Below the pieces are notes generated by a model. The model saw nothing but the letters and a program-made list of their open reading frames with translations, was not told the origin of the DNA and made no database searches. From the human T2T-CHM13v2.0 reference genome, Homo sapiens, in the NCBI RefSeq assembly GCF_009914755.1, contig NC_060925.1: 64,000 nt of DNA. The stretch is one strand, 5' to 3'. Made by a program: the position numbers and the translations under genes. Positions 1 to 64,000 of the stretch are shown piece after piece; within the stretch, counting starts at the first letter, position 1, and each line of letters opens with the position of its first letter.

Positions 1-169
1 TTCTTCAATCTTCTTCTCTATGGGGCACCAAAGGCCAAATTCAATTTCAGCTGAATGTACAGCTGAAATGAAGGCTGTGGACTTTGAAGTTTATTTTACA
101 GCTAGTGAGAAAAAAACTAATGAAGTAATGAAGCAAAGGAGTGACATAATATGCTTACACATTTTTTAT

Positions 170-476
170 CTTTAAGGAATCTCATACTATTTTCCACAGT
201 GTTATACTAATTTATACTACCACCAGTTGTGTCAAAGTGTTCCTTTTTCACCACATCCATGCAAATATCTATTTTTTTTTTTTTTTACTTTTTAATTATA
301 GCCATTCTTGCAGGAGTAAAGTGGTATCTCATTGTGGTTTTAATTTGCATTTCCCTGATGATTAGTGATGTTGAGCAATTTCTCATATGTTTGTTGGCTG
401 TTTGTATGACTTCTTTTGCAAATTGTCCATTCATGTCCTTTGCCCAATTTTTGATGAGATTATTTTTTTCTTGCTA
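170..476 (-). mobile_element. Old L1 ORF2 3'-region fragment
   Basis: Antisense L1 ORF2 C-terminal-type sequence (GCCATTCTTGCAGGAGTAAAGTGGTATCTCATTGTGGTTTTAATTTGCATTTCCCTGATG). Confidence 0.8.
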
Positions 477-513
477 ATTATGACAGGTTATTTCTTGATA
501 TAATATCTACTAA

Positions 514-805
<292 letters not shown>

Positions 806-1149
806 GCAAAGTTAAGTTTTAACGGGATCACAATACAATTAGTGAGAAAGGAGTCAGTAGAATTCTATAGGCATGAGAACTTAATTTTACTGGACAAATA
901 ATATATATCAGAGGTTAGGTATAGGTCTTTGGTAGGCTTATAGTCTTCTAAAAAATTACTGTTTACTGTTTCTTGGTTCTGTTCTATTTGTTGGGTGCAG
1001 TATTAGTTTGGATCCAGTCCCCCGCTGAGGAAATATTAGTCAATGGAAAAGACATGACTTCAGTTGTTAGAACTAGTGTTGCCTCCTTTAAAGCAATCAG
1101 AAAGCAGGGTGAAAACTCTGTATTATCTAAGGAGTGCACCAGATGGGAA

Positions 1150-1272
1150 TGAAAGAAAGAGAGAGAGAAAAGGGAGGAAAGGAGGAACAGAGAGAAGGAA
1201 GGAGAGAGAGGATAGAGAGACAGAGAGATGAATGTATGTGTGTGTGAAAGAAATAGATAGAAAGAGAGAGGA
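1150..1272. repeat. GA-rich low-complexity tract
   Basis: Purine-rich (GA)n/(GGAA)n-like sequence. Confidence 0.8.
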
Positions 1273-1444
1273 ACTTTAGTCTGGGGACAGAGTTTGAGAG
1301 TGAGACATTAATTTGAAGTGGAGCATGTACTGAGATATCTCTTCAAATTTCTTCTAGACAAATGTTTCAGGGAACTTGTGCCAGGTTTTTGGGTGTAAGG
1401 AACAAAGACCCTAAAAGACCTGGCCTGTACACTACAGGCAATTA

Positions 1445-2170
1445 TATGTCTAACCTCTCACCTGAGCTTCAGACTCATATATATAGTTGTCTCCTTGATA
1501 TCAATACTTGGACCTTTAATAGTCACCTCCAAACTTAATATGTCCAAAACCAAACTCTTGATTTCCACTGTCCTCAATTCCCACTAAACTTGCTCCCTCA
1601 TGCATTTCTACCTTAGTAAATGTCAAATTTCCTTCTTTAAGTTGCTTTAGGTAAAAGACTATGTGTTCTTCTCTTTCTTTCAGATTGGACAACCAATTCA
1701 TGAGCAAATCCTACAAACTCTATTTTCATAAGTTATCTCAAATTCCACCCCTTTTCACCACTTCCACTCTTACTTCCCTGTTGTAATATACAATTATATC
1801 TCCCTGGATGATTACAAAATCTTCTTGATTGTGTTCCATGCTTCCATTCTGATCTTCCTACAGAATCTTCTACATCTAGTGGCCAGAGATATTTTTTAAA
1901 ATATGCAAAAGATCATGTTTATCTTCTGCCAAATCTTCTTATTTCACTTAGAATAAAATTCAAATTCTTGCCGTCCTTCACAACACTCTACATAATCTGC
2001 ACTGTCTCCACACAAATACCTTTTGGATCTCATTCAAACCCTCCCTTACCTACTCTTTCACACTGGTTTCATTCATTTATTCATTCACTTAGGAATCATC
2101 CTTGACTCTTCTGTTACTTTCATATTCCACATATGAACCATCAGGAAAATACTTTCACCTCTACCATCAA
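1445..2170 (+). mobile_element. L2 fragments
   Basis: L2-like CTGAGCTTCAGACTCATATA...CAAACTTAATATGTCCAAAACCAAACTC; boundaries approximate. Confidence 0.65.
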
Positions 2171-2173
2171 ACA

Positions 2174-3031
2174 TAGTCATGAATTGCTTAATGGCAAGTT
2201 ATGTTCTGAGAAGTGTGTATCGTTAGGTGATTTTTGTCATTGTGCAAACATCATAGAATATACTTACACAAACCTAGGTGGTATAGCCTGCTGCACACGT
2301 AGGCTGTATGGTATACCCTATTGCTCCTAGGCTCCAAACCCATACAGCAAGTTACTGTACTGAATACTGCACACAGTTATAATATATTAGTTAGTATTTG
2401 TGTATTTAAACATATGTAAATGTAGAAAAGGTACAGTCAAAATATATACAGCATAAAAGATAAAAAAATGGTACACTCATATAAGGTACTTATGAATAGA
2501 GCTTACAGGACTGGAATTTGCTCTGAGTAAGTCAGTGGGTAAGCAGTAAATGAATGTGAAGGCCTAGACATTGCACACTACGGTAGATTTTATAAACTCT
2601 GTACACAGGCTACACTAAATTTATTGAAAATGTTTTTCTTTCTTCAATAATAAATTAACATTTTAGCTTACTGTAACTTTTTTACATTATAAACTTTTTA
2701 CTTTATAAACTTTTAAATTTTTTTAACTTTTTGACTTCTATAGTAGCGTAGCTTAAAACACAGACACATTGTACAGCTGTACAAAATATATTCTTTATTT
2801 CTTATTCTATAAGCTTTTCGTATTTTAAATGTTATTTTTTTTTACTTTTTAAACATTTTTGTTAATAATTGATACACAACACACACATTAGCCTAGGCCT
2901 ACACAGGGTCAGGATCATCAAGACGTCACTAGGTGATAGGAATTTTTCAGCTCCACTATAATCTTATGGGACCACCATTGTGTGTACACAGCCCATCATT
3001 GACCAAAATATCATGATGCAGCATGTAACTG
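2174..3031 (+). mobile_element. Tigger3/MER7-type DNA transposon (internally deleted)
   Basis: Degenerate TIRs TAGTCATGAATTGCTTAATG...GCAGCATGTAACTG followed by TA; characteristic body (ACACAAACCTAGGTGGTATAGCC). Confidence 0.8.
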
Positions 3032-3850
3032 TATGTCCAAAATTTAATGACTCTGAAAAGCAACATTTAAACATATACTACATTTCCCTATATACTTTTT
3101 TACTCAATTCCATTGATTTCCTATTTAATTCTTGTTATTTCACTCTGTTATAATAGTTTTGGTTTTAAAATATAGTTTAATATCAGATAAAACTAGTGCT
3201 CTTTCATTACTTTTTTCTGTTTTAGAATTTCCCTGGCTATTCTCTCTTATCTATGCATTAGGATTGGGGTGGGGTAAAGGTGACAGGTAAATCACTGAAC
3301 TATATGATAGCTGTGGCATTTGAAAGGTATGGGAACAAGAGTAATTATAAGGATTGTAGAGTTTTTTTATAAGGATGCAGGTTTTTGCATACTCTTAGTC
3401 TTAAAGTGGAAAAAGACAAGCTCAAGTCTTTTAACTATTAACTCCACATTTTTGTGACTCAGCAATAATGTTATTAAACGATTCTTATCTCCTGTAGGTT
3501 GTATGAAAATTAGACTCAGAATCTTTTTATAAGAGTTCCCCATGTTATGACAAAGACAGAATTGCCAAACCGTTCTAGGTCTCCAGTGTCACAGAAGGCC
3601 CTAGTAGAAAAAGGAAGGAATCCTTAGACCTGTAGGAAAGACTGAAACTAATATCACTAGAATACCCTAAACAGCAGACCAGATCCCTGCCTCTTATGAG
3701 AAGAGAGTAGCCTCCCTTTAGCTAAAAATCTTTACAAGAGACTGACATGAGGCACACGCTTCAAAGATAATGTTTGTTGTCTTTAAGATCTACCTTTTTC
3801 ACCCCAATTACCTTGAATGGGGAAATGTAGTACCTTCTTTAGGGGGAAAT

Positions 3851-4542
3851 ACAACTGCTCTTCATTATTTGTGGACTCTGTATTTGCAAATCCACCTACT
3901 CACTAGAATTTATTGGTAGCCCCAAAATCAATATTCACAGCACTTTTGTGGTCATTCAAGGTTATACATAGAGCTGCAAAAAACTCAAGTCACCATCATG
4001 CACATTCCCAGCTGAGGCTGAACAAGACTACATTCTGCTTACTTGTTTCAGCCCTCATACTGTAAACATGTGTTTTTTCTGGTCCATTTAATGCCATATT
4101 TTTCTCATTTTTCTGCCTTTTGTCAGCGATTTTGGTTTTTGAAAAATAAGTGTCCAAAATTTTGCTTTTTAAAATGGCCCCCAGACAAACTTATGAAATG
4201 TTATCTAATGCTCCTAAGCACAAGAAGGATGTGATGTGCCTTATGGAGAGAAGCATCATATGTGTTAGGTAAGCTTCATTCAGCCATATGAATGTACAGC
4301 CATATGAATAGTACTATTGGCTGTGAGTTCAATGTTAATGCATCCACAATGTATATTAAATAAGGTGTCTTTAAACAAAAATATACATAAAACATTGTTA
4401 TATGTTGATCAGTTGAGAAAGATGTTGTGACCAGAGGCTCACAGAAACCTAACACTGTTATTTACCCTAGGAGCAATGGTCCAGTATTTATTAATTTAAT
4501 GACTTTATAGAACATAACTACTGCAAATAATGAGTCAAATGC
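3851..4542 (+). mobile_element. MER82-like TcMar-Tigger element
   Basis: Matches recalled MER82 body (TTCCCAGCTGAGG...AAAATGGCCCCC...GACTTTATAGAACATAACTAC). Confidence 0.7.
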
Positions 4543-6127
4543 ACCTTCTACTTAAAAGGAATTTTAGGAGCTGACTATGAAGTGCTTGTAGGAACTAGGG
4601 AACACTTGTGGGAGTAGACTGGTGGTGTTAGTGGGAAGGGGACCAATAGGGGAAATTTTATTGATGTCGGAACATCTTCCCATGCCTTATGATTTAATAT
4701 TCCAGCAAGGACTGTCAAAGCCAGTCCTACTATGGTTTTAAGATAACATCTTGAAGCTTAGACATGATGATGCCTACATAAATGAGATGGGAATATTAGA
4801 AATGCTTTGGAATAGTATTAAAGAGTCAGAAGCCTCTGCATGTTGAAATTTTGCTAGATTTTTAATGTGAGACTGGAGAATCCATCACCTGATTCTATTT
4901 CCTGGGAGGGCCAGAGGACATTTTCTTTATTAAGGCAATGAGGAATCCATGAGTGAGGGAACTCAATAGTTTACAGTTGACGGTAGGAGATGCTGCCATG
5001 GAACTAATTTTACTACTTGTTGGTAGAAGAGTTTCTGAATGCCAGAGGCCAGGTGGTGGCACTTATACATCAGAGACAACGTGGATGTAAACAATGGATA
5101 GAAAGGCCAGAATAACAGTAGGGGTGCTCTAACTCATGGGGACCATTTCCAATGGCTAGTAGATTACTGTGTCCCAAGAAGTCAGGCAGATCGATAGCCA
5201 ACTAAAGTTGTTACTTGACTTGGACTATATCCAACATAGCTGCTGCAATGCAAAATAGTAGTCCTTCAGCTATTTTATATTTATGTCAGTTCACACACTG
5301 AGTCCATTGATTGAAGAGAAGCGAAGCCCCCTTAAGGAAATATCCTGCAACAAAACCACAAGTATATATGATAAATATTCCTTTGATTGTTCCTCATAGA
5401 GTCTGGCCATTTATCAAGGCAACTGTGCGATAGGAAAAGAGGTAATACCCAGATTTTTTTAGAACTCTTAGACATGGGATGTGAGTTGATTTCTAGTTAA
5501 GGGAACCAAAAATTACATTATAGTCCTCTTTAGAATGGTGGGCTTATAAAAACTAGGTAATAAATGGAGTTCTGGTCCAAGTCTGGCCTACATTGTGTTC
5601 AATGGGTCAATGACTTTCCCTGTGGTTAGTTCTCTATTCCTCACATATATACTAGGGATAGATATACTCAATAGGAGGCAGAAGCCTCACATGGGTTCTC
5701 TGATTTGTGGAGTAAAAGCTGTTGTAATGGGAAAGACTAGGCAGAAGCCCTTAAAAATGTCTTCCCTTGCATATAGCATGCAAGATATTAAATCAGAGCA
5801 TCTATATCCCAGGAGGAATTGCAGAGAATAATACCACCATCAGAGATTTAAAGGATACAGGGCACAGAGGTGGTACTTTTCATCATACCCCCGGTTCAGT
5901 ATGCCTATTTCACCTCTGTAAAAATGAGATGGATTTTAACATATGCTGTGGACTACTATAAATTTAACTAGATGGTAGCCCTAATCCCAGATGCTGTACT
6001 GTAATCAACACAGCCTCTGTAGCTACTGAACTGGTGAATGGGAACTTTTCTATCCATAAAAGTGATGAGGAACAAAAACAGCATTTACATGGTAAGGACA
6101 GCATTATGCACTCACTATCTTGGCCCA

Positions 6128-6471
6128 TGTCTTTGTCTGTGTCTGATGCTATAATAAAATACCACAGACTGGGTAATTTTTAAATAATATAAATTTATTT
6201 TTCATAATTCTGGAGCGTGGGAAGTCCAAGGTCAAGGTACTGACAGGCTCTGTGGCTGGTAAAAACCACTCTCTGCTTTTAAATGGCACCTTGTTGCTGT
6301 GTCCTCACATGATGAAAGGGGGAAGGGCAAAAAAGGGCCTAGCTAGTTCCCTCCAGCCCTGTTATAAGGCACTAGATCTCCTCCTGAAGGCCCTATCTCT
6401 TAATACTGTTATACTGGGGATTAAATATCCACATGAATTTTTAAGGAAATACAAATATTCAAACCATAGCA
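6128..6471 (-). mobile_element. MaLR solo LTR (MST/MLT1A type)
   Basis: Ends CAAACCATAGCA (reverse complement TGCTATGGTTTG); ATACCACAGACTGGGTAATTT motif. Confidence 0.8.
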
Positions 6472-6678
6472 ACCCCAAACTATGTTAATTTTTCTATTCT
6501 GTCAAAATGCAGTTCTTTGGGACCGCAACATTTTGGCATTTTTGGGGATCTAGTGATAGTCTCATCCTTTTTTGGATCATGACTAGGCTGGTAAAGTCTT
6601 TGCCTAAATTATTGTGTATCTCATTTTGAAGCTACAAGGGTTGGATTTGTTTATATAGTCAATTTTTTTCTAATTTGT

Positions 6679-6689
6679 TGATTTGTTTT

Positions 6690-6692
<3 letters not shown>
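6679..6692. repeat. Left TSD of the composite L1 insertion (TGATTTGTTTTTCT)
   Basis: Exact copy at 13385-13398; abuts the terminal poly-T (6692-6721). Confidence 0.93.
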
Positions 6693-6721
<29 letters not shown>

Positions 6722-6723
<2 letters not shown>

Positions 6724-6794
6724 GCTTTATGGGGCACATTCAGCTCCTCTCACATATTCTTCTTTGTTTTATTTATAATTTTTTTTTTTACAAT

Positions 6795-6796
<2 letters not shown>
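6722..6796 (-). other. L1 3' transduction (source-element 3' TSD plus MER58-like flank)
   Basis: Unique sequence between two poly(A) tails (6692-6721 and 6797-6827); contains AATAAA (6768-6773, minus). Confidence 0.85.
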
Positions 6797-6829
<33 letters not shown>

Positions 6830-7032
6830 TATACTCTAAGTTTTAGGGTACATGTGCACATTGTGCAGGTTAGTTACATATGTATACATGTGCCATGCTG
6901 GTGCACTGCACCCACTAATGTGTCATCTAGCATTAGGTATATCTCCCAATGCTATCCCTCCCCCCTCCCCCGACCCCACCACAGTCCCCAGAGTGTGATA
7001 TTCCCCTTCCTGTGTCCATGTGATCTCATTGT

Positions 7033-10884
<3,852 letters not shown>

Positions 10885-10923
10885 TCATTAGTTGATGCAG
10901 TTTCTTCCTAGTCTCGATGGTCT

Positions 10924-11940
10924 TTACATTTTGGCATGATTTTGCAGCGGCTGGTACCGGTTGTTCCTTTCCATGTTTAGCGCTTCCTTCAGGAGCTCTT
11001 TTAGGGCAGGCCTGGTGGTGACAAAATCTCTCAACATTTGCTTGTCTATAAAGTATTTTATTTCTCCTTCACTTATGAAGCTTAGTTTGGCTGGATATGA
11101 AATTCTGGGTTGAAAATTCTTTTCTTTAAGAATGTTGAATATTGGCCCCCACTCTCTTCTGGCTTGTAGGGTTTCTGCCGAGAGATCCGCTGTTAGTCTG
11201 ATGGGCTTTCCTTTGAGGGTAACCCGACCTTTCTCTCTGGCTGCCCTTAACATTTTTTCCTTCATTTCAACTTTGGTGAATCTGACAATTATGTGTCTTG
11301 GAGTTGCTCTTCTCGAGGAGTATCTTTGTGGCGTTCTCTGTATTTCCTGAATCTGAACGTTGGCCTGCCTTGCTAGATTGGGGAAGTTCTCCTGGATAAT
11401 ATCCTGCAGAGTGTTTTCCAACTTGGTTCCATTCTCCACATCACTTTCAGGTACACCAATCAGACGTAGATTTGGTCTTTTCACATAGTCCCATATTTCT
11501 TGGAGGCTTTGCTCATTTCTTTTTATTCTTTTTTCTCTAAACTTCCCTTCTCGCTTCATTTCATTCATTTCATCTTCCATTGCTGATACCCTTTCTTCCA
11601 GTTGATCGCATCGGCTCCTGAGGCTTCTGCATTCTTCACGTAGTTCTCGAGCCTTGGTTTTCAGCTCCATCAGCTCCTTTAAGCACTTCTCTGTATTGGT
11701 TATTCTAGTTATACATTCTTCTAAATTTTTTTCAAAGTTTTCAACTTCTTTGCCTTTGGTTTGAATGTCCTCCCGTAGCTCAGAGTAATTTGATCGTCTG
11801 AAGCCTTCTTCTCTCAGCTCGTCAAAATCATTCTCCATCCAGCTTTGTTCTGTTGCTGGTGAGGAACTGCGTTCCTTTGGAGGAGGAGAGGCGCTCTGCG
11901 TTTTAGAGTTTCCAGTTTTTCTGTTCTGTTTTTTCCCCAT
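10924..11940 (-). CDS. ORF1: LINE-1 ORF1p RNA-binding chaperone, 338 aa, intact
   Basis: MGKKQNRKTGNSK...; REKG, ARR and YPAKLS motifs intact. Confidence 0.98.
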   Translation of the reverse strand: MGKKQNRKTGNSKTQSASPPPKERSSSPATEQSWMENDFDELREEGFRRSNYSELREDIQTKGKEVENFEKNLEECITRITNTEKCLKELMELKTKARELREECRSLRSRCDQLEERVSAMEDEMNEMKREGKFREKRIKRNEQSLQEIWDYVKRPNLRLIGVPESDVENGTKLENTLQDIIQENFPNLARQANVQIQEIQRTPQRYSSRRATPRHIIVRFTKVEMKEKMLRAAREKGRVTLKGKPIRLTADLSAETLQARREWGPIFNILKEKNFQPRISYPAKLSFISEGEIKYFIDKQMLRDFVTTRPALKELLKEALNMERNNRYQPLQNHAKM

Positions 11941-12844
11941 CTTTGTGGTTTTATCTACTTTTGGTCTTTGATGATGGTGATGTACAGATGGGTTTTCGGT
12001 GTAGATGTCCTTTCTGGTTGTTAGTTTTCCTTCTAACAGACAGGACCCTCAGCTGCAGGTCTGTTGGAATACCCTGCCGTGTGAGGTGTCAGTGTGCCTC
12101 TGCTGGGGGGTGCCTCCCAGTTAGGCTGCTCGGGGGTCAGGAGTCAGGGACCCACTTGAGGAGGCAGTCTGCCCGTTCTCAGATCTCCAGCTGCGTGCTG
12201 GGAGAACCACTGGTGTCTTCAAAGCTGTCAGACAGGGACACTTAAGTCTGCAGAGGTTACTGCTGTCTTTTTGTTTGTCTGTGCCCTGCCCCCAGAGGTG
12301 GAGCCTACAGAGGCAGGCAGGCCTCCTTGAGCTGTGGTGGGCTCCACCCAGTTCGAGCTTCCCGGCTGCTTTGTTTACCTAAGCAAGCCTGGGCAATGGC
12401 GGGCGCCCCTCCCCCAGCCTCGTTGCCGCCTTGCAGTTTGATCTCAGACTGCTGTGCTAGCAATCAGCGAGATTCCGTGGGCGTAGGACCCTCCGAGCCA
12501 GGTGTGGGATATAGTCTCGTGGTGCGCCGTTTCTTAAGCCGGTCTGAAAAGCGCAATATTCGGGTGGGAGTGACCCGATTTTCCAGGTGCGTCCGTCACC
12601 CCTTTCTTTGACTCGGAAAGGGAACTCCCTGACCCCTTGCGCTTCCCAGGTGAGGCAATGCCTCGCCCTGCTTCGGCTCGCGCACGGTGCGCACACACAC
12701 TGGCCTGCGCCCACTGTCTGGCACTCCCTAGTGAGATGAACCCGGTACCTCAGATGGAAATGCAGAAATCACCGTCTTCTGCGTCGCTCACGCTGGGAGC
12801 TGTAGACCGGAGCTGTTCCTATTCGGCCATCTTGGCTCCTCCCC
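11941..12844 (-). promoter_or_regulatory. L1 5'UTR: internal sense promoter (YY1 site intact) and antisense promoter
   Basis: 904-nt CpG-rich UTR; CAAGATGGCC YY1 motif near the 5' end. Confidence 0.93.
12396..12611 (+). CDS. ORF0: LINE-1 ORF0 (71 aa), intact
   Basis: ATG at 12396, MAGAPPPASLPPCSLISDCCASNQRD...RCVRHPFL*; donors after 12501 and 12586. Confidence 0.9.
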   Translation: MAGAPPPASLPPCSLISDCCASNQRDSVGVGPSEPGVGYSLVVRRFLSRSEKRNIRVGVTRFSRCVRHPFL

Positions 12845-13384
12845 TACAATTCTTCCACTGTGAGAGTTACCCAAAGCTCGGCGTCTGTGATGGTCTACCG
12901 GGCCTCCGAGGCGATCGAGCAGCATCAGTCTTCAGCCGCTAAGCCGAGAAGGAGTCTGTCAGAGAGCCTTGGGCCAGAGTTCCACAGGCTCTGGGAGTGG
13001 CTGCCAGGTGAGTTGAACAGTCCAATTTCCAGTGGGGTCCCGCACAGATGGGACACAGCTTAGGAGGAATCCTGGGCTGCAGGCATTCCTTGGCCTGGTG
13101 GTCAGATTTCTGGCACTTGTAGAGAGCTCCTGGGGGAGGAGTTTCTGGAGGAACGCCTGGCCGCTGCAGTTCAGGCGTTTGGAAGTTCTTGTGTGCTGGA
13201 GATGTGGCGGATTTGAAATTGGTGAGATGTTTCTTGGGCTGGTCGGTCTGAAGACCTGAGGTCGTAGGTTGATCTTTCTCACGGAGCAAAGAGCAGGAGG
13301 ACGGGGGATTGATCTCCCAAGGGAGGTCCCCCGATCTGAGTCACGGCACCAAATTTCACGCGCGTCCATGTGAAGAGACCACCC
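12845..13384 (-). mobile_element. Spliced HERV-H/LTR7 mRNA carried as a 5' transduction
   Basis: LTR 3' end 13354-13383 and His PBS; exon 1 13208-13383 ends AAATCCG; exon 2 12852-13207 (gag zinc-knuckle region) ends GTGGAAG; 7 nt of source flank 12845-12851; extra G at 13384. Confidence 0.92.
13334..13351 (-). other. tRNA-His primer binding site (HERV-H)
   Basis: TGGTGCCGTGACTCAGAT versus canonical TGGTGCCGTGACTCGGAT. Confidence 0.9.
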
Positions 13385-13398
13385 TGATTTGTTTTTCT
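13385..13398. repeat. Right TSD of the composite L1 insertion
   Basis: Identical to 6679-6692; followed by AT, giving a TTCT/AT endonuclease-like site. Confidence 0.93.
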
Positions 13399-15139
13399 AT
13401 GTTATATTTATTAACTCATTATTTTTGCTTTCCACCTTTTTATAATACATTGATAGAAATAGGATGTCAAATTGTTCTCCAAGTGAATCATACAAATTAA
13501 TCCTCTCTTCCATACAATATAAAAATACCTTTTAACACATATATTAACAAGTCTTAGATAAAGTGTTATCATTCTTTATGGTAGTTATGAATCAGATATG
13601 TAGAGAATCTTATCCTATTATTATTTTATTTTGCATGTATAAATCTGAATTTCTTTTCAAGTATTTTTTGGCTGTTTTGGGGTTGACTGCTAATTTTCTT
13701 TACCACTTTTCATCTTACTTGTAAATAAGATTTGTAGGTGTTATTTATATTTAAATAATATTAGATCTTTGACTAATCTTTTGTAATTTTTTGGCTGGCT
13801 TTTCTTTTTCCTTCCTTTTTTTTTTTTTTTCTTTTTGCCACATAGGCATATATATGCTTTTTTATTTTATGGTTTCCAGTTTTGTGTTACACTTTTAGAA
13901 AATTTTTCTCTACTCTATCATTATAAAAAATTTACTTATGTTTTCTTACAACACTTCCAGGATTTTACTTATTGCATGTATATCTGTAATACTTTTGGAA
14001 TTAATTTTGGTACAAGAAATGAAACAATCATCTAACTTTTTTCTTACTGGTTAGCTAGTATAATATGTATTTCACAGGCCTTATGAATATTAGTAACAAG
14101 ACTAGTTAAATCTAATAGTCTAATCAACAGGGAGACTATAGCTGCTTTTTTATTCTTTTGGCTGTATAGTGAAGCAGACTTGTTTTGGAAACAAGAAGGC
14201 TCTTAGAGATGAACTTTTAATCTCAGAAAAACTGATAATTTACTTAAAAATTAAAGAAAAGAATACCACATTTTTTGTATTAGCTGATCTATTTTCAGTT
14301 TTTCCAGTTGAATTTTTTTCTTTCAATTTTATCACATACTTATTTTCTTATTTACAGGAAGAAAAAACAATTGCTTTATACAGGTTGCCAAATTGTTATC
14401 CAAATGTATTATACAAATAGAGGGGAAAGGAGGAATAGTACAGTTCACATTTAGAGTACCTACTTTGTGTTATAAAATATGTAAGACTCTATGTTGTCCA
14501 CAAAGAATAGACACTATTGTTAAGGAGACAGGATTGATAAGACCGGATGATGGAAAGAGCAACATGGGGGAAAATATCTAAGGATATCTAAGGAAGGGTG
14601 ATTTTCTAAGGAAGCATGTGTCATTCTATGCTATCATCAATGTAGAATTTGAAATATGGAAGACAAATGTTTACTGTGTATTATTTAGGATTGTGTTCAG
14701 TAGCTGAAAATAACATGAAACCTAACCAACAGAAGCTTAAAAGGGGATTATGTATTTCAGAGATTCAACAATGTCATCAAAAACTAGGCTTCTCTATCTT
14801 TCTGATCTCCTATGTGGAGAAAGTGGTTTTGTCCTTGTATCCAGGCAAAAAAAAAAAAAAAAAAAAAAAAAGTGGAAAGATAGGTAGGAAGGAGAAGTAC
14901 CTACACCAGAAAATTGAAAATTTTTAAATAAATCCTTAGCTTACATCTTCTTGCTCAAATTGATCACATATTCACCCTGAGCTGTAAGGGAGCCATGGAA
15001 GCAACACTTTTTAAAAACAATATAAACCCAAACAAAACTGTGCTTTTGTTGGTAAGAAGGAAGAGAAAAAATGGACTTTGGGAACGCAACTGGCAGTGTC
15101 TTTAGTCTTGAGCTTTTAAAATTCATTGTTTACCCTGGT

Positions 15140-15671
15140 ACTGAGTTATTTTTAGAACACAAATCACTCATTCCTCTGTAGAATCCTTCAATAGCTCCCT
15201 TTCACCGTCAGGATAAAATAAAAACACATTAGGATAGGTACAAGCCCCCTTTAATCCAGTTATTTTCTACTTCAGCATCTACATCTTTTCCCATTTCCCC
15301 ATAACGATCCTCCCATATTGGAGTATTTACATTTCCCTGATTGACGTGACCACACTCACATTTCACTGCCTCTGTATAGGCTCAAATGCATGTTCTGCTT
15401 CACATGTTTGTCCCCATCTCTCAAGCCCTCTGGCCAACTTCCACTTCCACTTCAATGCTCAAGTGTAGCAATCCTTTTTCTGAGCAGTTTTTCCCAAAGT
15501 CAGAGTTAAATACCCTCCTTCTCAGTGATTTCACAAAAACCATTGTATACTTATAACACTGTGCATTAGAAACACACACTGCATTAGATAGAGTTTGCTT
15601 ATCTGCCTCTTCTCTTAGACTGAACTGGCAGATCACACAAGCTCAGGAAATGTAGCTAAATGAATGAATGA
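15140..15671 (+). mobile_element. L2 3' end
   Basis: Ends in an (AATG)n tail at ~15659-15671; L2-like body. Confidence 0.55.
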
Positions 15672-15714
15672 GGTCAACTCTATCACATGATGCTTCTAGT
15701 AACATTATCTTAAA

Positions 15715-16068
15715 AATATAGAAAGCAAATATTGGGAAAATTACAAAGAAAAATCAACAAATCCATCATCCTGTAGTGGGAGATTTTATTACCCTCCATC
15801 AGTATTTGCTAGATTAAGTATCCAAAAATCAGTAAGCTTATACAACACTTGAACATGATTAACAAATTTAACTTAATAGACATATATGAAACACAACGAA
15901 ATAACTGCAGAACACACATTCTTTTCATTCATGCTGACTTGTGACAGGTATAAGATTTGACCATTTAACTTGGTCATAGAGCATGTCTAAACAAATTGGA
16001 AGAATGAGATAACACAGGAAATGTACTCTGACAACAGCGCAACAATGGTAGAAATTAATAACAAAATC
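15715..16068 (+). mobile_element. Old L1 ORF2 endonuclease-region fragment
   Basis: GTGGGAGATTTT (GDF motif region) and GCAGAACACACATTCTTTTCA. Confidence 0.65.
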
Positions 16069-16601
16069 TAACTAAAAAATCTCTTACAGCTGTAGGTTTT
16101 CATTAGGAATATGATACATTTTGAGTTAACTTTTGTATTTTGCATGAGGTATGGATCAAAGTTCTTTTTAAAAGATGGATATCCACTGTTACAGCAGTTT
16201 GTTTCAAAGATATTCCTTTCTTCACTCAAAATGTACCTTTGAACCTTTTGCACCTTTGTCAAGAATCAACTGAAAGTATACGTATGGGTCTATTTCTGAC
16301 TACATGTCTGTCTTTACACCAAAATCATACTATCTTAATTAGTGAAGCTTTATCATAAGTCTTTAAATCAGGCAGTGTATATGTTACAACTTGCTTTTTC
16401 TTTTTCAGAGTTGTGTTAGCTATTCTTTCTAAATCCTTTGCACTTCCATGTGAATGTTAGAATCAGCTTGTCAATGAAAAAAAAAAGGTGATGTAATTTT
16501 GCTTGGGAATCCATTGAATCTGTAGATAAATTTTAGGAGGAAGTGACATCATAACAAAATTGAGTCTTCTGATGCATGAACATGGCTTATCACTTCATTA
16601 A

Positions 16602-16942
<341 letters not shown>

Positions 16943-17483
16943 TAGTTTTACGTTTACAGGTCTTGAACCTCTTTTGTCACATTTATTCCTAAGTATTTAA
17001 TATACTTGATGCTACTGTAAGTTGAACTTTAAAAATTTTAATGCACAGACTAGAACTTTCAGTAAAATGTTAAATAGAAGTGGTGAAAGCAATCACTCTT
17101 ATCATGTTTCTGATCTCAGGAAGAAAGAATTTGATGTTTCAACACTTGTTAGCCTAAGGGTTTAGGTAGATGTCATACATTTGGATGAAGAAGTTCCCTT
17201 CTATTCCTAGATGAAAGTTGTTTTAAAATCAGAAATGAAATTGGATTTTGTGAAATGATTTTCTGCATCTATTGGGATGATTATGATTTCAACATTTTAC
17301 TCTGTTAATATGGTAAATTATAATACACTGATTGCTTTTCAAATGTTAAGATAATCTTGCATTTCTGATATAAGCCCCACTTGGCAATGATGTATTATCC
17401 CTTTTATATGTTATTGGATTTAATGTGTTACCATTTCATTTAGAATTTTTGCATGTATGCTAGTAATTGATACTGGTTTGTAG

Positions 17484-17865
<382 letters not shown>

Positions 17866-19113
17866 TAGCATAAGTTAAGATGTATATCCCCATCTTTAAT
17901 TTTGGGGAAGACTTTGTGTAGAATTGGTATTATTTTATTCTTAAATATTTGGTAGAATTCACTAGTGAAGCCATCTGTACTTGGAGTTTGTGCCCTAGTG
18001 CTAAGCAAAAATTTGTTAGATATGACAGCAAAATCATGATCCAAAAAAGAAAAAAAATGATAAATTGAATTTCGTTAAAATTAAGAACTTCTGTTCTTTG
18101 ACGGACAGTATTAGTAGAATGAAAGATAAACCACAGATTAAATGAATATGTTTGCAAATAACATCTGATAAAATAACTGTATTCAGAATAAAGAACTCTC
18201 AAAATGCAATAATAAAAATAGAGAACCCAATAAAAGTGGGCAAAATGTTTGAATAGATATTTCACCAAAAAAAGATGCATGGATGGCAAGTAGGCACAGA
18301 AAAAGATGCTCAAGATTACTATCATTAGCTAAATGTAAATTATTACCATAATAGAATACTATTACACATTTGTTAGAATATCTAAAATTAAAAATTAAAA
18401 GGATTGATCATACTAAAGTACTGGTGAGAGTGTGGAACAATTAGAACCCTCATACTGTTGGGAATGTAAAATGTTAGACTATCTTAGAAAAACAGCTTGG
18501 CAATTTCTTTAAAAATTAAACATATATGTCTCATATGATCCAGCCATTCTACTCCTAGGATTCACCCAAGTTAAATGAAAGCATAAAATCGTACAAAGAC
18601 CTGTATACGAATACTCACAGTAGCTTTACTGTAATAGCCAAAATTGGAAATATTGTAAATATTGATCAGCAGGTGAATGTGTACACATAGCCATACAATG
18701 AAATACTACTCAACAATAAAAACCAGTGAACTCTTGATATGTGAAACAACATGGATTAATCTAAAAATAATTATGCAGAGTGAAAGAAGCCATACCAAAT
18801 AAGAATACATACTGCTTGAGCCCATCATTTAAATTCAATGAAATGCAAGCTAAACTATAGTGACAGAAAGCAGGCACATCATTGACTAGGACTTGGTGGG
18901 CAAGGAGGGGCATGAGGGAAAGATTACAAAGGAGCAAGAGGAAACTTTTTAAGGTGATGAATATATTCATTATTGTAATTGTACTGATGGTTTTGTGTGT
19001 ACATAAATTTTAAAAATTATTGCACACTTAAATATGTCAACTATCTTTAATAAAGCTGATAAAATATTAAATACTTCAGAAATACTAGAAAGGAAATAAA
19101 AAGTCTAACCATA

Positions 19114-19660
19114 TGTGATGGTTTATTTCAGGTGTCAACTCGACTGAACTGGGGGATGCTTCTGGATGTGTCTGTGAGGGTGTTTCCAGAAGAGATTAAC
19201 CTGTGAGTCAGTGGACTGACAGAAGAAGACCCACTCTCAATGTGGGCAGGCACCGTACGATCAGTTGGGGGCCTAGGGATGAGAAAAAACAGGGGAAAAA
19301 AGAGGTGATTGGTGATTCTCTCTATCTCCCTCCCTCTTCTCTCTTTCCCTCCATCCCTTTCTCCTCCCCCGACACTCCTTTCCTGGAGCAGGATACTTGT
19401 TCTCCTTCTGCCTTTGGACACAAGACTCCAAGTTTTTCAGCTTTTGGACTCAGCAACTTGCACCAGAGGTTTCCCAGGGCTCTGGTGCCTGACTGGGAAG
19501 CTGGACTGTCAGCTTCCCTGGTTCTGGGGTTCCTGAACATGGACTGAGCCACTACTGGATTCTCTTCTCCTTGGTGATACCATGAGCCAATTTCCCTTAA
19601 TAAATCCCCTTCCATATATCCTACTGGTTCTGTTTCTCTTAGAGAACACTGATTAATACA
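19114..19660 (+). mobile_element. MLT2 (ERV-L) solo LTR
   Basis: TGTGATGGTT...GTGTCAACT start, GATTAATACA end, 5-bp TSD CCATA/CCATG. Confidence 0.88.
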
Positions 19661-19929
19661 CCATGAATGGGGAGAAGATAATTGCCACATATACAGGCTA
19701 GAAAAAGTTAGGATTTAGCAAATATGCAGAGCCCCTAGGAATCAGTAAGAAAAATGTTAACAACTCAATACAGAAGTGGATAAAAGTAATGGAGAGAAAT
19801 GTCACATAAGTGGCTCTCAAACATATAAAATTTTATACACATTTTTTTCAGCACACAAATTAAAACCACTTTTCAGATTGGTTAAACTAGACTTTTGGAA
19901 ACACTGGTTTTACTGGTTATTGTTCTGGA

Positions 19930-20190
19930 ATGAGACAGATCTGGGTTGAAATGAAGTATATATGGTTCTTGATTTCCTAGGTATAAAAATTTGGGCAAGT
20001 TATATTACCTGTATCTGTCTGATCTTCATTTTGTGAAATGGGAATATAACAGGTCTTTAGATATATTACTTCATATAATTCACAAAACAGTCAATTGTTG
20101 TGCGAATTATGTGAAGTAATATATTTAAAGGGTTTTAGTGCAGAGCCTGGTAGATAAGATAAGCTTTTGTAAATTTTAGTTACAATTACA
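19930..20190 (+). mobile_element. MIR
   Basis: CTGGGTTGAAAT...TTGGGCAAGTTA...GTGAAATGGGAATA core. Confidence 0.65.
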
Positions 20191-21239
20191 ATTGTTGGTG
20201 GTGAGGTTGTGATTTTGTAGCCCAGAGGTCAGCTGGGGCCATTCAGCTACTTAACTCTACAAAAAGTTGATTCCAATCCCAATTACATGGATTTTATATC
20301 CAAAACTTTCCCCATGATTTTATACACACCTCTTATAGGTTTATATTTACATATACAGGTCATATATTTTCTGAGACTCTCTGGTTTTCTGATTTCCTGT
20401 CTGTCAAGAGTTTTTGGTCTTTGTTCGATAATATCTTACAGCTATTCATTTCTCTGTCATAATTTTAAGTCAAAGGTGAAAATGCCCTTTATACTTTATC
20501 ATTTCCTTCAGAGTAACCACAAAGATGGGCCGTTGCTTGTAGCAAAACTTTAATTGAAGATTTGGGGGCTACCTTAAGTGATACATAGGAAACAACTCAG
20601 AATCAATTGTTAGATCCTTTATCTGCAATAGCTGCTCCTGACTCCTTCAATCTTACTAATTTTCCCTTTCTATCTCCCTTCTTTCCAGATTACTCTTAAT
20701 TTTGAATTCTCCTTTAATTAAACAGACCATTTCAGCTCTCTAGCCACTCCTACACTTGCATAGTTACTGATAAAACAAATGGCTTTTATTTAGCAAGAGT
20801 CATTGTTTCTTAGAGAATACATGTGGTTATAAGTAGTATATAATAAAATGTTTGGAAATAAAAAAGTAAAAATCACCTTAATGTTCTGCAGTGGTTCTGC
20901 CATATCCAACAGATAGTATTTAAATAGCAACTTCAACTTATAGGTCAGAAAAACTAAGAAATTATATTTGAATTCATTCTCTTTAATTAGACCCTGAATA
21001 ATTATTTAACATAATTTTTAAAAGAAATTAAACTTGAGTTTCCTTCTTTATCCTTTCTGTGTTTCCAAATAATCATGAGTTATAGTGGTAAGACCCTCTA
21101 ACACATCTGTGTGAAGTTCAGTGAAACACTGGCTTGGGAATCTAGAGCCTTGGTTTCAGTCCTGTTTTTTTCTCAGACGATTTAACAAATCCACTTAACC
21201 TAACTCTCTGTTTTCTCTATTTTCAAAATGGAGTGGAGA

Positions 21240-21731
21240 GCATTCATTTTCTACTGCTGCTGTAACAAATTACTATAAAGTTTGTGGCTTAAAACAACAC
21301 AAAATCGTCTTATAGTTCAGAAGGTTAGAAGCCTAACACAGGTCTCACTGGGCTAAAATCAAGATGTGAGAAGGGTTGTGTTCCTTTCTGGAGACTAGAG
21401 GAGAATTGGTTTCCCTGTTCTTTCTACCTCCTAGAGGCTGCCCATATTCCACAATTATTGGCCCCCTTCCTCCATCTTCAAAGCCAGCAATGGCATTGAG
21501 TGCTTCTTACAGCTCATCACTCTTACTTCCTCTTCAGCCTCTCTCTTCCACTTTTAAGGACCTTTGTGATTACAGTGGGTGCACAGGGATAGTCCAGGAT
21601 AATCTCCCTATTTTCACATGAACTAATTAGAAAAAATTTAATTTTCCTTTTTCATGCAAGGTACCATATTCACAAACTGTAGGAATTAGGACATGGACAT
21701 CTTTGGGAGAGGCATAATTCTGCCTACCACA
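21240..21731 (-). mobile_element. MLT1 (C/D-type) solo LTR
   Basis: Ends TTCTGCCTACCACA (reverse complement TGTGGTAGGCAGAA); GCTGCTGTAACAAATTAC...GGCTTAAAACAACAC. Confidence 0.8.
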
Positions 21732-21885
21732 TCAGGTTGACAGAATATTTCTAGTATGTTTAATCCAAAATGTCTACGACTTCATAATAAAGCTCACCAC
21801 ATGTTTTTTAGGGGGAAAGGGATACTCCAAACAGCTCTACTGAGAAGAAATATTTTCTTTACTAACACTGTTAAATAAATCCTCT

Positions 21886-22340
21886 GTAGTGGACATTGTT
21901 GTGTGTATTTTTTGTTTATGTTTATTTTTTTTTCCTAAGTGTTCAACTTCTACTCCATCTTCTTTGGTAATGAAAAATTTCTGCTCTACCACTGATGAGT
22001 CCCATGGGACTGCTAATCATTTGCCTTGCTCTGGGTAAGAAGCAGAAATGTAAACCAAGGTAGGCCAATTGAACTGTTTCCTTAAAAAGTGAATTGTGGA
22101 AAAAGGAACAAAACTGAATAGCCTTTGTTTTTGTTTGCATTCCGTTGGCTACATTAGGGGAAAATGTCAGGCAGCAACTGCTATTTCAACTCTTTGGAGC
22201 TGCCTAGTTCCTGAGTGTGCCAAGCCTGGTTCTTTAGTTTTTGCATTCCCTTCTATATGCAGCTATATATTCGTCCAATAAATTTGTTTTGCTTATATTA
22301 GTTAGAGTCCATTTCTAGCATTCAGTCAGTCAAATTAATA
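21886..22340 (+). mobile_element. Old ERVL-class LTR (LTR33/LTR16-like)
   Basis: TGTAGTGGACA start; AATAAATTTGTTTTGCTTA...AGAGTCCATTTCT end. Confidence 0.4.
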
Positions 22341-22546
22341 TTCCTCTTTCTTTCTTGACTTTTATGACTGTTTCCTTGTTCTCTCCGAACTTGTCTGATC
22401 ACTACAGGCTCCTACTATACCAGACTCCATTTCTTCTCTGTTCCATAGCTATCTATTCTTAGCTGCCTTTTTTCTCTATATTTTCTATTTCATTCATAGT
22501 TGTGGTTTTGACTCTCATCTTTATACTAAATTCACAACTCATGTAT

Positions 22547-23840
22547 ATTTTTAAATTTACTTTTATTTCAATAAGTTTGCAGGGAGCAGGTGGTGTTTGG
22601 TTGCATGAATAAGTTCTTTAGTGGTGATTTCTGAGATTTTGGTGCATCCATCACCCGAGCAGTGTACACTGTACGAAATGTGTAGTGTTTTTTTGTTTTG
22701 TTTTGTTTTTGTTTTTTTGAGACGGAGTCTCACTCTGTTGCCAGGCTGGAATGCTGTGGCACGATCTTGGCTCACTGAAACCTCCGACTCCCTGGTTCAA
22801 GCTATTCTCCTGCTTCAGCTTCCTGAGTAGCTGGGATTACAGGCACATGCCACCACGCCCGGCCAATTTTTGTATTTTTAGTAGAGATGGAGTTTCACTA
22901 TGTTGGCCAGGATGGTCTTGATCTCCTGACCTCGTGATCCGCCCACCTTGGCCTCCCAAAGTGCTGGGATGACAGGCATGAGCCACCATGCCCAGCCCCC
23001 AATGTGTAGTCTTTTATCCCTCACCCTCTCCCACCCTTTCCCCCTACTCCCCAAAGTCCAATGTATCATTCTTATGCATTTGTGTCCTCATGGCTTAGCT
23101 CCCACTTATGAGTGAGAACAAATGATGTTTGGTTTTCTATTCCTGAGTTACTTCACTTGGAATAATAGTCTCCAATTCCATCCAGGTTGCTGCAAATGCC
23201 ATTATTTCATTCCTTTTTATGGCTGAGTAGTATTTCATGGTATATATATCCCACATTTTCTTTATCCACTTGTTGATTGATGCGCTTCTGGGGTGATTCC
23301 ATAGTTTTGCAATTGTAAATTGTGCTGCTATAAACATGCAAGTGCAAGTATCTTTTTCATATAATTATTTCTTTTCCTCTGGGTAGATACCTAGTAGTGG
23401 AATTGTTGGATCAAACAGTAGATCTACTTTTAGTTCTTGAAGGAATCTCCACACTGTTTTCCATAGTGGTTGTTTTAGTTTACATTCCCACCAATAGTGT
23501 AAAAGTGTTCCCTTTCACCATATCCATGCCAACATCTATTTCTTTTTATTTTTTGATTATGGCCATTCTTGCAGGAGGGGTAAGGTGGTATTGCATTGTG
23601 GTTTTGATTTGCATTTCCCTGGTAATTAGTGATGTTGAGCATTTTTACATATGCTTGTTGGCCATTTGTATATATTCTTTTGAGAATTGTCTATTCACGT
23701 CCTTTGCCCACTTTTTGATGGGGTTGTTTTTTCTTTCTGATTTGTTAGAATTCTTCATAGATTCTGGGTATTAGTCCTTTGTTGGATGTATAGATTGTGA
23801 AGACTTTGTCTGTTAACTATGCCGATTATTTCTTTTGCTG
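22547..23840 (-). mobile_element. L1PB-type 3' end (3' half of the ERV/L1 chimera)
   Basis: L1PB-type 3'UTR (AAGTTCTTTAGTGGTGATTTCTGAGATTTTGGTGCA); ORF2 C-terminal remnant at 23137-23337. Confidence 0.85.
22692..22998 (-). mobile_element. AluS (Sc-like) nested in L1PB
   Basis: TSD AATGTGTAGT(G/C)TTTT at 22677-22691 and 23001-23015. Confidence 0.92.
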
Positions 23841-25223
23841 AGCCAACTGAATTATACAACCCCTTTTAAAAAAATCCTTTTTACTAACCTTATTATGACT
23901 TACATAGAACATTTACAACATGCTTAGACTTTCTGTTTTGTCCTAAATATCCCTTTTTCTTGAACAACCCATTTTATTGTAGGACAAAAATTTACCAAAC
24001 AGGATTCTTTCTAGTATAAAATGACTTTCCTTTTTACCTTTCTATCAAAAGCACCTCTCTATATTTTTAACCTTTTTACATTTCTTATTTTTTGGTTCCT
24101 TTTATCTTGTTTTATACATAACCCTTAAATAAGCTTTCAGTTAGACAAATACATTTACCTTTTCATAAGAACATTAAAAATTTTTTTCCTATAATTTTTA
24201 ATTGGAAATTACCCAGATACTTAATATTTATTAATAACATTAGATCCTAAATTATATAACATGTTTGTTTACAGGCATTTGTTTATTCTATTACATTTAC
24301 CTGATCGATTGATTTATTAAATAATTTACCTAGATTATTTACAAAAACTGTGATAGTCATTCTTTATTTCCCTGTTAACTATTTTTATAGCTGTGAATTT
24401 TAGGTGTTTACTTAAGTAAGAAACTTAAGGTTAAATATAAGGGTATTTTTACCAATAACTTGGGATTTAGCTGTTTTCATTAAACCAAGAATATTCCATG
24501 TCTTACTTGTCGAAAATTATACAAGCAAAGATCATTTTGTCTTGAGCTGGATTTTATAGTTTTATAACCCTTATGGCTTATAGTATTCTGCCAAAGTAAG
24601 CACAAAACCACTTGATCAAAAATGCTATAGTTTTATAACCCTTATGGCTTATAGAATTCTGCAGGAGTGAGCACAAAACCAGTAGATCAAAAATGCTAAC
24701 AATTTTTAAGACATCTCTAATATTATTTTACCAATAATTTTAAAGCCAGATTATTTTATTAAAAATTTTACTTAAATCACATTAACTTGAAAAAGCATTT
24801 GACTAGTCTTTTCTTTTGATTATCCGATTTAAGTGCTTTTATATTTTAGCCAATTAGCTAGAGCTGTTTTATATATTTTTAGTACTGAAACATTGTGTAC
24901 ACAACACAAATACATAGACATATTTGTGCATGCTAATAGAAATACATCTTATAGATTCATAAGACCTTTTTTCTTTTTTTTTTTTTTTTCCTATCTTAGG
25001 CTTTTAAATTCTTGATAACCTGTTTCACTATTCAGGCAGTTGTCAGCTAAGTGGCCTTAAATTTGCATATTAAAGGAAACAACTCTTAGGGGAAAATCAG
25101 ATAGCAAAATTTACATCTCAAGGTACTGAGAGAGAAAGTCTGGTGTGCTAGAGGGAAGTTAAAACAGATTTAATTGCCAATTAAACAAAAAATTATAGAA
25201 ATTATAAGGACCTTTTAAATACA

Positions 25224-25281
<58 letters not shown>

Positions 25282-26478
25282 GACCCTATAGCTTTTACTT
25301 CAGAACTTTAGCCATGAGATAAATACAAATTCCTTGGGTTGCCAAAAAAAAAAAAAAAAAAAACACCTCTTAGACCCAAACAGTGTTTATCTCAGTGGAA
25401 AAGTAACAGCAGATTTAAAGTAGGAAAAAACGAAAATAGAAAAAAAAGAGAACTTAGGAACTCTGTCGTTTGCAGGTCGATCTTAAGGCTTTTTTTCCTT
25501 AATGTAAATGTGCACAAAGACCATATTACTTCCATTTTACACAAACTCTGGCAAGTAGAGGCACCACAAAACCTAGAGTGCTTGAAGGGAGGCTATTCTC
25601 CTTGTTTTCTCCTCATTCTTAGATTATTTGTTTCCCACACTTTTTATTTTATTTTATTTTAAAGGAGGAATTGAGCTGTGGCCTAGGGCTTTTGTGGAGT
25701 GGATTGAAGTGTTTGCTGCTTGCGAGCAGGACTCTACAGTGAGTCGTTGCCACTGTCTTATGTGTCTCAGTTTTTCTCTCTGGAGATCTAAGCCCCTCCA
25801 GATGGGCTCAAAGTATGGAGTGATCAGCTCCTATATGTGCTTCCTGGACAAGCCTTTTTAAAACTAATTTTGTTGGGGGTTCCCTGTAGGGCTGCCGCAC
25901 CCCAGACACTCCCATGAGGCCCCTGGCCACCCAGGGGTGCTTTTCAGGTGGGAGGAGCAAATACCCTTTCTCTTTGGAGCTGAAGAAACGCAGTCTCTCA
26001 TTTACCTATGAAAACAACAATTCAGTTCCTCACTCAAATGTGCACCAGGCCAAATTGAGATTAATTTTGGGAGAAAAGCAATGGAGAAGACTCTTTGAAT
26101 GCTAGAATTAAATTAGGATCGGAGCTAGAATTAGGATCCTTAAACAGCAACTTCCTAGGAGAAAAAAAAACCAGCTCAGAATAGATCAAGGACCCTCAAC
26201 CAAAGGGAGGTGCGGGCTCAGGAGGACACATGAGCTCCACCAGAGGAGAAGCTCAAAGTCAGGGAGGCTTCAGTGGGCCCCTGCTGGTACCTTAGCACTG
26301 AGTTTGGGCAACTCCTGTGGGGTCCTGAGTCTTCTCTGAGGCCCAACATGTTTGGGTGCCAAAATATTGTTAACAAAAAGTCAAACTGTACAATATTTTG
26401 AAGAGATTTATTCTGAGCCAAATATGAGTGACCATGGCCCATGACACAGCCCTCAGGAGGCCCTGAGAACATATGACC
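23841..26478 (-). mobile_element. MER4-group ERV1: LTR 3' part (26368-26478), PBS and ~2.5 kb internal region
   Basis: LTR end ...GGCTCAGAATAAATCTCTTC...TTGTTAACA; degenerate Lys-like PBS TGGCACCCAAACATGTTGGG (~26342-26361); AT-rich MER4-int-like body. Confidence 0.8.
25221..25278. repeat. (CA)n microsatellite
   Basis: Direct reading; one interruption. Confidence 0.95.
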
Positions 26479-26828
26479 CACAACTCATGTATTTATCTAA
26501 CTTTATATTTTCCTGCTGTTCATCATCCCCATATAGAAGTCCCACTACCAACTCGAACTCAGTATGACCCAAGTTACACGTCTCTCACTAATTTAAAAAA
26601 GTTTTTTTCCCTTTTATTCCTGATCTCATTATCCACTCACTCAGGATAGAAAATTGATTGAGAGCTCTAAGTTTTTCTTTTCACTATATTGGGCATCTGC
26701 CGTTTTTGTCTACTCCATATGATGGTTTCTTCTAGAAAATTATACTTATCTCATTTCATGTCAACCATGGGGTCCTCTCTTCATAGGAATGTGAATGTTA
26801 CCCATACAGAACCAATATGTGTAATATA

Positions 26829-27165
26829 CAGGTTGGATCCCTAATCCAAAAATCAAAAATGCTCCAAAAGCCAAACTTTTTGAGCACCAACATGATGCCA
26901 TGAGTGGAAAATCCCATACCTGACCTCATGTGACAGGTTGAAGTCAAAATGCAGTTAAAAACTTTGTTTCATGCACAAAATGATTTAAAATATTGTGTAA
27001 AATTACCTTCAGGATGTGTATAAGGAATACATGAAATGTAAATGAATTTTGTGTTTGCACTTGGATCCCATCCTCAAGATGTCTCATTATGTATATGCAA
27101 ATAATCCAGAATCCAAAATCTGGAAACATTTTTGGTCTTAAGCATTTTGGATAAGGGATATTCAC
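26829..27165 (+). mobile_element. Tigger4/Zombi-type MITE
   Basis: TA-CAGGTTG...ATCCCTAATCCAAAAATC start and GGATAAGGGATATTCA end. Confidence 0.75.
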
Positions 27166-27767
27166 TTAACTTTATACTACACAGATGCTGGGAAAGAAAA
27201 GGCATTATTGTTTAGATTGTTAAGATGGGAGGATGTAAACTTGTCATGTGGAGAGAGCCTGTTTGGCAGAATACAGTCAAATATATGAACAGAATAAGGA
27301 TTAATATGTAGAGATATCCATCCTTGGATCTATCTAATCCTAAAACCATGTCCAACCTAAATTTTCTAGTTCTGTGACCTAGTAAGTTCTGCTTATTTTT
27401 TCTTATGCTAGTTTGAATTGGGCTTCTATCACTTGTATTATGCTAAGGAGTCTTAACACTTACCAAATTCTATAGATCTTAACATTCAAGTATCTGACAT
27501 GGATCCTTTCTTTTTTCTTCCACTGATATACTGTTGAATGATTTCCTGTCATTCTTCTACTACAATAGTCATCTTGCTGCCAATCTATTGTTTCTCCAAC
27601 ATATCCATCACATTACTATTAAAGATACCTTATTAATAAAATGTGGGATTATATTACTTCTCTCTTTAAATATCTTCAAGTTCTCTATTGCATAATAAAC
27701 AAGCCTATATTTCTTAAGTGGCATTTAAGGTTTCCCCAAATAAATACAATCTGATCTGAACCTACTA

Positions 27768-27900
27768 TTTATTCATTTATTCACTCATTCAGCAAATATT
27801 TATTGAGTACCTACTATATACGAGGCATAATGCTAGATATAGCAGATACAGTGATGACAAAATCAAAATTCCTCCATACATAGCTTACATTCCAGTGGGA
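27768..27900 (-). mobile_element. L2 3' end
   Basis: ATTCATTCAGCAAATATTTATTGAGTACCTAC-like sequence. Confidence 0.6.
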
Positions 27901-28334
27901 AAGTCGCAACTCTTACTACATCTTTCCATAACATCGGGTCTAGTATGACCTGGGGATAATTTCCATGGAAACCTCTGCTCAAGCTGTTCTTAGTTCTCAA
28001 TGATCTTGCCCATCTGTCAAACATCAAAATTCAATGCTAAATTATCTATGATTTAATGGCACTTACTTTTATGTTTCCTGAGTAGTTGTTTACATTTATG
28101 CTATAGTACAAATTTATCTTATATAATTACTGATTTATTTATTCATCTTGCCTTACACAAAAACTTCTTGAGGACAAGGAATTGATTTTGTTCATTTTTG
28201 TCCCTTTCATAATACTTTGCATATAATACAAACTCATTATTATTCTATTTGTTGTAATCAAATTTGTTGAATGATTTTGTTGAAACATAAACATGAGGAA
28301 ATAGAATGTTATTGAGGACTGGGGGACACAGTTA

Positions 28335-28550
28335 TAGTTACTGAGTGCCTATCACATAACAAAAGTTATCCTAGGTGTTTTTCATAGACTATATGATTTA
28401 ATTCATATAACTTCACACCACAGGAAACTAAGTCAAGGGAAATGAAATAATTTAGATATTTCGTAGATATTTTGTCGTAGATACTGGCCAAACCAGAACA
28501 TGAACCCAGATATTTCTGACTAAAATGCTCAAAGCTTTTCTACTTCACTA
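28335..28550 (-). mobile_element. MIR
   Basis: AGGAAACTAAG...TGAACCCAGA antisense core. Confidence 0.5.
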
Positions 28551-28903
28551 CATAACATTCTATTTTGTCACTATCAATCCTATAAATGTATTAATAATTT
28601 TAATTTTGTGGACCAGATTTTCCCCTTTTCACCTTGATCAAAGATAATGTGATTATAAAGGCTGAGATTTTGTGAAAGCTTTTGTGCCATGTTTGATTTC
28701 AAAAATCAGCAAACATTTTGTAAATTTGGGTGTTATTTTTGTCTTACAGGTACATGTCAAAAAATGCATAACACTGAAATAACAGAGATTTAGGCATAGT
28801 TTTGATAAATACACTAGTATAATTAGAATATCCCAAACATAAACTTTTCTGAAAGAGAGAATTTCATATTAAGAAAAAAAGTTGGTTTTGTGGCCCCTCG
28901 TCC

Positions 28904-28906
<3 letters not shown>

Positions 28907-28967
<61 letters not shown>
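28907..28967. repeat. (TA)23 followed by T15
   Basis: Direct reading. Confidence 0.95.
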
Positions 28968-29450
28968 CCTTAAAGCTTTCAGTTTGTATCCCAGTCCCTC
29001 TGTGAAACACAGAAGCTATAATTCCACTTTGGCACTAGGTCATTTTTGTTAATATTTTGGTTACTCAACCAGAGTCAATTGTTTTAGTTTCCCTATCTGT
29101 AAAGGAATATCCAAAAAGATGAATACTGAAACTCAGATAAAAAAAAATTCATCATTGAACAAAAGGATTAGAATTACGCCCAACAAGAAAACTTTGTACT
29201 GTATTAGAATGATTTAAAACAATTATCATATTTGTAATTTATTGGCCATAAAATTACTTCCTCATTTTGGAAATATTACTTTGCTGTTTGCCTGGTATTT
29301 AATGTGGTATCTTTTGGTTTGGTATATACCATACAATAATAAAATATTAGACAACATGGATGATTAATTATCATTCAAAAAAATTGTAATTCTATGATGG
29401 TTAAATTCTCACTTGCATTTATTTCATGTAAAATATGATATAAAAACAAA

Positions 29451-30462
29451 ATTAGCTTACCCCTGCTCTGGTTTAAGGAAGATTATACTTTAAAAGTATA
29501 GTTTGCTAAATAGTTTTTAACTAGTTAACATCCACGATCATTTATTTGTAATTACATACAAGTTGTTTTTCATTATTGGTCACTCTAAGATAAACAAGTA
29601 CTTCTGACATACATTGTTTTGAGGGTGCTTTACTTTAAAAGGACTTGGAATCAAGTTGGCAATATAAGTAGAAACTACAAAATAAATTCGAATAAAAATT
29701 TACTAACTTTCTCCCCTTTTCTCACTCCTGAGTAAAGAGGTGGCTCTAGACAGAAGAGTGCCAAGGTTCTTTGTTCATAAACCTTAGTTTTCTTATCTGC
29801 AGAATACGGATTTAAAAACCTAATCTTAATGAGGATTAGATTATGTTTGTTTCAGAGTGAGAGCATATAATCTAGAGCTCTGCCTCTTACCACTTGAGTG
29901 ACCTTGGCCAACTTACTTCACTTCTTTGAACCTTTGTTCTACTCATTTGTAAAATGGGGCTAACATAGTTATCTGGCTTATGTAGGTTTGCAGCTACCAC
30001 TGGTATAATTTTCCCTTTTACACAGCGCTACATGTTCTCAGATTAGCAAAAATATTATATGGAAGGGGACTCAAAATCTTTTCTCTGAATGAGTCCCTTC
30101 TTACTGCATCTGCTTTCCTAGGGAAACAAAATTACACAGTTCCATCTCTGTTTGTGTCTAGGGTACAGCAGTCATTCGTGGCAAAGGATAGAAATTGCCC
30201 CATGAAACCTCCAATTATTCATGAATAACTGGACAGTTGAAATTTCTGCCCCCTCCAGAATGTTAAAAAACCAGTTCATAAAACATAGTCTTCTAGATGC
30301 TACATAAACAATGAATTCCTATAGAAAACTCTTCTAATAATGAAAAACAACTTGTTTGTAATTACAAATAAATGATTGTGCATGTTAACTAATTAAAAAC
30401 TATTTACCAAACTATACTTTTAAAGTATAATCTTCCTTAAAGCAGAGCAAAAGCAAGCTAAT
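29451..30462. repeat. Inverted repeat, 127-bp arms (29451-29577 and 30336-30462)
   Basis: Manual alignment: 6 mismatches over the 114-bp core; 758-bp spacer. Confidence 0.92.
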
Positions 30463-31239
30463 ATAAGAAGCAGAAAAAAGTGGTATAAAGAAAAAAGAAA
30501 AATAGCAAGAAATTTAAATTGCTGATCACTTTTTCTCTATCATTAACAACTTATTTCCTTAACCAATAATAAAGTTAAATTGAGAAAGAAGGGGAGACAA
30601 TTTGTAAAGCTGATTTTTTGCTTTACTTATTAGTTTTTCAGGTATAGTTATATTGTATCCATTTTCGTAATAGCTCTCAATTGTCTCCTTTGTAAATTAA
30701 TGATTTACTAAGTAGATGGCTGCCCTCTTATTAGAGACCTAGAATTCAAAATTATGTTAAAGTGCCAAATTATGCACACAACCACTTTTATTATTAAAGA
30801 GGATTTATTTAAAAAGGTATACATTTAAAACTCATCCCAATGACAGTAGTATGAATATTCTGATACCAGAAAGATTCCCTCTAGAATACATAATATCAAA
30901 AGTTGTCTTTAATTTGGTATATATGTGGTTCAGTGCTATTCATTGAACTTTCTATGTATGTGGGGCAAAATATTACATCCACAACACAGAACCAAACGTG
31001 GTGATGACACTGTTGTGACACTGTTGCATGCTGACACAAAACCTCACAGCATCTAGTCCAAATCTTTGCTTCACTATTTTTATTTTATTTGAATTAACTG
31101 AAACCCAGAAAACAATATAATACATTTCCTTGGGACGTATACTCACTATGCGTCTATCTCTTCAACTCAATGGGATTTCAAATGGAGAGAAAGCAATTTA
31201 CCACAACATCCACAAGTTTTTGTCAACATTATAGACAAA

Positions 31240-31470
31240 GGATCAGACTTTGGAGCCCAATTGCCAGGGTTCAAATCCTGCTTCCACCAGATAATAGCTG
31301 TGTAACCTTGGGTAAGTCACTTCTTTGTGCCTTAATTTGCTCCTAAAATGATGACAGTAAAACCACATCTCTCATAGGGTTCTTATGAGGAGCAAATGAG
31401 TTACTGCTTGTATAGAAGTTGTAATGCAGTATACATTACTAATAGAATTGGCAATAATAGGAAGTGTACT
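31240..31470 (+). mobile_element. MIR
   Basis: CAGACTTTGGAGCC...GGGTTCAAATCC...AGCTGTGTAACCTTGGGTAAGTCAC. Confidence 0.75.
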
Positions 31471-32403
31471 AAGAATCTTTTTATCGCTCCATCTTTTGTC
31501 AGTAATGAAAAATTTTTTAAAAGTCTGAGAAATTTCAAGTCAACAGGTATTCATAAAACACCTACTATGCCTGGTGCCTTGGGAACATAGAATAAATTGG
31601 GAAGTTACAGTCTATTTTGAATTTGGAATAAATGGAAAACACAGAGCAAAGTTCAATGGAACATGCAACAACAAAAATGCTAGAGTGCCACATAATTTAC
31701 CTAAGTAAAGCTAACAGCAAAATCAAGTACTCTAAGATTTATATTAATAAAAACGCAACTAACAATTGGTAATGTATTTATTTTCAGATCTACACAGAAG
31801 TTGCTAAATACAATGCTGTACATCAACAGAAGTTCTGCAGAAATAGTAAAATTTTCCTTTATCTCCACCTGGGAAGTCTGAAAACATCATAGGGCTTGTG
31901 ACTGGGGCCTAATAACCCCGAGGACAACGTGGTGGGCTGAGCGAATACCTCAATGTGCGAGAGAACGAAAAGCTCGAACCACGACCGTGCCTAGGGACCA
32001 GGCTTTTCCTGTGGCCGATGCGGGGCAGATGCAGACCCAGAGGCCACCCTTGCGCGCGATCTCCAACCCGACGGTGCGGCTCCTCTCGGACCTGGAGCTG
32101 TGGGGAGAAGGCAGCCTTTTAGTGAGGAGCCGCCGCGTGGCGGGACGCAAGGAAAACCACCCGAGCCGCTGAACAGTATTCCGCGACTGCACTCCAGGGC
32201 ACCGGGACCGCCAGGGTGAGGAGGGACTCTGCGTTCTGCAAAGCTAGCGGTTCCCACTCCACCTCCCACTATCTCAGCGATGGGCACGCGAGCGCCAGCC
32301 CGGGCGACCGCGGGGGAGGAAGCGGTCCACGCCACCTCAGGCCCCCGCCCCAGGCTCTGCCAGCTGGGGGTCCACCGCCCGCCCCCGGGGTCCCGGGCCT
32401 GCG

Positions 32404-32415
32404 CGTCACTTCCGG
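32404..32415 (-). promoter_or_regulatory. Overlapping ETS (GABP) / half-CRE motif CCGGAAGTGACG
   Basis: Direct reading; followed by a (GC)5 run. Confidence 0.7.
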
Positions 32416-32523
32416 CGCGCGCGCCCGCCTGCGAAGATACAGTCGGGCCAGGGCCTGGCCTGGGCGCGCGGCTGCCCGGGGGCGCGCAGAGAGGGCGGAC
32501 CGCGCGAAGGGGGAGTGTCTGCC

Positions 32524-32587
32524 CGCCGCCGCCACTGCTGCTGCCACCGCCGTCGCCGCCGCCGCCGCCGCCGCCGCTGCTGCTGCC
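32524..32587 (+). repeat. GCC/GCT triplet tract with pure (GCC)7 at 32555-32575
   Basis: Direct reading. Confidence 0.9.
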
Positions 32588-32780
32588 GGTGCTAAGGAGT
32601 TCGCTGGAGCCCTTTCCTCAGACCCGGCCCGGTCTTCGCGCCCGGACTCCTGGCGCCAGCGCTAGGCGCACTCACCGCTCTGACGGGTGCAGACGCGGGA
32701 GTTGTCCCAGACTGTGGAGTGGCGGGCACGGCCCCAGCCCCCCTTCCCTTCCCTGACCCCTTCTTGCCATCGCCCCAGAC

Positions 32781-32826
32781 ATGGGGAACGCGGCGACCGC
32801 CAAGAAAGGCAGCGAGGTGGAGAGCG
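32781..32826 (+). CDS. PRKACB: PRKACB exon 1 coding part (PKA Cbeta1 N-terminus MGNAATAKKGSEVES; myristoylated Gly2)
   Basis: Kozak GACATGG; 46 nt then donor G|GTGAGT (phase 1). No further PRKACB exon recognised in the window. Confidence 0.96.
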
Positions 32827-33598
32827 GTGAGTTGAAGGCCGGGTCTGGGTATCCGCTGGGCGGGCCGGCGCGGGGCACCGAGCGCCCTCCGGGTCGCAGC
32901 TTCTGAGGCCGCGGGCACGGGCCAGGCCTAGCAGCGGCCGCCGGGAGTCGTTCTGGGGGGCCGGGAGACCAGCTGCCTTTCTCCTCCATTCCGACCCCCC
33001 AGCTCCGCGTTGAGAGCTGAACGCGAAGGGCCGGATGTGGGGATCCTGGGAAGAGCGTTCCCTGGGATTCCCTTTCTCACTCTAGCGAGGAGGACTTGCA
33101 CACGTTCTGGAACACTTCCCCAAATATGGTCCGAGGAAAGAAGTCCCTAGTGCCATCCCACCCCTGCTTTCCCCCCTCGCCGACTCTTTGGGAGCTACAG
33201 GTAGTGCTGTGGGTAAGGTTGGCTCTTCTCCCTCCATCACTTGGGTCCGACCCAACCTTATCACAAGGCGGGGGCTGCTAGTCTGGCTCTACGCAAGTGA
33301 GGCTAATCCTGAGTGGACAACCCTGCCTTAGAGATCCTTCATCTCTTCAGATTAGGAATGGAAAACATAATGAGACCCAACAGCAACTTTATCCATTAGA
33401 GAAAAAAGCCAGGCAGGTTTGCCTTTTCTCTAGACATTCAAGGATCTGCTACCAATGCCTGTAAAACTTAAAGGTCATTCGGAGTTGAAGTGCTTCCAGA
33501 ACACGGTTAATTTCTTCTGAGAGCGGAAGGTGCGGGTACTCCACACTTTACATCAAACAGTAAAAAATCATGAAAATGGAATTTCTGTATGGCGATAA

Positions 33599-33668
33599 GG
33601 TGTGTGTGTGTCTGTGTGTTTGTGTGTGCATGTATACACATGCATATATATGTGTGTATATATGTGTC
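33599..33668. repeat. Alternating purine-pyrimidine (TG/TA/CA) tract
   Basis: Direct reading. Confidence 0.8.
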
Positions 33669-34120
33669 AGAATGGTTGTGAAATAAAAGTTGGTTTGCCT
33701 TTGTAAAGTTCATATATTTTTATAATTCAGAATGTCCAAATAACAGATGGTATTTGTTATATCACCAGGAGTGAATGACATGTTAGCACTTAAAGTGGGC
33801 CTGGTGATTTTAGTTTGTGTAAATATTACTTGTAATGTTTTCATGGTTGTAACATAAGAATTAGGCTAATTTTATAACTTTGCATGAAGAAAATAGCTTT
33901 TTTCTGTATTAATAAAGTAGAATTCATTTAGAAGGATTTAGTCATTCATTTTGTTTAACATAAATATATCAGATTATGTGGTTTATGTTTCATCAGTAAG
34001 GTTTTGGTATTCATTTTCAGGAGCTTCAGAAAAGTTTGATGAGCTATTATATAAGCCAAGAACACACAGCATGTTATACGGAGATTTAAAGAAGCCAATG
34101 TAGAGGTAGAATGTATGTTA

Positions 34121-34420
<300 letters not shown>

Positions 34421-36454
34421 TATGTTGTCTTTTTAAAATTGCACAAATATAGTAACTAACTGTGCAGGAAGTATAAAGAATGCAAAAAGTATAAAGAATT
34501 ATTTTTACCTGATATGTTGTCATTTTTTGTGTTAATTTAAAGCTCTATTAACTTAAAACATGCTAATTGTGTTACAAAAGAGTGTGCTTGGAGAATGATT
34601 ATATTAGTAGTTTTCATTAGCAAGTGCTGACCTGTATAATGTTTATATTTTGGATAATGATAATAGACTCTTCTGTGACCTGTATATTTTTTATTAAGTT
34701 ACCAAAACAATTCTCCCTTAGTATTAATTTGCAACTCATAGCTGTGAAATAACCTTGGAATATTTACTGAAAACAGAATGGAAACTTTAAATGTTTATCT
34801 GAACATATTTAAATTATTTCTATGGATAAATTCTTTTCTATGTTTTAAGTGTTAATGACAATCTAGTTCTTAAGTATGTTAGTCAGCTTTTTGTGTAACT
34901 TTATTTATGGAAACTGAAGGTCATTATAGTAGTTTAAAAAGCTGTTGTGAAGTGACCAAAAAAAATAGCATGTTATGTGTCATAGGGAAAATTATTTGAA
35001 ATGTCACGTGTTGATTAATGTTTGTAATTTCATTTGGAGCAGTGTTATCAGGTATATGTTGCTGTTCTGTAGTGAACAAAGAAATTGTATTTTAAACTTA
35101 ATGAAAGAACTCATCATTACGTACCTAAATGTTCTGTGTATTTTTTAAAGAATTATTCTTGAAAATTTGTTTTTCAAAACTTTTAGAAATATATGATGTT
35201 AGAGATCAGCCTGTACAATCATTCCCTTTCAAAGATCCTGACCTCCGAAGAAGCTGGAGTTGAGATCATACTGTTAGTAATAACAGAGTAAGGAATAGAG
35301 TCTGATGCCTGGACTCCATTCAGCATCAATAAATAATCAGTTAATATGTTTATTTTCAAAATATTCACCAAATGTTTTAGTTTCAATTAAAGACTATAAG
35401 TAAAAGCTGAAAAATGTTACTGTCTAATGGGAAAGAAAATATGTATATATAAGAGTTACCTGAAAGGCAAAAATACAAGTGCTAACATTATGGAAAGTGG
35501 AATTAGAACTCTGAAAATTGCTGTATGAAAATGTTTGATTTGAAAAGTTGATTAAAAATATCAAGTCAGTTAAGATTTCAGGTTCAGTTAGCACCAAGCT
35601 TCAGAAAGGCAGGTGATTCCAGAGCTTATTTCTAAAAATATTCCAGAAGAATGAAGTTAGGCATAAAGATAATTTAGAAGGGTCTTGGTTAACTTTAACT
35701 ATCTGGTGCCTGTATTGTACTCTACTGAACCTTTTCCCTCTATTAGAATTAACATTTTCTGGGGTAAGACCTAAAAGCTAGGTGAGATTCCATCTTCATC
35801 TCCACAGGTTTTGGAGATAACATTAACTTAGGTACCTGTTGTTCTGCTGTAGTGAATTAGGAAATTGTATTGATGTATCTCAAAACTTAATGAAAGAATA
35901 ACTGGTACTATTACATACCTAACTGCTCTGTGTGTGTTTTTAAAATTACTCTTGAAGATATATTCCTTTTAAAATTTGGGCGTAGTTATTTAAACGTCAG
36001 CTAATACAGAGAAACATAAACTTTTAGAAATATGATAAAATTCTCAGAGAAGTTTTAAACTCTTGTCAGTTGTTTGTTTTACTTATCCAGTCTCTTCCTT
36101 TTACACCAGCCCCAGTCACCAACACACCAAAAAAACACGCTACTTCTTTTAACCTGGGAGGGGTTTTTATTTATTTCATTTTAAAAAAATACTATACCTC
36201 CAGGTTGCCTATGGGGCTTTGTGTTATACATTCATTGCAAAAATGTTGAGGCCCATGGGTGAAAAGTGTTGGTAGAGGTTTGAATGTAGATTCTTTCATG
36301 ACTGCAAGTCGTAAAGTTACCATGTGACCTAGTGTTCGCATATGATCTTTGAATGTTTTCCAGAGTATCTCTCTGTCCTGTGGATTTGAAAGTCAGTAGG
36401 AATTAATCAAAGAAAGCCACCAGTAGACTAGGTTCAACAAAAATGCAAGTTTCT

Positions 36455-36705
36455 TAACAACTAACATTTTTTGAGGACTAATACATGCCAGGTTCTCTAA
36501 TGCTTTCCGTGTATAAACTTTTACTTACTCTTTTAAACTGTAAAGCACTTGAGTTATTCCTTCATTTATGGATGAGGAAATGAAGGCTCAGAGAGCCTAA
36601 GTGACTTGCTTAAGGTTGCATAGCTAGTAAGTCAAGAAGCAACATTTAAGTTGAGGCAACTGTAACCTCAGAACCTGAAATTCTAACCACTTTGCTGAAC
36701 AGCCT
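36455..36705 (-). mobile_element. MIR
   Basis: GATGAGGAAATGAAGGCTCAGAGAG...AAGTGACTTGC. Confidence 0.75.
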
Positions 36706-37084
36706 CTGTATCCAATAGAATAGCCGATGCTAAGACACACAGAATAGCTTAGACAATTATAGCACATTTCAGTTTTCAAACATGACTTTATTTGGTATAT
36801 TAAAATCTTAAGTGAAAAAGATTATTTTTTTCTTGTACCATTCTCTGGATTTTTATCATCATTATCTTTTCAGATTCAATATAGTAGAATTTCAAATTAA
36901 ACCACATAAAACTAATTTTATGTACTTAAAGCCTTAATTACTACAGTACTTATATTTGTTTTTTCCCATTTGTAAATGTATACTTTTCCCTTCTTGCCCA
37001 ATAGTTGATAAAAAAAATTATTATTTGAACTTGTATTACCATTTTAAAAGTATTGGCAAATTCTCATTTCACCATGATTAGAGT

Positions 37085-37260
37085 AGCGCTGTCCAGTCAA
37101 ACATTCTGTGATAATGGAAGTGATCTCCACCTATGCTGTCCACTGTAGTAGCTACTAGCCACATGTCTGTTGAGCACTGGAAATGTGACTAGTACCACTG
37201 AGAAACTGAATCTTTAACTTACATGTGGCTAATTAGTGTTTGGTATATTGGACAACACAG
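37085..37260 (+). mobile_element. MER3-like hAT-Charlie MITE
   Basis: GCGCTGTCCAG...ACTAGCCACATG...TTGGACAACACAG. Confidence 0.7.
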
Positions 37261-38319
37261 GTTTAGAACATAGTTGTTTTTGCATTTAATAGAAATGCCA
37301 ACCCATCTTTCTGTCATCTTGGTTATTTGTGGATCCTTACAAGTGAGTGTAGATGAACGGAATGCTGGATTTATTTTTTCTCATTTAAGAATTAACTTAT
37401 TTCCTCAGAATAAGCATTTATAAACTTAGTGAGCAAATTATTATAGTTCAATAATTTGTGTTTAATTTATTAACTACAAAGTTAAATTATTTTTGGGGCT
37501 GTACTAGAAATAAAATTTTGTGATTTTTAGTAATCTCAGTGAATATCTTCTATTGAAAAATTTCTGTAGATTTAAATGCAATATAGTGATTTCTTATACC
37601 TTACTTAGGTCTTTACACCTTTCAGTTATCAAAGGAAAATCAGTAGCAGATATTTGTTCCAATTCTGTAGAATGCAGAGGTACTGGGGAAGTCTTTCTTG
37701 GGTGTAAGACAAAAAAATCAAAGCAATCAGTTATGCAATTTTGATGATAAATACATATGATCTCATCGAGTTCCATGATTCTGTGATTCTGTTTGTGCAG
37801 ATTGTGTACTGTATCAAATTATCTCATGTTCAGGAACCATTTTTCTTATTCTCCTCCTCTTATTCTCCTCAGTGTCCTTCACTTAGGCTGTAGACAGATT
37901 GTTGCTTTTTCATTGCCAGCAGCAGGATAATTAGAGGCATGAAAGCCAGCTTAGAAAAGTAAGCCATGGCTGAGTGACAGAAGCAGCACGTGAGAAGGTC
38001 CTAGATAAGCCAGGATAGCTATTAAGATCCTGTCAGATAATTAATAGTTGACCATAATTCATTTTGACATTCCATTAAATTAATTTTTAAAAATTAGTAC
38101 AACTTATGAAGTTCTATATCTAGGTGATAAATGTTTGTATACGTGGGTGATCAAATTTCCTCAGATTAATAAATCCTAAATTCTTAGTGAATAACATTGT
38201 GTTAAATAGAAAAGTGTGAAATTTATGAAAGGTAAATATGCTTAGGTCACTATCATTTTGGGTATTTAATCTTACTTTTAAATGTATTCCTTCAAGAATG
38301 TCCTGTATAGTTCTTTGTT

Positions 38320-39300
38320 CATTGCTTCATTCATTCCTTTATTCAGTACACATAATTGAGCTCCTAAAATGTGACAGACTCTACACAAGACTATGGGAAT
38401 AAAGATTGAATAGGACAGAGTACCTGCTCAGGGTGCCCATATTCCAGAAGGGGGAAGATAGACATGTCAGCAAACACATGAAACCTGCCACAAATCCTTT
38501 CATTAAAGTTCAGCTGGGGAACCAAGGGAAAGAATGGTCATTTCCACTGGGATGGGGAGGAAGAGGTTCAAAAAGGACTTCAAAGAGGAGTTGAACCATG
38601 ACTTGAGCATTGAAAATGATAAATGTTCATCAGATGGATTATAGGAGGAAGGGTGTTCTGAGTAGACAGAGCATTGATAAGTGAAGATGCAGAGGAGTGA
38701 AACCATGTAACATATTCAGGATAAGGAAGTAAGTTGCCCATTATGATTAAATGATGGAATGTGGGGTTGGTGATAGGAAGAGGGGACATTGTATAATGAT
38801 AGATGAAACTGAAGAAATGGACAGAGGGCCACATAATGGAGAGAGTTTGAATTTTATCTTTTAGACACTAGGGAGCCATCGTGCACTTGGAAATAAGAGA
38901 GAAACATGATACAATTTGGGTTTAAAAGAGGTTACTTTGGTGGTGATGTGAAGATAAATCATTATGGAGCAAGTGGAATAGAGGCAAGATCAATTATAAG
39001 ACTCCTATGATAATTTGGGTGAGGGATTTTTGAGGGTCTGAACCAAGGTGGTAGAGGTTGGGATGGAGAAAAGGATCTGAAATGGGAGAAATTTGAAAAA
39101 TTGAGCAGAATGTATTGTACTGATTGCATGTGGGAAATGAGGAAAAGGAGGATTGGGGATGACACGTTAAGTTTAAGCTTCAATGCCATGGTAGATGGGT
39201 TGTAACGCCAGTAATAGAGTCAGGAAATGAATACAGAGGGCAGGAGTACATTGGGGGTTGGGGTGGGGACTTACTGAACTCGGGATACCCGTGGCATTTC
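38320..39300 (-). mobile_element. L2
   Basis: TTCATTCATT tail at the left, then purine-rich antisense L2 body. Confidence 0.65.
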
Positions 39301-40129
39301 TGATAAATGATAGCTGATTGGTTATTGTATGTGTGGATTGTCTTTTATCTCCCAGCCATGGGGGAAAATGCCCTTGGATGGTCAAGGGACCTTTTCTACA
39401 TTTTATCCTCATTTTACTCTTTTCAAAGACAACTGTTTAGAAACTATGGAAACTATAACATCTGGCATAACTTACATAAGTTAAGAATTCTATATACTAA
39501 AAGTTTAGCCTTTTTGTTTTGAAAAGAGGAAAGCCAAAGTACTGATGAGAACAATGTAACTTTTAAGGAAACAAAGTAATTTAAAATCATAAAATATTAC
39601 TTTTATAATTTAAGTGTGCGTCCTCTAAGCTATTCGGTTTTGTAGTTATACAGGATAGTGGAAAGAACATGTAAAATATAGCACCAACATCTATTATGTA
39701 CTGAGTAAATGTCAGTTTTATTCCCCTGGAGTCCTTTAACATAGATGTTTAAAAGTTCAGATGTAATTTAGTAGTAAAATCATAAACTTGAGAGTAAGAA
39801 AAATCTAAATTGTCTTTTTTCTAATACATTCTAATATCTCACTTTGGACAAATGTTTTAAAATCTCCAAGTGACGGTATAAAATCAAGAGGGATGGATTG
39901 GATAATGACACTGTGATCTCTTCTTCCAGCTTTATAATCCAATGCTTCTATTATATTTATTAAAAGAAAAAATACACAGGAAGCAGCAAGATGAGGGAAT
40001 AAATCATAAAAAGTGCTCACAAAATGTGTGGGCAGAGAAGTGGCAAATGATCCTCAATTGAGCAAATAAATATATGGTAATGTATTTAGGGAAAACTTTT
40101 GATCTACATTTAAGGAATGATAGTAAAGG

Positions 40130-41427
40130 ACAGGAGTGCCCTTGTCAGGCAGGGAGGGCTGGGCTGTGCATCCCTCTGCTTGCGCTGCAGGGAAATGTCT
40201 CAGTGACTTTTCCTGAGGAGGTTCCTGGCCTCAGTCGTCTCCAGGAAGCCCTCTCAGGATCGGTGGCCACCTCTCACTTCTGGAGCCCTGCAGACCCCAC
40301 AGTGCAGTCCTGGTGGCCTGGCTGTAACACCCAACTCAGCCCAGACCATATACACCACCAGCATCTCCTCAATGACCATTAATATCCAGGATGGACCTGA
40401 CTTTCAAGACCAACAGTGAGACGCCAGTGCTTGTGGATTTCCACGCACAGTGGTGTGGACCCTGCAAGATCCTGGGGCTGAGGTTAGAGAAGATGGTGGT
40501 CAAGCAGCATAGGAAAGTGCTGATGGCCAAGGTGTATATTGATGACCACACAGACCTCGCCATTGAGTATGAGGTGTTGGTGGTGCCCACTGTGCTGGCC
40601 ATGAAGAATGGGGATGTGGTGGACAAGTTTGTGGGCATCAAAGATGAGGATCAGCTGGAGGCCTTCCTGAAGAAGCTGATTGGCTGACAAGCAAGGACAA
40701 GTCCTGGTTCCCTTGCCCCCATGGGACCCCAGTAGAACTTGGCCCTTCCTGCTGCCTCCCTCCTGTCTGGCCCCTGGGGCCCAGGCTCCAGCCATGAGTG
40801 CTTCTGAGCTGGCGGACTGCCCAGGGGCCATCAGAAGATGGTGCTGCTGCTGATCCGGGGACTGCCTTCTTCCCTCCCACATGCCTTTCGTCCCCTCCCT
40901 CTAGGGCCTGTGGCAGTTCTCTCAAGATGCATAGAGAGAGCCCAGGCCAGCCCACAGCACTCCTGGTCAGGCAGCCACACCTTGGTCCTCATCTCTGGTC
41001 CCTTCCGATCTGAAGCCTCGTGCCTGGCTCTTCTGCCACCTGCATTTCTCTTTCTTGCTGCTGTTTTGTAAAAAGAAAAAGAAAAAAGAAGCCCAAACTA
41101 GTGAGAATAATTTATAACTCTCTCGGTTTTTGTAGGTCTGTAATAAAGAACTTAGTCATCCCACCTCCTACTGTGAAGAGCAGACCCTGGGTCCCACACT
41201 CAAATCCCCTGTAGTTGCCCATCCTCACCCCTCAGGGAGCCCCCTCCCAGCTAGCCTCCCGGGCAGGGGGCACAGAAAATGAGTGGTGGGCTGGGGAGCC
41301 CTGGAGAGCCTTGACTCTGTAAGGCTCGAGGCACCTCCTTTGCCCCTTAACTGGCCTGTTGGTCCTCTGAGCAGGGGGCTTAACTGTGAACAAATCAGAC
41401 AATAAAGCAAGGGTCTGCACCTAAAAA
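40130..41427 (+). pseudogene. TXN2: Processed pseudogene of mitochondrial thioredoxin TXN2 (5'UTR, CDS, 3'UTR; intronless)
   Basis: ATG 40195 then TGA at codon 4 (40204-40206); ~8-nt deletion near 40411; [14 protein letters not shown]...EAFLKKLIG* ending 40687; AATAAA at 41401 and short A remnant. Symbol is that of the parent gene. Confidence 0.95.
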
Positions 41428-42007
41428 GACAAATTTATGAATCACTGTACTGATCTTTGAAGATATTTTCATGTTCTACTACAAGTAAAGGAGCCATCAA
41501 AATGTTCGCCATCAGGGCAGAGTCTTGGAAATAAAACATGAAACATTCTATTCTTATGTGAAACCATTAATGTGCTATGTGTAGTTGTGGTGTTTTGTGT
41601 ATAGCAGAACCAGAGAAAGTTTAGATCAGGGCAGCTAACAGGAGTAAGAGCATGGGAAGTCTATTCTGTGTGAATAAACTGTATATATACATATTTCATT
41701 TAATCTAGAAAAATTAAAGTTACATGATTAAAGTGTATAAAATCAAGTGGCATAGACAGAAAATCTGGGATTGCTCACCTAAACTTGAAACACTAGAACT
41801 CATGGACTATTCTTCCAAACTTATAAAAGCTAGCTGTAGAACAAGTAAAATGAATTATCGTAAAACCTTGATATAGACTGGGCTTAGACAATAAATGTAT
41901 TTAACTGATTAGTCATTTATGTTTAAAGGTGAAACATGTGTTTACAAATTCAGGTAGTATTTTTAGCAATTTCAAAAGCTAGATAATGCTTTTTTACTCT
42001 TTAAAAT

Positions 42008-42130
42008 AATTTTTTATTTTTATTTATTTATTTTGAAACAGAGTTTTACTGTGTTGCCCAGGCTGGACTCAAACTCCTGGGCTCAGGCAGTCCTGCGTAG
42101 CTGGGACTGCAGGTGTGTACCATCGAGGCT
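42008..42130 (-). mobile_element. FLAM/AluJ monomer
   Basis: TGTTGCCCAGGCTGG...AAACTCCTGGGCTCA. Confidence 0.8.
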
Positions 42131-43899
42131 TGTTTTTTTACTCTTGATAGGTTTTATAATCTCTCTAGCCCCCAGCACTTTCCAAAAGAATCATCAGTAT
42201 TTATAAGATAAGTCTTCTTCTTGCTAATACTAAGGTTTACTACTATTATGCAAATAAATTGTTTCCCCGATATGGTGGTATAGCTTAAATTGCTTTTAGT
42301 GGATTTCTTTATTTTAATTGGCTATAATTAATTTATTCATTTAGTTCATTTTTATTCCCTAGCCAGTGAAATAGGGAGTAAAGAGTTGTCTTCATGTAGC
42401 TTATAGTCTGGTAAAAGATTTAGACAAGTAAAAGCACAATTATGAGAATGTTGTAGGAAGTGGATTATAGGACGTGTTTTTTTGTAATGTGAATTAGATT
42501 CAGTAATGCTATGTATCTATGCAGAAAATTTTCCGAATCAAATTCGGGATTCTTATAAGTTAAATTGATACACTAGCATAATTGGTATTAGTTCTGCCTT
42601 CGAAAATCCAATGTAGATGCCATATTTTTTATCTGGCCTGATGTAACAAGGTATAAAGTCCCAGGCTCTATGGCCATAGTTTAATGTTATATTCACTGTT
42701 GTCTTCTATTCATATGTTAACTTTTCAGGGACATCTGAAACTTGTTTTGTTGTAAGATAACTGTGGAATCTAAACCTTTAGGTCTCTGACAAGCCTGTTT
42801 TCTCGATCTGGACTTTGTCCTTAGAAAATTAAAGAGACTATTCTTGTGATCATATTAGTTTAGAGTCCTGTTTAGTAAAATGAATATTCCATTTCTATAC
42901 TGTATTCTTCTTAAGTAGATGACCATATAGCATCAGCAGGCCATTGTTATATGTGAGCCACAAACTTGAGAGAACATGTTGGTATAGATATTACTTCTTT
43001 TACAGGGGCTAGCTCTACTGGTAACTTAGCTCTTTCAATCTTAGCTCAGCTCCCTCTGAGTAGGAGCCATGACAGGTTAAACTGTGGAAGAATATGAGCC
43101 TCACTTTAGGCTGTAGTCTTTAGGTCATGAATAAGCCATAGTTCAATTCATAGAATGACAGGCAAAACATTCACTTATTTGTCTTTCATTCATTCTTAAT
43201 CAGTACTTATTGAGCGCCTACTTTAAACCAGGCACTATGCTAGTCTGTAGATGCAAATAAAAATAAGACTTGGTTCCTGTCCTTAAATTGGGAGACAGAT
43301 ACAGATATTTATAGTAAGGCATACAATGATACATAGGTGCCTGAGATTAATACTAGGGTGAAAATGTAGCATAGGAGTTTATAGAGGAGTAGTATAGAAT
43401 TTCTGAGATCATCTTGGGAAATAGACTGAAACTGACTGAAATGGAAACTTCCTTTGAGTCCATTTTGGAAATATTTACATCTATAATTGTAGCACTTGTA
43501 CTACATTGCTTTTTCAACTCTTATACCCACTACAGTGTGATCTGGCAAAGCAGTGTCTATGTTGTTTAGTGTTTTAATCTCTGGAATGTGGCACAGTTCT
43601 TGGCTCATGTCATGGTGGAAGCTAAAATCATGGATAGTTAAATGGATCAAAAATTCAAACCTCCTGTAGAAGCGTACATCCTCCTCCCTTTCCTCCATTG
43701 GCAGGAACTTTGTCAGTAATGTATTGACTATTTGGGGATAATAGTTGATTAATGTGATAAGAGGGTACCTCTTTCCCCCCTTTTTATGGTATATAGTAAC
43801 TTCTTTGACATTTACATATCAAAATTATATCACAGTTGGTATGGGGAGATTGGTCTCAGGCAGGTAGGAAGAAGACACTGGACTAGGAAAAACTAGAGT

Positions 43900-44810
43900 A
43901 TTATGCTCCCAACCTTTTGAAAAATTTGTTATTCAAGGCATGTATCATTCAACTGTGCCACTGTGTTTCTCATCCTTGTTGCTGTCATTTACCAGTCTCT
44001 TGCTTACTTCTTATTCATCAAATATTTTGGCATCTGGCCCACAATGTTTCTCTATACTCTAAGCTCTGCATTCATCCTGGATGGTTTCAAATTCTATGTT
44101 AATGACTCATCTATCATCACTGCACCTCTGTTCTTTGACCATGTTATCTCCTATTCCCCTTTTGTTCATTCAGATGTCTAGTCTTGCCAAAGACCTTGTA
44201 ATATTCATTAACTGCTCAAGAATCACCAATGTGTGTGATTCTTTGATCACAATTTCCTCTCCTTTTTGCTTGCTTTTTAAATATTCCCATTATGATCATT
44301 CTTCATCAGAACCTCTCATCCATTTATCCATCAGTCCTCTCACTTTCATTTTTTCTTCTTAACCATTCTAGATTACTTGGTCCCAAAATTCCTTTGCACA
44401 TCTGCCTCTTTATCAAATCTCTCTAACAAAAATGTAACTCATGATAAACTCAGCTATGTGCTTTCTCAGTGCTTTCAGTCAAGAGCTAAGCACTGCTAGA
44501 GAAAGCTGCACAGAAGAACACTAGAAATTTACTATCATCAACCTCAAATGAGCTGTCAACATGACTTTACAGTTTTACCACATTTCTCTGATCAACTCTG
44601 TCTCTCATTCTTCACAAGTTCTATTTCATTTCTCTCTCTTTATACCTCTGACTTCTCCATTATCTCTCTCATTCTAAGCCATGATATTATGTCATATTTT
44701 ACAAGGAAAATAAAAGCTATCAGACAGGAACCCCTTTAACTTCTTCCTATTAAATGTTCACACCTACTGTATTTTAACTTGACCATCTTATTCTGTTATA
44801 ATAGAGGAGT
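43900..44810 (+). mobile_element. Decayed L2 ORF region
   Basis: Pyrimidine-rich L2-like sequence; boundaries uncertain. Confidence 0.45.
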
Positions 44811-45333
44811 TGTCTGTTATATTTATCTATTGTTCCATCATGCAGGACTCCTAAATTTAGCAGCTTAAAGAGTGACAACATTTATTTTACTTATGAAAGT
44901 AAGTAATTTGGGCAGAGCTCAGCTATGCACTCTATATGACATCAGCTATCTTAGCTCTGCTAATAAATCACTGCTATGGTTTATGGGGACTAGAAACACA
45001 TGAAGCCTTGCTCATTTACATGTTTCCCTGTTGATGCTGGCTGTACAGGTAATTTGAACCTTACCTGGGACTGTCAGCTGAAGCACCTACACATGACCTC
45101 TACATGTGGCTTGGGCCCCATATCATGTGGCTAAGTTCCAAGAAGGAGGGAGAGAGCCAGGTATAAGCTGTATCACCTTTTATGACCTAGCCTCCAAAGT
45201 CAAGCAGTGTCACTTCAGCTGCATTCTGTTTGTTAAGTGAGTCACTTAAATGAGTCTGTATCAAGGGAAGTTGAATTAGATTCTGCACTTTGATGGAAGG
45301 AGTTAGAAAAATTTGGGGACATGTAGAAATCAC
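44811..45333 (-). mobile_element. MLT1 (F-like) LTR
   Basis: TTAGCAGCTTAAA...ACATTTATT; CTTTTATGACCTAGCCTC...AAGTCA. Confidence 0.65.
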
Positions 45334-45945
45334 ATTGTACATCTTTCTCTGCAAGCCCAATCACTCCACTATTACTTTGGATCCCAACCCCTCCTGCTTT
45401 CCCAGGAGTCTTTGTATTCTTATCTTTTATATGTATAATAATATGTCTTCTCATTTATTTAAAAAACGTGTACCCCTTTTCCCTTCACTTTCAGTTTTCT
45501 CTTTGACCCTACTTTCTCTTTCCCTTTCTCATCGCTCACCTACTAAAGTGAACTGGCCTGTGATTTACAGTATGTGTGATCAAATCAGTTGACTTTGGTG
45601 CCCAGGCAGGTAATTTTAATGTGTCTTGGGTAAAACCTGAGACGAGAAGAAAGAAGAAAGAGAAAAATGTTCTTTTTCTGCTCTTGCTGTATTATAGTTA
45701 CTTACAATCAGGTTACAGAGAACTTAATCAGCTTTTAGAATATAACATGTTTGAATGTTGTGGTCTGCATATTAATATTTAAGTATTAACTTGAAGTTAT
45801 ATGAAGTATGTAACAACATAAAAAATGTCAAACTGGGTTACATGCACAACCTGGTTTAATATATAAGAACCTAATTTCTAAATACCTTTAGAATCTTTGA
45901 CCTAACAATTTCTTGGTTCTTTATGATTAGATTTAACTTTCTTGT

Positions 45946-46280
<335 letters not shown>

Positions 46281-47723
46281 TAGCATGAGAAATAAACACG
46301 TTAATGACTTCTTATCTTTAATCTTTATTGTACTCAGGGGCATCAGTGACCCAAAAATCTTCAAATGTTTTTTCGCAGTGATATCTGTAACAATAACAGT
46401 GGGAGCCATAGTGGAGGTAGAGTGGGCAGAAGGAAACTTTTTTGGTTTTTGTTATGATTGGTTTTTGTCGTAATCTACTTTATAATATTCTGTGTAGTAG
46501 AATTGAGAAACTATGTTACAGTAGTACTATTTTCAAGTAAAAATTTAATTGAAGTATACCATACATTTCAAAAGTATTCAAATCCTAATTTATAGGCTAA
46601 TGAATTTGATAAAGTGAACACCCATGTGAATTTTCACCCATACCAAGAAATAGAATATTACTGAAACCCCAGAAACTTCCCTCCTGCCTGTACCCAATCA
46701 TTGCTAGATTTAAAATGTGGAATACTGCATCATGTTTTCCTTTGTGACTGCCTTCTTTCACTTATGTATTTGTGACACTTATCCATGTTTTTGTCATAGC
46801 AGTGATTTATTAATTTTCACAGATATATATCATTGTATAAGTATAGCAAAACATATTTTTTCTATGGTTGATGTAAATTTGGGTTGTTTCCAGTTTGGAG
46901 CTCTTATAAATAATGCTTTGAACACACTTGTACATGATTTTTGGTAAATATATGTATGTTTTGGTGAATATGTATTTGATGAATATGTGTTATGTATACA
47001 CTCATACATACATGCATATATACATGCATATGTGTCTTTGTGTGTGCGTGAGAGAGAATGATGTTGAATTAATTGCTGGATTTCTGGGTCACAGATCATG
47101 TGGTTCTGGTAAATACCACCAAATAAATTTTCAGATTGGTTGAACCTGTTTCTAACCAGCAGTGCTTAGGGTTTTAGTCGCTCCACATCCTTCCCAAACT
47201 TGATGTTTTTCATATTTCTAATTATACCTATTCTGGTAAACATTTCCTGGTTATAATTTGTACATCCCTTATGACTGATAGTGTTGATCACTTTTTCATG
47301 TTGGTATTGGTCATTTGGATATCCTCTTTTTATAAAATGTTTTTTTTTTTTTCAGGTATTTCCCCATCCCTTTTTTTGTGGTATTCTGTTGTATTTTTCA
47401 AAAAAATTGATTTGTAGAGTTATTTAACATGGGTACAGGATTTTCCCCCCAGACGTATGTACTACAAATGTCTTCTTCCGTTTCATAGCTTGCCTTTTCA
47501 CTTTCTTAACGATGTCTCCTTCATACTGTTTAATAATTTTCAAACGTACAAATAATTTACAAATCATTTCCTTTATGATTTGTGTTTTGTTTGGCCTTCC
47601 TCGGTCTTCTTTAAGAAGTTCTCACTACCCTAGGGTCATAGATATTTTCCTATGTTAGGTTTAGAAGCTTTCCTTTGCCTTTCATATTTAGAACTACAGT
47701 CTGTCTGGAATCAAGTGTGTGCA

Positions 47724-47754
<31 letters not shown>

Positions 47755-49299
47755 GCGCTTCTGTGTGTGTGTGGTGAGGTAGGAGTCATTTGTTAATATC
47801 AGTATTTATTTGACACATCACCATTTAAAAGGAAAAAGAAATTGTCCCTTCCCCAAAGCACTGTAATGACATCTTTGTTATCAAAGGCTGAATATATCTG
47901 GTTTCCTTCTTTTCTGTTCCATTGGTTTTGTCTATTTTAGTGTCAGTACAAAACTGCATGAATTCATATAACTTTATAATAGAAGTCATCATAATCAGTA
48001 GTATAAATCCTAAAACTTCATATTTTACAAAAATTTTGAATATTCTTTATTTTTAAATCAGCTTGTCAATTTTCACATACATAATTATATACACGAACCT
48101 TATAGGAATCTTGAGATTGCATTGAATATAGAGTAGTTTGAGAAGAATTTTCATCTTTATGATATTGAATTTTTAAGTCCATTTATTTAGATCTACTTTA
48201 ACTTCTTTTAGTAATCTTTGTAATATTCTGTAACTTCTTTTAGTAGTGCTTTGTAATATGCTGTTTAAATTTTAAATATAATTTTAAAAATTACATTTAT
48301 TCTTAGTTTCACATGCTTTTTTGTTACTATAAAGGGTATCAGTGTCAAAGTTTTATCTTCTAATTTTTCATTGTGAGTATATAAGCATAGGGTTAGAAAT
48401 TTTATGCTGACCTATCTAGTGATCTTGCTAATTTTATTAACTGTAAGTTATTTATAGATACATTTAGATTTTACATATACACAAATCACTTTTTTGCTTA
48501 ATTTTGACAGTGTAAGTTTTTTCCTTTTAGTCCTTATACATTTTTTTTGCCTTATTGCACTGATTAGGACTTGCAATACAGTAGTACATAGAAATCATGA
48601 TAACAGCCACACTTGTCATATTCCTGGTGTCACTGGAAAGCTTTCAATATTTTGGAACCAGGCAGAAAATTTTTAAGATATCCTGTTATCTGTTTAAGGA
48701 AGGTTTCTTCTATTCCTGGTTTGCTAATTATTTTTCCTTTGAGAATGGGTATTTAATTTTATCAAATGTTATTTCTGCGTCTGTGAGTTTTGAATCTTAA
48801 ATTAATATTGCATACCTGGAATAAACCCATTCTGGTTGCAATATATTGTCCATTTCATATCCTTTTTTAATGTAATAGTGAATTTGGTTTGCTAAAATGT
48901 CTCAGTGTGTTTTCTTTTTATCATTATTCCATTGTTTTTTCTTTGACTAATGGCTACATTGGTTAGTTTTCAAATATTTGGGGGTTTTTAGCTTAGTTTC
49001 ACTGTGTTCAGAGAACATGTTTGGAATGATTTCAGTTCTTTGAAGTTTGTTGATACTTGCCTTATGGGTCACCTTTATAGCCATATACAGTAGTCATTTG
49101 TAAATGTTCCAATGACTTTTGAAGAGACTGTCTATTCTGCTTTCGTTGCCTACATGTACTCTCTCTCACACACACATACACATACACACACTAAGACAAT
49201 TAATTCACACTGAATTCAAGGTATTCTGTATCATGTTATATTTCTTTAGAGAGGACTTATTTTACTTCTGGTGTGATTCAATATTATTTTTACTAATTG

Positions 49300-49630
49300 C
49301 AGTCATGTGGTATGTAACAACATTTCAGTCAAAAACATACTGAATATACAATCATGGTTCCAAAAATTATACTACTTCATTTTTAATGTACTTTTTATAT
49401 GTTTAGATACACAAATACCATTGTATTACAACTGCCTACAGAATTCAGTTAGTAACATGCAGTATAGGATTGTAGCCTAGGAGCAATAGGCTATCCATAT
49501 AGCTTAGATATGTAGTAAGCTATACGATCTAGGTTTATGTAAGTGCACTCTATGATGTTCGTACAGTGACGAGATTGCCTAATGACACATTTCTCAGAAT
49601 GTATCCCTGGCATTAAGTGACACATGACTG
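49300..49630 (-). mobile_element. Tigger3a/MER7A MITE
   Basis: TIRs CAGTCATGTG...CACATGACTG followed by TA. Confidence 0.8.
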
Positions 49631-51920
49631 TATTTAACACTCCATCATGCATTATTATTATTGTTCAGGGCCCTCAATATTTATATTTATCCCATATTTG
49701 CTGTTTTTTTTTTTTTTGCGCTTATTCCTTCATGCATTCTCTGGTCTAAGTTACTTGTGCCATAAATAAGTCTTGTGTAAAGGTGTCCTAGTGATGAATT
49801 ATGTCAGTTTTTATTTATCTGGATTTGTGTATTTTTTACCTTCACTTTTTCAGGATATATTTTATAAGTATGGAATTTTAGGTTGAGAATTACTTTCTTT
49901 GAACACTTTGAAGATGTTTCATCATGTTTTGTTTTCCATTGTTTTGTTGAGAAATCAGCTGTTAGTCTCAGTGTTGCTTTATGAAGGTAGTATATCTTTT
50001 TTTTTCTTTGGTTGCTTTGAGATTTTCTCTTTGCCTTTGGTTTTCAGCAGTTTCACAATATGCCTAGGTGATTTTATTCCCCCTACTTTCTGTTTGCAAC
50101 TTTTTAGAATCATGGCTCAAAATGTTTCATTTATTTAAGACAGTTTTCAATAAGCATATCTTAATATGTTGCCTCTATCCCGTCTTTTCTTTCCTATTCT
50201 TCTGAGATACCAATTACATGTATATGTAAAATTTCTGATATATAATTTCAATTATTATATTTTTAATCTCTAGATTTTCCAGTTGATTTTTGAGTTTCTA
50301 CTTGTAAATTTTTCTACTCATTTATATTTTTGTACAAATTAATCATAGCTATATTAAAGTTCATGTCTGAATTTACAATTTTTATTACCAGTGTGTTTTT
50401 CTATGGTATGTTTGTTCTCTTATTTTTGGTTATTTGGTCTTATCTTTTGGCATGCCTAGGAATCTTTAATTGAATGTATTTTGTATCATGTTATATTTCT
50501 TAAGAGAGGACTTATTTTGGCTGATGGTTAGAGTTGGGTCAGATTGTGTTGATCCATCAACAATTAAGATGACTTGTTGGCTGTTCTCAGTCTTTGTGAG
50601 GCTTGGTCTATTTCCTATTCTTACTCCTATCGATGGAGCCTTTCAGTGGTTTTGACTGAAGGCCTGGTGGTGTTTATCAGGGCCCTACCTCATGCTAGCC
50701 CTGAACTTCAATTTTTCTTTCCTCACTGTGAGATTACTGAAATATTTGCTTAGTTTTCTAATCTCCTAAAAAGGTGCTTCTCACTATCTGTTCTTTAGTG
50801 TCATGCCTTAGGTATCTTAAACATCTGAATGCTTCAAGAAGAAAAAGTAGTACAGAATGTTGGGATTTTTATTTCTGGTTTCTTGGCCCTAAAGTCTCTG
50901 AATTCCATTTTTTTCCCTTGTCAGCCAAGTGTAATGTTGAATATTTGAGCCTTAGCTTTTTGCATGTCCTTTCTACCAATTGAGGAAATGCCCTGAGGGC
51001 AAAAGCTGTAAAGAATCTTGATCTCTAATCATTTCCCATCTTTTCAGGACCTTGGTGTTCCTCAAAACCTGCTGACTCCTTTGCTAATACTTTCAAACAA
51101 CTCTTACCCCATTCCTACCAATATTTATGTTATTTTAACAAGAGTTTTTTTTATATATCACTTTATTGAAGCAGAAATCCCTTGATAGTATTTTTTCTTT
51201 TTGTAAATCTGTGCAATGAATCATAGTATAAAGTGTGCACATTTTTAAGCTTATAGATTGAAGAGGGTTTACAAATGAATTCCTCATATAATCGTGACTA
51301 GATCAATATATGCAAATTAACAGCATTCTAGAAGGTTCCCTTGTCCCTCCAGAGTCAATAAGCATGCTTCCCTCAGATGTAACCACTATTCTTATTTCTG
51401 TCACCATATATTAGTTTCGCCTGTTTTTGAGCTTTACTTAAGTAGAATAACAATTATACTGTTTTATATCTGGGATTTTAATTTCAACATTGTTTGCAAA
51501 ATTTAGTCCTGTTGCTGAAGGTAGGGTTCTTTACTTTTTGTTAATGTATAGTGTTCCATGGTGTGAATACACAATTTATTTTTTCTTTCTACATTTGATG
51601 GTAATTGGGTTGTTTTCCAGTTTGGGACTATTATGACTAGAACTTCTGTGAACATTGTTGACCATTTTTGTGCATTTTCATACACACCTATACTCATTTC
51701 TGTTAGGTATATACCTATAAATGGAATACTGTCATAAAGTATATGTATCTGTAGATACATTAGTAGATAGTATCTACATTAGTAGATACTATCAAACTGT
51801 TTTCGAAAGAGGTTATACCAATTTGCACTCACAGTAGCAGTGTAGGAGAGTTTCCATTGCCCCACATCTTCACCATCCTTGGTATTGACAGGTATTGTTT
51901 TGTTTTAGCCATTTTGGTGT

Positions 51921-52490
51921 GTGTATTAATAAGGGTTCTCCAGAGAAACAGAACCAATAGGAGGGGTGTGTGTGGGGAGAAAGATTATTTCTATAATAAA
52001 TCTCCTCTTACATACATATATACTTATTATGGAAATTGACTCATGATTATGGAGGCTGATAAGTCATATAATCAAGTTGGGGAACCAGGAAACCTGGTGC
52101 TGTAACTTAGTCTAAGTCCAAAGACCTGAGGAAAGGGGAGAGAAAATGGTTTAAGTCCTGGGCTGAGTCTGAAGACCAAAGAACCAGGAGCACTGACGTC
52201 CAATAGCAGGAGAAGGTAGATATTCCAGTCTTAAAAGAAAAGAAAAAACAAAAACAAAAACAAAACGTGCGAATTTGCCCTTTCTCCACCTTTTTGTTAT
52301 ATTCAGGCCCTCAATACATTGGATAATGCTCATCCACATTATTAAGGTCGGTCTTCTTTATTCAGCCTGCTGATTCAAATGCTAATCTCTTACAGAAACA
52401 TTCTCACAAACACGCCCAGAAATAATGTTTACCAGCTATCTGGGCATCCCTTAGTCTAGTCAAGTTGACACATAAAATTAACCACCATAG
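51921..52490 (-). mobile_element. MLT2 (D-like) LTR
   Basis: GGGTTCTCCAGAGAAACAGAACCAATAGG...AAGTTGACACATAAAATTAACCA. Confidence 0.85.
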
Positions 52491-54454
52491 TGGGTGTATA
52501 TCAGGATATAATTATGCTTTTAATTTTTGTTTCCCTGATGATTAATCATGTTGAACACGTTTTTATATGCTTATTGGGTTATTCAGATATCCTTTTTTAG
52601 ATGTAATGCCTATTACCTTAAATTAAATCTTTTGCCTATTTTTCTACTGGGAAAAGAAAATAGGAGTTATTATTTTGCAGAAATGTTATACGTACGCATA
52701 GTTTATGAATATAAATAAAAATATTTTCTCCAAGTCTATGGGTTGCATTTTATTCTCTTAGTTATATATTTTGATGAACACAGCTTTTAATCTCAATATA
52801 CTGAGAGTACTAACTTTTTACATAGCCCATTTTGTTTCCCTTTTAACAAATCTTTGCCTACTCCAAGTTCATGAAGATAGTTTCTTTTGTTCTTCTAAAA
52901 GACCTATTATCTTTGTCACATTTAGGTCTGCTTGCATGTCTCAGAGCAGTAGAAAGCAATATTATCAGTTGTGAGGAAGAATTATGGGAAAAGTGTTGGA
53001 AGTTTGGTAAAGAGGAGAAGGTATAAAAGTCATCTAGAAGAGTGGGAGATTGGATGGACTAGGGGAGTACAATATGATTGCCAGATAACAGTAAATATAC
53101 TCTTGAGGTTTCTGGTTATGAACTTCAAATCATAAAAAGTTAAGAGTAGTTTGTTTTTCTCCAGTCTTACCCAGCTGCACAAGTGCAGGCACAGTGTAGG
53201 TATAGAGATTTCACCAGGGTTCTGGTTTTGCCAAGCAAGTATAGACAAAACGAGAGAGAGGCAAGTGGCTGAAAATGTATGCTGGAAGTGATTATAATGC
53301 TCGGCTTTGGAATTTGTGCATTTTAAGGAGGAAAAAAGATAATATTTGGGGTATCAAGGATCCTGAAAAGGATTAGAGATCCTGGTAAGGTTTAAAGATT
53401 GTTGAAGTTGAGATCTTAAAAGAGAGTGAGCTAAAAAGATAGAACATGGTTAGAGAGAAAGGGTAGAATGAAATGGGCTAAGGGTATGATCTTTGGAGTC
53501 AATGGCTAAGACAGGGTAGGGTGGGAATGTACATATTAAATGAATTTAGATATTGTATTAGAAAGGTTAGAGGATATACATATTCGATGAATGTGTATAT
53601 CTTCAATTAACTACAAATAATCCAATTTTATTTGTAGTGTTAAGTATAGTAAGAAATATAAGTACAATACCTGTTTAAAAATTTTACAAAATATTTTAGC
53701 AAAGTACTTTTTAAAACTTTAATTTTTAACTTAATGTAATTTTCAGGTAAAAGGATAATATATTCAGTGCATTTTAATGGCATGAGTTTTTAATTAATGT
53801 TGTATAGTCGAAGACATAGTAGTATGTTAGTTTATATATTTTCTAGAATAACATATTTCAGTTTAAATATGTATTTATTTTTGAATTTAAAATATTCATG
53901 TTTGAATGGTTAAATGAGAATGTACCCTTATTTCTGTGGAAATATAGCTTTTATTAACAGCAAATATAAATATATCTAATTGAGAAAGTAATTGAATTGT
54001 TCCCCCCCCTTTTTTAATTAAATGAATATCCTTTGAGAATTTAGGAGCTAGCTACTTAGGGGACCAGAAGCTACTTACCTGGGCACTTAATATTATTAAC
54101 CTGGTATATGGATCACATTGACATCCAGAAAGTAAAAAATATTCTCAAAGAAGCAATAATAGACATAACAGAGGATTTGTATCATAATTCACGCAGTTAC
54201 TTTCAGATTTTTCTCTTTTGCAAAATAGAAATAGTTTCTAGTTGTGAGGTTTAGAAATCCTATGTAATGTATTACTCTTGGTACCGAGAAGATGCTCAAT
54301 AAATAGTAGCTATTGTTTTTAAGGGAAATCCTTAAGCATGGTCTATATAGATTAGGCTCATTTTAACAAGTTATTTGAATTGTCAGTCTGTGGACAACTA
54401 GAAACAACAAATTCATCCACTGGGAGTAATTTTATATTAGATTGTAGGGAACTT

Positions 54455-54823
54455 TATATTTGTCCATTTTCACACTGCTGTAAAGATACGAGACTGGGTA
54501 ATTAATAAAGGAAAGAGGTTTTATTGACTCACAGTTCCACATGGCCAGAGAGGCCTCAGGAAACTTACATTCATGGTAGAAGGGAAAGCAGACATCTTCT
54601 TCACAAGGTGACAGGAGAGAGTGTGAGCACATGAAGGAAGAACTGTCAAACACTTATAAAACTGTCAGATCTCGTGAGAACTCAGTCACTGTTATGAGAA
54701 CAGCATGGGGAAAACCTCTCCCATGATCCAATCACTTCCCACTGGGTCCCTCCCTCAACACGTGGGGATTATGGCAATACAATTCAAGACAAGATTTGAG
54801 TGGGGACACAGCCAGACCATATC
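54455..54823 (-). mobile_element. THE1D/MSTA-type MaLR LTR
   Basis: GAGACTGGGTAATT...GACTCACAGTTCCACATGG...GGGGACACAGCCAGACCATATCA. Confidence 0.85.
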
Positions 54824-55164
54824 AAATATATTTATATTCATATCCTCAGGATCATCAAGAATAAAAAGATATAAAAGTGAATGGGGACATTTTAGAAAGT
54901 TATTCACCAAAACTTTAATAATTATAAAAAGTGGCTTTTATCTCAGAATAACCCTATGTAGTAAGAATACTGAGGCTTAGAGAAGATAAGATCACACATT
55001 TAATGGCAGAATTTTGAATGATGCAAACTCCATCAGTCTGATTCTAGGCCCTCTGCTCATAAGCACCATATTATACCATTTCCCTAACACAGTGAGGAAA
55101 ATTTTCTTTTAAAAATTATGTACTTAAAACTCATCAAATCTGAAGGACCTTAGAAGATCTATCT

Positions 55165-55420
55165 ACCTACCTATCAAGTTTGTAGAGTATTACATAGCTT
55201 TTTCTATGTGTCAGGCACTGTTATCAATCCTATAACAACTCATTTAATCTTTACAACTCTTTGAGGTGGGAACCATGATTGTTCTTATTTTATACAAGAG
55301 GTAACTGAGGCATAGATTAAGTAACTTGTCCAAAGCCACACAGTTAAAAAGTAGGCAAGCTAGGACTTGAACCCAAACAGTGACTCTAGAGTGTTGTTAA
55401 CCGTGCCATATTGACTGCCT
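55165..55420 (-). mobile_element. MIR
   Basis: TGTGTCAGGCACTG...AACTGAGGCATAG...AAGTAACTTGTCCAA. Confidence 0.75.
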
Positions 55421-55509
55421 TTCTAAAAATTTGTGAAGTTTTTACTTCATTTAGTTTTCTCCTTATTATAATCTTTTCAATGATAAGAAACTCATTACGC
55501 TGTAAGGCT

Positions 55510-55905
55510 ATGTGCCAGTCAGAGTTACACCAGAGAAACAGAACCAGTAGGATATATCGGAAGAGATATATTGCAAGAAATTGACTTATTGATTGTGGTG
55601 GCTGGCTAGGTAAGTCTAAAATCTATAGGGCAATCTGCAATGAAGGGCAAGCTGGACCTCTCAATCACAGGCTGAAGCTGTACTTTACAGGCTGAGTTTC
55701 TTCTTCTGGGAAGCTTCAGTTCTGCTCTTAAGGGCTTTCAACTGATTGAGTCAGATCCACCCAAATTATCTATGGTAATCTCCTTTACTTGAAGTAAACT
55801 GACTGTGGACTTTAGTCACATCTACAAAATACCTTCACAGCAACACCTAGATCAGTGTTGAATAACTAACGACTATACCCTAGCCAAGTTGACACATAAA
55901 AATGT
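55510..55905 (-). mobile_element. MLT2-type LTR (old)
   Basis: CCAGAGAAACAGAACCAGTAGG...CCAAGTTGACACATAAAA. Confidence 0.7.
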
Positions 55906-56564
55906 CCTGTAGGCATATTTTTTCCTTAAGCCCTGACAGGTTTGGGGGTTGGTGGTTCATTTTCCCAAGCCAGAAATGGAACTTCCTACTTTCTTTTTAA
56001 CTTACATTTATTACTCATTCTTATCACCTCCTCATCTCCCATTACCACAGCCAAAAAAGATTTCAGGTGTTTTTCAATAGAAGGCATATATAACCTTTAA
56101 AGCAAAATTATAAATACAAGAGCCTTGAAATCAAAGGCAAGAAGATGGTTGAACCAATAAACCGATGTTGAAGCTAGTTACTGTATTTGAGCATAAAATT
56201 TAGCACTACATGGTGAGGATACAGTATAAAGCCACTTTCCTAGTGCCAAATTGTAACAGGAATTTAATCTATCTAAATACAGGGAGCAGTGATTTACATA
56301 ATAAATGAGATAATTATTATTTAATAAAGATTTAGAGAATTCTCTAGATTCCTGTGTTCAAGAAGGAGGGCCTCAAAGCTGCCTGCAGTTATATTTTTAT
56401 GATAATTATTTATTACTATCTCATGACTTAAAAATTTTCTTAACAAGTAAAATAACTACCTTTTAAAAAATACTGTAAGACCCTTTGCTATGACCTCAGA
56501 TAATTTAAAGTGATGTCTCACAGACCTTTATTTAGACCGAAAGGCTTATAAAAATTTTGTGTGT

Positions 56565-56895
<331 letters not shown>

Positions 56896-57615
56896 TCACG
56901 TTACTCTAAATTAGACAGTTGGGGTTTTTAGAAATCTTAAGGACTTGTCCCATAGCAGTCTTATGTGAGGCCCAAGGTAGAGAAAGCCCTCTCCAAAGGG
57001 AATGTGGATGTGGCTTTTTGTCTCTTGGAATATATTAGAATTTGATAATATGAGAAACCCACAGAGTTTTAAAAGAAATTGTATTAATGTTGATTGAAAG
57101 GGTCAGAGATAATTAATAAGGAAAAAAGTGTACGGGCCCTCACCTACTGTGGAAAGGAAGCAGGCTGAAAAGCTACTCACCTCTTCACATAGGCCATTTC
57201 ATGTGAAAGAATGATTGAGAGAGGGCAGCCAAGAAGCCAGAGAGTACAGCTAAGAGACAAGGAGAACTACTCTCAGGACTAATCAAGGAATGAGTGACAT
57301 GTGCCCAACTGGACTTTAGAATTGCTATTGATGAGGGAGTGTTTATACCTCTTGTTTTCCCTCTTTTTGAATGGGAGTATCCATTGCAATTTCTATTCCT
57401 ATCTCACCATCGTGTATTGGGCAGATAACTTGTCTCTTTAGTTCACAAGTCTTTAGATTAAGAGAAACTAAGTATGAGGAGTTGCACTCAGGAAACTGGA
57501 TCTGAGAGGCCTCATCTATACCTGCATTTGATTTAGATTACATCCTGGACCTTAGGATAAGGCTTCTTGGGGTCTTGGAAGGAGTAAAGTATATTTTGAA
57601 AATGGAGGAGTATTC

Positions 57616-58220
57616 TGTGACAAAGTGAAGATGGCTACAAATTCTTAACCACCCTTTTCATCTAGAAGCATAGCATATTTCTTCATTCCACTGAATCTGG
57701 GCTGGGTTTCTCATTGCTTTAACCAGTATAATATGGTGGATGTGATGCTAGATCCGTTACAGGGTTGAGGCTCTGTCCTCTTTTAAGCGAACTGCTATGC
57801 AAGAAGTCTGACTATTCTGAGACCAACATGCTGTTCAAAGCCCAACTAGCCACTTAGAGAGAAAGAGACAGAGAGATGGGGTGTGGGGGTGGGGGGTAGA
57901 GAAAGAAAGAGAGAGATTGGTAGCACTAGATAAGGTGAATTATTTCATGGGCCTTTTAGTCAGCCCAGCCTTCAGCTGAAGACAGATGAGAGAGTGACTC
58001 AGCAAACAGTGTGAAGTGAGCCAGCAGACCTATGACCTCATTTGGGCTGTTCCAGCTTCTCGCAGCTGTTGAGCCACCCAGCTTAGACCCCAGACATTGT
58101 GGTATGGAGATGAACAGTTCCTACTGTGTGTTGCCCAAATTCTTGACCCAGAAAATTGTGAGCAAAATATGGTGATTGTTTGAAAACTAAGTTTGTTACA
58201 TAACACAGATAACTGAAACA
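57616..58220 (+). mobile_element. MLT1 (G-like) LTR, probably preceded by MaLR internal sequence (~56900-57615)
   Basis: TGTG...AAGATGGCTACAAATTCTT start after a purine tract; CAGATAACTGAAACA end. Confidence 0.7.
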
Positions 58221-58287
58221 CAAGTAGAAAAATTCTATCACCTGCCCAACCTCACAGAGCCAGTAAGAACTAGTGTTCTCCCCTTCC

Positions 58288-59205
58288 CTTTTATTTTTAG
58301 TTGACACATAATAATTGTACATATTTATAGGATACAGAGTAATATTTTGATACATATGTAATGTGTAATGATCAAATCAGGGTAATTAGTATTTCCTTAC
58401 CATAAACATTTATCATTTCTTTGTGTTAGGAACATTTAAATCCTCTCTTGTACTTGAAAATGTACAGTAAATTATTGTAAATTATAGTCACCATACAGTG
58501 CTATGGAGCACTAGACCTTACTTTTCCTATCTAGCTGTGATTTTTTATCAGTTAACCTCTCTCTAATCTGTAGTAACCCACAATTATCTAATTCTCTTCC
58601 CAACTTTTAATAACCACAATTCTCCTATCTACTTGTATGAGCTCCACTTTTAAAAGCTCCCTCATATGGGTGAGAACATATGGTATTTTTCTTTCTGTAC
58701 CTGACTGATTTCACTTAACATAACATCCTCTAGGCTCATCCATGTTGCCACAAATAACAGGATTTCATTCTTTGTTATGTCTAAATAGTAGGTCATTGTT
58801 TATATACATATATATACACTTTCTTTTTCTGTTAATCTGTTGATAGATGTTTAGGTTGATTCCATATCTTGATTATTGTGAATAGTGCTGCAATAAACAT
58901 GGGGTGCAGATGTCTCTTCAATATACTGATTTCCTTCCGTTTGCATTAATAGCCAGCATTGGGATTGCTGGATTATATCTTCTATTTTTAGTTTTTTGAG
59001 GAAGCTTCCATACTGTTCCATAATGGCTGTACTAATTTACATTCTCACTAAAAGTATATGAGAGTTCCCTTTCTCTGCATCCAAAAAGACTATTGTCTTT
59101 TTAACAATAGTCATTCAAACCGAGGTGAGATGGCTTTCATTTGCATCTCCCTCATGATTAGTGATGTTGAGCATTTTTTCATATACCTGTGGCCATTTGT
59201 ATGTA
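58288..59205 (-). mobile_element. L1MA-type 3' end
   Basis: TTGACACATAATAATTGTACATATTTAT...GATCAAATCAGGGTAATTAG. Confidence 0.8.
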
Positions 59206-59987
59206 GAACCAATGCTTTTAATCACATGTCAAACTGCCTATGTCCCAGTCCTTTCCAGAGAGCCCTCTGGAACCCTTTTTCTATTGTAAACAAATTTATT
59301 TAAACCTACAGGTTTTCCATGGAATAGAAGTTTATTCCTCAGTACCTTGCATCTACTAGTTGGGCAGTTATGGTGAGCATATCTTTTTGACTTAATTCTA
59401 GAGTAATTATATAATTGGAGATAAAGCTGGGAACCATTCTTTACTTAAAAAGTCTCAAGTGGGACTCTCCTTGGAGTGTTCTCTAAAAACAAAACAAAAA
59501 AAATCGTTTTCTTAAAGGCATTTAGTTAGCAGAGCACAGCTGACTGAAAATTTCTTAAATACAATTCAGGATAGTTTGTATAAATAACCAAAAGGTAAAT
59601 AACCAATGTAGTCCTCATGAGACATTAAAATTTTTTTTCAACTGAATCTCTCACTGCACTGTTAATTGGAAGTCTTCTTTCTTGACCATTCTCTAGAACA
59701 GAATACAACTGCGGTCACTCCTCTCTTCTGGATGTTTTTTTCTGGACCATCCAATTCATTTCCACCCCCTTGTTATGCAGAGAAACTTTCCTCTTTCATG
59801 GAAAAGTCATTCTGACATCGAGGCACCACGACTTTTGACCTAGAGTAAGCATATCAAACTATTTTTCTCAACTCAATAATTTACAGAAAAATATTAAGAA
59901 GGTGAAAATTTTCCATTCATCATTACCTACATGTAAGAAAAAAAGAAAAGAAGAAAAATCTACCAGAATCCTAGCATTTACAGATAA

Positions 59988-60325
<338 letters not shown>

Positions 60326-60343
60326 TGTTAGCATTTTTTGAAT

Positions 60344-60643
60344 ACTGTTGGCTTTCTATATCCACAGATTCAAACAATCAAGGATTCAACCAGCCATGAA
60401 TCAAAAATGTTGAATCAACAAAACAATAATAAAAAATAAAGTAGAAATAATAACAATAACTATTTACATTACAGTATAATAGGTATTATAAGTAATCTAG
60501 AGATTATTTAAAGTATACAGGAAGATGTGCATAGGCTATATACAAATACTATGCCATTTGACATAAGGGACTTGAGCATTCATGTATTTTGATATCCAGA
60601 GGCGCCCTGGAACCAATCTCCCATGGATACCAAGGGGTGATTG
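60344..60643 (+). mobile_element. MER2 (Tigger2-derived MITE)
   Basis: GGATTCAACCA...GTATTATAAGTAATCTAGAGAT...GGATACCAAGGG. Confidence 0.75.
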
Positions 60644-60674
60644 TATATCCTGTTTAAAAGTATATGGGTGAGTT

Positions 60675-62962
60675 TCCTCCTAGTCAACATAGTGTTGGAA
60701 GTCCTGGCCAGAACAATCAGGCAAGAGAAAGATAAAAGGCATTCAAATAGGAAGAGGGGAAGTCACATTATCCCTGTTTGCAGATGACATGATTCTATAT
60801 CTAGAAAACTCCATAGTCTGCCCAGAAGCTCCCTGATCTGATACACAACTTCAACGAAGTTTCAGGATACAAATAAATATACAAAAGTCAGTAGCATTGC
60901 TATACACTAACAGCACCCAAGCTGAGAGCCGAATCAGGAATATAATCTCATTCCCAATTCCCACAAAAAAGGTTAAAATAGCTAGGAATACAGCTAACCA
61001 AGGTCAAAGAGCTCTACAATGAAAATTACAGAACACTGCTGAAAGAAATCAGAGATGACACAGACAAGTGGAAGAGCACTCCATGCTCTTAGATAGGAAG
61101 AATCAATATGGTTAAAATGGCCATACTGCCTAAAGCAATTTACAGATTCAATGCTATTTCTATCAAACTACCAATTACATTCTTCACAGAACTAGAAAAT
61201 ACTATTCTACCATTCATATGAAACCAAAAAAGAGCCCAAATAGCCAAGGCAATCCTAAGCAAAAAGAACAAAGCTGGAAGAATCACATTGCCTGACTTCA
61301 AACTGTACTATAAGGCTACAGTAACCAAAACAGCATAGTACTGGTATAAAAACAGACACATGGACCAATGGAACAGAATAGAGAGCCCAGAAATGAAGCC
61401 ACACACCCAGGAGGAGGGAGAGGTTCAGAAGAGAAAGATAAAAAGGAAAACAAATGAACAAACAAAAAAACCAAACCTGTTGAGTAGTATGCTTAGTACC
61501 TGGGTGACAAAATAATCTGTACACCACACCCCCAAGTCACAAGTTTACCTATATAACAAACCTACAGATATGCCCCCGAACCTAAAATAAAAGTTAAAAT
61601 ATATTTTAAAACATATATAAAATGGATATATGTGTCAGTTTTAACCAACTGATGTTTGACAAGGCTGATTAAACAAGCAATGGAGAAAGGACTCCCTGTT
61701 CAATAAATGGTTCTGGGATAATTGGCTAGCTGTATGCAGAAGACTGAAACTGGACCCCTTCCTTATACCATATGCAAAAATCAACCCAAAATGAATTAAA
61801 GACCTAAATGGAGAACCTAAAACTGTAAAGCCCATGGAAGATAACCTAGGAAATACCATTTTGGACATAAGAACGGGCAAAAATTTCATAACGAAAATGG
61901 CACAAGCAATTTCAACAATAGCAAAAGTTGACAGATGGGACCTGTTTAAAGAGCTTTTGCATAGCAAAAGAAACTATCAACAGAATAAACAAACAACCTA
62001 CAAAAATATTTGCAAACTATGCATCTGACTAATGTATAGTTAGTCTGGGTCTAATATCCAGAATCTACAGGGAACTTAAACAAATGTACAAACAAAAAGC
62101 AAACAGCCCTATTAAAATGTGCACAATGGACATGAGCAGACACTTTTCAAAAGAAGACATACATGCGGCCAACAAACATGAAAAAAATGCTCAATATGAC
62201 TAATCATTAGAGAAATGCAAATCAAAACCACAAGATACCATCTCACACCAGTCAGAATGGCTATTATTAAAGAGTAAAAAAATAACATGCTGACAAGCTT
62301 GCAGAGAAAAGGGAGCACTTACACAGCTGGTGGAGTGTAAATTAGTTCAACCATTGTGGAAAGCAGTGTGGAAATTCCTCAAAGATCTAAAAACAGACCT
62401 ACCATTGGACCCAGCAATCCCACCAGGTATATATCCTGAGGAATAGAAATCATTCTACCATAAAGACACATTCACTTGTTTATTCATTGCAGCACTATTC
62501 ACAATAGCACAGACATGGAGTCAACCTAAATGTCCATCAATGGTAGACTGGATAAAGAAAATGTACATATACACCATGGAATACTATGCAGTCATGAAAA
62601 AGAGTGAGATCCTGTCCTTTGCGGGAACATGGGTGGAACTGGAGGCCATTAACTCTAGTAAACTAACAAAGGAGCAGAAAACCAACTATCACATGTTCTC
62701 ACTTATAAGTGGGAGCTAAATAATGAAAACACATGGACAGAAAGATGGGAACAATAGACACTACTAGGATATACTTGAGGGTGGAAGGCGGGAGGAGGGA
62801 CAGGTTCAGAAGAAAAAGAAGAAAAGAAAAAGAAAAACTATTGGGTATACCTGGGTGATGAAAAAATCTGTATGCCAAACCCCTGAGTCACAAGTTTCCC
62901 TATATAACCAACTTGCACATGTACCCCTGAACCTAAAATAAAAATTAAAATACTAAAAAAAA
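60675..62962 (+). mobile_element. 5'-truncated L1PA15/16-like element with an internal extra 3'-end copy
   Basis: ORF2 RT (CTGTTTGCAGATGACATG, FADD) through the 3'UTR and A-tail. Confidence 0.85.
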
Positions 62963-62984
62963 GTGAGTTTTAACAAATTGAGAT

Positions 62985-63220
62985 TATAATAATAATATAG
63001 TGCTTATTATATACCAGACACCATTATAAGTGCTTTAATCTGTTTATTTAATCCACCCGAAGACCCTCCAATAAGGAGTGTACTTTTATTAACCTCATTT
63101 GCAGATGAGAAACTGATGCCCATAGTTGTTAAGTAATGTGCCCAAGATCACATAACTGGGATTCACATTCAGATAGTCTTGATTTAAGAACCTGCCCTAG
63201 TAACCATTATTCTAACCTGC
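62985..63220 (-). mobile_element. MIR
   Basis: CATTTGCAGATGAGAAACTGA...GCCCAAGATCACATA. Confidence 0.7.
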
Positions 63221-63399
63221 TATCCATATTATATATTCTGACAAAATTTGCTTTTTTCATTTTTGAATTTTTCTTTGCATTTGGATAATCTTCTGTAAGG
63301 AATTTGTCGTACAGTCAGTATGTTAAATGTATTAAAAAATAAGTGTATGGAACTAATTTTTTATTTCCCCAATTCAAGGGTAACCATTCTCTCTACTTT

Positions 63400-64000
63400 G
63401 ACAGGATTGATTACATTTGCCTCTTTTATAAATGTAATCACACAACATGTACTCAATAAGTACTCTTTTGTCCCTGGTTTCTTTTTGCCTGACAATTTGT
63501 TTGTGGGATTCATTCCTCTTGTTAGGTATAGTTGGAAATTGTTCATTTTCTTTGCTGTATAATGTTCCATTGTGTGAATATGTCACAGTTTAAATGTTCT
63601 ACTATTGATGGGATGTGATGTTTCCTTTTTGGGCCTACTGTAAATAATGCTACTATAAACATTCCAGTACACACATTTTGGCGAACATATGTATGCATTT
63701 CTATTGAGTATATATATCTAGGAGTAGGCATTCAGCTTTAGTAGATACTGTCAAATATTTTTCTAAAATGGTTGTATGAATTTGCACTACTAGCATTGCA
63801 TGAGGGTTCTCATTATTTCACATTCTCATCAACTTTTGGTTTTTCCTTTCACTTTTGCTTTAGCCATTCTGATGAATGTTAGAGTAGCATTTTTATGACT
63901 ATATAGTGTTCTATTATATGCATATGTACTGTCTTTTATAGACGGGAGTCCCTATTGTTGTGCATTTAGATTGTTTCCAATCTTTCTTTGAAAAAATACA
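63400..64000 (-). mobile_element. Old L1ME-like fragments
   Basis: Antisense ORF2 C-terminal remnants (GMFIVALFTV, 63543-63731). Confidence 0.6.

What the first reader, a model, noticed from the sequence alone, without database searches (positions are those of the whole stretch)
22533..26492. Second, ancient LTR-RNA/L1 chimera: MER4 ERV transcript fused to an L1PB 3' end under one TSD
Seen: CACAACTCATGTAT occurs at 22533-22546, next to the decayed L1 A-tail, and at 26479-26492, where the truncated LTR begins, followed by a TTT/AT endonuclease-like site. Between them, on the minus strand, are only the last ~111 nt of a MER4-type LTR, a PBS, ~2.5 kb of internal ERV, an abrupt join (GTTGGCT|CAGCAAAAG, 23841/23840) and ~1 kb of L1PB 3' end. 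From my recollection of the MER4 LTR, the start (GGTCATATGTTCTCAGG) is ~30 nt after the TATA box, i.e. at the U3/R boundary, as expected for an RNA copy rather than a provirus. Inference: a single TPRT event, either a template switch from L1PB RNA to ERV RNA (as in U6/L1 chimeras) or copying of an LTR-driven read-through transcript. Standard annotation would list these as unrelated repeats. With the HERV-H case, that makes two LTR-initiated RNA/L1 composites within 20 kb, of very different ages. This is the best candidate here for something undescribed.
Basis: partly seen in the sequence, partly recalled or inferred. Interest (0 to 1): 0.72.

Follow-up and report, generated by a model that had tools for sequence, protein, structure and literature searches.

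The report
LTR-element RNA fused to L1 tail
An old, inert retrocopy in which the first 2.6 kb of an LTR-retroelement transcript, starting exactly at its promoter's start site, is joined to the last 1 kb of an L1 element and was pasted in as one piece by the L1 machinery; it is a tidy curiosity, not a new mechanism.

Summary
CACAACTCATGTAT occurs exactly twice in the window, at 22533-22546 and 26479-26492. Between the copies, on the minus strand, lie:
- 111 nt of R-U5
- a PBS-like site
- 2.5 kb of LTR-element internal sequence
- a clean join at 23841/23840
- 0.97 kb of an old-type L1 3' end with a decayed A-tail
- a later nested Alu

All 29 genomic relatives continue upstream into U3. In 19 of them an exact TATAAA lies 30 nt before the point where the window copy begins, so the copy starts at the transcription start site.

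The ERV piece is collinear with LTR-flanked 7-8 kb relatives. No other locus carries the join, and neither parent has a splice signal there.

One L1-mediated insertion of a composite template is well supported (about 0.9). Template switch and a read-through transcript from a lost source locus cannot be separated here (roughly 0.47 against 0.40).

The names MER4 and L1PB could not be tested. The claimed HERV-H twin is a different structure. No ERV/L1 chimera class turned up in print. I rate it a new member of a known kind, of modest interest.

The parts
22533..22546 (.). Target-site duplication, copy next to the L1 A-tail (CACAACTCATGTAT)
   Evidence: exact, one of only two copies in the window, 0 of 100 shuffles reach 2.
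22547..22561 (-). Decayed A-rich tail after the L1 terminus (minus strand: ...AAAAGTAAATTTAAAAAT)
   Evidence: L1 relatives L057 and L058 end ...TATTGAAATAAAA followed by A-rich tails at the same point.
22562..22686 (-). L1 3' UTR end, including the AATAAA of ...TTGAAATAAAA
   Evidence: aligned with L057 and L058. There is no match to the 3' UTR of the window's young full-length L1, so it belongs to an older L1 lineage.
22687..23000 (-). Alu, a later nested insertion, with its own 10-nt duplication AATGTGTAGT at 22677-22686 and 23001-23010
   Evidence: sequence and repeat read directly; two sub-threshold 7SL/SRP-like matches at 22717-22863 and 22882-22996 on the minus strand; matches Alus in the relatives' loci.
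23011..23840 (-). L1 ORF2 C-terminal region and 3' UTR, 5'-truncated, starting CAGCAAAAGAAATAATC; carries a 17-nt deletion after AACAGACA
   Evidence: 84-88% identity to the 40 scored of 10,977 candidate L1 copies; 6 L1 relatives; 74.3% over 738 nt to positions 5128-5861 of the window's full-length L1.
23840..23841 (-). Join of ERV piece and L1 piece (GTTGGCT|CAGCAAAAG); no filler, no A-run, no shared bases
   Evidence: of 40 scored matches, only the window itself spans the join.
23841..26339 (-). Internal sequence of an LTR retroelement, 65% A+T, with no detectable coding remnant
   Evidence: collinear end to end with relatives (L043 in a single HSP over 26478-23841; L042 79%, L045 80%); no retroviral Pfam domain; base composition.
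24555..24696 (.). Tandem duplication of a 71-nt unit (90% identical) found only in this copy
   Evidence: both window copies align to a single segment in L041, L042, L044, L046, L047 and L048.
26340..26361 (-). Primer-binding-site-like sequence TGGCACCCAAACATGTTGGGCC, 6 nt after the LTR end
   Evidence: relatives read TGGCGCCCAAAC(A/G)(C/T)GTGGGG at the same place. The matching tRNA was not tested.
26368..26478 (-). R-U5 of the LTR (111 nt) with no U3; AATAAA at 26412-26407; R is about 26478-26392 and U5 about 26391-26368
   Evidence: start is 30 nt after TATAAA in relatives; the R end is placed from A-tailed copies elsewhere in the genome.
26479..26492 (.). Target-site duplication, copy next to the 5' end of the element

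Best explanation
This is one L1-mediated, target-primed reverse transcription event on the minus strand.

**Proposed sequence of steps.**
1. ORF2p nicked the target at about 26492-26494.
2. It primed on the poly(A) of an old-lineage L1 RNA and copied its last 0.97 kb.
3. The cDNA then continued on a second, separate RNA: a transcript of an LTR retroelement begun at that LTR's own start site.
4. It entered this RNA 2,638 nt from the 5' end and ran to the cap. This could be a reverse-transcriptase template switch or an equivalent joining of two RNAs in trans.
5. Second-strand resolution left the 14-nt duplication.

**State of the product.** It has no U3, no promoter and no reading frame, and was dead on arrival. 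An Alu (22687-23000) and a 71-nt tandem duplication came later.

**Shown.** The single duplication, the shared orientation, the exact start-site 5' end, the natural L1 3' end, the clean and unique join, and the absence of splice signals.

**Inferred.** That two separate RNAs were involved rather than one read-through RNA.

**Odds.** I put about 0.9 on the single-event core and about 0.47 on the two-RNA version given here.
For: - **Duplication.** Exact 14-nt repeats lie directly outside the 5' end of the LTR piece and the L1 tail.
- **Start site.** The 5' end falls 30 nt after TATAAA. All 29 relatives carry the TATA region, 19 of them with an exact box at that spacing, and the window has no U3 at all.
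- **Collinearity.** The ERV piece is collinear with LTR-flanked relatives whose LTR pairs are 85.5-91.4% identical and 7-8 kb apart.
- **L1 end.** The L1 piece reaches the natural L1 terminus.
- **Join.** It is exact, with no A-run or filler.
- **No source locus.** Of the 40 matches scored from 76 candidates, 1 is the window itself, 18 match the ERV side only and 21 match the L1 side only. None spans the join. The closest relative, L045, has no sense-oriented L1 there.
- **Published parallels.** The anatomy matches published sense-oriented chimeras with a 5'-truncated L1 (Law & Burns sections read).
Against: - A read-through transcript of a provirus carrying a nested sense-oriented L1 would give exactly the same product. 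Most old proviruses have since been lost or reduced to solo LTRs, so the missing source locus is weak evidence.
- A perfect TTTT|AAAA lies 27 nt upstream of the join in the ERV piece. This is what a nested L1's own, rather long, duplication would need. By chance, 8% of positions have a TTAAAA 7-30 nt upstream.
- From my own recall, ORF2p template jumps studied in vitro go from the end of one template to the end of another, whereas here the acceptor point is internal.
- The endonuclease site is only a fair match to TTTT/AA.
- Each genome search scored only its 40 best candidates.
Confidence: 0.47

Rival explanations
1. **Read-through retrocopy.** An ordinary 5'-truncated L1 of about 1 kb had earlier inserted, in sense orientation, 2.6 kb into a provirus of this family. 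A transcript started at the 5' LTR and was polyadenylated at the L1's own signal. L1 proteins then retroposed this single RNA in trans, like a processed pseudogene. The source provirus has since been lost or reduced to a solo LTR.
For: - It explains the same anatomy and needs only common steps.
- The L1 fragment has the usual size of a dead insertion.
- A perfect TTTT|AAAA sits 27 nt upstream of the join, against an 8% chance expectation for TTAAAA within 7-30 nt.
- RNAs ending at this LTR family's own poly(A) site were retroposed repeatedly, at about 11 loci. One of them has an A27 tail and a duplication of about 17 nt. The family's LTR-containing transcripts were therefore available to L1 in trans.
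Against: - No locus with this join exists in the assembly: of 40 scored matches, only the window spans it.
- The closest relative, L045, is not such a locus.
- A 27-nt duplication is longer than usual.
- L049, the one relative with a sense-oriented L1 fragment near its 5' LTR, is a scrambled locus and not a clean example.
Confidence: 0.4
2. **Splicing or RNA ligation before retroposition.** The ERV RNA and an L1 RNA were joined by cis-splicing, trans-splicing or an RNA ligase, and the fused RNA was then retroposed.
For: - Law & Burns propose splicing and ligation for several mRNA/L1 and U6/L1 chimeras.
- Sense orientation and a clean join fit this route.
Against: - At the join, ERV relatives continue AT(A/G)A rather than GT (9 of 9).
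- L1 relatives read ...CTGCA before CAGC rather than AG (6 of 6). There is therefore no canonical donor or acceptor.
- Nothing marks a ligase substrate.
Confidence: 0.05
3. **Unrelated events.** An ERV fragment and an L1 insertion lie side by side after deletions or rearrangements, and the 14-nt repeat is coincidental.
For: - Old loci are often rearranged. Relatives L045 and L049 are examples.
Against: - The 14/14 repeat sits exactly at both outer ends.
- The 5' end falls exactly at the predicted start site, and the 3' end exactly at the L1 terminus.
- There is no second LTR, no short integrase-type duplication, and no A-tail or duplication for the L1 alone.
Confidence: 0.03

Closest known systems
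Chimeric L1 retrocopies (U6/L1, U3/L1, 5S/L1, Alu/L1, mRNA/L1): Buzdin and colleagues (recalled, not read); Law & Burns 2025/2026 (10.1101/2025.02.02.635956 and PMC13174262; sections and supplement searches read)
   Same: - A foreign RNA copy lies 5' of a 5'-truncated L1 3' end in the same orientation.
- One duplication brackets both parts.
- There is no poly(A) at the join.
- The join is unique in the genome.
   Different: - The partner here is a 2.6-kb piece of an LTR-retroelement transcript running to its cap site, not a small RNA, an Alu or spliced exons.
- The words ERV, HERV and 'endogenous retrovir' do not occur in either version's main text.
- The supplements list only incidental LTR-internal fragments, for example 7SL plus MER41-int plus L1PB1.
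- No row matches this locus at my recalled hg38 position. The offset is recalled, and long supplement files may have been cut when stored.
HERV-W processed pseudogenes (Pavlicek 2002, seen only as cited; Grandi 2016 PMC5016936 and Grandi & Tramontano 2017 PMC5537654, passages read)
   Same: - The 5' end is R-U5 without U3.
- It was made by L1.
- It has a long duplication and an A-tail.
   Different: - The 3' end is an L1 3' end rather than U3-R-poly(A).
- Only the first third of the RNA is present.
- The family is a different and seemingly non-coding LTR element.
- The 2017 review calls HERV-W the sole HERV group mobilised by L1.
5' transduction and promoter capture by L1 (Law & Burns section read)
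   Same: Upstream promoter-initiated sequence is carried in front of L1 sequence within one insertion.
   Different: - Those cases mostly involve near full-length L1s and exon ends at splice donors.
- Here the L1 is a 1-kb tail without reading frames, and the join has no splice signals.

Membership tests
L1-mediated (TPRT) retrocopy | Target-site duplication of about 7-20 nt directly flanking the insert | tested here: met
   A 14-nt exact repeat sits at both outer ends.
L1-mediated (TPRT) retrocopy | Poly(A) or A-rich tail at the 3' end | tested here: met
   The tail is decayed (AAAAGTAAATTTAAAAAT) and follows the natural L1 terminus, as in L057 and L058.
L1-mediated (TPRT) retrocopy | Insertion at a TTTT/AA-like endonuclease site | tested here: inconclusive
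   On the plus strand the site reads CATGTAT/TTATC as it stands. It reads ATTT/AT if the duplication is extended by 2 nt with one mismatch.
Chimeric L1 retrocopy (U6/L1 type) | Foreign 5' part and 5'-truncated L1 3' part in the same orientation, with no poly(A) between, under one duplication | tested here: met
Chimeric L1 retrocopy (U6/L1 type) | No genomic source locus with the same join | tested here: met
   Of 40 scored matches from 76 candidates, only the window spans the join. L045 was checked. This covers one human assembly only.
Chimeric L1 retrocopy (U6/L1 type) | Both parts arrive together in orthologous loci of other species | not testable with these tools
   No other primate genome is held.
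Processed pseudogene of an ERV (HERV-W type) | 5' LTR reduced to R-U5, starting at the transcription start | tested here: met
   The start lies 30 nt after TATAAA, and U3 is absent.
Processed pseudogene of an ERV (HERV-W type) | 3' LTR reduced to U3-R followed by poly(A) | tested here: not met
   The 3' end is an L1 3' end, and no 3' LTR is present.
Integrase-made provirus or solo LTR | Complete LTR(s) from TG to CA including U3, with a 4-6 bp duplication | tested here: not met
   Only the last 111 nt of one LTR are present, and the duplication is 14 nt.
MER4 LTR / MER4-int (Repbase/Dfam names) | Best alignment to those consensus sequences | not testable with these tools
No repeat library is held. 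The family is defined here only by genomic relatives.
Endogenous retrovirus in the strict sense | gag, pol or env remnants between the LTRs | tested here: inconclusive
   None of 101 sense-strand fragments of at least 40 aa from L041, L042 and L048, and none of 13 earlier fragments, hit a retroviral Pfam family. LTR pairs and a PBS are present. Short fragments of old copies are a weak test.
L1PB subfamily | Best alignment to the L1PB 3' end consensus | not testable with these tools
   Shown only: it is not the young L1PA type. Identity to the window's full-length L1 is 74.3%, and the 3' UTR end is not alignable.
Splice-mediated L1 chimera | Join at a splice donor of the partner and/or an acceptor in L1 | tested here: not met
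   ERV relatives continue AT(A/G)A. L1 relatives have ...GCA before the join.

The most novel reading that the evidence does not exclude
LTR-retroelement RNAs other than HERV-W may have been regular substrates of the L1 machinery.
- This one LTR family shows both hallmarks of L1-made copies. Here it has a 5' end exactly at the start of R.
- Elsewhere, about 11 loci have R cut 17-19 nt after AATAAA and followed by A-tails. One of these has a duplication of about 17 nt.
- If this is general, ERV-RNA/L1 chimeras and ERV retrocopies form an uncatalogued class that repeat annotation splits into unrelated pieces.
- Such copies would also serve as natural records of the start sites and poly(A) sites of extinct LTR promoters.
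Probability: 0.3. Interest if true: 0.5.

Novelty: new member of a known kind. Interest (0 to 1): 0.33.

Why it matters
The locus has no sign of function. It lacks a promoter and any reading frame, and it lies about 6 kb upstream of the nearest annotated PRKACB exon.

Its value is as a record:
- **Start site.** It fixes, to within 2 nt, the transcription start site of an extinct LTR promoter. Together with the A-tailed copies found elsewhere, it also fixes that family's poly(A) site.
- **L1 reach.** It shows that L1 handled a long LTR-element RNA from a family other than HERV-W, which a 2017 review calls the only such group.
- **Cataloguing gap.** Chimera catalogues built around small RNAs, Alu elements and genes can miss repeat/repeat composites of this sort.

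A genome-wide count would show whether this is a one-off or a class.

Tried and rejected
- **Coding test, first attempt.** I replaced it with stop-free fragments, and none hit a retroviral domain.
- **Mistaken query.** I used window 6700-12950 as a 'HERV-H' protein query. Searches show that block is a full-length L1. therefore says nothing about retroviral genes, and the 'pol-like' hits in L044 are L1-ORF2-like.
- **L045 as a decayed source locus.** Rejected, because its ERV breaks about 200 nt before the join into an inverted LTR piece.
- **L049 as a model source (LTR, ERV, then sense L1).** Rejected as a scrambled locus.
- **Splicing at the join.** Rejected.
- **Homology near the join.** Four relatives extend 16 nt past the join. 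This is only an A-rich resemblance (CAAAAAGAAATCAT against CAAAAGAAATAATC) offset from the breakpoint, and I gave it no weight.
- **Hidden small RNA at the join.** None found. Rfam reports only the Alu's 7SL-like halves and a sub-threshold mir-1268 match inside the Alu. There are no tRNAs.
- **Pavlicek 2002.** Not held.
- **Systematic count of R-start copies of this family.** Not feasible, since each search scores only 40 candidates.
Full report
**1. What is there**

CACAACTCATGTAT occurs at 22533-22546 and 26479-26492 and nowhere else in the window, even with one mismatch. None of 100 shuffles gave two matches. Read on the minus strand, the 3,932 nt between the copies are as follows:
- 26478-26368: an LTR fragment of 111 nt. 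It starts GGTCATATGTTCTCAGG, has AATAAA at 26412-26407 and ends ...AACA.
- 26367-26362: six bases.
- 26361-26340: a PBS-like TGGCACCCAAACATGTTGGGCC.
- To 23841: A+T-rich sequence (65% A+T).
- 23840-23011 and 22686-22547: L1 sequence.
- 22687-23000: an Alu that interrupts the L1. It has its own 10-nt duplication AATGTGTAGT and shows 7SL-like sub-threshold Rfam matches.

**2. The 5' end is a transcription start**

The window's genome could be searched. The first 279 nt of the element have many relatives: 40 were scored of 1,853 candidates, at 79-88% identity. I aligned the 29 that were fetched, together with their upstream flanks.
- All 29 continue upstream into homologous LTR sequence containing ...AAAATGTATAAAACCAAGCTG.ACCCCGACCACCTT|GGGCACATG.
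- The window's upstream flank is unrelated.
- In 19 of 29 an exact TATAAA begins exactly 30 nt before the base aligned to 26478. The other 10 have point-mutated boxes.
- The last one or two bases of the duplication (TG) could also match some relatives, so the start is uncertain by at most 2 nt.
- A random 5' truncation would fall this close to the predicted start roughly 5 times in 3,000 (my estimate).

The piece is therefore R-U5 of an RNA, not a truncated provirus.

**3. The internal piece**

Window 26478-23841 is collinear over its whole length with relatives. L043 aligns in a single HSP of 2,724 columns at 72%. L042 aligns at about 79% and L045 at about 80%.

Both copies of the 71-nt tandem repeat at 24555-24696 align to one segment of the relatives, so the duplication is peculiar to this copy.

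L041, L042 and L048 have LTR pairs of 592-768 nt, 85.5-91.4% identical and 7-8 kb apart. The family is therefore made of LTR-flanked elements, and the window holds only the first 2,638 nt of the RNA.

I could not show retroviral genes. None of 13 fragments and none of 101 fragments (sense strand, at least 40 aa, from three LTR-flanked relatives) hit a retroviral Pfam family. The only hits were three unrelated sub-threshold ones.

My earlier comparison used a stretch that turned out to be L1 and does not count.

**4. The L1 piece and the join**

The 541 nt next to the join match L1 copies at 84-88% (40 scored of 10,977 candidates).
- Six L1 relatives read ...AAGCTTCTGCACAGCAAAAGAAATAATCAGCAGAG... 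across the point where the window reads ...CAGTTGGCT|CAGCAAAAGAAATAATCGGCATAG.
- Nine ERV relatives share ...CAGTTGGCT and continue AT(A/G)ATTAAAA....

The break is therefore exactly 23841/23840. There is no filler, no A-run, no shared bases, and neither GT after the ERV side nor AG before the L1 side.

The L1 piece runs to the natural terminus ...TATTGAAATAAAA plus an A-rich tail, as in L057 and L058. It is only 74.3% identical to the window's young full-length L1, and its 3' UTR end does not align to it, so it comes from an older lineage.

**5. One event**

One duplication brackets both parts. They share orientation. The outer ends are a cap site and an L1 tail. The inner join is clean. I consider independent insertions plus a chance repeat very unlikely (0.03).

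**6. Which route**

A 121-nt probe across the join gave 40 scored matches from 76 candidates. One was the window itself, 18 matched the ERV side only and 21 matched the L1 side only. None spanned the join. The closest relative, L045, breaks about 200 nt earlier into an inverted LTR piece.

This fits a template switch, or another joining of two RNAs in trans. It does not exclude a read-through transcript from a provirus with a nested L1 that was later lost.

In favour of read-through, a perfect TTTT|AAAA lies 27 nt upstream of the join, against an 8% chance expectation. The family's LTR-terminated RNAs were also retroposed elsewhere (section 7). I put 0.47 on joining in trans and 0.40 on read-through.

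**7. Side result**

The motif CTCAGAATAAATCTCTT, followed by 8-30 nt and then A12, finds 2 loci exactly (reversed control 0). With up to 2 mismatches it gives 80 raw matches against 3 for the control, which is about 11 distinct loci of this kind plus 3 that look unrelated.

The four loci fetched read partial U3, TATAAAA, R, AATAAA, 17-19 nt and then an A-tail of 16-31. One has a flanking repeat of about 17 nt that begins AAAA.
- These place the end of R at about 26392 in the window copy.
- All four are 5'-truncated inside U3.
- Four of the 11 loci share one sequence variant, so they could derive from host transcripts that merely end in such an LTR.

**8. The 'HERV-H case'**

- A His-type PBS is at 13334-13351 on the minus strand (one mismatch to a recalled motif). 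Only about 32 nt of U5 lie before it.
- A 12-nt repeat GAAAAACAAATC seems to bracket this piece together with an A-tail at 6687-6722.
- The 6.1-kb L1 inside it has its own 9-nt repeat ACAATTCTT (read by eye).
- It looks like a 5'-truncated retrocopy with a later nested L1, not a start-site-initiated chimera.

**9. In print**

- L1 chimeras with small RNAs, Alu elements and mRNAs are well described. In Law & Burns (preprint and Cell Genomics version) the words ERV, HERV and 'endogenous retrovir' are absent from the main text.
- Their supplements hold only incidental LTR-internal fragments.
- None sits at my recalled hg38 position for this locus. The offset is recalled, and the stored files may be cut.
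- Reviews describe L1-made R-U5...U3-R-poly(A) copies for HERV-W and call that group unique in this respect.
- Five further full-text searches gave no ERV/L1 fusion of this type.
- Pavlicek 2002 and the Buzdin papers were not readable here.

**10. Verdict**

The composite is real and well defined. It is a new member of the known class of L1 chimeric retrocopies, inert and of modest interest. Family names, age and the choice between the two routes remain open.

Noticed in passing
window 6753-12879: A full-length young L1 lies on the minus strand. Its 5' UTR start is near 12856 and a T30 run is at 6799-6828. It is flanked by a 9-nt direct repeat ACAATTCTT (6790-6798 and 12858-12866), so it looks like an ordinary nested insertion.
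   Followed up: partly
window about 6675-6722 and 12867-13384, minus strand: A HERV-H-like retrocopy. It has a His-type PBS at 13334-13351 with only about 32 nt of LTR U5 before it, an A-tail (T-run 6687-6722 on the plus strand), and an apparent 12-nt duplication GAAAAACAAATC at both ends. If real, it is an L1-made copy of a non-W HERV transcript. It is not start-site-initiated.
   Followed up: partly
G000 loci C2:20043547, C2:58626957, C2:137818341, C4:89790640, C4:102327607, C9:26162370, C14:19314922, C15:68509066, C5:51774414, C5:101774202, C8:63043861 (L060-L063 fetched): At about 11 loci the R region of this LTR family, or of a close subfamily, stops 17-19 nt after AATAAA and runs into an A-tail of 11-31. 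L063 also has a flanking repeat of about 17 nt. These are L1-made retrocopies of RNAs that ended at this LTR's poly(A) site. The source RNA (ERV or host transcript) is unresolved.
   Followed up: partly
window 24555-24696: A tandem duplication of a 71-nt unit (90% identical) is present only in this copy of the element. Relatives carry one unit.
   Followed up: yes
relatives listed: Many of the best-matching copies of this LTR family lie on contig C23: 13 of the 40 matches. One pair is on C23 and C24 at 88% and 87% identity, probably one locus in a duplicated segment.
   Followed up: no
L041, L042, L048 (7-8 kb LTR-flanked relatives): No gag, pol or env remnant was detectable in 101 sense-strand fragments. 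The family may be a non-coding (non-autonomous) LTR element, or it may be too decayed for this test.
   Followed up: partly
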